A stretch of DNA of 64,000 nucleotides. Origin: Octopus vulgaris (Eukaryota). A program made the translations under genes and the position numbers. The stretch spans positions 18,786,001 through 18,850,000 of the forward strand of contig OX597829.1 in NCBI GenBank assembly GCA_951406725.2, in the 5' to 3' direction. Below the pieces are notes generated by a model. That model did not search any database. It was not told the DNA's origin and worked only from the letters and a program-made list of their open reading frames with translations. Position 1 is the stretch's first letter, and every line of letters starts with the position of its first letter. This document shows, in pieces, positions 1 through 64,000 of this stretch.

Positions 1-980
1 CACACAAACACATACATACATATACATATATATACACATATACGACAGGCTTCTTTCAGTTTCCGTCTACCAAATCCACTCACAAGACATTGGTCGGACC
101 GGGGCTATAGCAGAAGACACTTGCCCAAGATGCCACGCAGTGGGACTGAAACCGGCCGGACTTATTCTATCGGTCTCTTTTGCCGAACCGCTAAGTTACG
201 GGGACGTAAACACACCAGCATCGGTTGTCAAGCAATGCTAGGGGGTCAAACCAAGACACACAAACACATACATACATATACATATATATACACATATACG
301 ACAGGCTTCTTTCAGTTTCCGTCTACCAAATCCACTCACAAGGCATTGGTCGGCCCGGGGCTATAGCAGAAGACACTTGCCCAAGATGCCACGCAGTGGG
401 ACTGAAACCGGCCCGGTACTTATTCTATCGGTCTCTTTTGCCGAACCGCTAAGTTACGGACGTAAACACATCAGCATCGGTTGTCAAGCAATGCTAGGGG
501 TACAAACACAGACACACAAACACATACATACATATACATATATATATATACACATATACGACAGGCTTCTTTCAGTTTCCGTCTACCAAATCCACTCACA
601 AGGCATTGGTTGGCCCGGAGCTATAGCAGAAGACTCTTGCCCAAGATGCCACGCAGTGGGACTGAAACCGGCCCGGTACTTATTCTATCGCTCTCTTTTG
701 CCATACCGCTAAGTTACGGGGACGTAAACACACCAGCATCGGTTGTCAAGCAATGCTAGGGGTACAAACACAGACACACGAACACATACATACATATACA
801 TATATATATATACACATATACGACAGGCTTCTTTCAGTTTCCGTCTACCAAATCCACTCACAAGACATTGGTCGGACCGGGGCTATAGCAGAAGACACTT
901 GCCCAAGATGCCATGCAGTGGGACTGAACCCAGAACCATGTGGTTGGTTAGCAAGCTACTTACCACACAGCCACTCCTGT
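1..980 (-). repeat. Tandem array (at least 3.7 units of ~256-262 bp) of an internal fragment of tRNA-derived SINE family A; runs off the window start
   Basis: TTGCCCAAGATGCCA recurs at ~121, ~377, ~637, ~899; unit junction ...GGGACTGAAACCGGCCCGGTAC|TTATTCTATCG; only the last unit has the full SINE head (to ~980). Confidence 0.9.
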
Positions 981-1001
981 TGAAACGACATGGTTTTTCT
1001 G

Positions 1002-1152
1002 AACCCTTTGGTATTCAGATTACTCTGTCACATTGTTTTGAATTAGCCTCACATTGTAGGGTAGGTATGAGAAGCCAGTTCTGTCCAGTTTGAACATAAA
1101 ACATGTAGAATATTTTGGCGGGATGTGACCTGTTTAAATGCTAAAGGGTTAA
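1002..1152. mobile_element. TTAA-flanked MITE, piggyBac-like termini (CCCTTTAGCATT...AATGCTAAAGGG)
   Basis: Imperfect terminal inverted repeats, right end GGG|TTAA; related copies at 21820-22375, 41008-41842, 42398-42622. Confidence 0.6.
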
Positions 1153-1237
1153 TCCAGAGAATATTCCATGAATGTGGAAAATATCAGTAGCATGACTGTC
1201 TTGTCTCATCTCATCTATCTTAAACTTCAAAGTATGA

Positions 1238-2200
1238 GGTGCAGGAGTGACTGTGTAGTAAGTAGCTTTCTTACCAACCACATGGTCCTGGGTTCAATCC
1301 CACTGCATGACACCTTGGGCAAGTGTCTTCTACTATAGCATTGTGAGTGGATTTGGTAAACGGAAACTGAAAGAAGCCCATCGTATATATGTATCAGGCC
1401 ATAACCCATGGCCCCTACCTGGGACGTAGTCAGTCCACCTGTGCATACCTTCCTTCTTGTGACACTTGTGAAGACCTGTTGAGGCAAGTGAAAATCAAAA
1501 CAAATCAAAATAGATGAACATCAATGGAATTTGTATCTTTGTGGTACCAGTGCCGGTGGCACGTGGCACACAAGAAAACCATCCGAACGTGGCCGTAGCC
1601 AGTACCGCATCGACTGGCCTCCGTGCTGTGGGCACGTAACAAGCACCATCCGATCGTGGCCGTTTGCCAGCCTCATCTGGCACCTGTGTCGGTGGCACAT
1701 AAAAACACCATCCGTAGCGTGGCCGTCTGCCAGCCTCGTCTGGCACCTGTGTCGGTGGCACATAAAAAACACCATCCGAGCGTGGCCGTTTGCCAGCCTC
1801 GTCTGGCACCTGTGTCGGTGGCACATAAAATCACCCACTACACTCTCGGAGTGGTTGGCGTTAGGAAGGGCATCCAGCTGTAGAAACACTGCCAGATCTG
1901 ACTGGACTGGTGCAGCTTTCGGGCTCCCCAGACCCCAGTTGAACCGTCCAACCCATGCTAGCATGGAAAGCGGACGTTAAATGATGATGATGATGATATG
2001 TATGTGTGCGTATATGTTTGTGTGTCTGTGTTTGTCCCCCCAACATCGCTTGACAAACGATGCTGGTGTGTTTACGTCCCCGTAACTTAGCGGTTCGGCA
2101 AAAGAGACCAATAGAATAAGTATTAGGCTTACAAAGAATAAGTCTTGGGGTTGATTTGCTCCAGCATGGCCGCAGTCAAATGACTGAAATAAAGTAAAAC
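1238..2200 (+). mobile_element. SINE family A (tRNA-derived), interrupted by a nested family C element
   Basis: Head GGTGCAGGAGTGACTGTGTAGTAAG with B-box-like GGTTCAATCC; 3' end ...CAAATGACTGAAATAAAGTAAAA. Confidence 0.85.
1395..1997 (+). mobile_element. SINE-like family C with internal ~60-bp tandem repeats and (GAT)n tail, nested in family A
   Basis: Units TGGCAC(A/G)TAAAAACACCATCCG...GTCGG repeated 4-5x; conserved GGTTGGCGTTAGGAAGGGCATCCAGC; candidate TSD ATATGTAT at 1387-1394 and 1996-2003. Confidence 0.85.
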
Positions 2201-2224
2201 AGTACCTAGTTTCCATACATCTAC

Positions 2225-2540
2225 TGACATTCCATCGGTTATGATGATGAGTTTTCAGTTGATTGATGAAACAACATGTTCATGAAATTAACATGCAAGT
2301 GGCTGAGTGCTCCACAGACATTCGTATGCTTAACGTAGTTCTCAGGGAGTGTGACAAACAATGTGACAAGGCCGGCCCTTTGAAATACAGGTAGAACTCA
2401 TTTTAACCAGCTGAGTGGACTGGAGCAACATGAAATAAAGTGTCTTGCTCAAGGACACAACAACCATACCAGGAATTGAACTCATTACCTTACGATTGTG
2501 AGCTGAAAACCCAAACCACTAAGCCATGTGCCTTCACTTA
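2225..2540 (-). mobile_element. tRNA-derived SINE family D, variant with CORE-like middle
   Basis: Minus-strand head GGCACATGGCTTAGTGG...GAGTTCAATTCC then GTGTCCTTGAGCAAGACAC; 3' body shared with 30725-31112. Confidence 0.7.
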
Positions 2541-2551
2541 ACCATACATCC

Positions 2552-3010
2552 TCATCATCATCATCGTTTAATGTTTGCTTTCCATGCTAGCATGGGTTGG
2601 ACGATTTGACTGAGGACTGGTGAACCAGATGGCTGCACCAGGCACCAATCTGATCTGGAAGAGTTTCAACAGCTGGATTCCCTTCCTAATTCCAACCACT
2701 CCAAGAGTGTAGTGGGTGCTTTTACATACCACTGGCACGTGGGCCAGTCTTGTGGTACTGGCAACGGCCACGCTCAAATGGTACTTTTTATGTGTCACCT
2801 GCACAGGAGTCAGTCCAATGGCACTGGCAATGATCTCACTCGAATGTCTTGTTCATGTGCCAGTAGTAAGGCGATGCTGGTAACGATCACACTCAAATGG
2901 TGCTTTTTACATGCCCACTGGCACAGAAGCCAGACAGTTGCTCTGGCAGTGATCCCACTCGGATGGAGCTGTTAGCGCTCCACTGGCACGGGTGCCAGTC
3001 ATCGAATTTA
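2552..3010 (-). mobile_element. SINE-like family C copy
   Basis: (CAT)n tail at left; reverse complement of family C core and internal repeats. Confidence 0.8.
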
Positions 3011-3029
3011 GTTCAATTGTTATAGATAT

Positions 3030-3230
3030 TGGTTTCAAATTTTGGCACAAAGTCAGTAATTTCAGGTGAGTGGGTTAAATTGTGCTCAACTGGTACTTAT
3101 TTTATCAACCCCCAAAAAGGATGAAAGCCAAAGCTGACCGCAACAGAATTTGAATTCAGAACAAAAAGACAAATGAAATACCACTAAGCACTTTGTCCAG
3201 CATGCTAACGATTCTACCAGCTCACTGCCT
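3030..3230 (-). mobile_element. SINE family B (tRNA-like head plus Meta/MESC-like core), degraded
   Basis: Reverse complement of GAGTTCAAATTCCGCC..GACTTTGCCTTTCATCCTTT..GATAAAATAAGTACCAG. Confidence 0.7.
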
Positions 3231-3444
3231 TATATTGTTATAAATATTGTGGGCTTAGCTGTGTGGTTACTTTGTTTAAACTGAATCTTACTGCTAGACT
3301 CTTCCTAACCTTGAAACCACTGGTGCCATCCCGTACACATTGTTTTCTTTCACATAATATATATGAGAGTATACCATGTAGGCTAGCTTACAGTATAAAT
3401 ACAATAGTGTGTGATTTAAAAGACATTTAGTTACTATTTTAATA

Positions 3445-3630
3445 GGCGTAGGAGTGGCTGTGTGGTAAGTAGCTTGTTTACAAACCTCATGGTTCCAGGT
3501 TCATTCCCACTGTGTGGTACCTTGGGCAAGTGTCTTCTACTATAGCCTTGGGCTGACCAAAGCCTTCTGAGTGGATTTGGTAGACAGAAACTGAAAGAAG
3601 CATGTCGTATATATGTATATATATATATAT
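3445..3630 (+). mobile_element. SINE family A 5' half, ends at Helitron insertion
   Basis: GGCGTAGGAGTGGCTGTGTGGTAAG head; ends in the internal TA microsatellite. Confidence 0.85.
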
Positions 3631-3631
3631 A

Positions 3632-4007
3632 CTAGCACTATGACCCAGCAACGCTGGGTCATAATGCTAGTGCATGCATATACTGCTGTGTGCGTGCGCA
3701 CATACACGCAAGTACTGTCCAAATCTCCAACCAGTCACATACAGCTAGCTGGCATTCAATTGGCGTATCAAGTTTTGGGCATTTTGATTGGGTTTTGGAT
3801 AGAAAATTCACAAAAATGTCACTCCTATTGATTTTTTTAATGGCTTTGTTGGGTGACTGGGAAAATGTGAAGTTGTGCACAACCACCTTTGGATGGTTTT
3901 GAATGATCATAGAAAGTGCGAGCCCTCTAACAGAAAAATTGTGGATTTGTATAAAGGATACACACACACACACACACACACACAGACATTTTGCTGTTTA
4001 TATATAT
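3632..4007 (-). mobile_element. Non-autonomous Helitron-like element
   Basis: Minus-strand 3' end CTAG|T preceded by palindrome CTAGCACTATGACCCAGCAACGCTGGGTCATAATGCTAG; AT-rich 5' end abuts next Helitron. Confidence 0.65.
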
Positions 4008-4008
4008 A

Positions 4009-4402
4009 CTAGCAGTATCGCCCGGCGTTGCTCGGGTTTGTAAGGGAAATAATTATATAAGCATTTTTAGAGATGTAAAGTATAATAGCCATCTCAATAT
4101 GGCTAACCACAAAGGGGGAGGGGTGTTACTGTAGCTTTTTACGTTCTGAGATTTAATAATAAATTTTAGAGAGTTACTTCCCTTATATATGTCAAAAATG
4201 GATTAAAAATGGGAAAAATTGATGGTAATTTTTTTTTAAATCGTAGACTCATCGTAGACGCGCGCTAATACCCAGACGGTCTCGATATGAATCACGACTA
4301 TAAGATACCCGGTTTTGGTTAAACTGCACCGCAAAATGTGGGAGTAGTTAGGAATCTAAATCGTAGGAGACAGACACACAACCTCACTTTTATATATAAA
4401 GA
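4009..4402 (-). mobile_element. Non-autonomous Helitron
   Basis: Minus strand begins A|TCTTTATATATAAAAG, ends CCCGAGCAACGCCGGG hairpin then ATACTGCTAG|T; A/T insertion site, no TSD. Confidence 0.85.
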
Positions 4403-4502
4403 TTTCCTCTATTTACATAATATTGAGGTCTCTTTCTTTCTTTTGTTATCTTACTGTTTTTACCAATATACATATATATATATATATAAATATATATATA
4501 GT

Positions 4503-4823
4503 TACAGAGATGTACTTGCATAGCAAGTGACTTGATCTGAGATCGTGTGCTGGAACGAAAACAGTTGCAGCGTTGAAGGTGTTTATAAGCCATTTAAGAA
4601 ACACACAAAAACCGTTAGATTCACTTCAACATTTAAATTAAATTTGTCAAAATATTTTCGTCGCTTTGAGACCGCGACCTGTTAGCATGATATTTTTGTC
4701 AGTGAACAGGTCGCGGTCTCAAAGCGACGAAAATATTTTGGCAAATTAAATTTAAATGTTGAAGTGAATGTAACGGTTTTTGTGTGTTTCTTAAATGGCT
4801 TACAAACACCTTCCACGCTGCAA
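4503..4823. mobile_element. Penelope/retrozyme-like short repeat in inverted arrangement (~118-bp arms 4565-4683 and 4705-4823)
   Basis: Near-perfect inverted arms; same family at 52628-53086; carries hammerhead-like motif. Confidence 0.7.
4695..4745 (+). ncRNA. Putative minimal type I hammerhead ribozyme, G3-C8 core variant
   Basis: Stem I TTTGTCA/TGGCAAA, core GTGAACA, extra G, stem II GTCGC/GCGAC, GAAA, palindromic AATATT stem III, predicted UUU cleavage triplet. Confidence 0.6.
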
Positions 4824-5180
4824 TATATATATACACACATATATATATATGTATGTATGTATGTATGTGTGTATATGTGTATGCATATATGTGTGTGTGT
4901 GTGCGTGTGTGTCTAACTCCACCACTGCTTGACAACGAATGTTGGTTTGTTTACATCCCTGTCACCTAGTGGTTTGACAAAGGAAACAGATAGAATAAGT
5001 ACAATGCTTACACAAATAAAACTGGAGTTGATTCATTAAACTACAATTCTTCAAGGCATTGCCCCAGCATGGCCACAGACCAATGGCTGGAAAAAGCAGA
5101 AGAATAAAAGAATACATTCTCTGCTTTGGTCATATGTTGAAGGCATGAGAAAGCTTGAGTTTACATGAGAAGGCCTAACA

Positions 5181-5553
5181 GACCTGGTAGAAACAGCAGC
5201 CAAATCTCCCTCAAATCACACCTTACTGTCTTATGTATGTATATATATATGAGCCAATGAGGGGGACCTCTACATGGTAGCTAGACCTGGTAGAAATAGC
5301 AGCCAAATTTCCCCCAAATCACACCTTACTGTCTTATCTATGTATATATGAATGTATGAGCCTATGAGGGAGACCCCTACATGGCAGCTAGACCTGGTAG
5401 AAATAGCAGCCAAATTTCCCCCAAATCACACCTTACTGTCTTATCTATGTATATATGTATGTATGAGCCTATGAGGGAGACCCCTACATGGCAGCTAGAC
5501 ATGGTAGAAATAGCAGCCAAATCTCCCTCAAATCACACCTTACTGTCTTATCT
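5181..5553. repeat. Minisatellite, 3.5 units of 103-107 bp
   Basis: GAC(C/A)TGGTAGAAA(C/T)AGCAGCCAAAT recurs at 5181, 5284, 5391, 5498. Confidence 0.9.
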
Positions 5554-5569
5554 TTCTGCTACTTGGATA

Positions 5570-6053
5570 TAGGTGTTATATTCGTCGTAAAAAAACTTTC
5601 CTGTCACACACTCACGCACACGCACACACACACACACACACGCACCCTCACACAAACACACACGCGCACACCCACACACACACATGCACGTTAGCTTACA
5701 ATTTTATTTATATATTTGCGTGTCTGTGTGGAAAGAGGAAGTGGGAGGCAGAGTGAAAGAATCACTCACTACAGTAAGTCAAGTACTTTCATTTTATTCG
5801 TTGCCCACTGTGTGTGTGCGTTTGCGTGTGCTGTAAACCAGACTAAGAAAAGCATTTGACACACACACCAGAATGTGAGTTTTCTGTAAATTTTGCTTAA
5901 CTGGAGTTTAAATTTTAAAAACTGGACCTGGCATGACGCGATGCATTGTACTCTTAAAAATGCAAGGTAAATTGTAATTGAAGAAATCCTATATTGTAGA
6001 TTTGTATAACTCCCAAAGGGAGGCAGATAAAATCTGCCTTTTATAATAAGAGA
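5570..6053 (-). mobile_element. Probable Helitron-like element, 5' portion
   Basis: Minus strand begins ATCTCTTATTATAAAAG like the other Helitrons; no clear CTAG 3' end, so left boundary uncertain. Confidence 0.4.
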
Positions 6054-6055
6054 TA

Positions 6056-6296
6056 TATGTATGTATGTATGTATGTATGTGTGTATATAAGTTTGTGTGT
6101 CTGTGTTTGTCCCCCCCAACATCGCTTGACAGCCGATGCTGCTGTGTTTGCATCCCCATAACTTCGCAGTTCGGCAAAAGGGACCGATAGAATATCTACT
6201 AGGTTTCCAAAGGATAAGTCCCGGGGTCGATTTGCTCGACTAAAGGCGGTGCTCCAGCATGGCCGCAGTCAAATGACTGAAACAAGTAAAAGAGTA
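6056..6296 (+). mobile_element. SINE family A 3' half
   Basis: GTTTGTCCCCCCCAACATCGCTTGAC...GAAACAAGTAAAAGAG. Confidence 0.85.
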
Positions 6297-6599
6297 TATC
6301 AGTAGTATGTGTTGTTCAACACATATTGTTGAACATATCTCAGAATGTTAACAGAACTTGTAGTGTACAGCAACCAGAAGTCCATCCATGCTTTGGGACG
6401 GTGCTGTGATAAATCACCAGCCTTCACATGGTTGTTATTGTCAACTGCATTTGTATTTTTTTTTTTTCGTGCAGTATGGTGCAGATGTGAGAACTAACTT
6501 TTGACTTATTCTTGAGCACTGTTTATTTAAGCTATTCCAATAAATTTGCTTTTTTTTTTTTTTTTTTGTTCCTGAGACAAAGAATTCCATTAAATATGT

Positions 6600-8010
6600 A
6601 TTTAATATTTGTGGTGTCAGCCATTTGCTATTGAATTAGATGTTTGCCTTGTCTTTATTTCCTCCTTGTTTCTTTCTTGCTTCAAGGAGTTTCGCTTTAT
6701 AAATGTCAAACATGAGAATAATCTTGTCAAAATCTGCTGTCGATGCTAGATCCTGTTATTGAATATTTAGCTAAGATCTGTGACTGTGCTGATTGTTTTT
6801 TGGATCAATAACATTCCATTCACAAACGGCAATTTTTGAACTTTCAACTGACTGATGTTGTTCTTCTCCAACATACTCTTCAGATATTGTTGATTTTTCG
6901 TTTTGATGAATATCATTGGTCTTTTCCAGATTTTCCAGGCAATGTCTGAGTTTGAACCTGGATGTACATAGAAGGACAGATATATCTAAGACAAACAATG
7001 CCCTGAGCGTTAGAGTAAACTCCATGTTCCTAAGTACATTCTTCTAATCAGCATCTCAGTTTGATAATGCCATAGACCAACCATAGAATTGTTCTGTTTC
7101 TTTCAGACCCTCCTTTGATTGTTTATTTCTTATTTCATGAAGAATTTGGTGTTGTTCTGCTTCTTAACTGTTACCCAGAAGCCAATATCTCCACTGATGT
7201 CTTAAGCAATATGCTCATCATACTGTATCTAGCCACTTTCATCGACCAATCAAATTCTGTGGAATATCATCTTGGGTAACATATACATGTCTTATTAAGT
7301 TGTTAACATGATCACCTTCTAAGTCCAAAAGATTCTGATAATTCAGGAGGGTAGCCTTGATCTTGTTGAAAGTGTCATGCTGTTTCTTGACAGTACTTGG
7401 TTATATTGTACTTCATGGTATTCTTGTGGGCTGTGAACAATGTCCCTTATAATTTCTTGAAAAGTGTAACATCTTTGGTGTGGCCTGAAAGAATTGATGC
7501 CTTGTGTTGGCAACATTAGAAATACTAATTAACATAGAACATACCTTCATCCCTTAAAATGGTAGAAATAGGCAGGAGATCTCCATACAACTGTTTCTTG
7601 AGTGGGATGAGTTCTCCAAGATATGCTTAAGACTGCTCTCAGCATTCAAGTGTATGTTCCATCTAGCTTGGATTCTGATTTTTTGGTAAGCATTCATGCT
7701 GTTTCTGTTGTGTCTGGGGAGAGTCATATTGTACTTCATGGTATTCTTGTGGGCTGTGAACAATGTCCCTTATAATTTCTTGAAAAGTGTAACATCTTTG
7801 GTGCGGCCTGAAAGAATTGATGCCTTGTGTTGGCAACATTAGAAATACTAATTAACATAGAGCATACCTTCATCCCTTAAAATGGTGGAAATAGGCAGGA
7901 GATCTCCATACAGCTGTTTCTTGGGTGGGATGAGTTCTCCAAGATATGCTTAAGACTGCTCTCAGCATTCAAGTGTATGTTCCATCTAGCTTGGATTCTG
8001 ATTTTTTGGT
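6600..8010 (-). pseudogene. Heavily decayed DNA-transposon ORF, possibly Academ-like (XPG/PIN-type region)
   Basis: Broken minus-strand frames give EFTLTLRALFVLDISVLLCTSRFKL, FVNGMLLIQ, FDKIILMFDIYK, resembling EF.VVPRALF..DG.ML / IDGM.LVQ / VFDRY motifs; many stops and frameshifts. Confidence 0.4.
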
Positions 8011-8050
8011 AAGCATTCATGCTGTTTCTGTTGTGTCTGGGGAGAGTCAT
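7403..8050. repeat. Direct tandem duplication, 2 x ~323 bp, near identical
   Basis: ATATTGTACTTCATGGTATTC starts at 7403 and 7726; both units end ...GTCTGGGGAGAGTCAT. Confidence 0.95.
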
Positions 8051-8155
8051 TTTCTTCTTGTGTCTTATAATTTAACGCACTCACCGGTAAAATTTCCACT
8101 TATTTCTTATTTTTATTTTCCTAAAATTTTCGTTGCATCTTGCAACCTTTTCAAA
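8028..8155 (-). mobile_element. Penelope/retrozyme-like short repeat with U3-A8 hammerhead-like motif (~8118-8155)
   Basis: Minus strand TTGAAAA G GTTGC AAGAT GCAAC GAAA ATTT TAGG; homologous to 39983-40145. Confidence 0.45.
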
Positions 8156-8329
8156 TATGCTTCAACACATGAACTCACATAAAGAATCTTGCAAACCAAA
8201 CCCAAAAACGAAATTCATGCTCTTGCGTCATATAAAAGAACTAATTCTTCTGTTGCATGGAAAGAAATTCATCTTAAGGTTGTCTGATAGGGTTGATTTT
8301 CAGACAGCATCCAGTTTGTTTAGGACTCA

Positions 8330-8545
8330 CCATGCTTTGGGAAACATTGCTGGTGAGCTAAACAAGAGCTGGCAAATGACCCACTGCTATGGACGCCGAA
8401 GTATGACTCTACTCAAGCAGGTTGTCCAAACACAATGTGTGTAGATCAACTGACCAGAGACATTGGATGCCTCCTCAAGGAACTCCTTCGACTAATGCAG
8501 GACCAAGATGGGTTAAAAATGTCTGAGCAAGCTGAACCAAATAAT
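8330..8545 (+). mobile_element. LINE 3' end fragment (RTE/RTEX-like) followed by (GAT)n tail
   Basis: Frame reads HCW*AKQELANDPLLWTPKY...CVDQLTRDIGCLLKELLRLMQDQDG, typical non-LTR ORF C-terminus. Confidence 0.6.
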
Positions 8546-8738
8546 GATGATGATGATGATGATGGTGACAACGACAATGATGACAACAATGCTGATTATG
8601 ATGATGATGATGATGACAATGATAACGATGGTGGTGGTGGTGTTGGTGATGATGATGATGATGTTAATGATGATTGTGATGATGATGATGATGATGATGG
8701 TGATGATGACGATGATGACGACGATGATTATGATGATG
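8543..8738. repeat. Degenerate (GAT)n microsatellite
   Basis: Seen directly. Confidence 0.95.
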
Positions 8739-10054
8739 CCTTCATCACCCTATTTGGTTGTTCACAAGTGTGGTCTGTGCCAACGATGACAAACAGCACC
8801 TCACTCTTTGTAACAAATATAATTCACATCGTAAAGTTCCTGCTTCAGATGACTTCTCTGCAAACAGAGATTAGACATTACTGAAATAAGATCTTATGTT
8901 GGAAGATGTGAGTAAAATATAGTTTCTACCAGGCATTATTGTTCCCCTTTTTATCACTGACACCCTGGAAAGATAACTTACATTATTTTAGTTGGGCTCC
9001 CACCCAGTCCTCAAAGACAAAGCCATTTCACCAAGTATCTCTATCCATCCACACCACCTTCAGATTTTTTTGTGGATAAAATTCAATCTTGTGTTTTCAT
9101 TTAGGTTGTTGCTAAATGTCCAGCGTCTTCCACTCTAGCCAATTCCACTCAGTAAATCCAAAAGCACAAGTTTTTATGCCTCTTCTTACCTGGTGCCCAA
9201 CAAAATGACCTGATGTGCAGACTTCATTCTGTGATCATGTTGGTCACTTTTGGAAGGCTCCCATAGAGCTGTTCTTTGGTTATGTGCTGCTGCCATTTTG
9301 TATTCAGGGCCATTTGTAGCATCCTTGTATGGCAGCCATTGAAACAATTCTTTGCTTGTTTGGTAAGTGTTTATATTTTACTGCCATATGAGAACATTGA
9401 CTCAACAGTGGCAAGGGATATTTTGTTTTTTGTTCCTCTCAAATAGTCTTGACTTCCGTATTCTCTTGAGTTCTTCACATGCTGTGTTAGCTTATGCTTT
9501 TCTGATTTTCATATCAGCATCAGAGTTGTTCACCCAACTTCCACGATCAGGAATCAGCAAAAGTGAATAAAATGTTAGGATTAAAAGTCCAATGATGCTA
9601 CCTGTGGTTTCATTTTGACACAGAAAACATAGGATTAACCTACTTATTATGTTTCTATGTCAACTAGAACTCAAGGATGCAAATTAAAACTTTTTAAGGT
9701 TTCCATATTGAGAGCTAAAAAATGGCTGCTATGCAGATGTCTATTATGTGAACGCCAGCATTATTTTGGGGATTTCTGAAAATTCCTGGAATGTGTAGCT
9801 TTGTTAATCTCCAAAAATTTTAAATAGCAATAATTTTTGGCATAAGGCTTGTAATTTTGAGGGAAGGGGGAAGTTGATTACATTGACCCCCAGTGTTTTA
9901 CTGGTACTTATTTTCTAAGCCTCAAAAGGATGAAAAGCAATGTTGACCTTGGTGGCATTTGAACTCAGAATGTGAAGCACCAAAAGAAATGCTGCTGCAC
10001 ATTTTATCTGGTGTTCTTAAGATTCTGCCTGCTCAAAACCTTAATAATAATAGT

Positions 10055-10096
<42 letters not shown>

Positions 10097-10367
10097 TATT
10101 CTTTTTATTGGCTACAAGGGCTGACACACATGATTGGTACACATAAAGGGACAAAACAGGACGAAAGGTTACAAAGGGTTTTGTCCGTTTTTGAAAAATC
10201 CGAGTAAAAAACTTTATAACAATTAAATAATTTAACAATGAAAAACTCCCAAAAGGTGTTACGAAAGGTTCCTGGTGGAAAAAAACCCCACAAAAGCCAA
10301 CAGGAGCCTGGTCAAAAAAAGTGGGGTAGAGAGTCCCTTTTTTCTCCTTTTATATTACCTTTTTGAA

Positions 10368-11756
10368 TCACAGGCGAAACCTGAGAACTGGTCCATTTAT
10401 ACTGGCCAGTCTCGCACAATTCACCCACCTTTCATAAAACTTGCTATCGGACAGCACTTTCCTCTCTAACCTCATCTTCCTTTTCAAGTGAAACTTGAAA
10501 AAGTTGATGAGTGCGTGACGTTCCCTGGAAACAGTTGAGCAAAGTGCCGCTGAAGCACCGTACACATCTTATTCGGTTCAGTAACCTCGCACCCGTTCTG
10601 GTCCACCGAAGACCGAATGGTTGCTTTGTTGCCTCGCTTCACCTCCGCCACGCGGGCCCATCGAGCGGCTCTAGTCCCCTCCCTGCTTAGCGAACGTGCC
10701 TTAGCTCTGACAACGCAGCCTTCGTGTTTGGCGTCGAAGTGTTGGTCGAGGGCCAACCTTGCCGCCAACATGTTGGTCGCGATGCCAGTGTCAAGAGCCT
10801 CGTCTAGTTTCTCTAACTAAATCCCGCTCTCTCTCCTACGTTCAATAGCTAGAGTCTTACTATACCTAATCGACTCTACTCTAATTGCTCTCTTGAGGGC
10901 AAACCACCAGTTGTTGTTGATGATTGCCCCCGTGAGCGCCCGCTTAACTAGTAAACTAATCCGGTCTCTGTAAACTTTGCACGCCGTTAACGACGCGTTC
11001 AGCTTCCAGTAGCCGGGTCCCTGTCTATGTAGCCTATCTAAGTCGACCGTACAGATCACTAATTTGTGGTCCGTATATTCGACTAGGTGGAATTGTGGAC
11101 ACCCTACGCTGTCCTTATCGCTGGCCTATAAAACACTCTATCTAAGTACGATCTAGACGACCCGATGCGATTGGTCCAAGTCCACATTGGCACATTCGGG
11201 TTGTCTAGTCGAAACCTGTCGGACAGCTGAAAGCGGCCGAGTAGGTTGGCGAGGCTCTTGCACCCTCCCCTCTCCTATCAGACGCTCCCCTGCCCACCCG
11301 ATCGAAACGTTCGTCTAAGACAGCGTTCCAATCCCCAACTAGCACTAGAGTGCGTGACATTCCCAGGAAAACTTCCAGACGTTTGAAATAATCTGACTGC
11401 CCTGCTCCTGTCGGAGCGTAGGCAGCCAGCAGTCTGAAAGCACCGCCGTCACTACCGTCCACGTCGAGGACCACCAACTTACCTTCCGGATCCAAGAAGA
11501 CTGTCCTTATTTTCAAGTCCAGGCCCTTCCAAAACAACACCGCAGTACCACCACCGCCCGCTCCCGGCCGACACGGAGATAAAAATATCTCGTATCCGCC
11601 GAAAAGGGCTGCGAGTTCCTGCGGGTCGGAGAGCCTAGTTTCACTGATGGCTGCTACATCCACATCATGAAACCTCAGGTCGTTTAACAGGTGACCCTGT
11701 TTCCAAGGTGACCCGAGGCCTCTCACATTCAAGCAACTGATTCTAAGATTTGCCAT
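10368..11756 (-). pseudogene. LINE ORF2 remnant: APE endonuclease fused to ORF2 C-terminus, no reverse transcriptase
   Basis: CLNVRGL, ISETRL, AYAP, GDWNAVLD, YLDRVF, TDH, GPGYWKLNASL motifs; after HFAQLF (~10530) jumps to LINFFKFHLKRKMRLERKVLS...ERWV; only ~1.4 kb, no YADD region. Confidence 0.9.
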
Positions 11757-11797
11757 GCTTCAAAAGTAAGGAAAAAAAAAAGGAGAAGAAAAAGGCT

Positions 11798-13614
11798 CTA
11801 CTTACTGTTGTTGGTGGTGGGGGTGGCTCCCTTGTGCTTTTGCACGGGTGCTTCCACAATATTTTTATACAGTTTCTTAGAGAAACTTTTCCCTAATGAT
11901 CCCACATCGTTAGGGAATATTTGTTTAATTTCGTTGTATGTTTTTGTGTTTATTTTTATTGTGAGAATGTGTGCTGGTGGTGTGTTGTGTCTTGGTATAA
12001 CAAAATCTGTTATACTTGTACTGGTTGTGTCTTTCAAATACTCAACCAGTTCCTGGTTTCTTGTATTTATTGATGTCAGTGCGTCTGTGTTTGTTTGTGT
12101 GTTTGGCAGTGGCAGTAGTGGTGTCGAAAGTGTTGTTGTTGTTTGTTGTTGTGAATGTGTGTTGTCGTTGTTGTTGTTGTTGATGTTTGGAAGCACTATT
12201 TGTTCGTGCTTCCCCTGTGTGTCTTTTTGTTTTCTCCTCCTTTTTTTTTTTGGAGGCACCGTGTTCCACTCTCCTTTGTCGGAATCAGTGCTCGCACAAT
12301 CCGAGCACTCTTCATCCAGCAAAGGAATAGTTGAGGGGTCTGCTTCAGCAGCAGGACGAAAAGTTGTTTGTTCCGCCGGTATCGGTGGTGCCGCTGCTCC
12401 TGTTGCTGTTGATGTTGCTGCTGTCGACCTTCTAGGTACAGGTGTTGGTGTTGGTTTGGTGGTTGTTGTTGTTGGAGGTGGTGTTGTTCGTCTTGGTGCT
12501 GGTGATGGTGTTGGTGGTGTGGCAGCTTTTGGTGTTTCGTGTTGTTTCTGTTGTTGTTGTTTCTGTTGTTGTTGTTGTTGTTGCTGCCTCTTGCTGTATG
12601 CCTCCATTCACTTTTTTTTTGAATGGGGCAGTCCCTCTTTAAGTGGCTTTCGCTGCTGCAGAAGAAACATTTTGGCTTTCGCCCCTCTACAGCAATGTTT
12701 AGCCTGGTGCCGTCCGGCAAACTAACGAAATCTGGGACCTTGCTGATATTTCCTTGCTGAATCTGAGCAAGAAGCAGTACTCGCATCCCCAACCAGTTTT
12801 TCTCCCTGACTCTCCTGACATCCAGAATGGTGGTAGTGTCCTCTATGTCATAGAGGACAGCTGCCACCAGCCATGACATATCGAGTTCAGGCAGCACGAG
12901 GTCAATTTTTATTTTTGTCACTCTTCTTCCGAGGTGGGTTGGAACGAGTAACAAACTCTCAGTTTGCAAGGGCGAAATGGCGTGCGCCCTTGCTTGCTCC
13001 TCTGTTGGGAAGCGAACCTCCACGGTTCCGAAACGCTTCCCCTTGATTACGTAGCTCTTTTGGGCTCAAATGGGCTTTAGAGCTATCTCTAACTGTTGGG
13101 GTGTGGCGTTTGTCATTCTTTTGTATTTTCTGTCGAAAACCTTGTATGTGATTGTTTTTTTGTTTGTGTCTTCAATCACCTCTTGTGGAGTATTGAGGAA
13201 GATGCTGTTGCCATCCTTCCTCAACAACTCCTTTGCTTTTTTGATGTCTTGTAAAGTAATCTTTACTTCCTCCGAAATTTGCTTCGCAGCAGAAGCAAAA
13301 TCGTTGGAAGATTTTTCATTTTTCTCTGTGTTCTTGTCTGTGTTTCTGTCTGTTATAATTTTCCTTTCCTCCCCCTTCAGTACAACATCACATGTTGAAG
13401 GCAGAGGGGGGAAATCGAGAGTGACGTCGAACGCGACGTCCTGGTTAGCATTCTCTTTTCGAACAGCGCGCGTGCTTTCCGGTTCGGAAGGAGGATCTCT
13501 TTTGCCTTTTACGGCGCGAAATGGGCGGTTCGGAACTGCTGACGAAATTTTTTCTTCTTGTGGAGGGGGTGGTGTTGCAAGGAGGGAAGAGCCAGCAGCT
13601 CTTTTTAACGACAT
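11798..13614 (-). pseudogene. LINE ORF1 (RRM-like region plus CCHC zinc knuckle, Q/T/P-rich tail)
   Basis: MSLKRAAG...; single in-frame TGA at 13066-13068, frame continues KGKRFGTVEVRFPTEEQA; knuckle CFFCSSESHLKRDC; frameshift near T run ~12612-12620. Confidence 0.85.
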
Positions 13615-13858
13615 TTTGGAAATGTGTGTGTGCAAAATAATGTGAATGTCAATAATATAAACAGTAATTTTACCCCCAATGGGGTAAAATTTTGCCTAGC
13701 CAACTAGCTCTGTAAAAAGTTAGTCGGCTTGGCCACAAATATTAAAAAATATTTCAACTCACAAACAAATTTCCAATGAAATTGTCACAAAAATCACGGA
13801 GCTTCCGGAGACACGTCCATCCGCGTTGAAAGAAAGAATAATAATAATAATAATAATG

Positions 13859-13893
<35 letters not shown>

Positions 13894-13900
13894 AATAATA

Positions 13901-14070
13901 ACAAGAGCACTCACAGAGCACAAACTTCTTCCAAGGTAACACCAACGTCCTCTCAACAATTAGCCAGTGATGAATTTTAAAATGAGAATATCTGAAATAA
14001 ACTTGACTGCTTTCACAAATGAGAATACTAAAAATGAACCCAACCACCCTAAAAAAATTAAGTAAAGAAA
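13901..14070. mobile_element. Possible Helentron/HINE-like terminal fragment
   Basis: ACAAGAGCACTCACAGAGCACAAACTTCTTCCAAGG start with short hairpin; same ACAAGAGCACTC start at the window end (~63986); family call from memory. Confidence 0.35.
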
Positions 14071-14072
14071 AA

Positions 14073-14330
14073 TTGGAAATTGTAAAGATTGTGCCTATAA
14101 TAATTGGTGCATTGAGAACTCTAAGCAAAGATATAACAAATGGTTGAAGGGGATTGGAATAGAATGTCCTGTAGAACTTCTACAGAAAGTTTGCCTCTTA
14201 GGGACAGGGAAGATTATCAGGAGGGTTCTGAAAGCTTGTGAATACCTAAGGTTACAGGCAGCAACCTGTTACCTACATAAATTCTACCAGGAATAAGAAC
14301 GAGCTTGAGTCAAATCAATGATAATAATCC
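14073..14330 (+). mobile_element. R4/Dong-like (RLE-type) LINE 3' fragment
   Basis: IVKIVPIIIGAL...WLKGIGIECPVELLQKVCLLGTGRIIRRVL, short 3'UTR ending in TGATAATAAT. Confidence 0.75.
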
Positions 14331-14604
14331 TTTTTATTATAGGCGCAAGGCCTAAAATTTTGAGGGGAGGAGTTAAGTCGATTACATCAACCCCAAAACT
14401 CCTTTGTTATTTAATTTATTGACCCTGAAAGGATGAAAGGCAAATTCTGTGCATTTACAGATAGGTGTGTGCGTACATATAAGATTATGTGTGTGTGTTT
14501 ATACATAAAAGATTGTGTGTGTATGCATGTGTGTAAATTATATATATATGTATACATATATACACACACATATAAATATGTATATATGCACACACACACA
14601 CAAA

Positions 14605-15892
14605 TTGGGTCATCCCATAAATAATGCAGTTTTTTCAATTGCATGAACTAAAAGTTGGAGGGGGACAGGATAAACTACCTGCATCAATTTGCTATAAAAG
14701 TAGGTAGTAATTTTACCTTGTCCTTATTCTTAGTGCAAGTTTTGAAGAGTGCAGTTCGATATTAAAAGTCATTTTTTCAAAGCTATAATGGAAGTGACAA
14801 AGGAGGATATTCGGTATATTTTGCTTTATGAGTTCAATAAAGGCAACAACTCAATGGAAAGTGCAATGAATATTCATGCAATGTATGGGGATTGGACAAT
14901 AAGTGTAAGCCAGTCTCAACGGTGATTCCAGAAATTCTGAGCTGGAAACTACAACCTAGAAGACAAGCTTCATCCTGGAAGATCTGTAGAACTCAACGAG
15001 GATGTCTTGCAAACCTTGGTGGAACAAAATCTCATTGCAACTATTGAGGAACTAGTAGAGAAGCTTCGATTTGGTCATTCACTCCTTCATCAACACCTGC
15101 ATGCCATTGGAAAAGTCAGCAAATTGAATCAATGGGTTCCTCACAAACTTTCTGAGTCTAATCACATGCACAGTGAATGTGTTCTCTTTTTTGCTGTCAC
15201 ATCTCACAAATGAACCTTTTTTGGACCGAATAGTGACTGGTGATGAGAAATAGGTTTTCTATAAAAATGTCAAGTGCTGAAGACAGTCGGTAGGGAAAGG
15301 AGAAACACTGGCACCACAGGCTAAATAAGGTCTTCACCCATGTAAGGTGTTGTTATCTGTTTGGTGGTATATGAAAGGTTTAGTCCACTTTGAACTTTTA
15401 AACCCAAACCAAATGATAACAAATGAGATCTACTGTGAGCAGCTCGAGCGGCGTAGGTCAGCGCTAGAAGGAAAACGACCATCTTTAGTATCAAGATGAA
15501 AGGTGCTCTTCTTTCAAGATAATGCTCAGCCACATACAGCAAGGACAACATTATATAGGCTGGAGCAGTTTGAATGGGAAATGATGCCTCACCCACCATA
15601 TTTGCCAGACATTGCCCCATCTGATTATCATTTATTCCACAGTCATCAAAATCATTTGGAAGTAAAAAATATGAATTCTGTAGACAAGGTTAGAACAGTA
15701 CTGGAGGAGTGTTTTTCATCACAGACAAGTGAATTTTGGAAGAGGGGCCTTGAAAGTCTACCTGATAGATGGAAGAGCTTTGTAGAAAATGAAGGAGAGT
15801 ATATTTTAGATCAAAAAATAACTTTGTTTATCTTAATTTTGAAAAATAAAAGAAGTATAAAAAAAGCCCACATTATTTATGGGATGACCCAA
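14605..15892 (+). mobile_element. Full-length decayed mariner transposon (~1288 bp)
   Basis: TIRs TTGGGTCATCCCATAAATAATG / CATTATTTATGGGATGACCCAA, TA on right flank. Confidence 0.95.
14788..15814 (+). pseudogene. Mariner DD34D transposase, inactivated
   Basis: MEVTKEDIRYILLYEF; WVPHKL; IVTGDEK; QDNAQPH-34 [10 protein letters not shown]; several stops and frameshifts. Confidence 0.95.
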
Positions 15893-16014
15893 TATATATA
15901 TTTACATGCACACATATCTATATACATATACTATGTAAATATATCTATAGCTATCTGTCTATCTATTTATCTACCTATTTATCTATCTATCTATCTATTT
16001 ATCTCTCTCTCTCA

Positions 16015-16119
<105 letters not shown>

Positions 16120-16889
16120 TGTATATATATATATTTATGTATGTATATATGTACTAAACTAATCTTCACATCAAAGAGCATTCAGAAATATGTGACCATA
16201 TCATCTAAGCCAGCCACAAACATATTATTTATTTTGCAATATATTATGTATACACACAAACGCTGCATGCACTCAATACACACGCGCGCACGCACACACG
16301 CACACACACACACATGTATTCTCCTTGTTTAAATGAAAGGTGTTTCAAACTGTATACATCTCTGATAATTTTTTCCCTGGTCATGTTTTATTTTATTTGT
16401 TTTATTTTATTTTTATTTTATTTTATTTTGTTTTATTTCATTTCATTTTATTTTATTTATTTATCTATATGTAGTATTATTCTTTTACTTTTACACAGGG
16501 CAAATTGATTCAAAGTCTTACTTTCCAGTCATTGATGTGAATCATTGATAAATCAAGATGGATAGAGGGTTTAGAAAGAAAGAGATAAAGAGTTGACGGT
16601 CAGGGTGGAGGGACGGTGGGGTGGATAAACAAATAGATAAGATATATATATATATATATATATATACAGACAGACTGATGGACAGAGAGAGAGAGAGAGA
16701 GCGTGGGTAAATGTTTAGAGCAAAAGTGATATATTGAGATATTTAGCCTGCTAGGAATATTCTGATAGTGATGTATTGAATCGCTAACCCAGCAGGACAA
16801 GTAAAGTGTGTGATGAAGAAAGAACAGAGAGTAATAAAAGGAGATGGAGGTTGGTGGAAAGAGGGGAAGTGAAGTAGAAGTGAGTGTCA

Positions 16890-16938
<49 letters not shown>

Positions 16939-17564
16939 GAACCAATAAATAATATTGATTTTTTTATTTATTTATTTATTTTTTTTTTTGTAACTTTGAT
17001 GCAAAAAGCTTTCAGATTTATAGAGGTGGGGGGAAGAAAAAAAAAATTGAGATTTCGTGATGTTCATATTTTTACTCAAGGGCATTAATGAGACAAGTCC
17101 AGTGAGAACGTCTGCTATTTGATGATGATGATGGATGGTTGTGGGGGGGTGGTGGTGATGATGATGATGGTGATGGTGGTGATGGTGATGATGATAAACT
17201 GGGTCACAGATTTAGGACATCGAGATCTTAACCTCCAGATGATTTGTTTGTTTTGTTTTTTTTTGTTATTTTTTTTTTTGTGCCATAGTTTGTGAGGAAT
17301 AGAAATCATTGGTTACTGATTTCCAATCAGTTCAATCATTGGTTCATTGTTCTGTTGATAGTGAGAGAGTGACAAGGGAATTTCTAAGCATCCCACCCCT
17401 TCGTCTTTCCTCTGCATCCCTGCCGAAGTAAAGAACTTGATTTGTAAAATGCCATCTTTTTAATCAGATTTTCTTTTTTTGCTGTAGAATATTTATCCCA
17501 TCAACACACACACACACACACACAACACACATGCATGTATGTAGTATGTATGTATATATATATT

Positions 17565-17946
17565 CTATTATTTGTTTCAGTCATTTGACCATGGCTATGC
17601 TGGAGTACCACCTTGAAGGGTTTTAGTCAAAGAAATCAACCCCAGGACTTTAAAAAAATTTTTTAAAGCCTAGTACTTATTCTATCAGTCTCTTTTGTCA
17701 AACTGCTAAGTTACAGGGATGCAAGCACACCAACACCAGTTGTCAAGTAGTGATGGGGAGAGAAACAAAGACACACACACACAACAGGCTTCTTTCAGTT
17801 TCCGTCTACTAAATCCACTCAGAAGGCTTTGGTCAGCCCAAGGCTATAGTTGAAGACACTTGCCCAAGGTGCCATGCAGTGGGACTGAAATTGGAACCAT
17901 GTGGTTGGGAAGCAAGCTTCTCACCACACAGCCATGCCTGTGCCTA
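17565..17946 (-). mobile_element. SINE family A
   Basis: Reverse complement of full family A layout. Confidence 0.85.
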
Positions 17947-18044
17947 TACGTATATTAAATATTAAAGTTTGTTTTTATGTTGATTTATGATAAAAGTTAC
18001 TTTGTATTAAATTGAGGGATTATTCAATACTTTTTGTACACTAC

Positions 18045-18280
18045 ATCATCATCATTGTCGTTTAATGTCCACTTTCCATGCTGGCATGGGTTGGATGGTT
18101 TGAGGACTGGTTTGCCAGTAGCCTGCACCAAGCTCCAATCTGATCTGGCAAAGTTTCTACAGTTGGATACCCTTCCTAACACCAATCACTCTGAGAGTGT
18201 GGTGGGTGATTTTACGTGCCACCAGCACGAGGGCCAGTTAGGCAGTTCTGGCAACGACCATGCTCAAAAGGTGTTTTTTA
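18045..18280 (-). mobile_element. SINE-like family C 3' part
   Basis: (CAT)n tail and reverse core. Confidence 0.8.
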
Positions 18281-18319
18281 TCTATATTTATCATTCTTTA
18301 ACAAGAATGGTGTTGACTG

Positions 18320-20085
18320 TGCCTTCGAAGCTTTGGACTGCTTGACCAAATGTGCTACAATCCAATGGAAAATCACCATCAAAATCCTTTAACTGATGCT
18401 GCCAGTCATTGGGGTGCCTCTCCAGATGCTTTCACAGTCAGCCATTGTCACTGATCTCTGTTCTCTGTCATGCGTAGCAGATTCACTGTGCTGTGACCTG
18501 TCCAGTCCTTGATGTTGTTGAACCAGAATTTTCTCTGTTTGCTTCTTTTTTGTCCTCCCTCAACAGTGCTCTGAAGAATGCTTTTGGACAGTGTGTTGAG
18601 GTGGGATACATGGCTGTACCAGGCAAGCCTTTGTCTCTTTGCCTGTGCAAGGAGTGATTCCTGTCTACCAGTGTATTTGTTGACTTGCTCCTTGACTTAG
18701 CTGTTCATATTAACTTTGTATATGGGATGTGTAGTAGCTTTCTGAAGCACTTGTGTTCCAGTGTCTGGATTCTTCACTCTATGTCAACTGTAACAGTTCA
18801 CCTCTCACATCCATACAGAAGGATTGAAGTCACCAGGGACTGCATCTTGCTGTGAAAGCAATAAAATTTCATTTCCATATGGTGTTCAACTTCGTTATGG
18901 CAGCAGAGGCTACACTGAGTTTTCTTATTTCCTTTTGAGATCTGCTGTCTTTAGTCAAGGGGGATCCTAAGTACTTGAATGTGTCAACTTCATCAGGCCT
19001 TTCTTCATTGAGCATAATGTTTATCGCTGTGTTTTAGTTGTTACTTATTAACCAGAATCCTTCTTTTATCTGAGCTGATCTCCATCTCATGTGCTTCTGA
19101 TACTTTTTCCAGTCTGGTGGTGAGCTATTGTAGTTCTATTTCACTGCACCATAATAGGTCAATATCATCAGCAAATCACAGGTTAGAAATGGGTTGTCCT
19201 CCAATGGAAACAGAGTGGTGGATGTCTTGAAATGTCTCCTGCATGACTTTTTTCCAGAAAGATGCTGAAAAGCACTTGGAGAGATGAGACATCCTTGTCA
19301 AAACCCACCTTTGTCCTGAAGAATTATCTGATGTTGTTCAGGAGAATTGCACTGCTTGAGTTTTCTTACAGTGCTTGAATTATTTCAATGAGATTGTTGT
19401 CAAATTTGTAGTTCTTCATCACCTGCTACACCCATCATGCCAAACATGGCAATGAAGTTGTGATGGTGGTCAGAGTGTCTCAGTGAGCAATCTAATGCAA
19501 AATACATTTGGGATCTAAATCCAGACAGTTCTGCAAGGATTTCTTCTTCCTTCCCCTTAAGTCTGTTTAGCAGAACTCCTAGCAATACTTTACTGGGGTG
19601 ACTAATTAAGCTGATTGTTCAATAATTTTAACAGAATCTTAAGTTTGCCTTTTTTGGTAATGGGTATCATCAATGATCAAGTCCACTCCTTTGGTCACAG
19701 TTTTGTCTCCCATATCTTCTGACAGGTAACTTAGTGCCTTGATAAGCTTTAACCATCAATATTTTAAGAGCCCTGATGGAATATTATCCATTCTTGGTGA
19801 TTTCCTAACTTTGAGCATATGCGCTGACTCTTCTACTTCCTTCTGGGGAAATGGCATATCCCCAAGTTCTCTGTTATTGTTGTTGGAATTGTTTAGGATG
19901 TTGTTTATGAAACCCTCAAAATCCTTACTGAAACAAAGAAACACATCAACACTATCACTAAGGACAAAACAGGCCTACTCCTCATGGACAAGAATGATGT
20001 CATCAAAAGATGATCTCAGTACTGCAAAGACTTTTACAGTTACAAACTCAAACATGACACCGACATCCTAGACAATTCCAATGAA
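18320..20085 (-). mobile_element. RTE-clade LINE, 5'-truncated, decayed, with inverted 5' segment (~19903-20085 on + strand)
   Basis: Minus strand: KSPRMDNIPSGLLK, TISLISHPSKVLL, SIGGQPISNL*FADDIDL, FKYLGS, LLYGCE; plus strand: VYETLKILT...KDKTGLLL..DVIKR*SQYCKDFYSY. Confidence 0.85.
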
Positions 20086-20159
20086 GTATTGACAAGACCA
20101 AAACATCAAAGTCACTGTCAACACAATTCTTGTTAAAGAATAATTTATATATATAATTG

Positions 20160-20232
<73 letters not shown>

Positions 20233-20240
20233 TGTGTGAT

Positions 20241-20359
20241 TATTCAGTTTATTTCAAGATTTCTTGCCAATAGAGAAAGAACCAGTTTCTAATTGAGATC
20301 CAAGGCTCCTTCATTGGAATTTCAGCTTCAACAACCGAGTATTTTTGTATGTATATGTA

Positions 20360-20404
<45 letters not shown>

Positions 20405-20652
20405 GCAGATTTGTATGTTTTATGTATGTATTCTCATGCATATAGTTGCATATCTAGATATGCTCATATATACTTAAATGATAAACTTCTGGAAAATTTT
20501 ACAGATTTTTACAGTTCCAGTGATGGATTGGATCTGTAGTCTTCAAATCAGCTTTCTCCTTTCTGGTTTTGAGAATCCTAATTTCTCAAGATTGGTATTT
20601 AGGCAGTGTGTTACATATCCCGGGGTCACAATAATTACAGGTATAAACCTGA
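20241..20652 (-). mobile_element. RLE-type (R4-like) LINE 3' fragment with microsatellite in 3'UTR
   Basis: RFIPVIIVTPGYVTHCLNTNLEKLGFS...LQIQSITGTVKICKIFQKF; homologous to 20812-21255. Confidence 0.75.
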
Positions 20653-20811
20653 TATATGTATGTATGTATGTATGTATGTATATGTATACATGCATGTACC
20701 CAACCTATGCCAATTGATGACTACAACAATGATAATAATGATGATGTCTGATGATGATGATGATGTATGTATGTATGTATATATGTCTATCTGTCTCTTC
20801 TAATTTTTGAT

Positions 20812-21255
20812 TATTATAAATCTTCCACTGAGAAGGGAACCAGTTTCCAGCAAAGATACAAGGCTCCATCATTGGGATGTAGTTAACACAGACAAATTTG
20901 CATTTGAAACTTGAGAAAAGTCTTGCATATTTTTATTGTTCCACTCACAGATTGCACTTGTAATGTATGAATTAGCGGATTGATCTCTCTTTCTGAAAAC
21001 TCCAGTTTATCCAGATTCTCCTTCAAGCATTTACCAACAAAACTTAGAGCTCCAATTATTATTGGTATGAATATGAATTCATAGTCTGGATATAGAAACT
21101 GGAGGTTTTGAAGAAGTTTTCCATAGATATCCTCTTTTTCTTTGATTTTCAAACAGATATTTATATCTGCAGGGCAGCTGACCTCTATGATGGTACATAC
21201 CTCTGCCCATCTGTCTCAAACGACAATATCCGGCCTGTTATGTTTACATTTGACA
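20812..21255 (-). mobile_element. RLE-type (R4-like) LINE 3' fragment
   Basis: KHNRPDIVV*D..CTIIEVSCPAD..KIKEKEDIYG..FIPIIIGAL (PD-(D/E)xK endonuclease motif). Confidence 0.8.
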
Positions 21256-21874
21256 GAGAATATGCATCAATTTTTTCCAAAAGGTTGGCGATACCTGCTC
21301 AGAAGCCTACTCAAAGTTTTCAAAAAGTTTTCATTGTTCTTGACACAATCAAGATCTTGTGCAATTGAAACCCAAGTGTCTTTTTGGTCAGCTGTAACTA
21401 ATCTGCATATTCTCTGATTATCCACGGATGGTGATTTGACAATCTCCCCTCAGCTGCATGCACATCTATGATGTTTTTCTCAGTTCTGCTGGTTGCGAAT
21501 CTCCCACAACATTCATCAATATTGATATTTTTCAGCCATCTTGGAAACATAGACACAGGCAAGGTATCCCAATTTACATTTAAAAAAAAATTTTTTTTTC
21601 CCACTTGTTATTGTAACCTGTTCACTTTTGACTTAGCCATTGTACCAAAGTTTACCGCGTTAAGAAACAGATAACAGGAACAGATTATTTTTTTTATTTT
21701 TTTATTTTTTGCTAACAGTAATTCAAATAAACAGATGTGCAAAAAGAAAACAAGAAATGATAATTAAAATAAAAATACAGAATTAGAGAAAGTTATAATG
21801 AAGCAGGAGTGGAGGAGGTTACCCTTTAAGCATTCAGATTATACAGTCAAATGTAATGCTTATTTATTCACATA

Positions 21875-22280
21875 GGCGCAGGAGTGGCTGTGTGGTAAGT
21901 AGCTTGCTAACCAACCACATTGGTTGCGGGTTCAGTCCCACTGCGTGGCATCTTGGGCAAGTGTCTTCTGCTATAGCCCCAGGCCGACCAATGCCTTGTG
22001 AGTGGATTTGGTAGATGGAAACTGAAAGAAGCCTGTCGTATATATGTATGTATATATATATATATATGTGTGTATGTATTTGAGTGTCTGTCTTTGTCCC
22101 CCTAGCATTGCTTGACAACCGATGGTGGTGTGTTTACATCCCCGTTACTTGGCGGTTCGGCAAAAGAGACCGATAGGATAAGTACTGGGCTTACAAAGAA
22201 TAAGTTCTGCGGTCGACTTGCTTGACTAAAGGCGGTGCTCCAGCATGGCTGCAGTCAAATGACTGAAACAAGTAAAAGAG
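21875..22280 (+). mobile_element. SINE family A, full length, inserted in a TTAA MITE (21820-22375)
   Basis: Complete head to GTAAAAGAG tail; MITE halves on both sides. Confidence 0.9.
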
Positions 22281-22378
22281 TATTGTTTTAAATTAATCAT
22301 GGATTGCATCTAATCAGTTTGAACTTAAAACAGGTTGAATATTTGGGCTGGATATGGCTGGTTTAAATACTTAAAGAA

Positions 22379-22410
<32 letters not shown>

Positions 22411-22420
22411 AATATATATA

Positions 22421-22750
22421 CTCTTTTACTTGTTTCAGTCATTTGACTGCGGCCATGCTGGAGCACCGCCTTTAGTCAAGCAAGTCGACCGCAGAACTTA
22501 TTCTTTGTAAGCCCAGTACTTATCCTATCGGTCTCTATTGCCGAACCGCCAAGTAACGGGGATGTAAACACACCACCATCGGTTGTCAAGCAATGCTAGG
22601 GGGACAAAGACAGACACTCAAATACATACACACACATATATATATATATACATACATATATACTACGACAGGCTTCTTTCAGTTTCCGTCTACCAAATCC
22701 ACTCACAAGGCATTGGTCGGCCCGGGGCTATAGCAGAAGACACTTGCCCA

Positions 22751-22753
<3 letters not shown>
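22421..22753 (-). mobile_element. SINE family A, 5'-truncated, near-identical inverted partner of 21875-22280
   Basis: Shares rare variants with the preceding copy. Confidence 0.9.
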
Positions 22754-22795
<42 letters not shown>

Positions 22796-22796
<1 letters not shown>

Positions 22797-23016
22797 TCTT
22801 TTACTCTTCAGTCATTTGACTGCGACCATGCTGGAGCACCACCTTTAGTTGAGCAAATCGACCTCATGACTTATGCTGTGGAAGCCTAGTACTTATTCTA
22901 TCGGCCTCTTTTGCCGAACCGCTAACTTACGGGGACGTAAACACACCAGCATCAGTTGTCAAGTGATGTTGGGGGGACAAACACAGATACACAAACATAC
23001 ACACACACACACACAG

Positions 23017-23075
<59 letters not shown>

Positions 23076-23325
23076 CATATATACATATATACGACTGGCT
23101 TCTTTCCATTTCCGTCTACAAAATCCACTCAGAAGGCTTTGGTCGGCCTGGGACTATAGTAGAAGACACTTGCCCGAGGTGCCATGCAGTGGGACTGAAC
23201 CTGGAACCATGTGGTTTGTAAGCAAGCTACTTACCACACAGCCAGGATTGATTTGTTCGACTAAAGGTGGTGCTCCAGCATGGCCACAGTCAAATGACTG
23301 AAACAAATAAAAGGAAGAATAAAAG
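22796..23325 (-). mobile_element. SINE family A, followed by a short + strand 3' fragment (23244-23325)
   Basis: Family A motifs. Confidence 0.85.
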
Positions 23326-23326
23326 A

Positions 23327-23375
<49 letters not shown>

Positions 23376-23534
23376 CATGTGCGTGTGTGTGCGTGTGCGT
23401 GTGTGTGTGTGTGTGTGGTGCCATAGCATGGGCACAATCTAATGACTGAAATAAGTAAAAGATAAATATGAAAAGATTGTCTTTATTGCTGTAGACTTCA
23501 CACTTAATATCATCATATCACCACTGTAATGCAG

Positions 23535-24188
23535 TGAAATGGCTGAGTCGTTAGCACGCTGTACAAATTGCTTAGCAGCATTTCATCTATCTTTACGTTC
23601 TGAGTTCAAATTCGACCAATGTTGACTTTACCTTTCATTCTTTTGAGGTTGATAAAATAAGTACCAGTTGAACACGGGGAATGGGGTGGATGGGGGCAGA
23701 ATGCAATCAACTTATCTCCTCTCTTGAAGCTGCAAGCCTTGTGCCAAAATATGGAACCAATATCTATTTCTTTTACTATCCACAAGGGGCTAAACACAGA
23801 GGGGACAAACAAGGACAGACAAACGGATTAAGTCAATTACATCAACCCCAGTGCGTAACTGGTACTTATTTAATCGACCCTGAAAGGATGAAAAGCAAAG
23901 TCGACCTTGGCGGAATTTGAACTCAGAACGTAGCGACAGACGAAGTACCTATTTCTATTTCTTTGCTACCCAGAAGGGGCTAAACACAGAGGGGACAAAC
24001 AAGGACAGACAAATGGATTAAATCGATTATATCAACCCCAGTGCATAACTGGCACTTATTTAATTGGCCCTGAAAGGATGAAAGCAAAGTCGACCTTGGC
24101 AGAATTTGAACTCAGAACGTAGCGGCAGATGAAATACCGCAAAGCATTTCGCTTGGCGTACTAATGATTCTGCCAGCTCAGCGCCTTT
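23535..24188. mobile_element. Cluster of SINE family B: one + copy (23535-23760) and a - strand partial dimer (23765-24188)
   Basis: AAGGGGCTAAACACAGAGGGGACAAACAAGGACAGAC...GAACTCAGAACGTAGCG occurs twice ~190 bp apart. Confidence 0.85.
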
Positions 24189-24408
24189 ATATGAAACCAA
24201 TATCATTAAATCACTGTTGTTATGAGGAAAAAGTTAGGTGTACATGACTATCAAGACAGTCCCTTTTGACCAAAAATCCTTGGATCAAATTTCACCAGGA
24301 ATTACCGATCCTGTTTGAAATACTAATCTAAGACCATCTCTGTCTCTGAGTTATAAAACTTCTCATTTTAAAAAGTTCACACTTAAATTTAAAATGTCTG
24401 TCATTCAT

Positions 24409-24826
24409 AGGTGTAGGAGTGGCTGTGTGGTAAGTAGCTTGCTAACCAACCACATGGTTGCGGGTTCAGTCCCACTGCGTGGCATCTTGGGCAAGTGTCT
24501 TCTACTATAGCCTCGGGCTGACCAATGCCTTGTGAGTGGATTTGGTAGACAGAAACTGAAAGAAGCCTGTCGTATATATGTATATATATATATGTATGTA
24601 TGTGTGTGTTTGTGTGTCTGTGTTTGTCCCCCTAGCATTGCTTGACAACCGATGGTGGTGTATTTACGTCCCCGTAACTTAGTGGCTCGGCAAAAAGAGA
24701 CTGATAGAATAAGTACTAGGCTTACAAAGAATAAGTCCTGGGGTTGAGTTGCTCGACTAGAGGCGGTGCTCCAGCATAGCCGCAGTCAAATGACTGAAAC
24801 AAGTAAAAGAGTAAAGAGTAAAGAGT
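24409..24826 (+). mobile_element. SINE family A, full length
   Basis: Head to (GTAAAGA)n tail. Confidence 0.9.
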
Positions 24827-25004
24827 ATGTAAATTAAAATCTTGTGTTCTCAAGGCTGCAAATTAATAGCATCGTTAGAGCATTTGATAGAATTCCTTGT
24901 GTTATTTAATTTGGCTCTCATAGTACAGTTCCTGTTGAGGTTAGTTTAACCTTTCATCCTTTCAGAGTCAATAAATAAAAAAAACTAATGATCTATCGGT
25001 GCAT

Positions 25005-25420
25005 ATGTAACTGTGTGGCAAGAAGCTTGTTCCCCAACCACATGGTTCCGAGTTCAGTCCCACTGCATGTCACCTTGGGTAAGTGTCTTCTACTATAACC
25101 TCAGGCCAATCAAACAAAGCCTTGTGAGTGGATTTACTAGACGGAAACTGAAAGAAGCCCATCGTATATTTGTGTGTGTGTTTGTGTGTGCATTTTTGTG
25201 TCTGTGTTTGTTCCCTGCTCCCACTTTCACTACTTGACCATTGGTGTTGGTGTGTTTGCCTCCTTGTAACTTAGTGGTTTGGCAAAAGAGACCGATAGAA
25301 TAAGTAGAAGGCTAACGAAGAATAATTCCTGGGGTCAGTTTCTTTGACTAAAATCCTTCAAGGTGGTGCTCCAGCATGGCCACAGTCAGATGACTGAAAC
25401 AAGTAAAAGAATAAAAGAAT
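25005..25420 (+). mobile_element. SINE family A, older copy
   Basis: Family A motifs. Confidence 0.85.
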
Positions 25421-25424
25421 TTAT

Positions 25425-25850
25425 AGTTGTGAGACTTGGACATTGTCCAGGGCCCTAAGGGGGTTACCTAAACTCTTTTGGCATGAGGACTGTTCATAGG
25501 ATTATTGGCTACTGCTGGCCAGATTTCTTATCCAACCAAGGAGTGTACACAGAAACTGAAAGGAATCCTGTTACTTCTAAGATTCAGGAGTGTCTGCACA
25601 GACTGTTTGGTCATGTTTCTCGATTTTTCTGTGTTGGATCCTGCATATTGTGTTCTCTTCTCTGAGGATCCATTTGGGGTGGCAGTTCATGTTGGTTCGC
25701 TACATACCACATGGTCATAGGTGGATGAAGTATTTTGCAGGGCATTGCTTGGTGGGGGGATTCCCCGGGATGAGCCAAGAAAATACCAACAAATGATGGA
25801 TGCAGCAATGATGGATGTTGCATTGGCATATGGTCATAGGCAGATGAAGA
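25425..25850 (+). mobile_element. RTE-like LINE 3' fragment
   Basis: SCETWTLSRALRGYLNSFGMRTVHRIIGYCWPDFLSNQ...RLFGHVSRF. Confidence 0.7.
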
Positions 25851-26567
25851 ATTTATAGTCATCATCATCATCATCATCATTTAATGTCCGCTTTTTATGC
25901 TGGTTATCAAACTGGTAAGATTGTTGAATACAGAAGACTGGAAATGATTGACCATAAAAAGGCTTTACTCTTCTGAGAACAAGTGTATGGTATCTTTGTC
26001 ATTAGTTGTTTTAGTCGGAAACCTTACTGATCAGGAATCAACCATGTTTAAATATCATTCCAAAGCCTCGTTTTCAACTGGTTGGCATAGTGATGGAAAT
26101 AACCGAGTAGTAATAATAACAGTAATTATTACCACATGAAGAATCTTGAACAGGGGTACTGTTCGGAAGGATTTCCCGGGATGACCGAAGCAAATACTGA
26201 CAAATGATGGATACAGCAATGTATCTTAGGTGGAATAGCTAGAAGGTTGGGCAAGATGTTTTGTGGGGCCATTTCCAGGTATTTGCATTCTGATAGCATG
26301 GCTCAGAGGTTGGAGCATAGAACATTTTTGTTAATCCATTTGTAAACATACTTTAAGTGAAAATACATCATCCATGAACTCCAGTTAATTTTGAAAATGA
26401 TTATTAAAGTAAGTTTTGGATGAATTTAGAAAAAAAAAATAAATAAAATGTAATTTTTTCTTTTATAATTTAAAAAATTTATTTTGTTTGCTTCAAATTA
26501 TGAGAGAATGTTTGAGTTCTGATATGGATGCTAGAGAAAGAAATGTTGGAACATTTTAAGTGAATTC

Positions 26568-26643
26568 AACTATAGTTCCAGGCCAACTAAAGCCTTGAGA
26601 GTGGATTTGGTAGAAGGAAACTGAAAGAAGCCCATCGTATATA

Positions 26644-26681
<38 letters not shown>

Positions 26682-26880
26682 TTTGTCCCCCACCAACATT
26701 GCTTGACAACCGATGCTGGTGTTTTTACGTCTCCATAACTTAGCGGTTTGGCCAAAGAGACTGATAGAATAAGTACTAGGCTTACAAAGAATAAGTCCTG
26801 GGGTTGATTTGTTTGACTAAAGGTGGTGCTCCAGCATGGCTGCAGTCAAATGACTGAAACAAGTAAAAGAATAAAAGAAT
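26568..26880 (+). mobile_element. SINE family A, 5'-truncated
   Basis: Family A motifs. Confidence 0.85.
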
Positions 26881-26996
26881 TATAATACAAAACCAGAGAT
26901 TGTCTCAACTACATTTAATAGAAATACATTGCTGAGCTAAATTCTTTCAAATTTTTAACTGTTCTTTGAATTAATTAAAACACAATCAGTTTATAT

Positions 26997-27053
<57 letters not shown>

Positions 27054-27199
27054 TTAACATCTGGTTTCCCTATTGGCATGAGTTGGATGGTTTGCCAGGA
27101 GCTGGCAAGGCCAGGAGCTGCACCAGGTTCCATCGTTGGTTTTGGTATGTTTTTTATAGCTGGATGCCCTTCCTAATGCCAATATGGCCGTAAAAGGGT

Positions 27200-27568
27200 T
27201 CATTTGACTGTCTTTCCCTATATAATTCAAATGAGGAAGTGTAAAGAAGAAGAAGGCAGGCATTAGGGCCCCGTGATGAACTTCTTACCACAGTAAAGAA
27301 ACGCAAGATCAGGTGGTTTGGACGTGTCACCTGCTCTTTGGAGATGACCAAAACAATTCTTCAGGGAATAATCAAAGGTGTCAGATGCAAAGACAGACAG
27401 AGAAAGAGGTGGAAAAACAACATCTATGAATGGACAGGCCTAAGGATGAGAGACGCAGTGCGAGAGGCAGAAGACAGAGATGGGCGGAGGGATCTGGTCG
27501 CAAGGTTATCAGTGGTGCCCCAACGGTCAGCCAGATTATGCGATATGTAATGTAATCTAATGTAATTA
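27200..27568 (+). mobile_element. RTE-clade LINE 3' end with short (ATGTA)n tail
   Basis: ELLTTVKKRKIRWFGRV...KTILQGIIKG.R...RQRKRWKNNIYEWTG. Confidence 0.85.
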
Positions 27569-28038
27569 TATAATCCTGACAGATTGACCTCATTGAGTTT
27601 CTAATGCCCTTGGTTGTTTATTTTTAGATTGAAGATAGTAACATAACCATTTTCCTTTACACAGTACTTAATTACAGTAAATAATTAATTTCACTCATTT
27701 TCACTTTTATTTAAGCTCTATCTTCGCTTGAGTTGTAACCATTTCCTGAATACATGATTGGTCATCTATAGATAATGGCATTGTCCCTCAAGATTATATT
27801 TCATCTTTTACTTGTTTCGATCATCAGACTGTAGCCATGCTGGAGCATTGCCTTGTATAATTTTTTAGTCAAATGAATCACCCCCAGGACTTCTTTCATT
27901 GCTTTTTCTTGAGTTTAGTACTTATTCTATCGGTCTCTTTTGTCAACCTGTTAAGTTACAGGAATATAAACACACCAACTCCAGTTTTCAAGTGGTGGTG
28001 GAGGAACAAACACAATTACAAAAACACACACACATATA

Positions 28039-28094
<56 letters not shown>

Positions 28095-28610
28095 CATACA
28101 TACATACATATATATATATATCTATAACTATAATTACTAGTGCCCCAACTTCGGTGCTCCTCCAATACCTGAGAGTCTGGCAAAAAAGTTTGACCAGAAC
28201 ATACTCTAACACACCCACTAACACTCATGTCCAGCACAATGGACACCCACCTAATAGACTTTTTTTCCATCATCCCATAAAATCTTTTCCAGAAAATTCT
28301 TGTTGACCACTCCCAGAGATAATGTTTTTTGATACTAAGGGGCATAACTCTTATCTTAATCCCCTGCTTGATTTCTTTCATCATCTTTTTCACAGCAACC
28401 ACAAACTGGATGTGTCTATTCACCTTCAAAATAGAGAGTAGGCAATAAATTTCATTCCATAACAGCTACTTCTGAAGAGCACAGGGTAACACAATTTGAC
28501 TACTATCTAACACTCTGTTGAATCCCTAGTGCAAGACCTATTGGTAACATCAGCCATAATGGGCATATAATACTGTACACTTCAATTTATATATATATAT
28601 TTATATATAT

Positions 28611-28897
28611 ACGTAAAAAGCACCATCCATTCGTGGCCATTGCCAGCCTCGCCTGGCCCCCGTGCCGGTGGCACATAAAAAGCACCATCCGATCGTGGCC
28701 ACTTGCCAGACTCGTCTGGTACCTGTGCCGGTGGCACGTAAAAAGCACCCACTACACTCATGGAGTGGTTGGCGTTAGGAAGGGCATCCAGCCATAGAAA
28801 CATTGCCAGATCAAACTGGGCCTGGTGCAGCCTCCTGGCTTCCCAGACCCCAGTTGAACCGTCCAACCCATGCTAGCATGGAAAGCGGACGCTAAAC

Positions 28898-28931
<34 letters not shown>
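28611..28931 (+). mobile_element. SINE-like family C
   Basis: Two ~60-bp internal units, core and (GAT)n tail. Confidence 0.85.
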
Positions 28932-28933
<2 letters not shown>

Positions 28934-29297
28934 ATAGTTATCGCCAAGCTAACATGGCAGTCCAGAAAAATTGGACGAATGCTGCCGTTGATTAGCTTGA
29001 AGAAGCCATCGCCTCTAGCTAGCTATATGACACAGAAACCTGTGTCCATTATAACCTTCGAACAGGGGAGGTCAGAACTTCCCCTTGCTGGTCTGGCATC
29101 CACAGACTTGTTTCGAGGTGGTTGCCTCTTATCAATTTGAAGTAGCCGAACCCAGCAGGCATTACTGCTGACCAACTGTTCGAAGGATTATTTACTTAAA
29201 TTCAGTGGAATACATCCACTGGTTTTCAAAAATAGAAATATCATTATTTCTAATTCTCTCTAAAGGAGACTACAGCAGCGTTACTGAATATTAATAG

Positions 29298-29334
<37 letters not shown>

Positions 29335-30724
29335 TATAAAAGGCTTCTTTCAGTTTCCCTCTACCATATCCACTCACAAGGCATTGGACCAAGGCTATAG
29401 TAGAAGATATTTGTCCAGTGGGACTGAACCAGTAACCATGTGGTTGGGATGCAAGCCCCTTACCACACAGTCATGCCTATTCTGTCACTAATTTCACTCA
29501 TTGGACTGTGGCCATTCTGGGGCACTGGCTTTGAGTGTTTTAGTCAATTTTATCAACCCAGAACTTACTTTATGGATCTTTAGTTTCTGAACGGCAACCT
29601 CCACGATGTGTTCTTGCCTATGTATTTGTGTGCCATTGTGTTCCCATGCTGCTTGACAATAGGTGTTGGTTTGTTTACATCTTCACAACTTAGCAGTTCA
29701 ACAAAAGATCACTGTAGTGGTTGAAATACATATTCAACTAAAGCCCTTCAAGGGATTAACCTAGCATGCCCACAGTTCAGTGACTGAAATAAATTTTTAA
29801 AGAGGATAACAGTAAATATCTGAAAAACTCTAAGATGAACAAGGTGGCATTCAAGAAGAAAAAACCTTCATGTAAAACCACTGTAAAAGACAATAGAAAG
29901 CATTATATACACTTTTATATACACTCATCCATTCTATAAATGACTTTATTATTAAAAAGAAAATAAACTAAACATATACATAAATTAAAATATACTCTAT
30001 ACACAGGTGAGATGGCCAAAACGATCTATCAGCTATTCCTAGAATGGCACCTGTAATAGATAAATGTCTTATATCCAAGGGGAGAAAAGATTCATCTCTT
30101 ATCCACTTAACACCACAAAGTCAGCAGCTAAACATTTGCTGTTATGGCTCCCAGTGGTTTCTCGAGATATTTATCATTTAATCGTTATGGATATATATAT
30201 AATGTTGAAAGGGCGTAAAAGGCAGTGTGCACATGTGGTGGGTATTTTGTGTGTGTGTCTGTGTTTGTGTATGTGATAATTTGTGTTTGTGTTTGTGTGT
30301 GTGTGTCTGTATGCATGTGTGTGTGTTTGTGTGTACGGGAGTTTTCTGTCAATGCCATAAATCAACCAACTGACAATTCCACTGGTGATTGGCTTCTGAA
30401 TACTGGAATAGCTAGACTAATCTGTTCTATAATAACTTACACTGCACTTACTCCTCACATGTACAATGCGTGCGTATACGTGTTAATGTGTGTGCATGCA
30501 CATATACACACACATACATACACACACACACATGTATATAAAAGAAAATGAGATGACAAATGAAAAACGATTATGTTATGTACTTCATTAGGTTACAGTT
30601 GTTTCGGCTCTAAGTTGCTGTGGATTCATAGTTGAGTGTTTTGAAGTATGCGTATATTGAGTTTTACACCAAGCTATTAGTCTTGCAATGCCTAAGCAAA
30701 ATATGTATGTGTGTATATATATAT

Positions 30725-31112
30725 ATATATGGAAGCACTCCGCCAGTTACGACGACGAGGTTTCCGGTTGATCCGAATCAACGGAACAGCCTGCTCGTGA
30801 AATTAACGTGTAAGTGGCTGAGCACTCCACAGACACGTGTACCCTTAACGTAGTTCTCGGGGATATTCAGCGTGACACAGAGAGTGACAAGGCCGGCCCT
30901 TTGAAATACAGGTACAACAGAATCAGGAAGTAAGAGTGAGAGAAAGTTGTGGTGAAAGAGTACAGCAGGGATCACCACCATCCCTGCTGGAGCCTTGTGG
31001 AGCTTTTAGGTGTTTTCGCTCAATAAACACTCACAACGCCCAGTCTGGGAATCAAAACTGCGATCCTATGACCACGAGTCCACTGCCCTAACCACTGGGC
31101 CATTGCACCTCC
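30725..31112 (-). mobile_element. tRNA-derived SINE family D (octopus OR-like)
   Basis: Minus head GGAGGTGCAATGGCCCAGTGGTTAGGGCAGTGGACTCG...TTGATTCCC; body shared with 2225-2540. Confidence 0.8.
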
Positions 31113-31132
31113 ATATATATATATATATACAT

Positions 31133-31164
<32 letters not shown>

Positions 31165-31410
31165 CAGAGTAAGCACATAAATGTGAAACAAGGTGGGCAA
31201 AAAATAGTACTCAATTACCGCAGGTAGAGTAATATGCTTTATTAATAAAGCTGCAAAGACATCACAAAAACTGTTACTCAGAGTTTTACATTCCTGTTTA
31301 TCAGACAGTTTAGGTCGATAATGCATTCTCAACCAAAAGTGTTCGATGAACGGGAACATGAAACTCTGAGTTACAGTTTTTGTGATGTCTTTGCAGCTTT
31401 ATAAATAAAG
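31165..31410. mobile_element. Penelope/retrozyme-like short repeat, inverted arms (31244-31311, 31335-31403), each with a decayed hammerhead
   Basis: Arms reconcile to AAAACTGT CYGAYGA ACG GGAA CGT GAAA CTCTGAGTA ACAGTTTT; distal part recurs at ~42942-43025. Confidence 0.7.
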
Positions 31411-31482
31411 TATATATATATAAATATATAATGATGATGATAAATACACACACACACGCACACACACACACACACACACATA

Positions 31483-31866
31483 GTGCTAAGAGCACCATCC
31501 GAGTGTGATCATTGCCAGAGCAGCTAACTGGTTTCCATGCCGGTGACACATAAAAAGCACCATTTGAGCGAGGTTGTTGCTAGTAACGCTGGACTGGCTC
31601 CTGTGCAGGTGGCATGTAAAACACACCATTTGAATATGGCCATTGCTAGTACTGCCTGACTGGCCCTTGTGCTGGTGGCACGTAAAAGCACCCACTACAC
31701 TCTCGGAGTGGTTGACGTTAGGAATAGCATCCAGCTGTAGAAACTCTGCCAGATCAAGATTAGGAGCCTGGTGCAGCCATCTGGTTCGCCAATTCTCAGT
31801 TAAATCGTCCAACCCATGCTAGAATGGAAAGTGGATGTTAATCAATGATGATGATGATGATGATGA
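31483..31866 (+). mobile_element. SINE-like family C
   Basis: Internal repeats, core, (GAT)n tail. Confidence 0.85.
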
Positions 31867-31900
31867 TATCTACATATATACATATACACACACACACATA

Positions 31901-32305
31901 GGCGCAGGAGTGGCTTTGTGGTAAGTAGCTTGTTTACCAACCACATGGTTCCGGGTTCAGTCCCACTGCGTGGCACCTTGGGCAACTGTCTTCTACTATA
32001 GCCTCGGGCCGACCAAAGCCTCGTGAGTGGATTTGGTAGACAGAAACTGAAAGAAGCCCGTCGTATATATGTATATATATGTATGTATGTGTGTGTGTGT
32101 GAGTGTGTGTGTTTGTGTGTCTGTGTTTGTCCCCTTAGCATTGCTTGTGTGTTTATGTCTCCATCACTTAGCAGTTCAGCAAAAGAGACCGATAGAATAA
32201 GTACTGGGCTTACAAAGTATAAGTCCCGGGTCGATTTGCTCGATTAAAGGTGGTGCTCCAGCATGGCCGCAGTCAAATGACTGAAACAAGTAAAAGAGTA
32301 AAGAG
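31901..32305 (+). mobile_element. SINE family A, full length
   Basis: Head to tail. Confidence 0.9.
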
Positions 32306-32329
32306 TACACACACATATATATATATACA

Positions 32330-32358
<29 letters not shown>

Positions 32359-32360
<2 letters not shown>

Positions 32361-32563
32361 AGCACCACCAGCTCAAATATTTTCTCCTCTGTCTTCCCTC
32401 CTTGGGATCTTTCCTTCTCTTTGTTTCCGACGAAGAGCTCCGCTCGAAACGTTAAACCCTCCTTCCCTTCTTTCCTGAATGTCAATAATACTTTAATTGT
32501 TCCACGTCCTGCGTTGCTGTGTTTTTTTCTCTTTTTTTCTGTGTTTTCTTGTTTGGATTAACT
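32359..32563 (+). mobile_element. ~205-bp hammerhead-bearing repeat embedded in (TA)n
   Basis: Near-identical copy at 53649-53862. Confidence 0.75.
32423..32457 (+). ncRNA. Putative minimal type I hammerhead, CCGACGA (U4C) core
   Basis: GTTT CCGACGA A GAGC TCC GCTC GAAA CGTT AAAC. Confidence 0.6.
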
Positions 32564-32570
32564 TTATATA

Positions 32571-32679
<109 letters not shown>

Positions 32680-32930
32680 ATGTGTATATATGTAACCCAT
32701 GCCAGCATGGAAAGCGGACGCTAAACGATGATGATGATGATGATGATGATATATATAAAAATGTGTATATGTATATATATAAACATAAATGTGTGTGTGT
32801 ATATATATATACATACATGCATACATATATAAATACATACACATACACATATATACATACATACATACATACATACATACACATGTGCGTGCGCACATAC
32901 ACACACACAGAGACGCACACACACACACAC

Positions 32931-34140
32931 GCATATCTTTTTAATGTACTGATACGTGATAGAAAATTCAACAAAAACATATTCCATCAGATTAGAGATG
33001 AATAATAGATCTAGTGGCATCAAAGATAAAGTAGCACATAACCACTCTAGTATTAATCAGGATTATAAGAAACCTAGAAATAGGCCAAGGAAAATTATTT
33101 GATCTGTCCTTTCCTTTTCCCTTAATATAAAAGCTAACATTGGTAAAAGATTCCTGTCTCTCCGAGACAAACACTTTCTAGCCCCTCACAGATATAAGGA
33201 AATATTTAAAAGGCATTCTGTGAAATTATCATATAGCTGCTGCCCCAATATGAAGAGTATCATTACACGAGGTCAACACCAAGAACCTGAATCCAGCTGC
33301 AACTGTTATGACCCAAGATCCAGTCCACTTGACCAACGATGTATGACTAAATCTATCGTATATGAAGCAGAAGTTATTGCAACCCTAAATAATTAGACAA
33401 CTGATGAGAAGACCTATATTGGACTACGAGAAGGAGAATTTAAAAATCGCTATACCAATCACATAGCCTCTTTCCTACATAGGGACAAAAGTAAAGCTAC
33501 TAAGTTGGCTAGCTACGTATGGACTTTGAATGATAACGAAACACCACATGTGATTAAATGGAAAGTAATTGAGAAATCCATACCTTATGTGAATGGATCA
33601 AATAAATGTGGACTTTGTTTGGTTGAAAGAACACTGATCGTGTTCTAAGATCCCTAACTCTCTATTAAACTCCAGGTCAGAAATTTTCAGTGGTTGCATG
33701 CATATGTATAAATATATTTTGAAAAATTGGAAAATTCTGCCTATTCCTGACTAACTTGATATCTCTCCAGCCTTATCATTTAAGGTCTAAGGAGGATAGC
33801 ACTTTTACCTTTTTACTTTTTTTTGTTGTGTTTTTTGTATCTGTTTTTTTTTCCCCATTTTATGTTTCCCATTGTTTACTGTCTGCATTTTCTATATGCT
33901 GCCTTTTCAATTTTTTTGCATTTCTTCTATTGTTCAATTTCTTCAGTTCATTATGAGATGTGGCTTGTGCCTGAAGAATATGTTTCAGTATTTCTCAACA
34001 TATGAAACTATTAGTAACACTTTAATACATGTCTCGTCCTGTTCTGGAGTAGACACGTGGAATGGAGAGTCACTGAAGAGGTCACAGGATGTATAACAAA
34101 CGATTTGTCACACATCCTGTAATGAAGATGAAGTGAAGAA
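32931..34140 (+). mobile_element. Penelope-like element (Naiad-type) 3' fragment: GIY-YIG endonuclease remnant plus 3' region; boundaries approximate
   Basis: 33061-33740 reads RKII*..NIGKRFL..DKHF..VKLSYSCCPN..CNC..PL..C..IVYEAEV..TYIG..FKNRYTNH..CGLCLVER..LLNSRSEIFSGCMH; stops and a frameshift. Confidence 0.85.
33967..34020 (+). ncRNA. Degenerate hammerhead in PLE 3' region
   Basis: CTGAAGA, stem II ATATGTT/AACATAT, GAAA CTA T TAG TA (GUA triplet); stem I weak (GTGC/ACAC). Confidence 0.5.
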
Positions 34141-34148
34141 TGAATACA

Positions 34149-34989
34149 CAGGGTGCGGTGAATAAACTGTTGTCCAAATTACGCAAAAATGAAAATAACA
34201 CTGACATCTCATTTTAACAGATGTATTTACCAAAATTACTTTAAAATATCTTGTAGTACTAAAGAGTAAAATTATTCAATAAAATTGACATTGGCTTCAA
34301 CCATGGCCCCCAGACAACTTCAGAATTTCCTGCAACTCTTCTGGACGGTCTTCTTGTTTAAGTTAATGAATGCTGCCATAATCCTTGCCTTCAGTTCATC
34401 TTTGGTGTTACAAGGAGTTTTGTTGGTCCCTCACTCAATTGCGGCCCACACATAATAATCAGGGGAGTTGCAGTCTGGGGAGTTAGGTGGCCAGATGTTG
34501 GGAGTGATGTGGTTGCAGAAATTGTTTTCACAGCCATGACTCGGTTCTCTTGCTTGTGTGGTATGGTGCAGAGTCCTGTTGCCAGATATAGGGTCTTTCA
34601 GCAGCCACCCTCTTGACCCAGGGCAGCACTACCTCCTACAAGTACTTGATGTAGGCCAACATGTTGAGTCTGAGGACATGTCGGAAGATGAATTGAGGTA
34701 TAATGTCACCATCACTACTGATCATTCCAAACACCATGATGTTGACTGGATGTTTGATTTTTATCACTCTCAGTACATATCCTCAAATTGCACTGTCCTC
34801 AGATTGGCATCTAAATACTCTGTATTGGAGCTTCCAGCACAAATGCCAAGCAGTATAGCATGTCGTTTCCAAATTTCCAGCAGAGTTAAAAACATCATGG
34901 TGCTGTTTTTCTCATAGATGGTGCCTAACTAACTCTACTATAATGCGATTAAAAATATAAAATGGTGACAATTTACCCATTGCATTCTG
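34149..34989 (-). mobile_element. Internally deleted Tc1/mariner DD37D (maT-like) element
   Basis: Imperfect TIRs CAGGGTGCGGTGAATAAACTGTTGTC / GGTGACAATTTACCCATTGCATTCTG|TA; minus strand WQQDSAPYHTS...IWPPNSPDCNSPDYYVW, ~37 aa spacing across a frameshift. Confidence 0.8.
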
Positions 34990-35261
34990 TATAGTGCATG
35001 TGTTTATTTTGCAAAAGAAAGGACCATCCCAAAATATAACAATATTTGTTTCAACTTATGGCTTCATATCAGAAATCTTGCAAATTAAATACATAAATAT
35101 ATAATTAAGTAAAAACCAAAAAAACCCCCAAAAAACGGAGAAACATCCAAAGTATTTATGAGACGCTCAGAAAAGGAAAGGAATGATTGTTTTACATTTC
35201 AAGCATACTCGTCTTCAGAAACAGGAAACATAGGAAAGTCCAAAGGAAAAGAAAGGAGGAA

Positions 35262-35577
35262 GTATGTATGTATGTATGTATGTATGTATGTATGTATGTA
35301 TGTATGTATGTATGTATGTATGTATGTATGTATGTATGTATGTATGTATGTATGTATGTATGTATGTATGTATGTATGTATGTATGTATGTATGTATGTA
35401 TGTATGTATGTATGTATGTATGTATGTATGTATGTATGTATGTATGTATGTATGTATGTATGTATGTATGTATGTATGTATGTATGTATGTATGTATGTA
35501 TGTATGTATGTATGAATGTATGTATGTATGTATGTATGTACGTACGTACGTACGTACGTACGTAATGTATGTATGTA
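35262..35577. repeat. (ATGT)n tetranucleotide microsatellite, >60 perfect units then (ACGT)n
   Basis: Seen directly. Confidence 0.98.
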
Positions 35578-36381
35578 ACTGAATACGTTTTTTATTGTCC
35601 ACAAAGATATTGTTTATATGTTTGCTTCTTCTGGCTTTACTTGAGGTTTTGAGATTGAAACTGGTCTATCTGACTGCTTCCTTTCCTGTTCTTTATATTG
35701 CATAGAAAGACAACATATTTACAATCCATCTGGTACGTTCAGTGTTGACTAAAATCTATAGATGTATAACATTGCAACAAAACACTAATAAACAAGGCAG
35801 TAATTTATCAATCAGAATAGCTACTACCCAGAATGCATTATGAAAATCGATTTACTTAATCCCTTAATAATGGTAGGTTTATGAGTAATATCTCTGGATA
35901 GTTAAAGAAGGTACTCATTCATCGACGAAAGTGGTGGAGGTGCTGTATTCTATTGTTTCATTCTGCACATCTTGTCTGTGACTATCACATTACACTGTCT
36001 ATTCCTTGATGGAATTGCTATTGTAACTCCTAAGCATCAAGTACAAGACTAATGGCATAATTGGTTTGATTAGACGACGGTATGATTCGTCGATTTTAAT
36101 CCTCTGATATGGTTGCCCGGTTTGTTTCTCTTTAGTGACCACTCTCTTCTCTCTCAGCTCATTAAGGCTCTTTGCATATTTGTGTCCGCAGAGACAGGTT
36201 CTGTCAGCACCAGCTGCTGGAACTGACCACATAAGATATATATGTTTTTATAAAGCATTTTCAAAGAGCTGCGTATTGTCTCCTCCCAGTGTGTCTGTCT
36301 GTTTGTCTTCAGTCAGGCCAGTTCTTCTTTAACTCTGTGCATGTGTATGTTTGTGTGATTTGTGTGGATGTGTGTGATTCC

Positions 36382-36413
<32 letters not shown>

Positions 36414-36541
36414 ATTTCTGTGTGTGTGATTTCTGTGTGTGTGTGTGTGTGTGTATGTTTGTGTGTTGCTGGGCATTCTAGCACTGTCTTCATTTTCTTC
36501 CCAATCTCTAGCAGTATATATTTGTATCTGTCTGTCTGTTT

Positions 36542-36582
<41 letters not shown>

Positions 36583-36895
36583 ATCTGTCTGTTTGTCTGT
36601 TCTGCTTATCTGCCTGTCTACATATTCATCCATCTATCCCCATCTTCCCCCCCTCTCTCTCTACCTGCCTGTTTATCTATCCCTCCATCTCTCTATCTAT
36701 CTACACACATACATAATACAAACCCTATATATCATATATATATATATATATATGACAGAAGAAAAAGAAAGAGATAGAGAGACAGACAGACAGACAGTGG
36801 GAAGAACTGTTGAATGTATGTATTCCTTACAGTTTCCCTTAACCTTAACACAAACTGCTCCATATTTTTCACAATGCATAATATATGTGTACATA

Positions 36896-36939
<44 letters not shown>

Positions 36940-37063
36940 TACATACAAACATACATACATAAATACATGCATGCATACATACATACATACATACATACAT
37001 GCATACATACATGCATGCATATATACATACATACATACATACATGCATGCATGCATGCATACA

Positions 37064-37099
<36 letters not shown>

Positions 37100-37234
37100 C
37101 ATACATATTACATATGATATATATATATATATATATTATTATATATTGTATGTGTGTGTCTTTGCATGTATGTTATTCTTTGCACGTGCTTGCTTTTATC
37201 TGTAGGTTTTTTTGTTTTCTTTTTGTATTTTTGA

Positions 37235-37265
<31 letters not shown>

Positions 37266-38160
37266 GCTTGCTTGTTTATTATATCGAGACAGTTTTCAGT
37301 TTTCTTGATGAATATATTTCTGACTGGAGGAATCACATGACATATTTATGTTTATGGCTTTTCCATTGTCTTTTTTGTTGCTGTTGTTGTTTTCTTAGTC
37401 ATTAATGCCTATATCTGGTTGGTTAGTCAATATCTCTTCAATGGTTTACCACTTTATCTTTCTGTGCAATGTCTTCATGAGGTCTCCATTTCGTGAAGTG
37501 TGAGAAATTGACAGCCAATACGAAATCAAATTATTGATATACATCTTACAAGTAATTTCTATCGTCTCCGCTTTTGATTTTTTTTTTTTTTTTTTTTTTT
37601 TGTTTTGCTTTGTTTCTTTGCTTGAGAAGGGGTTGGTGAAGGGAGGGGTTCTATTTATTTTGTGTTTTTTTTTTCCATTCCTTTTTGTAGTTAGGGATGT
37701 AGTTTTTATTTTTTTAAAGTTTTTTTTTTTTTTAATAAAATTTGAGTTAAAGATTTAAATTTCTTCAGACATAATCTTCAATTTCCGCTTGATTGAGCAC
37801 GTCCATGTAGAAATACATATGGGCATACAAACCTATAAACACACACACACACATGCACACACATACATATATATATATATATAAGTCCGTTTCCTTGTTT
37901 GTTTTTATGTTTTCGTTTCTCGTTGTTTTCTATGTTTATTTGTGGTGTCCTGTACTCATATATATATATATATATGCATGTATATATACATATAGATGTA
38001 GGTATGTACATATATGTATGTATGTATGTATGCATATGTTTTATTTGTTAAATTGTTATTATATATATATATATATGTATATACACATATATATATGTAT
38101 ATACATATACATACATGCATACATACGTATATCTATCTATCAATCTATCTATCAATCTAT

Positions 38161-38203
<43 letters not shown>

Positions 38204-38208
38204 TATAT

Positions 38209-38280
<72 letters not shown>

Positions 38281-38823
38281 CAAGTACCTCTAATGACTGT
38301 TTATCATGGAATCGGTTATTTGTATCGTCACTTAAATATTTTTGCATTTTTTTTTTATTTCTCTCCTATTGGCTGAATTTCTTTGTATGTCATGCTTGTA
38401 TGCTAGGGATGTATGCCAGTTTTCAATGTCATACTTGTTTATCATCTATGTTATACTGTTTTGAAATTTCGATGCACGGCCAGCCATTTCTGAGGAGGGA
38501 GATATAAATCAATTACATTGACCCAAGTATTCAGCTGGTACCTGTTTTATTGACCCCGAATGGATGAAAGGCAAAGTCAACTTCAGCAAAAATTGAACTC
38601 AGAATGTAAAGACATGAAATATTGCAAAGCATTTTGTGTAGCATGATAACGATTCTGCTAGCTTGTTGCCTTATCATCGATGTGTATCATTTATATACTA
38701 GCTGGCATCATAATATCAAAAGTGACGGCTAATTATAGTATTATATATATAAATATGGATGGTAAAGCAAATTAATACACATGTCAATGTTCACATATAT
38801 TCACACATACTTCCCTTGTACAT

Positions 38824-38860
<37 letters not shown>

Positions 38861-39159
38861 CTCGCGCAGAGTTGAAACCCTGTTTGATTTTTTCTTTTCA
38901 GCATTGAATGTTCACCATCTCACTACCAGTTTGCCATCACCCCTTCCTTCCTTATTCATCTATCGCCCCCTTCTTTTCTCATTCATATGTTGTGACAGAG
39001 AGAAACACGACTATCATTATAGTAGGTGCCATTCTGTATGCACCTTTGTTGTATATCTTTTACTTGTTTCAGTCTTCTGGACTGTGGCCATCCTGGGTCA
39101 CTGCCTGGAAGGATTTTACTGAAATAAATCAACTCCTGTACTTATTTGTACTTATTGTA

Positions 39160-39356
39160 TTCTTTTATTCTTTTATTTGTTTCATTCATTTGACTGCAGC
39201 CATGCTGGAGCACTGCCTTTAGTTGAAGAAATCAACCCCAGGACTTATTCTTTGTAAGCCTGTTACTTATTCTATCAGTCTCTTTTGCTGAACCACCAAG
39301 TTACAAGGACGTAAACACACCAACATCAGTTCTTAAGTGATGGTGGGACAAACACA

Positions 39357-39394
<38 letters not shown>

Positions 39395-39550
39395 ACAGGC
39401 TTCTTTCAGTTTCCGTCTGCCAAATCTGCTCACGAGGCTTTGCTCGGCCTGAGGTTATAGTAGAAGACACTTATCAAAGGTGCCACACAGTGGGACTGAA
39501 CCTAGAGCCATGTGGTTGGTAAGCAAGCTACTTACCACACAGCCACATCC
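39160..39550 (-). mobile_element. SINE family A
   Basis: Family A motifs. Confidence 0.85.
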
Positions 39551-39982
39551 AGCCTTAAAATCCTTGCCAAAACAGACATAGAAACCTGGTGCAGTCTTCT
39601 GCTTGGCTAGCTCATGTCAAACTGTCCAACCCATACCAACATGGAAAGCAGATACTGAATGATGCGGAGGAAGAGGATAATACACATACATATATATAAT
39701 ATATACATATTATATTACACACAGACACACACACGCATTTTACATACAAGGATGTTATACAGATATATGTTTGCACCCTGCCCCCCCCCCCATTGCTTGA
39801 CAACCAAGGTTGGTGTGTTTACATCCCTGTAATTTAGTGGTTTGGCAAAAGAGATTGATACAATAAGTACTAGGCTTACAAAGAATAAGTCCTGGGGTCA
39901 TTTTCCTCGACTACAGGCAGTGCTCTACCATGGTCGTAGTCAAATGACTGAAACAAGTAAAAGAATATATATAAAAACATAT

Positions 39983-40145
39983 ACTGTTGTGTCTAGGGAG
40001 AGTCATTCTCTTTTAATGCCTCATTAGTTTAACACACTCTCTGGTTCAATTTCCACTCATTTACTTATTTATTTTTCCTAAAATATTTCTTACGTCTTGC
40101 AACCTTTGCAATAGTTGTTGACTCTGTCCATTATCCAAGTTGCGT
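39983..40145 (-). mobile_element. Relative of the 8028-8155 repeat, hammerhead-like motif at ~40076-40115
   Basis: Minus strand ACTA TTGCAAA G GTTGC AAGAC GTAA GAAA TATTT TAGG. Confidence 0.45.
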
Positions 40146-40333
40146 TCTTTTTTTTTGTTTGTGCGTATGTGTGTGCGTCAGTGTGTGTGTGCGCATACAT
40201 ATGTACATATGTATATATGCATGTATTATGTGTGTGTGTGTGTGTGTGTATGTATATATGTATGTGTGTACATTTGTATGTTGTATTCTACATATTCATG
40301 TGTTTGTGTATTCATGTTTGTGTATTCATGCTT

Positions 40334-40367
<34 letters not shown>

Positions 40368-40559
40368 ATTAAGTAAATATATATATGCATATATTCTGAG
40401 TTCAAATTCCGCTGAGGTTGACTTTGCCTTTCATCCTTTCAGGGTTGATTAAATGAGTGCCAGTTACACACTAGGGTCGATGTAATCGACTTAATTCCTT
40501 TGTCTGTCCTTGTTTGTCCCCTCTATGTTTAACCCTCTGTGGGCAATAAAATGATGATG

Positions 40560-40605
<46 letters not shown>

Positions 40606-41007
40606 GTTTGTGTATTTATATATGTGTGTGTGTTTGTATATATGTATATCTATATATTTGTGTGTGTGTGTGTGCATTTTTGTGTATGTGTGTTTTTGTA
40701 TATATGTGTTTGTGTGTGTAAATACAGAAATTGTACATATGTTTGTATGATAAAGACATTGTTTACACTGTTTCTAAAAATGAACCAAAATATAAACAAA
40801 TAACGTGAGTAATGGAATTCACGTGAATCTTCAGAACCAAATTTTGTTTATAAGGATTTCCTTTTCTCTACAATTGGTTTCTGCAATATCTATGTTCATG
40901 CATGGGTTGTGGATGGGGGAAAGAAAAGTTCTAAAATTTGGCGCGAGTATTTTGCACCAGGTACCTAGTAAAAGTACCTAGGAAATGGTACCTAGTAAAA
41001 GGTACTC

Positions 41008-41842
41008 TTAACCCTTTAGTGTTTAAACTGGCCATATCTGGTCCAAAATATTCTACTTGCTTTATATTAACCCTTTTGTTACCATCCTGGCTGAAACCGA
41101 CTCTGGTTCTGAGTACAAATGTCTTGTTTTCATTAGTTTTAAATTAAAACCTTCCACCAAACCTTAGTCACAATTTATGTTCCTAACACCAGCTTAATGA
41201 TAACTAAGTTATTTTTCTAAATTCTTTGTTATATTTAAAGTAATTGAAAGAAACACAGATCATCCCAAAATAAATACAGTAATGAAAGGGTTAAAAAAGA
41301 CCAGATCCAGCTTATCCTCAAAATCTAAATGCTATGAGATAATGCATGATTGATTCAAAGTAATGTAAATAAAGAAAGATTATATTTGACAGAGTAATTT
41401 CAATGCTAAAGGGTTAAACCAGACATACCCAGCTCAAATATTTTACTTGTTTTATGTTCAAACTAGTCAGATCCAGCCTCTCATACCTACCCTACAACAT
41501 CATTCTAACACTAAACAATCACATCACTGAAATCTTGAAGCTATGAGATAATCCATGATTTATACAAAACAATGTGAATAAATAGACATTATATTTGACA
41601 TATATAACCTGAATACTAAAAGGTTAAACCAGCCATATCTGGCCCAAGTATTCTGGCTGTTTTATATTCAAACTGACCTGATCTGACATCTCACTCTTAT
41701 CCTACTATGAAATTCTAAAATTAAATAATCACATCATTGAAATGTCAAAGCTATAAGATAATGTGTGATTAATTCTAAAACAATGTGGATAAATAAATGA
41801 GCATTACATTTGATAGAATAATCAGAACGCTTAAAGAGTTAA
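41008..41842. mobile_element. Tandem trimer of TTAA MITE with a second TTAA MITE (41067-41294) nested in unit 1
   Basis: Units end AAAGGGTTAA/AAAAGGTTAA/AAAGAGTTAA at ~41417, 41627, 41842; nested element TTAACCCTTTTGTTAC...GTAATGAAAGGGTTAA. Confidence 0.75.
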
Positions 41843-41960
41843 TAACAACTTAGTGCCATGTTTCCTTCAATAAAACAATCACTGCACAATATCAGAGAAA
41901 AACATGCTTATTTACATTATTTACATTTGACGGATATTTGTCCTCATCCTGTTTGTTGTT

Positions 41961-42006
41961 AACACAATATTTCGGCTGATATACCCTCCAGCCTTCATCA
42001 GGTGTC
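41961..42006 (-). ncRNA. Second hammerhead copy, CpG-decayed stem III
   Basis: GACAC CTGATGA A GGCTG...CAGCC GAAA TATT GTGTT. Confidence 0.7.
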
Positions 42007-42209
42007 TTGGGAAATTTAAAACCTGGGTTCTCATTCCTAAGGTATTTTGTGACATCGTCGTCGTCGTCGTCATCATCATTCACTGCCTGGAATTGAACTC
42101 AGAATCTTGGGATGAGTAGCCTGTGCTCACTATGCCATATGCCCGTGAGAATAATAATAACATCACAAAATACCTTAGGAATGAGAACCAAGGTTCGAAA
42201 TTTTCCCAA

Positions 42210-42255
42210 GACACCTGATGAAGGCTGGAGGGTATATCAGCCGAAACGTTGTGTC
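42210..42255 (+). ncRNA. Minimal type I hammerhead ribozyme motif, canonical core
   Basis: GACAC CTGATGA A GGCTG GAGGGTATAT CAGCC GAAA CGTT GTGTC: perfect stems I and II, palindromic AACGTT stem III. Confidence 0.8.
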
Positions 42256-43394
42256 GACAACAAACAAGATGAGGGCAAATATCCGTCAAATGTAAATAAT
42301 GTACATAATTCCTCATCTCTTAAATATAGAACTGTAAAAACAGGCTTGTTCTATACAGTTCCTACATTAGAACAACAACAACACAAATAAAAACATCCCC
42401 CTTTCAGCATTTAGACTAGTCATATCTGGCCCAAATATTCTCCTTGTTTTATGTTCAAACTGACCAGGTCCAGCCTCTCACACCATGCCTACAATGTCTT
42501 TCTAAAAATAAGCAAATACATCATTGAAATTTTGAAGCTACAAGAAAGGTTGTGATTAATTGCAAAGAATATAAATAAATAAGCATTACGATTGACTGAG
42601 TAATCTGAATGCTAGACGGTTAATCATTCCTGACTTGGGGGTTAAGCATCAATAGGGATTAATACCTAATTATAACTAATTACAACCATAACCATTTACA
42701 ATTTAATCTCTTAATTTTTTTTACTTTTTTCAGTCATTGCACCGTGGTCATGCTGGGGCACCACCTTGAAGAATTTTTAGTCGAACGCATTGATCCCCAG
42801 TACCTATTTTTAAGACTGATACTTTTTTATTGATCTATTTTGCTGAACTGCTAAGTTATGGGGACATAAGCACACCAGTCCCAGTTGTCAAGTGATGGGG
42901 GTGGGAACAGACACAGGCACAAATACACACACACACAGACAGGTGAGCATATAAGTGCAAAACAAAATGGAAAAAATAGTACTGGAATACCAAAGGTAGA
43001 GTAATATTCTTTTATTAAAGCTGCAAATTCTCATATATATGTGTGTGTGTGTCTTTGTGCTTATGTTTGTCTCCCACCACTGTTGGACAACTGGTGTTGG
43101 TTTGTTTACATCCTTGTAAGTTAGCAGTTCAGCATAAGAGCCTAAGTACCAACTTTTAAAAAATAATGTTCTGGGTTGATTTGTTTGACTAAAAACCCTT
43201 CAAGGCCCTCCCCAGCACTGTTCAATCACAGAAACAAGTTTCAAAATAAAAAGAGTAAAACTGCATGCATTCTGTAGAACTTTCCGGATGCTGACAGTTG
43301 CTCAATCTGAATGATGGATGTCTCAGAATATAACCCTGCAGAATTCAAAATCAAAAATTGCATTAATTTTTTTTTTTATTAATTTTATATTGCA

Positions 43395-43817
43395 CTAGCA
43401 GTATCACCCGGTGTTGCTTGGGTTTGTTTCGACCCTTTAGAATTGGAATTTTTGAAAAGTAAAAATTTTGCATTATGCAACTTGTTATTCTCTTCAAGTG
43501 AACATTTTCCCAGTTGAAATACACCGAAAAATGGTGACACAGCAGTCAGAATCGTAAAAAATAGGGATTTTCATAGAAAAAAAGCACCTTTTTGATGTAA
43601 ATAATTTTTGGTGTTAACATGGTCCGATTTGAATTTTATCTTCTACAGAATGAAGAGCAAGCCTTCTTCTATCATACTCTCAGTTTTGGTCAACTTGCAC
43701 TGCAGGGTCTCGAAGGAGCCGGGAAGTTAAACACACAGACACACACACACAGATACACACACAGACACACATACAAATACACACACAGACACACAAGTTG
43801 AGTTTTATATATATAGA
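43395..43817 (-). mobile_element. Non-autonomous Helitron
   Basis: Minus strand A|TCTATATATATAAAACTC ... CCCAAGCAACACCGGG hairpin, ATACTGCTAG|T; 3' ~30 bp shared with 4009-4402. Confidence 0.85.
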
Positions 43818-44411
43818 TTTTCTGCAACAATGGGACAATGGGACAATACATTTATGATGGTACCAATAAAAAGGGAGTGTCTGTGTAATTTTGGCAGAAC
43901 AAATAAAGGAAGGGACTTCATCTTGAAGCAGCTGTTTATTATTGTTTCCTTGCAATTTGTTTTATTGAAATTCTTCAACCTTTGACTCTCCAGCATGCTG
44001 TCCCCTCTCTGTTTCTTCTGCTGCTTCTACATTGTCTCAGAGTTGGCCCATCTTGTGCTTCTCTCAGAGCAGGCCCATCTTGTGCTAACTACACTCAGGC
44101 ATTCCTCTCCTCTTCCTTTTTAATTCTGTTCATTTTGTCTTCACCCTGCTCCCTCTGTTTATACAATAGCCACAACAGACAATTCTTTCTTTCCCAGAAT
44201 GTTATGCCACCAGGATTCCCACCTGGCATGGTTTTTTTGTCTGTTTGTTTATGTTTGGGTTTTTTTTTTTTTCTCCCTTTAGTTGTTGTTTTCATTTGTT
44301 CATGATGAATGTTTACAGCACTGATTTTACCAGTCTTGGGAAAGTTGCAAAGGCCAAGGATACGACTCCTTCATCTAAAGGAATAAAAACAATATTGCTG
44401 AAAAATATTTA

Positions 44412-44805
44412 CGGCTGTATGGTAAGTAGCTTGTTTACCAACCACATGGTTCTGGGTTCAGTCCCACTGTGTGACATCTTGGGCAAGTGTCTTCTACTAT
44501 AGCCCCAGGCTGACCTAAGCCTTGTGAGTGGATTTGGTGGACGGAAACTGAAAGAAGGCTGTCGTATATATGCATATATATATGTGTGTGTGTGTGTATA
44601 TGTTTGTGTATCTGTGTTTGTCCCCCCAACACCGCTTGACAACCGATGCTGGTGTGTTTGCGTCCCCATAACTTAGCAGTTCAGCAAAAGACACCGATAG
44701 AATAAGTACTAGGCTTACAAAGGACAAGTCCTGGGGTCAATTTGCTTGACTAAAGGTGGTGCTCCAGCATGGCTGCAGTCAAATGACTCAAACAAGTAAA
44801 AGAGT
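44412..44805 (+). mobile_element. SINE family A
   Basis: Family A motifs. Confidence 0.85.
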
Positions 44806-45167
44806 ATGCATACATACATACACACATACATACATACATTCATACATACATACATACATACATACATACATACATACATACATACATACATACATACATA
44901 CATGTACATGCACACATGAATACATACATAGATATACATATACTTGCATGTATAAATACACACATACACACACATGGGTATACATGCATACATACATACA
45001 CACATACATACATACACACATACACACACATGCACACACATATGCATATATACACACACGCGTTATATATATATATATTCATACACACAAACGCATACAT
45101 CTATATACATATACATATACATGCTCACACACCTACACATGCATACACACTCACACACACATACATT

Positions 45168-45375
45168 CGAAGGGATGCTGAAAAGTTCCTGGCTTTGAGT
45201 AAAAGAAAATACAAAATATATAATTTTATTCAACATATTCCCCCTCTCAGATTTGCACACTTATTGCAGTGGCCCTTCAGTTTTTCTAAGCCCTGCAAAA
45301 GAACTCAGATGATTGGGCCTTCAACCAAACCTTTCGCAATATTCTTAAAGCCAGGATCCTCCCAGCATCCCCTCA
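45168..45375. mobile_element. Mariner-type MITE (~208 bp)
   Basis: TIRs CGAAGGGATGCTGAAAAGTTCCTGGCTTT / AAAGCCAGGATCCTCCCAGCATCCCCTCA|TA. Confidence 0.75.
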
Positions 45376-45607
45376 TACATTTATTCTTTTCTATTCTAGG
45401 CACAAAGCCTGAAAATTTGGGGGAAGGGGCCAGTTGATTAGATCGACCCCAGTACTCATCTAGTACTTAATTTATCAACCCCGAAAGGATGAAAAGCAAA
45501 GTCGACCTCAGCAGAATTTGAACTCAGAACGTAAAGACAGATGAACCCTCATACATATATTATAAAGGCACAAGTTAAAGAGGTTAGGTCATTAGACTCC
45601 TGGGTGG

Positions 45608-45672
<65 letters not shown>

Positions 45673-46166
45673 TAGCTATAGTACGGGACTGATACTTTGT
45701 TTACCAACCCCCAAAAAATGAAAGATAAAGTTAACCTTGATGGGATTTGAACTCAGAGCATGAAGCACCACCCTAACGAAATACCACAAAGTGTTTGTTT
45801 TTTGCTCAATGCTCTAAGAATTCTGCTAATCCACACCACCAACATCAACAATATTTGTTTGATGGCTGAACAAAATGGCAAAATTTGGACCCTGTCCAAC
45901 AAAACAGTTATTTTGTATTCTCAAAAGAGATGCAAGTGTAGCATATCCAATATGTTGGACAGATGTGTGATTTAACAATTCCGAAACATTTGATCAGTCA
46001 CCGCTGTGTCAAAGAGCCACTCATACAGGGATGATTGAGATTACACAGTCGCAACAATAGCAACAGCAACAACACAGCACCATTATTATCAAAAAACAGC
46101 ACATTTCTTTCTCGACATGCTTGTTGGCATTTCCTGTGAATTTTCCTTTATGTAAAATATTTTTTT

Positions 46167-46785
46167 TGTGTGTGTGTGTTTCAGTATGCATGTGTGTGTG
46201 TGTGTGTGTGTATGTGTATGCATATGTATGTTTGAGTATGTGTGTGTGTGTGTGTGTAGGTGCATGTGTGTATATGAGTATGCATGTGTATGTGTGTGTG
46301 TATGAGTATGTGTGTGTATGAGTATGTGTGTGTAGGTGCATGTGTGTATGTGCATGTGTGTGTATGAGTATGCATACATGCGTGTTTCAGTATGTGTGTA
46401 TGTATGTGTGTACGAGTATGCATGGGTGTGTTTGCATATGCGTGCATGTGTGTGAGTGTGTATGTGCATGTATGAGTATGCATGTGTGTGAGAGTGTGAA
46501 CAGTAAATGCAAAAAAGTATTGTGTGTGTGAATGTGTGCATGCATGTGTATGAGCATGCATATGTATGTGTATGCATGTGTGTGTGTGTATGCACACAAA
46601 AAGTGTTGCGTGTGTGTGTGAATGTGTGCATATGTGTGAGTATGCATGCATATGTATGAGTATGTATGTATGTGTTTGAATGTGTTTATATGTGTGAAAA
46701 TAGTGCATGTGTGAAAGTGTAATAAGTACAAAAAAATGTGTATGTGTGTGTGTGTGTGTGTGTATTGTAATGTGTGTGTGTGTGC
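46167..46785. repeat. Long degenerate (TG/TATG)n simple repeat
   Basis: Seen directly. Confidence 0.9.
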
Positions 46786-46936
46786 CCTTTCATTTTTGTA
46801 TGGAGATGCAACAACAAAGTCAATTGAATAAAGAAATATGTTTAGTGAAGCTGAACTTTACAATAGTTTAAAGTATTGTGTTAAAAGAAATGTTTGCTTA
46901 AAGACTGTCGTGTTAAAATAAATCACATTATATATA

Positions 46937-47345
46937 TCATCATCATCATCATCATCGTTTAACGTCCATTCTCCATGCTAGCATGGGTTGGACGGTTTGA
47001 CCGGGGATCTGGGAAGCCAGAAGGCTGCACCAGGCTCCGGTCTTATCTGGCAATGTTTCTACAGCTGGATGCCCTTCCTAACGCCAACCACTCCATGAGT
47101 GTAGTGGGTGCTTTTTACGTGCCACCTGCACTGGTGCCAGGCGAGGCTGGCATCGGCCACGATTCGGATGGTGCTGTTTACGTGCCACCGACACGGAAGC
47201 CAGTCGAGGCGGCGCTGGCATCGGCCACGATTCGGATAGTGCTTTTTACGTATCTCCAGTCCAGGGGTCCTGGCATCTGCCGGGTGCCAGTCATAGGATT
47301 GGTTCAATTTCGATTCTGATTTCACTTGCCCCAACAGGTCTTCAT
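46937..47345 (-). mobile_element. SINE-like family C
   Basis: (CAT)n tail, core, internal repeats. Confidence 0.85.
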
Positions 47346-47401
47346 ATAAATATATATATATTTGCCTCCTTTTATATTTATATATATATATATATAAATA
47401 T

Positions 47402-47433
<32 letters not shown>

Positions 47434-48144
47434 CACACATATATATAAATATATATGTATATTATTTATATATATATATATAAATAAATATATATATATT
47501 TATTTATATATACTCTTTGTTTTTGTCACGTTTGAGTTATCATAAATAATGCAACAGATTGGCAGAGCAATCAGACTATTGGATAAGCTTGGCCAGCACT
47601 CCTCTTTCTCTCTCTCTCTTTCTATCTATCTCTATGCTCTGAGTTCAAATCTCACTGGGGTCAGCTTTACCTGCCTTCCTCTTGGTAGTGACAGTGGTGG
47701 TGGTGGTGGTGGTGGTTTGTATAGTTGTGGTGGTGTTGGTGGAAGTGTTGGCGGTAGTGGTGATGGTGTAGTAGATGGTGTGGTGGAAGTGGCATCAGTA
47801 GTGATGGTGAGAGGGTCGATAAAATAAAGTTCCATTCAAAATATTGGGTGGTGCATTGGATGTTTTGCAGGATGTGGCAAGCTGCAAGTCTGCATCAAAC
47901 TCCAATGGCACCTTTGTCATGGTTTCTATGCTCAGATGCTCTTCTTCCTAATGCTAACCACTTTATAATATGTAATGGGTGCTTTCCATTTTTCTGTGGC
48001 ATCAGTATTAGTTAACTTGTAAAAGAACTTGGAAGGTTGGACCTCCAGCCAGGCCTTTTGCAATATCCTTACAGCAAGGAACTTTCCAGCACCTCCTGCC
48101 AAAACAGTTACAGAAGTCTGGTGCAGGCTTCTGCCTGGCCGGAT

Positions 48145-48416
48145 CGTGGTAAGTAGCTTGTATACCAACCACATGGTTCCGGGTTCAGTCCCACTGCGTG
48201 GCACCTTAGGCAAGTGTCTTCTACTATAGCCTCGGGCCGACCAAAGCCTTGTGAGTGGGTTTGGTAGACGGAAACTGAAAGAAGCCCGTCGTATATATGT
48301 ATATATACAATTGTATATATTGTAGTAATTTAATTTTATTTAATTTATATAAATTTTTTATGTATTGGATTAAGTCTTTCTTTGTTTGATTTGCATAATA
48401 GTGGTTTTGTCTCTAA

Positions 48417-48451
<35 letters not shown>

Positions 48452-48667
48452 CGTGTGTGTGTTTGTGTGTCTGTGTTTGTCCCCCTAGCATTGCTTGGTA
48501 TGTTTATGTCCCTGTTAGTTAGCGGTTCGACAAAGGAGATCGATAGAATAAGTACTGGGCTTACAAAAGAATAAGTCCCAGGGTCGAGTTGCTCGACCAG
48601 AGGCGGTGCTCCAGCATGGCTGCAGTCGAATGACTGAAACAAGTAAAAGAGTAAAAAGAGTAAAGAG
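48145..48667 (+). mobile_element. SINE family A with AT-rich insert in the central microsatellite
   Basis: Family A halves separated by ~48305-48450. Confidence 0.85.
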
Positions 48668-48927
48668 TATGCCAGCATGGAAGGCAGACATTAAACAGTG
48701 GTGATGATGATGATTGTTGTTTGTTTCTTCCCAAGCTATGCCTGGCTCATAAGGGCTGGTTTCTCGGTTTCATTGGCGTATAGGTTCTCCACCTGGAAAA
48801 GACGCTGGTCCATTGCAGGTGAGCTGCTAGGTGCAGGAGGGGAGAGTGAGAGAAAGTTGTGGTGAAAGAGCCAGCAGAAGTTTGCCATTACCTTCTGCCG
48901 GAGCTGTTTCAGACATGTTTTTTATTA

Positions 48928-49428
48928 CTCTTTTACTTGTTTCAGTCATTTGATTGTGGCCATGCTGGAGCACCGCCTTTAGTCGAGCAAATCAACCCCA
49001 GGACTTATTCTTTGGAAGCCTAGTACTTATTCTATCAGTCTCTTTTACCGAACCACTAAGTTACGGGGATGTAAACACACCAACATATATTTATATATAT
49101 ATATTTTTTTGTATCATCTATCTGAATGATTTGTTGTCCCTTTTTGTATCACCTAGTTGTCTGGATGTTTTGCGTTCTTGTCCCATTTTGTATTTTATTT
49201 CATATATATATAGCGACATACGTACACTTTGTTCTCTTATATATATATACATATATACGACGGGCTTCTTTCAGTTTCCATCTACCAAATCCACTCACAA
49301 GACTTTGGTCAGCCCAAGGCTATAGTGCTATAGTAGAAGACACTTGCCCAAGGTGCCACCCAGTGGGAATGAACACAGAACCATGTGGTTGATAAGCAAG
49401 CTACTTACCACACAGTCACTTCTGCGCT
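48928..49428 (-). mobile_element. SINE family A with insert in the central microsatellite
   Basis: Family A halves separated by ~49085-49255. Confidence 0.85.
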
Positions 49429-49541
49429 TGATGTAAAAGTTTTTTTTATATATTGTTATTGATTTGTTCATTAATAAAAAATACTCCTGAAACAGCTGTA
49501 GTGAATCTCAATCCATCTGCATTATTGCATATATGTATATG

Positions 49542-49586
<45 letters not shown>

Positions 49587-50125
49587 TTTCAGGATTCAAA
49601 GACATGTGTGATGTGTCTGTGTTTGGCAACCAGTGTTGGTATGTTTATATCACCGTAACTAAGCAGCTTAGCAAAGAGACCAATAGAACAAGTACCAAAC
49701 CTTAAAAACAACAACAAAAAAAAACCCCAAATAAGTCCTGGCATCAATTCATTCAACCAAAAATTCTTCAAGGCAGTGCCCCAGCATGGTCGCAGGCTAA
49801 TGGCCGAAACTAGTATAAAAGATAAAAAATGAAAGATGCATTGGGATTACGAGCCATTGAGATGAATAGAAGTCCAAAATGATTGATGAATTCTGAAGCC
49901 TTATTATTGACTTTGATTGGTTTATTGTAGTTTTTGTTTCACATGTAATTTTTTTTATTGTTTGTTTTGTTTATTTGTTTGGTTTTTCTTTTCTTTTTTT
50001 TTTTTTTTGTGGTGGGGTGGTTTGTGATTTTAAAATACGGTAAAACAATTCTATTGATGATGCTTCCAGTGGAAGTGAAATGGTTCTAATGTTTAAGAAG
50101 GAGTATGTGTGACAGAAATAAGAAT

Positions 50126-50181
<56 letters not shown>

Positions 50182-50339
50182 CATTTGATATGAAGTTAGG
50201 TCAGACCTGAGTGAAATCTTTGGGTCTTCACTATTGAAGATTAATGCAGGATTATGACCAAAATGAAAAAAAAAAATACAAAAACAAACAAACCAAATAA
50301 TGATGCATTGCAGACCTGTCAAACACATATTGGAATGAA

Positions 50340-51070
50340 TGGTGGTGGTGGTGGTGGTGGTGGAGGGGGAGAGGATATCAAACAAAACGATTGTGATGGT
50401 GGTGGTGGTGATGGTGGTGCTGCAGACAAGGTAATTGTTAGGTCACTATGATAGTGGTGTCGGTTGATAATGGTAGTTGGTGCCAACATGGCTTTGGTGT
50501 TGGCTGAACCCGCCATACTGCTTGTGGACAAGAATGACGATGACGATGATGATGATGATAATGGTGATGGTGGTTGTGGTTGTAGAGATAATGACGGAGG
50601 TGTGGTGGAAGCAGCAGCGGCAGTGGTGCCAGCAGAAGCAGTGGTGATAGTGATGGTGGCGGTATTGATGGTGATGGTCATGGTGGTGATGGTGATGGTG
50701 ATGGTGATGGTGATGGTGATAACGACAATGATGATTATGACAACAACGATGATAATGATGATGACTGTAGTGATGGTAGTGATAGTGGTTTTGGTCATAG
50801 TGATGATGATGATGACGATGACAATGATGACAACGATGATGATGGTAATGGAGGAGATGGTGGTGGTCGTGGTCGTGGTGGTGGTCATCGTGGTGTTGGT
50901 CATCGTGGTGGTGGTTGTTGTGGTGGTGGTCGTCGTGGTGGTGGTCGTGGTGGTGGTCATGGTCGGGGTGGTGGTGGCTGATAGTGTTGGCGGCAGTATT
51001 AGCCACCAACAGATTGGGACAGTAACAACAACAACATTAAGATGATGATGATGATGCTGATGATAATGAT
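50340..51070. repeat. Low-complexity (GGT/GAT)n trinucleotide tract
   Basis: Seen directly; source of poly-V/M/H/T ORFs. Confidence 0.9.
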
Positions 51071-51896
51071 TATGAGGGCAATTAAAGATTTTTTTTTTAA
51101 ACGGCAAAAAGAAGAAAAAGGAAAAGAAAAAAGAAAGAAAATTCGACTGACATAAAGCAGAACAAAGAAAATTTTTGATCAATTGAAAATTATTACTGTC
51201 AGCCATAAACACTTTGTTTGCTGTTGTATGCCGTTTTTGTGCAAACATCTGGACAATAGGTGAAATGGTGAGCAGTCACCACCATTAAGTCACCCAGTTG
51301 CTCCACTTCGTTACCAAGGCATGGATTTATTTACTCGGTGCAAAATTGTGACAGCCAACCCAGAAAATAAATCTCTTTGATATAAATAAAATGAAATAGC
51401 ATCCTGTCTACCTAACTTGAGATTATTTGTTCACTGAGGATAAATACCTGGGAAATATATTAGCTGCTACGAGGGTTTTGAATTACATGTACTACCACCA
51501 CCACCACCACCACCACCATCACCATCACTATCACTGGCACCCACCACCGCCCCTGTCGGCACCACCACCACCACCACTACAAGCACCCACCACTGCCACC
51601 ATCAGCAGCACTACCACCACCGGCACTTAGCACTACTACCATCGGCACCCACCACCACCACCACCACCACCACCACCATTACCACCTCTGCTGCTGTCAT
51701 CTCTACCAATACCTGCACCTCCAGCATCGCCACCACCACTACCACCACCACCACCACCACCACCACCACCACTACTTGTTCCAACAACAGCAATAGCAAG
51801 GAAGTCATGTAGGATAACGTGGTCTTAGGTTTACAACGTGATTCTGAAGAGAAGAACAGAGCAGGATGGTCATGGATGGAAAGCATTTGCTCTATC

Positions 51897-51936
<40 letters not shown>

Positions 51937-52627
51937 AATCTGAGGCTGCTGAAACAACAACAACAACAACGCCACCTCCACCACCATCAGTAACAATAAT
52001 ACAATTTTAATGATGTCCTGCTTAAGTATATCATTCCCAATATTCTATCCTCCAATCTCTGTCCCACTCACCATCACCACCACCACCACATTCCTGATGA
52101 TGGAGGTGGTGGTGGTGGTGATACTGGTGATGGGGGTGATGGTGATTGGTGGTTGGGTGGTGGGAGAAGCAAAGGTATAGATGCAGTGATCTGCAGAGTA
52201 AATATAGGACATGGTAAAAAGTCTGATTCCTCCAACCTCATTGTTCTGGATTCAGTCCCACATGGAGGAACTTAGGCTGGTGTCTTCTGCTATAGCCTCT
52301 GGCTAACCAAAGCTTTGAGTGAATTTGGTACATGGAAACTGAAAGAAGCCTGCCACACACACATGTTAAATGATTAATTTGGAAGATGTGATGTAACCAT
52401 CTTGCTTCACTGTCTTTCATATCCATCATTCAAAATATACCCTACGTGCACTTCAGAATTCTGGACGTAGATCCAGCAACAAACACGCAGGTGGTGGTGC
52501 TGCCAGGTAGCTGTAAGTGGTGAATGTACCCTGCAAGCACACTACCTGGGACTTACCCTGAAACAAGGTTTGGATACTGCATTTAACACCTACTTTCCTT
52601 AATTCTAAATTTAGCTTTTATATATTA

Positions 52628-53086
52628 TAGAGATGTACTTGCATAGCAAGTGATCTGATCTGAGATTGTGTGCTGAAACGAAAACAATTGCAGCATGGAA
52701 GGTGTTTATAAGCCATTTAAGAAACACACAAAAACCGTTAGATTCACTTCAACATTTAAATTTAATTTGCCAAAATATTTTCGTTGCTTTGAGACCACGA
52801 CCTGATCACTGACAAAATTCCGTACTGCATCCATAGGATTCAAGATCTGTTATATATATTATGGAGATGTACTTGCATAGCAAGTGACTTCATCTGAGAT
52901 AGTATGCTGAAACAAGAACTGTTAGTTTCATTTCAACATTTAAATTTAATTTGTGTCAAAATCTTTTTGTTGCTTTGAAACCACAGACTGTTCACTGATA
53001 AAAATATTAAATTTAAATGTTGAAGTGAAATTAACAGTTTTTGTGTGTTCTTAAATGGCTTACAAACATCTTCCTTGCTGCAATTG
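52628..53086 (-). mobile_element. G3-C8 hammerhead family: ~225-bp monomer, second deleted tandem monomer and an inverted arm
   Basis: GAGATGTACTTGCATAGCAAGTGA at ~52630 and ~52864; inverted arm 53007-53086; same family as 4503-4823. Confidence 0.75.
52766..52816 (-). ncRNA. Putative hammerhead, G3-C8 variant (GTGATCA core)
   Basis: TTTGTCA GTGATCA G GTCGT GGTCTCAAA GCAAC GAAA ATATTT TGGCAAA. Confidence 0.55.
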
Positions 53087-53101
53087 TGTATATATATATA
53101 T

Positions 53102-53210
53102 AGGGAGAATTCACAAAAAAACAAAAGACAAAGACAGGTGGTGTACACAACAAATAGATGTATTAGTATAAAGCTCGGGAAGTGAAAAGTCTTTAACGTT
53201 TCGAGCCTAC
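53102..53210 (-). mobile_element. Truncated hammerhead-family repeat (3' half of motif)
   Basis: Minus strand GTAGGCTC GAAA CGTT AAAG then pyrimidine-rich tail; abuts a SINE. Confidence 0.5.
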
Positions 53211-53212
53211 CG

Positions 53213-53588
53213 TTGTTTCAGTCATTTGATTGTAGCCATGCTAGAGCACTGCCTTTAGTCGAGCTAAGTGACCCCAGGACTTATTCTTTGTAAGCCTAGT
53301 ACTTATTCTATCGGTCTCTTTTGCCAAACCGCTAAGTTACAGGAACGCAAAAACACTACCATCGGTTGTCAAGTGATGCCAGGGGTAAAAACACAGACAC
53401 ACACACACATATATATATACATATATACAACAGGCTTCTTTCAGTTTCCATCTACCAAATCCACTCACAAGGCTTTGGTCAGCCCAGGGCTATAGTAGAA
53501 GACACTTGCCCAAGGTGCCATGCAGTGGGTCTGAACCCGGAACTATGTGGTTGGTAAGCAAGCTACTTACCGCACAGCCACTCCAGCA

Positions 53589-53592
<4 letters not shown>
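53213..53592 (-). mobile_element. SINE family A
   Basis: Family A motifs. Confidence 0.85.
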
Positions 53593-53640
<48 letters not shown>

Positions 53641-53648
53641 ATCTCTTA

Positions 53649-53862
53649 AGCACCACCAGCTCAAATATTTTCTCCTCTGTCTTCCCTCCTTGGGATCTTT
53701 CCTTCTCCTTGTTTCCGACGAAGAGCTCCGCTCAAAACGTTAAACCCTCCTTCCCTTCTTTCCTGAGCATCAATAATACTTTAATTGTTCCACGTCCTGC
53801 GTTGCTGTATTTTTTCCCTTTTTTTTTCTCTTTTTTTCTGTGTTTTCTTGTTTGGATTAACT
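53649..53862 (+). mobile_element. Second copy of the CCGACGA hammerhead repeat (motif 53711-53745, GAAA decayed to AAAA)
   Basis: Near identical to 32359-32563, flanked by (TA)n. Confidence 0.75.
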
Positions 53863-54126
53863 ATATATATATATATATATATACACAGCTGAGTGGACAA
53901 ACAAAAGAAGGGCACTCAACACATTTATTGAGAGTTATATGTATGAATCAAAACAGTTTGATTTAAATTCCATGCCACTTAAAGTTTCAAAGCTTGTGAG
54001 GCTTATCGTCAGGCTGTGGAAATTCAAATTTCTACTATAGTCATCAGGTTGTGAGTTCAAATTGCACTTAGAAAGATCCCCTCTGAGGAGAGTATGTATA
54101 TGTGTGTATTTATAAAGGGGCATACG

Positions 54127-54157
<31 letters not shown>

Positions 54158-55074
54158 TCTTTTGACACTCACAGACACACATACACACACACACAAGTAC
54201 AGTACTCAACCATGTAAAAGGCTCTCTCTCATTGACTTGCTTAACTACGATTGCTATTTTTGATTATTAGGCCTTCCCAATTCTCTTCCCTGACACAGGG
54301 AAACCCTTCTCTGTTTTAACAAATTGGATCTTGTTGTTTAACCCCAGATCAAACTGGACTTAGCTAATCCACAACCAAAGATGCTCCATCCATGACCATT
54401 TTGTCTTTAAGGAGTATCCAATGTCTCTTTTCTCTTTATAATATTGTGTATTTCAATAGAAATTTGACTGTTATTTCTAGAAGGCCTGGTGTCCACATAG
54501 GGACTTCCATATCATTTCAAGTTTGATGCTATCTTTTGTTGAATCTGCAGTTTTTCTGTCAAAGACAAGTTTACAATAACATTTCCGTGTTTTCTCTGAT
54601 TTCCATATTTTTAATACCACCAAATTAACCGATATTCTGAGGACACTGGAACACTATTTATAAATCCCGTAAGGAGACAACATTATTGCCAAAAGCAATC
54701 TTGAATCCTATCCTCACTTTTTGGAGAACTCAAGATGTTTACAAACATCTCGACTTTTCAAAAAAGGTCAAACCGGTTGTCACATTCAGTTCGTGGCAGT
54801 TGATCTTATTATTAAATGCAAACAGACATTTCATAAATAATCTATCTGAATAGCTGTGTTTCACTCTGAATAGCTATGGTCATCTTTCAAGGTCAACTTT
54901 TGATACACACACACATACACATACACGCATGCACAAACACACATTTGCATCAACACACAAGCATGCATTCAATTTGCTTGGTTTATTTCAGTTAAGGAAA
55001 CTGGACAGGGCTGTGAGTAAAATAAATTCCTGATGAGGGTTCTGCTTCCTTACATTTTACCGATTCTTTTCTCT

Positions 55075-55269
55075 ACTCTTTTACTCTTTACTCTTTTACT
55101 TGCTTCAGTCATTTGACTGCAGCCATGCTGGAGCACTGCCTTCAGTTGAACAGATCGACCCCAGGACTTATTCCATCGGTCTCTTTTGCTGAACCGCTAA
55201 GTTACGGGGACGTAAACACACCAGCATCAGTTGTTAGGTGATGTTGGGGGGACAAACACAGACACACAA

Positions 55270-55304
<35 letters not shown>

Positions 55305-55476
55305 CATATATGTGACAGGCTTCTTTCAGTTTCTGTCTACCAAATCCACTCACAAGGATTTGGTCGGCCCAAGGCTATAGTAGAAGACACTTGCCTTGGG
55401 TGCCACGCAGTGGGACTGAACCCGGAACCATCTGGTTCGTAAGCAAGCTACTTACCACACAGCCACTCCTACGCCT
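55075..55476 (-). mobile_element. SINE family A
   Basis: Family A motifs. Confidence 0.88.
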
Positions 55477-56073
55477 CTGCAGAGTATTTTTTTGGATCTA
55501 TTCTTGTGCTGTATTATCTAGTCCTTTCTTTGAATGGTACTGCTCTTATTTGGAAGAAGTGAACTGGCAGAGTCATTAGATCATCTGACTAATATTATTC
55601 ATCCCACATTGTTGCACCTTAAGTTCAAATCATGCTGGTATCAATTTTGCCTTCCAAACTTTCAGGGAGTTGATAAATAAAGTACGAGTCCAGTTCATTT
55701 TCTGTCTTCTCTCTGTCTCTGTCTGTCTATCTGTCTCACTTTCTGTTTTTTTTCTCTCTCTCACTCTCTCTTTATCTGCCTCTTATTTCTTTATTGCCCA
55801 CAAGGGGCTACACATAGAGGGGACAAACAAGGACAGACAAACAGATTAAGTCGATTATATCAACCCCAGTGCATAACTGGTACTTATTTAATCGATCTCT
55901 TATAATTTTCATTTTTCTATACCTAAATATAATGCTATCCCCACCAGTTTTGGTCCTGATGCTTTGTATTTAAATTTCCTGCATAATACTCAAGTAAAGG
56001 GGATGTTTTCCTCCCCCTAAACACAACCCATACTATAAGTCAAAATCAAAAAAGGATTCACTTATTTTCCTTT

Positions 56074-56935
56074 AGGCGCAGGAGTGGCTGTGTGGTAAGT
56101 AGCTTGCTTACCAACCACATGGTTCTGGGTTCAGTCCCACTGCGTAGCACCTTGGGCAAGTGTCTTCTACTATAGCATTGGGCCGACCAAAGCCTTGTGA
56201 GTGGATTTGGTAGACAGAAACTGAAAGAAGCCCATCGTATATATGTATATGTGTGTGTATATGTGTTTGTTCCCCCAACATCGCTTGACAACTAATGCTG
56301 GTTTGTTTACATCCCCATCACTTAGCAGTTCAGCAAGAGAGACCGATAGGATAAGTACTAGGCTTACAAAGAATAAGTCCTGAGGTCGATTTGCATGACT
56401 AAAGGTGGTGCTCCAGCATGACTGCAGTCAAATGACTGAAACAAGTAAAAGAATAAAAGAATATACAAAATCAGTACTTTAGGTTATAGTTATCATATGA
56501 TGGGTGCAGGCATGGCTGTGTGGTAAGAAGCTTGCTTCCCAACCACAGGGTTCTGGGTTCAGTCCCACTGCATAGTACCTTGGCCAAAGTGTATTCTACT
56601 ATAACCTGGGGCCAACCAAAGCTTTGTGAGTGGATTTTGTAGACACAAACTCTGTGAGTATGTGTGTGTGTGTGTGTTTGTGTGTGTATGTCTTGGGGGT
56701 AAGTCTGTGTTTGTTCCTACACTACTTGGCAACTGGTGTTGGTTTGCTTATGTCCCCGTCACTTAACAGTTCGGCAAAAGGGAGCAATGGAATAAGTACC
56801 AGGTTTAAAAAGAAAAATGTACTGGGGTAAATTCATTCGACTAAACAAAAACAAAAGAAAAACAACAAAAAAAAATATTCTTCAAAGCAAAGTGCTCCAG
56901 CATGGCTTTAGTCTAACAATTGAAACAAAAGAAAA
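56074..56935 (+). mobile_element. Two consecutive SINE family A copies (56074-56461 younger, 56503-56935 older)
   Basis: Two heads and two tails. Confidence 0.85.
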
Positions 56936-57487
56936 GATATAAACAAAAGGCAAAAAGCCTTATGTAAATGTAAGTCTCTGTCTCTGTTTAAATAAGAATA
57001 TCATTTTCTTACTGTAACTGCAAACCAAACCTATGTTGAATATTTGACCTCTAAGACAGGTTCATAGTTTTAATATAATCAAGATTCTATGTTGTAAAAC
57101 ACTGAACCCCCCCCCCCAAAAAAAAAATCCAACTCGCCTCACGTGCCTCCCCCACCCAATGCCGCTCCCTTCCCTGTGCCGGTGGCGGGGGGGGACTTGA
57201 TTTGTTTTTCTAGCAATGCACCAGCTCCAGAGATATCCTGTTTTAAGTCTTTGAGTCTGTTAGTTTGTTGTGGTAGGCAGATGGAAGGTTGGAAAGAATG
57301 TAAGTAAGGAGGATGTATAGGTTAGAAGAAGACAAGCTGTGCTATAAGATTCTGTTTATCTTGTGCATAATGATGATGGCGATGGCAGAAGTGATGATGA
57401 TGATGATGATGATGATAAACATTGCCATCACCACCACCACCACCACCACCACCACTACATCCACTATGGTGATAAAGCATTTTCAGT

Positions 57488-57965
57488 CCTTTCATCCTTT
57501 CGGGGTCGATAAATTAAGTACCAGTTACGCACTGGGGTCGATATAATTGACTTAATCCTTTTGTCAGTCCTTGTTTGTCCCCTCTGTGTTTAGCATCTTG
57601 TGGGCAATAAAGAAATAAGAATTTGAACTCAGAATGTAAAGACAGATGAAATACCTATTTCTTTACTACCCACAAGGGGCTAAACACAGAGGGGACAAAC
57701 AAGGACAGACAAACGGATTAAGTTGATTACATCAACCCCAGTGCGTAACTGGTACTTTATTTATCAACCCCGGAAGAATGAAAGGCAAAGTTGACCATGG
57801 CGGAATTTGAACTCAGAATGTAACAGCAGACGAAATACAGCTACGCATTTCGCCCGGGGTGCTAACCTTTCTGCCAGCTCGCTGATACCTTAGATACTTA
57901 TTTTATTGACTCCAACAGGATGAAAAGTAAAGTCAACCTTGGTGAGAGTTGAACTCAGAACATAA
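57488..57965. mobile_element. SINE family B cluster: + fragment then - copies forming an inverted pair
   Basis: 57488-57605 is the reverse complement of ~57668-57786. Confidence 0.8.
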
Positions 57966-58499
57966 AGACTTACATGATGCTGCATTGTATATAAAGTACA
58001 GTCATAGACCATGGAGTTAATGAGATAGATTAGCATTGTGTAAATGGAGTATGTAGAATGGCATGGCGGTGGTGAAGATGGAGGTAAGGAATATCAAATT
58101 CTGGAAATGTTTTGTGGAAAGATTGAAGAAAGAGCAGAGGAATGAAAAGAAAGATGGTAAGTTAAAGTCAGGCTGGTAGATAGACAGAAGACAGACTGAC
58201 AAGCAGTGACTAGTAAATAAAGAGAAAAACAAAAATAAAGAAATCTTAGAAAGTATGTAAAAAAATAAGAAAAACAAAAGGGATTTAGAGATTCAGGTAG
58301 TGATACAGACAGACAGGTATGAGGCAATAATAGGTAAACAGGTAAGAAAAAGGAAATAACGATGGAAGAAGATAAGATTATAGAGAGGAAGAGACAAAAA
58401 GAATTAGAGCAAAATTTAGAAAGACAAAGACAAAAAAAAAAGAAAAAAACTTACGACTAAATTATAAAAAAAATAATTGGACAAAAATAAAGAAAATAC

Positions 58500-58872
58500 A
58501 TCATCATCATTGTTTAACACCCATTTTCCATGCTGGCATGGGTTCAGTGGGTTGAGAGGAGCTGACAAGGCCATAGCGGGTTCCATAGTCTGTTTTGGTT
58601 TGGTTTTCTACAGTTGGATGCCCTTCCAATTGCCAACCACTTTAAAGAGTGTACTGGGAGCTTTTTACATGGCACCAACACCAATGCTTTTTACATGGCA
58701 CCAGCACCATTGCATTTTATGTGGCACCAGTGCTTTTTTTATGACACCAGCAAAGTGTTTTGTTCATGGCACCAGCACCAGTGTTTTTTATATGGCACCA
58801 TTGCCAATACATTTTATGTGGCACCAGCACCAGTGCTTTTTATGTGGCACCATTACCAGTGCTTTTTATGTA
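58500..58872 (-). mobile_element. Family C-like element with ~27-bp internal minisatellite
   Basis: TGGCACCAGCACCAGTGCTTTTTATG-like unit about 8x. Confidence 0.75.
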
Positions 58873-59561
58873 ATGCCTTGGTTTTAGGATATCAATTCTG
58901 TTGTAGTGGGCAGGTCTCATTGCCACATATCTTGGTCGATGTGCTACATATCTCAGTCCTCTGTCAAAATAAAACAAAAAAATACAAAAATTAGATTAAC
59001 AATAAAAAAGAACTTATCAAACAAGCAAAAGTTAAAAAGAAAGACAGAGTCTATGGATGGTATTAATTATGACATTATTATAATATCTGTTCATTATATT
59101 GTGTTACTGTAAAGCAGTGAAGCAACAGAATTATTATAACACCTGACAGAATGCTTAGCAGCATTTCTTCCATCTTTGCATTCTGGGCTGAAATTCTTCT
59201 CTTCCTTTCATTCTTTCAGGGTCGATAAAATAATTACCGGTCAAGCACTTGGGTGGGGGGGGTTGATGTAATCGACTAACTCTGCCCTCCACTAAAGTTT
59301 CAGGCTTTGTACCTAAAGTAGAAAGGATTATATTATGTTATGATTAGAGCAAATATGGGTGGTGGTGGTCGTGGTGGCGGCGGTTGTTGTTGTTTTTCTT
59401 TTTTGATGATGGTGATAATAGTGGTTGTATAAAAGTGACAAAAAAAAAACACAAGCAGTAGGATATTTTCATCAATCAGAAAGTAATTTTGTGCAATGGT
59501 TTTGTATCGGTCTTTTCTTCTACATCTATCAACGTTTATCACGGTGGTTTGGATCCAAAGT

Positions 59562-59790
59562 ACGAGGTGGTATCAAAAGGTTTCCGGACTAGTTATGTTT
59601 AATAAATAATAACTTATTTACACGAGAGGCATGCTGCATGTTCAATTCAGATGTTAGGATTACTTGCACGGAGCCATACAACAGAGCAACATCAGCAATG
59701 CTGTTGATTGTCCTCTCACAATCCTCATACATAATCTGATGAATTTTTTTCCACCTTTCCAGGGATGACACTCGTGGCAGGTCTTCCAAA
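59562..59790 (-). mobile_element. Mariner-derived fragment (TIR plus HTH-region remnant)
   Basis: TACGAGGTGGTATCAAAAGGTTTCCGGAC terminus; minus strand GRPATSV..KKIHQIMYEDCERTINSIADVALLYGSVQVILTSELNM. Confidence 0.65.
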
Positions 59791-59791
59791 G

Positions 59792-59946
59792 GTGTGGCTG
59801 TGTGGTAAGAAGCTTGCTTCCCAACCACATGGTTCTAGGTTCAGTCCCACTGTGTGGCACCTTGGCCAAGTGTCTTCTGCTATAGCCTTAAGCCGACCAA
59901 AGCCTTGTGAGTGGATTTGGTAGACAGAAACTGAGTGAAGCCTGTC

Positions 59947-59989
<43 letters not shown>

Positions 59990-61190
59990 TGTGTTTGTCC
60001 CCCCACCATCACTCAACAAGATATGCTGGTGTGTTTACGTCTCCCATAACTTAGTGGTTCCACAAAAGAGACTGATAGAATAAGTACTAGGCTTACAAAG
60101 AATAAGTCCTGGGGTTGATTTGTTTGACTAAAAGTAGTGCTCCAGCATGGCTGCATCAAATAACTGAAACAAGTAAAAGAAAAAGAAAAAAAGAGGTGTA
60201 GGCAAGACTGTGTGATAAGAAACTTGCTTCCCAACCACATGGTTCCAGGCTCAGTCCTTGGGCAAGTGTCTTCTACAAAGCCTCAGATCGACCAAAACCT
60301 TGTGAGTGGGTTTGGTAGACGGAAACTGAAAGAAGCTTGTTATATACATGTGTGTTTGTCCACCCATCACTGCTTGTGTGTGTGCGGATGTCCCCGTAAC
60401 TTAGCAGTTCAGCAAAAGGTACTAATAAGAAATAAGTCCTGGGGTTGGTTTGTTTGACTAAAAGACCCTTCCAGGTGGTGATCCAGCATGGCTGCAGTCA
60501 AATGACTGAAACAAATAAAAGAATAAAAAAGAATAATTCAAATCTCCTTAAAACAGTAAGCTTGTATCATAGAACTCAGGGGCAGTCTCGGGTAGATTGA
60601 CATTAAAAGGGTTAAATGCAAAAATTACACCGGATTTGAAATACTTTAAATAGCTGAAATATTTTATTTATTTCTAAGAAAAATGATGACCTCCCCCAAA
60701 TGCCCAGCAGTCATGACATTATCCTGGCAATTATTTAGCTTTGTGAGTTAAGTAAAATGAAGCAGACTAGGTTTTTCCTCTTTTACTTTTTTACTTGTTT
60801 CAGTCATTTGAATGTGGCCATGCTGGGGCACCACCTTTAGTTAAGCAAATCGACCCCAGTACTTATTTTTTGTGAACCTAGTACTCAGTCTCTTTTGCCG
60901 AACCGCCAAGTTACGGGGACGTAAACACACCAGCATCGGTAGTCAAGCGATGTTGGTGGGGACAAACACAGACACACAAGCATATACACATACATACATA
61001 TCATCATATACATCATACATATATATGACAGGCTTCTTTCAGTTCCCATCTACCAAATCCACTCACAGGGCTTTGGTCGGCCCCGAGGCTGTAGTAGAAG
61101 ACACTTGCTCAAGGTGCCACGCAGTGGGACTGAACCTAGAACCATGTGGCTGGTAAGCAAGCTACTTACCACACAGCCACTCCTGCGCCT
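59792..61190. mobile_element. Three SINE family A copies (59792-60190 +, 60194-60530 +, 60780-61190 -)
   Basis: Family A motifs. Confidence 0.85.
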
Positions 61191-61689
61191 ATATACAACG
61201 CATTCATTTTGACTACCGATGAATGGAAATTTTAAAAGTCACCACATCAATTCTAGGCAAGTTAGATTCAATTAATGCATGACATAGCTCTAGCTTTATA
61301 GGTTTCATTAGTCCTTTTGTTCCTGTATTTCTGTTGAAATACACTGTCCTTGTTTCAATTAATTTTGAAATTAATGGAGAATTTGCTAGAATAACTGTTC
61401 ATTATTAAGCCGGTGTTTAGATCATGAATTAACATGAAATTTCACTGGGAAGTTTTAATTTAGATCACTTTAATGTGGAAAGTTTATAATATCAGAGACT
61501 CAGGCGCAGTGTTAGACACACATTGGTATTAAAAGTGTTGCAGAATGGAATTAGTAACCCAAAAGAGTTTAGATAAAATGTAGCACTTGATGGTTGTGGA
61601 TATTGTTATAGCTATTTTATCTGTTTGTTTGTTTGTTTGTTTGTTTGTTTGATGTTGTTTAGCCCTAGGTGAGTCCTGATCAAGCTCTC

Positions 61690-62250
61690 CTAACTGCATG
61701 GTTCCAGGTTTCCTCTCGCTGTGTGGCATCTTAGGCAAGTGTCATCTACTATAGCTCCAGGTTGACCAAAGCCTTGTGAGTGTATTTGGTAGATGAAAAC
61801 TGAAAGAAGCTTGTCGTATATATGTGTGTGTGTGTCTTTGTGTCTCTGTTTGTCCCCCAATACCAGTTGACAACTGGTGTTGTTGTGTTTATGTCCCCAT
61901 AACTTAGCAGTTTGGTAAAAGACACCAATAGAATAAGGCGGCGAGCTGGCAGAACTGTTAGCACACCAGGCGCAATGCTTAGTGGCATTTTGGCTGCTGT
62001 TACATTTTGAGTTCAAATTCCGCCAAGGTCAATTTTGCCTTTCATCCTTTCAGGGTCGATAAATTAAGTACCAGTTACACACTGGGGTCGATGTAATTGA
62101 CTTAATCCCTTTGTCTGTCCTTGTTTGTACTGGGCTTTAAAAAAATAAGTAATGGGGGTCAATTCATTCGACTAATAATTCTTCAAGGCGGTGCCCCAGC
62201 ATGGCCACTGTCTAATGATTGAAACAAGTGAAAGAACAAATGAATAAAAG
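61690..62250 (+). mobile_element. SINE family A with nested family B (61937-62128)
   Basis: Family A split at AGAATAAG|...|TACTGGGC by a copy starting GGCGGCGAGCTGGCAGAA. Confidence 0.85.
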
Positions 62251-62267
62251 AATGACAAGTGTAAATT

Positions 62268-62920
62268 ATGATGATAATGATAGAAACGATGACGATAGTA
62301 GTCAGTACAAAATAGTGATGATGGTGACATTGATGATGATGATGAGGAGGAAGTGGAGTGTGGTGGTGTGACAGTGATGTTGATGATGTTGATGAGGAGG
62401 AGGAGGCGGAGAGAAGTGTGATGGTGGTGGTGGTGGTCCTGCGATGATGGTGATAATGATGGTGACGATGATGGTAACATTGATAATGATGATGAGGAAG
62501 AGGAGGAGGGGTGTGGTGGTGTGATGTTGATGGTGATGATGGTGATGCTGATGATGATGATAAGGAAGTGGAGTGTGATGGTGGTGGTGGTGGCGGTGTT
62601 TGTGGTGTGATGATGGCAGTGGTGGTGATGACGGTGATGATGAGGATGAGGAGTGTGGTGGTGGTGGTGTGATGATGATCAGGAGGAGGAATGTGGTGGT
62701 GGCGGTGGTTGTGGCGTGATGATGGTAGTGGTGGTGATGATGGTGATAATGATGAGGAGGAGAAGGAGGAGGAGTGTGGTGGTGGTGGTGTGATGATGAT
62801 GAGGAGGAGGAGGAATGTGGTGGTGGCATGTAGTAGTTTCGATGATAACAACAACGATGACGATGATGACGAAGACAGCAATGACATCGACGATGACGAC
62901 GATGATGACGAAGACGATCA
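62268..62920. repeat. Low-complexity (GGT/GAT/GAG)n tract with loose higher-order periodicity
   Basis: Seen directly. Confidence 0.9.
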
Positions 62921-63539
62921 ACAGACAAGTATTATTTATCCTGAATGTTATAACTGAAATCATAAACAACAAAAATTAGATAAAAGTACATCAGAAATTA
63001 AGGTGGTGGGGGGGGGTATAAAAAAAAAGAAAACAAAAAACAGGAAAAAAAAAAGAAAAAGTTAAAAGCAATTAAAAAATTTTCCTCTGGGATAAAGGAA
63101 AACGTGTTTCTTGTAATTCATTTCTTCTTCTTTCCTTCCTTCCTTTCTTCTTTCCTTCCACATTCCTACTTGAAAAGCAACAAACTACAGTGAAGCCCAA
63201 TATTTAATAACATTTCAAACAGTGCAGCGTTTTCTAGATATATTTATCAGAGCCCCTCTCTGCTATTTTTAGAAGGGTGAGGTCAAACGAGAAAGGGAAT
63301 CATCAGTTGAATCCCCACCCCCCCACCGCAGTTATTTTTAGCTTTCTCTTAGAAACATGTATGATTCTGAAGATATGATAGTAAAATGGAGACGGTGGTG
63401 GGGTGGGGTGGGGGCCAGGCAGGGAGGGAGGGAGGGTTGCTTCAAAAAGAAATGGAAATGAAGATCTCAAAAATGATAACTAAACCTTTAAAAAAAAGTC
63501 TTTAAAGGAGCAGCAAGCAAACAGTTGATTCTGTGCAAA

Positions 63540-63540
63540 A

Positions 63541-63599
<59 letters not shown>

Positions 63600-63690
63600 G
63601 GTGGTGGTGGTGGTGGTGGTGGTGGTGATGATGGTGATGGTGGTGGTGGTGTTGGTGGTGGAGATGATGATGATGATGAGGATGATGATG
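63540..63690. repeat. (GAT)n(GGT)n microsatellite
   Basis: Seen directly. Confidence 0.95.
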
Positions 63691-63930
63691 GCACAAGGCC
63701 AGCAGTTTCAGGGGAGGGGATAAGTTGATTACATTGACTCCCCAGGATGCAACAGGTACTTATTTTATCAACCCCGAAAAGATGAAAGGCAAAGTTGACC
63801 TTGGCGGAATTTGAACTCAGACCATAAAAGATGGGTGAAATACCACTAAACATTTTGCCCAGTGTACTAACGATTCTGCCAGCTCTCCACCTCAATAGGC
63901 AAAGTTGACCTAGGCAGAATTTGAACTTAT
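63690..63930 (-). mobile_element. SINE family B
   Basis: GATGAAAGGCAAAGTTGACCTTGGCGGAATTTGAAC...GATTCTGCCAGCTC. Confidence 0.8.
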
Positions 63931-64000
63931 AATAATCATAATAATAATAATAATAATAATAATGATGATGATGATGATGATGATAACAAGAGCACTCTTG

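What the first reader, a model, noticed from the sequence alone, without database searches (positions are those of the whole stretch)
4565..4823. G3-C8 swapped hammerhead inside a ~260-bp palindrome
Seen: TTTGTCA GTGAACA G GTCGC-loop-GCGAC GAAA ATATTT TGGCAAA. Both members of the 3-8 pair are exchanged relative to CUGANGA. Stem I is 7 bp (TGACAAA in the other arm, i.e. A-U vs G-U). Stem III lies in a 10-nt palindrome AAAATATTTT suited to dimer pairing. The copy at 52766-52816 differs in the core only at the free position 7. Established: engineered G3-C8 double mutants retain some activity. Inference: a natural multi-copy G3-C8 ribozyme family with a predicted UUU cleavage site after 4738; I cannot tell whether it has been described.
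Basis: partly seen in the sequence, partly recalled or inferred. Interest (0 to 1): 0.8.

Follow-up and report, generated by a model that had tools for sequence, protein, structure and literature searches.

The report
Swapped-core hammerhead of octopus Penelope retrotransposon
This stretch is a piece of a Penelope-like jumping gene, present in thousands of copies, whose hammerhead RNA motif has the normally fixed C-G core pair flipped to G-C while sister elements in the same genome carry C-G and U-A; it is predicted, not shown, to cut its own RNA slowly.

Summary
Observation confirmed. 4695-4745 (+) is a minimal type I hammerhead with G3-C8, found 7,022 times in this genome against 4 control hits. 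It lies in the pseudo-LTR of an autonomous Penelope-like element (pLTR, RT/GIY-YIG ORF, pLTR; L191). Homologous sister families carry C3-G8 (1,894 hits) and mostly U3-A8 (4,878 hits), so the swap is natural covariation, with compensatory changes in stems I-III.

The palindrome is not the working dimer. It is an ordinary head-to-head Penelope insertion that buries the ribozyme stems (pair probability 0.00). This copy was then multiplied inside a 2-kb Helitron (12 of 30 sampled hits).

Cleavage is not shown. Fewer than 1% of copies start at the predicted cut, with no clear excess over neighbouring positions, and the youngest C3-G8 sister has A9 changed to C.

No natural G3-C8 turned up in five targeted paper searches, but Lunse 2017 could not be read. 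This scan noted two single G3-C8 candidates behind Penelope-like RTs in other genomes. Verdict: new variant of a known kind.

The parts
4695..4745 (+). Minimal type I hammerhead motif with G3-C8 core (G3 4702, C8 4707, extra G 4709, stem II 4710-4714/4724-4728, GAAA 4729-4732, predicted cut after U17 4738)
   Evidence: covariation across sister families
4685..4823 (+). Short arm of the Penelope-like insertion: pLTR from about 17 nt before G3 to the family's short 3' end; ORF start ATG at 4795 cut off at 4823; followed by (TA)n
4502..4684 (-). Long arm: pLTR truncated inside the ribozyme core, running to the tail end; ATG at 4593 reads MAYKHLQRCNCFRSSTRSQIKSLAMQVHLCN, the N-terminus of the parent ORF
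4502..4564 (-). About 60-nt tail present on one arm only (first codons of the parent ORF)
4008..6052 (-). Young non-autonomous Helitron-like carrier (5' TC at 6052, 3' hairpin plus CTAG at 4008, inserted between A and T, no target duplication seen) that holds the palindrome
52627..52829 (-). Stand-alone 200-nt copy of the same pLTR plus tail, with G3-C8 motif at 52766-52816 (N7=U, weakened stem II)
52864..53083 (.). Third, decayed head-to-head copy with a different junction and the same short 3' end

Best explanation
The motif is the pseudo-LTR hammerhead of a Penelope-like retrotransposon family whose 3-8 core pair is G-C, and it likely still self-cleaves slowly after U17 when two copies meet, while this particular palindromic copy is likely a dead insertion. 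Shown: the parent is pLTR, then an RT plus GIY-YIG ORF of about 1,050 codons, then pLTR, with the motif in both repeats about 4.26 kb apart and the ATG about 90 nt after G3; sister families carry C3-G8 and U3-A8. Inferred: two motifs of one read-through RNA, or of two RNAs, would pair through AAUAUU to form stem III. Reverse transcription would start at two internal sites (about +145 and +200) and copy back to the RNA 5' end, giving thousands of 200-nt copies. Priming on both target strands would join one long and one short cDNA head-to-head, which gives the palindrome. A Helitron later captured this palindrome and multiplied it.
For: Parent: L191 has G3-C8 pLTRs at both ends (97.9% identical) around the ORF; L192, L196 and L197 agree; GIY-YIG passes the Pfam cut-off. 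Homology to the C3-G8 family outside the ribozyme: 43 of 44 copies score 3.1-11.6 bits against a best of 2.3 in 500 shuffles; RT-EN 54% identical; one clade, SH-aLRT 100, quick tree only. Covariation in 11 sequences: 94.7% of cells pair and 4 of 12 pairs change on both sides (3-8, and one each in stems I, II, III); the best slid control pairs 45%. U4, G5, A6, G10.1, C11.1, G12-A15.1 and U16.1 are invariant in that alignment. U3-A8 in 27 of the first 30 loci of the third family. A metagenomic outgroup element has C3-G8 (L263). G3-C8 persists across several loop II subfamilies. Architecture: 35 of 66 stand-alone loci are head-to-head; 30 of those 35 pair a long with a short arm and none pairs two long arms (my tally). 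Literature: C3G/G8C partly restores a PLE hammerhead, and RT starts at two internal sites (PMC11167929, passages).
Against: No cleavage data. 7,640 copies read through the cut site; 48 appear to start there against 21 (+1), 26 (-1), 20 (+3) and 40 (-3); after removing 17 hits that end in the stem-I microhomology letters, 31 against 21 and 26 gives p=0.14. 66 of 105 segments begin about 21 nt before G3, so they were copied from uncut RNA. The double-hammerhead dimer (-25.4 kcal/mol) is barely better than two monomers (-24.8) and worse than a stem-II-swapped duplex (-30.4); a G3-U17 wobble can extend stem I (-13.7 against -12.4). In the C3-G8 sister, 12 of 24 located cores have A9 changed to C, including copies attached to intact ORFs. 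PAc hammerhead mutants still insert in vitro (PMC11167929). The covariation rests on about one event per pair among related sequences.
Confidence: 0.6

Rival explanations
1. Same element and same origin, but the motif no longer cuts. The hammerhead fold is kept for another job (protein binding, RNA dimerisation, RT positioning or translation start), or the core drifted under relaxed selection and the swap kept pairing for structural reasons only.
For: No clear excess of copies starting at the cut site. The young, still-intact sister subfamily carries A9C. Cleavage is dispensable for PAc insertion in vitro (PMC11167929). Minimal PLE hammerheads cleave poorly in vitro (PMC4209133). The UUU triplet and the G3-U17 wobble are unfavourable (triplet rule recalled; wobble energy).
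Against: Two transversions that exactly keep Watson-Crick pairing, with the other core letters unchanged, while the RT diverged 46% and loops and stems were rewritten. No amplified subfamily with a broken pair: 135 of 1,389 are single changes and 3 are double, as neutral decay predicts.
Confidence: 0.33
2. The palindrome is itself the functional unit, for example a foldback DNA transposon or a retrozyme-like dimer whose two arms cooperate.
For: The top 40 scored matches to 4505-4823 are at least 99% identical over all 319 bp.
Against: All 30 fetched copies share about 2 kb of flank with Helitron ends, so the carrier moved, not the palindrome. Stand-alone palindromes have different junctions each time. 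The left arm lacks the core, and the hairpin buries the stems.
Confidence: 0.05
3. A chance look-alike of a hammerhead inside a repeat.
For: No Rfam hammerhead among the listed matches.
Against: It occupies the same position, before the ORF start, as canonical CUGANGA hammerheads in homologous elements.
Confidence: 0.02

Closest known systems
Minimal type I hammerheads of metazoan Penelope-like elements (Cervera and de la Pena 2014, PMC4209133)
   Same: In the pLTR; extra nucleotide between A9 and G10.1; G10.1-C11.1; palindromic short stem III; mostly solo copies and opposite-strand pairs; U3-A8 variant described there
   Different: G3-C8 core, which the parts read and 2 of 3 supplement files searched do not report; 7-bp stem I; U17; sharp 5' start about 21 nt before G3
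Poseidon element PAc of Anolis (PMC11167929)
   Same: ORF begins in the pLTR; two 3' ends with a tail made of the first codons; AT-rich targets; copies made from uncut RNA
   Different: PAc is C3-G8 (G3-C8 only engineered); its ATG lies at stem II, here about 90 nt after G3; tail about 55-60 nt against 30-40; linker zinc-finger motif present here
Neptune/Nematis clades of C-terminal-EN PLEs (PMC8557442)
   Same: RT then CX2-5CxxC linker (CQSNCAVC) then GIY-YIG; (TA)n targets; inverted 5'-truncated copies; tail on one end
   Different: Far from the typical Neptune-like family of the same genome (NepA); RT has a long stretch between motifs A and B and no Pfam RVT_1 hit; exact clade not tested against reference elements (Nematis-like is recalled, not tested)
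Natural U3-A8 hammerheads (Perreault 2011, PMC3088659) and engineered G3-C8 mutants (PMC11167929, PMC3884650)
   Same: Compensatory change of the 3-8 tertiary pair
   Different: Here the purine-pyrimidine order is reversed in nature, in thousands of copies
Non-LTR retrozymes (PMC7229834; bioRxiv 10.64898/2026.07.22.740005)
   Same: Short non-coding type I hammerhead repeats related to PLE pLTRs
   Different: Not head-to-tail tandems; copies do not start at the cut site; they are direct pieces of the autonomous element
Non-autonomous Helitrons
   Same: 5' TC, 3' hairpin plus CTAG, A|T insertion, captured DNA
   Different: Carrier only; partner Rep/helicase not sought; the terminal rules are recalled

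Membership tests
Hammerhead ribozyme (type I, minimal) | Three-way junction with stems I and II | tested here: met
   (pair probabilities 0.70-1.00 in the L191 pLTR context)
Hammerhead ribozyme (type I, minimal) | Core letters U4 G5 A6 A9 G12 A13 A14, A15.1-U16.1, H17 | tested here: met
Hammerhead ribozyme (type I, minimal) | Literal C3 and G8 (CUGANGA consensus) | tested here: not met
   G3 and C8 in 1,251 of 1,389; no C3-G8 in this family
Hammerhead ribozyme (type I, minimal) | Watson-Crick pair between positions 3 and 8 | tested here: met
   C-G, U-A and G-C in three homologous families
Hammerhead ribozyme (type I, minimal) | Stem III formed as a dimer through a palindrome | tested here: inconclusive
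   AAUAUU is self-complementary, but the dimer gains only 0.6 kcal/mol over two monomers
Hammerhead ribozyme (type I, minimal) | Self-cleavage after N17 | not testable with these tools
   the genomic proxy shows no clear excess of starts at the site
Penelope-like elements (EN+) | Single ORF with RT and C-terminal GIY-YIG | tested here: met
   L191/L192/L196/L197; GIY-YIG E 1.6e-5 above cut-off; RT by motifs and similarity only, no Pfam RVT_1 hit
Penelope-like elements (EN+) | Direct pseudo-LTRs holding the hammerhead | tested here: met
   L191 1-821 against 4278-5082, 97.9%
Penelope-like elements (EN+) | Inverted 5'-truncated copies and a tail on one end | tested here: met
   35 of 66 head-to-head; 30 of 35 long plus short
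Penelope-like elements (EN+) | Intron or promoter in the pLTR | tested here: inconclusive
   CTAAC, pyrimidines and AG precede the common 5' start; an extra G in 12 of 21 starts suggests a capped start instead; no splice joint seen
Neptune/Nematis clade | CX2-5CxxC linker before GIY-YIG | tested here: met
   CQSNCAVC in L197
Neptune/Nematis clade | RT phylogeny with named reference elements | not tested
   no reference Nematis or Neptune proteins were on hand
Helitron (carrier 4008-6052) | 5' TC, 3' CTAG with subterminal hairpin, A|T target, no duplication | tested here: met
   CTAG end found in 41 of 42 rows and TC end in 27 of 42, each with the expected flanking base; one locus appears twice
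Non-LTR retrozyme | Head-to-tail tandems of a 150-400-nt unit | tested here: not met
   copies are solo or head-to-head; 2 of 66 loci show a nearby direct copy

The most novel reading that the evidence does not exclude
This is the first natural, active G3-C8 hammerhead. One Penelope-like clade has sampled three Watson-Crick identities of the tertiary 3-8 pair (C-G, U-A, G-C), each amplified to thousands of copies. GUGANCA hammerheads would then form a class that CUGANGA descriptors miss, possibly including elements now described as lacking hammerheads.
Probability: 0.38. Interest if true: 0.72.

Novelty: new variant of a known kind. Interest (0 to 1): 0.58.

Why it matters
The C3-G8 pair came from the full-length hammerhead structure (recalled) and has been tested by engineered swaps; natural covariation to U3-A8 is on record. 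A natural G3-C8 family, with C-G and U-A sisters in the same genome and a known parent element, is a ready-made comparative set. It makes an open question testable: whether Penelope hammerheads are kept for cleavage or for something else, since the core is conserved while the inserted copies come from uncut RNA. Practically, more than 7,000 motifs here are invisible to CUGANGA searches, so hammerhead counts and claims of hammerhead-free elements may need a rerun with all 3-8 pairs. The palindrome itself is ordinary.

Tried and rejected
Palindrome as a foldback or MITE unit: rejected, because the flanks are shared and carry Helitron ends.

The active Neptune-like family NepA (784-aa ORF, L094) as parent: rejected. 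The unit lay near only 2 of 30 copies (a third had a 31-nt partial hit), NepA has its own 3' end, and it sits on a long separate branch.

A guessed upstream extension with terminal inverted repeats: 0 matches; the real upstream sequence was found later.

Cleavage-born copies: no clear excess. Of 41 palindromes centred near the cut site, 4 have an arm starting exactly there; most join at short self-complementary words.

Expression: no RNA holder listed on record. 20 of 24 runs from five coded organisms hold half or more of the words. Contigs of three runs guessed to be RNA and one guessed to be DNA cover ORF and pLTR alike, with no splice joint at the AG site among the joints shown and no usable ends. 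This is no evidence either way.

Metagenome relatives: 6 loci; 4 were scanned downstream of the ORF and 1 showed a hammerhead (C3-G8, L263).

L211/L253, a lone G3-C8 hit with another stem II, has no stem I and unrelated flanks; it was left unexplained.

One row of alignment A3 had wrong coordinates; A4 replaced it and omits the U3-A8 and outgroup rows, which MAFFT misaligned. Four canonical loci (L127, L134, L150, L151) were left out of the profile because of short, foreign or repeat-filled 3' parts. The careful tree did not finish; the quick tree is cited.

Papers not held: Lunse 2017 (PMC5785218), Przybilski and Hammann 2007 (PMC1986816), Martick and Scott 2006 (PMC4447102).

Full report
Observation. 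The motif is as described. On the + strand, TTTGTCA (4695-4701) pairs with TGGCAAA (4739-4745); the core reads GTGAACA (4702-4708); an extra G follows; GTCGC/GCGAC close a 9-nt loop; GAAA lies at 4729-4732 and the predicted cut follows U17 at 4738. A scan of both strands of the window for any Watson-Crick 3-8 pair with stems I and II returned only this motif and the copy at 52766-52816. The inverted repeat is 91.5% identical over 260 bp, and its left arm stops inside the core. Rfam listed no hammerhead among the 150 of 158 matches shown at E<=1.

Copy number. The window lies in a 2.8-Gb genome. The host is likely an octopus, because a protein almost identical to the sister element's ORF is named Octopus vulgaris by its source (P0002). 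The exact G3-C8 core with this loop occurs 1,251 times (control 0). With positions 3 and 8 left free the count is 1,389: 135 single changes and 3 double, none of them C3-G8. That is what neutral decay of dead copies predicts, so copies alone show no selection. With the loop left free there are 7,022 matches (control 4) in several loop II subfamilies.

Two layers of mobility. All 30 best matches to 4505-4823 share about 2 kb of flank. The shared unit, 4008-6052 on the minus strand, starts with TC, ends with a hairpin and CTAG, and sits between A and T: the CTAG end was found in 41 of 42 rows and the TC end in 27 of 42, each with the expected neighbour (one locus appears twice). These are Helitron ends (rules recalled). 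Twelve of the first 30 listed core matches lie in this carrier, roughly 500 copies by proportion. The others are stand-alone insertions of about 200 nt, often followed by (TA)n. Of 66 such loci, 35 are head-to-head with varied junctions; 30 of the 35 pair a long arm (about +200) with a short arm (about +145) and none pairs two long arms (my tally; 29 loci were chosen for having one full arm, and in the unbiased subset it is 9 of 10).

The parent. A search for canonical cores found 1,894 CUGANGA motifs of the same build (control 18). Their downstream sequence aligns with the G3-C8 unit. A profile built from 26 of 30 such 3' parts, ribozyme excluded, scores 43 of 44 G3-C8 copies at 3.1-11.6 bits against a best of 2.3 in 500 shuffles. 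These canonical motifs lie behind a GIY-YIG ORF, and intact 1,312-codon frames exist whose ATG lies just after the motif. Searching with that N-terminus and fetching 20 diverged hits gave the G3-C8 parent. In L191 the motif is followed by MAYKHLPRCNCFRFSTRSQIKLLAMRVHLRNSESLS, an RT and GIY-YIG region, and a second direct copy 97.9% identical. L191 is broken by a stop and frameshifts; L197 has a 1,025-codon open frame but is 5'-truncated. GIY-YIG passes the Pfam cut-off and RVT_1 does not hit. The window's long arm reads MAYKHLQRCNCFRSSTRSQIKSLAMQVHLCN, so the 60-nt tail is the start of this ORF. A third homologous family has U3-A8: 4,878 matches, with 27 of the first 30 loci U-A, 2 C-A and 1 an unrelated G-C.

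Covariation. The RT-EN regions of the G3-C8 and C3-G8 elements are 54% identical and form one clade (SH-aLRT 100, quick tree). A metagenomic relative outside that clade has C3-G8 (L263), so G-C is likely the derived state. In 11 aligned motifs, 94.7% of cells pair and 4 of 12 pairs change on both sides: 3-8 (7 C-G, 4 G-C) and one each in stems I, II and III; the best slid control pairs 45%. These are related sequences, so this is about one event per pair, not a probability. U17 fits the swap: C17 would pair with G3, and PMC3884650 notes that a G3-C8 variant is less active with C17 than with G17 (passage, data not shown there). U17 also occurs in C-G and U-A relatives, so it probably came first (inference).

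Mechanism. Shown: the layout above. Inferred from PMC11167929 (passages), where PAc primes on both target strands and starts RT at two internal sites: RT starts at about +145 or +200 and runs to the RNA 5' end, and two such cDNAs join head-to-head. Sixty-six of 105 segments start within a few bases of one AG|ATG site 21 nt before G3, and only 4 reach further upstream. Twelve of 21 AG starts carry a G where the parent has T or C (p=1e-4), as copying of a cap would give; the site also looks like a 3' splice acceptor. Either way these templates were not cut. In a full-length read-through RNA two motifs 4.26 kb apart could pair through AAUAUU, as proposed for PLE hammerheads (PMC4209133, parts 1-2 of 4 read; PMC6765202, passages). 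In the window's palindrome they cannot: the RNA folds into one hairpin (-195.2 kcal/mol) and the hammerhead stems have probability 0.00, against 0.70-1.00 in the parent context.

Results against cleavage. 7,640 copies read through the site; 48 appear to start there, against 21, 26, 20 and 40 at offsets +1, -1, +3 and -3. The raw excess over +1 and -1 is significant (p=4e-4) but falls to p=0.14 once 17 hits ending in the stem-I microhomology letters are removed. The modelled dimer gains only 0.6 kcal/mol, a stem-II-swapped duplex is more stable, and G3-U17 can extend stem I. In the C3-G8 sister, 12 of 24 located cores (30 loci examined) read CUGAUGC, with A9 changed, including copies attached to intact ORFs. 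I put slow dimeric cleavage at 0.6 and a non-cleaving role at about 0.33.

Novelty. Natural U3-A8 is on record (PMC3088659, section 8 and passages read; PMC4209133). G3-C8 appears only as an engineered mutant in what I read (PMC11167929, PMC3884650, passages). Searches aimed at a natural G3-C8 and at octopus or PLE context listed none. Passages of PMC7229834, PMC8557442 (and a term search of its supplement), PMC13725137, the 2026 retrozyme preprint (part 1 of 5 and passages; supplements closed) and the octopus repeat annotation PMC13282606 (no hit for hammerhead or ribozyme) did not report one. Lunse et al. 2017, a large survey of such variants, and Przybilski and Hammann 2007 are not held, and one supplement file of PMC4209133 was not searched, so priority is uncertain. 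Two earlier unchecked notes of this scan describe single G3-C8 candidates behind Penelope-like RTs in other genomes. Verdict: a new variant of a known kind, interest 0.58.

Noticed in passing
L181, L182, L188 (G000:C15:42997083 region and others), pLTR: The youngest C3-G8 sister subfamily, with many intact 1,310-1,312-codon ORFs, has the core CUGAUGC (A9 changed to C) in 12 of 24 located motifs: an apparently active element with a probably impaired hammerhead.
   Followed up: partly
L195, L202, L206, L231-L260: U3-A8 sister family (4,878 matches) with a 3-bp stem I and a loop-free AAUU stem III.
   Followed up: partly
window 4008-4402 within 4008-6052: The Helitron is composite: an older short Helitron with its own TC end near 4402 (free copies at 79-84% in L016 and L075) gained a new 5' end 1.65 kb away, capturing the Penelope palindrome, a SINE-like piece (about 4855-5012) and a variable-number 107-bp tandem (5180-5553).
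   Followed up: partly
L191:4860-4890 and about 60 short copies: Sharp common 5' start at AG|ATGCAGC with a frequent extra G; it fits a capped initiator start or a splice acceptor (CTAAC, pyrimidines, AG).
   Followed up: partly
L094:4194-6545 and L096-L125: A young Neptune-like element (784-aa frame, RVT_1 and GIY-YIG hits, copies 95-99% alike) with no hammerhead found by a strict any-pair scan of its 3' region; its tail ends in ACATCTCC, like the G3-C8 family's tail.
   Followed up: partly
L211 / L253 (G000:C1:12071841-12071869, minus): Lone GUGACCA core with a GUUGC/GCAAC stem II but no stem I and unrelated flanks; chance or a decayed further family.
   Followed up: partly
window 57519-57754; 22035-22666: Other long inverted repeats made of dispersed repeat copies (for example 249-nt arms, 98% complementary, 134 nt apart).
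   Followed up: no
window 3247-3340 (+): Weak Rfam Vault RNA match (31.1 bits, below the gathering score of 34).
   Followed up: no
window 1-979: About four head-to-tail copies of a 260-bp SINE-like repeat.
   Followed up: no
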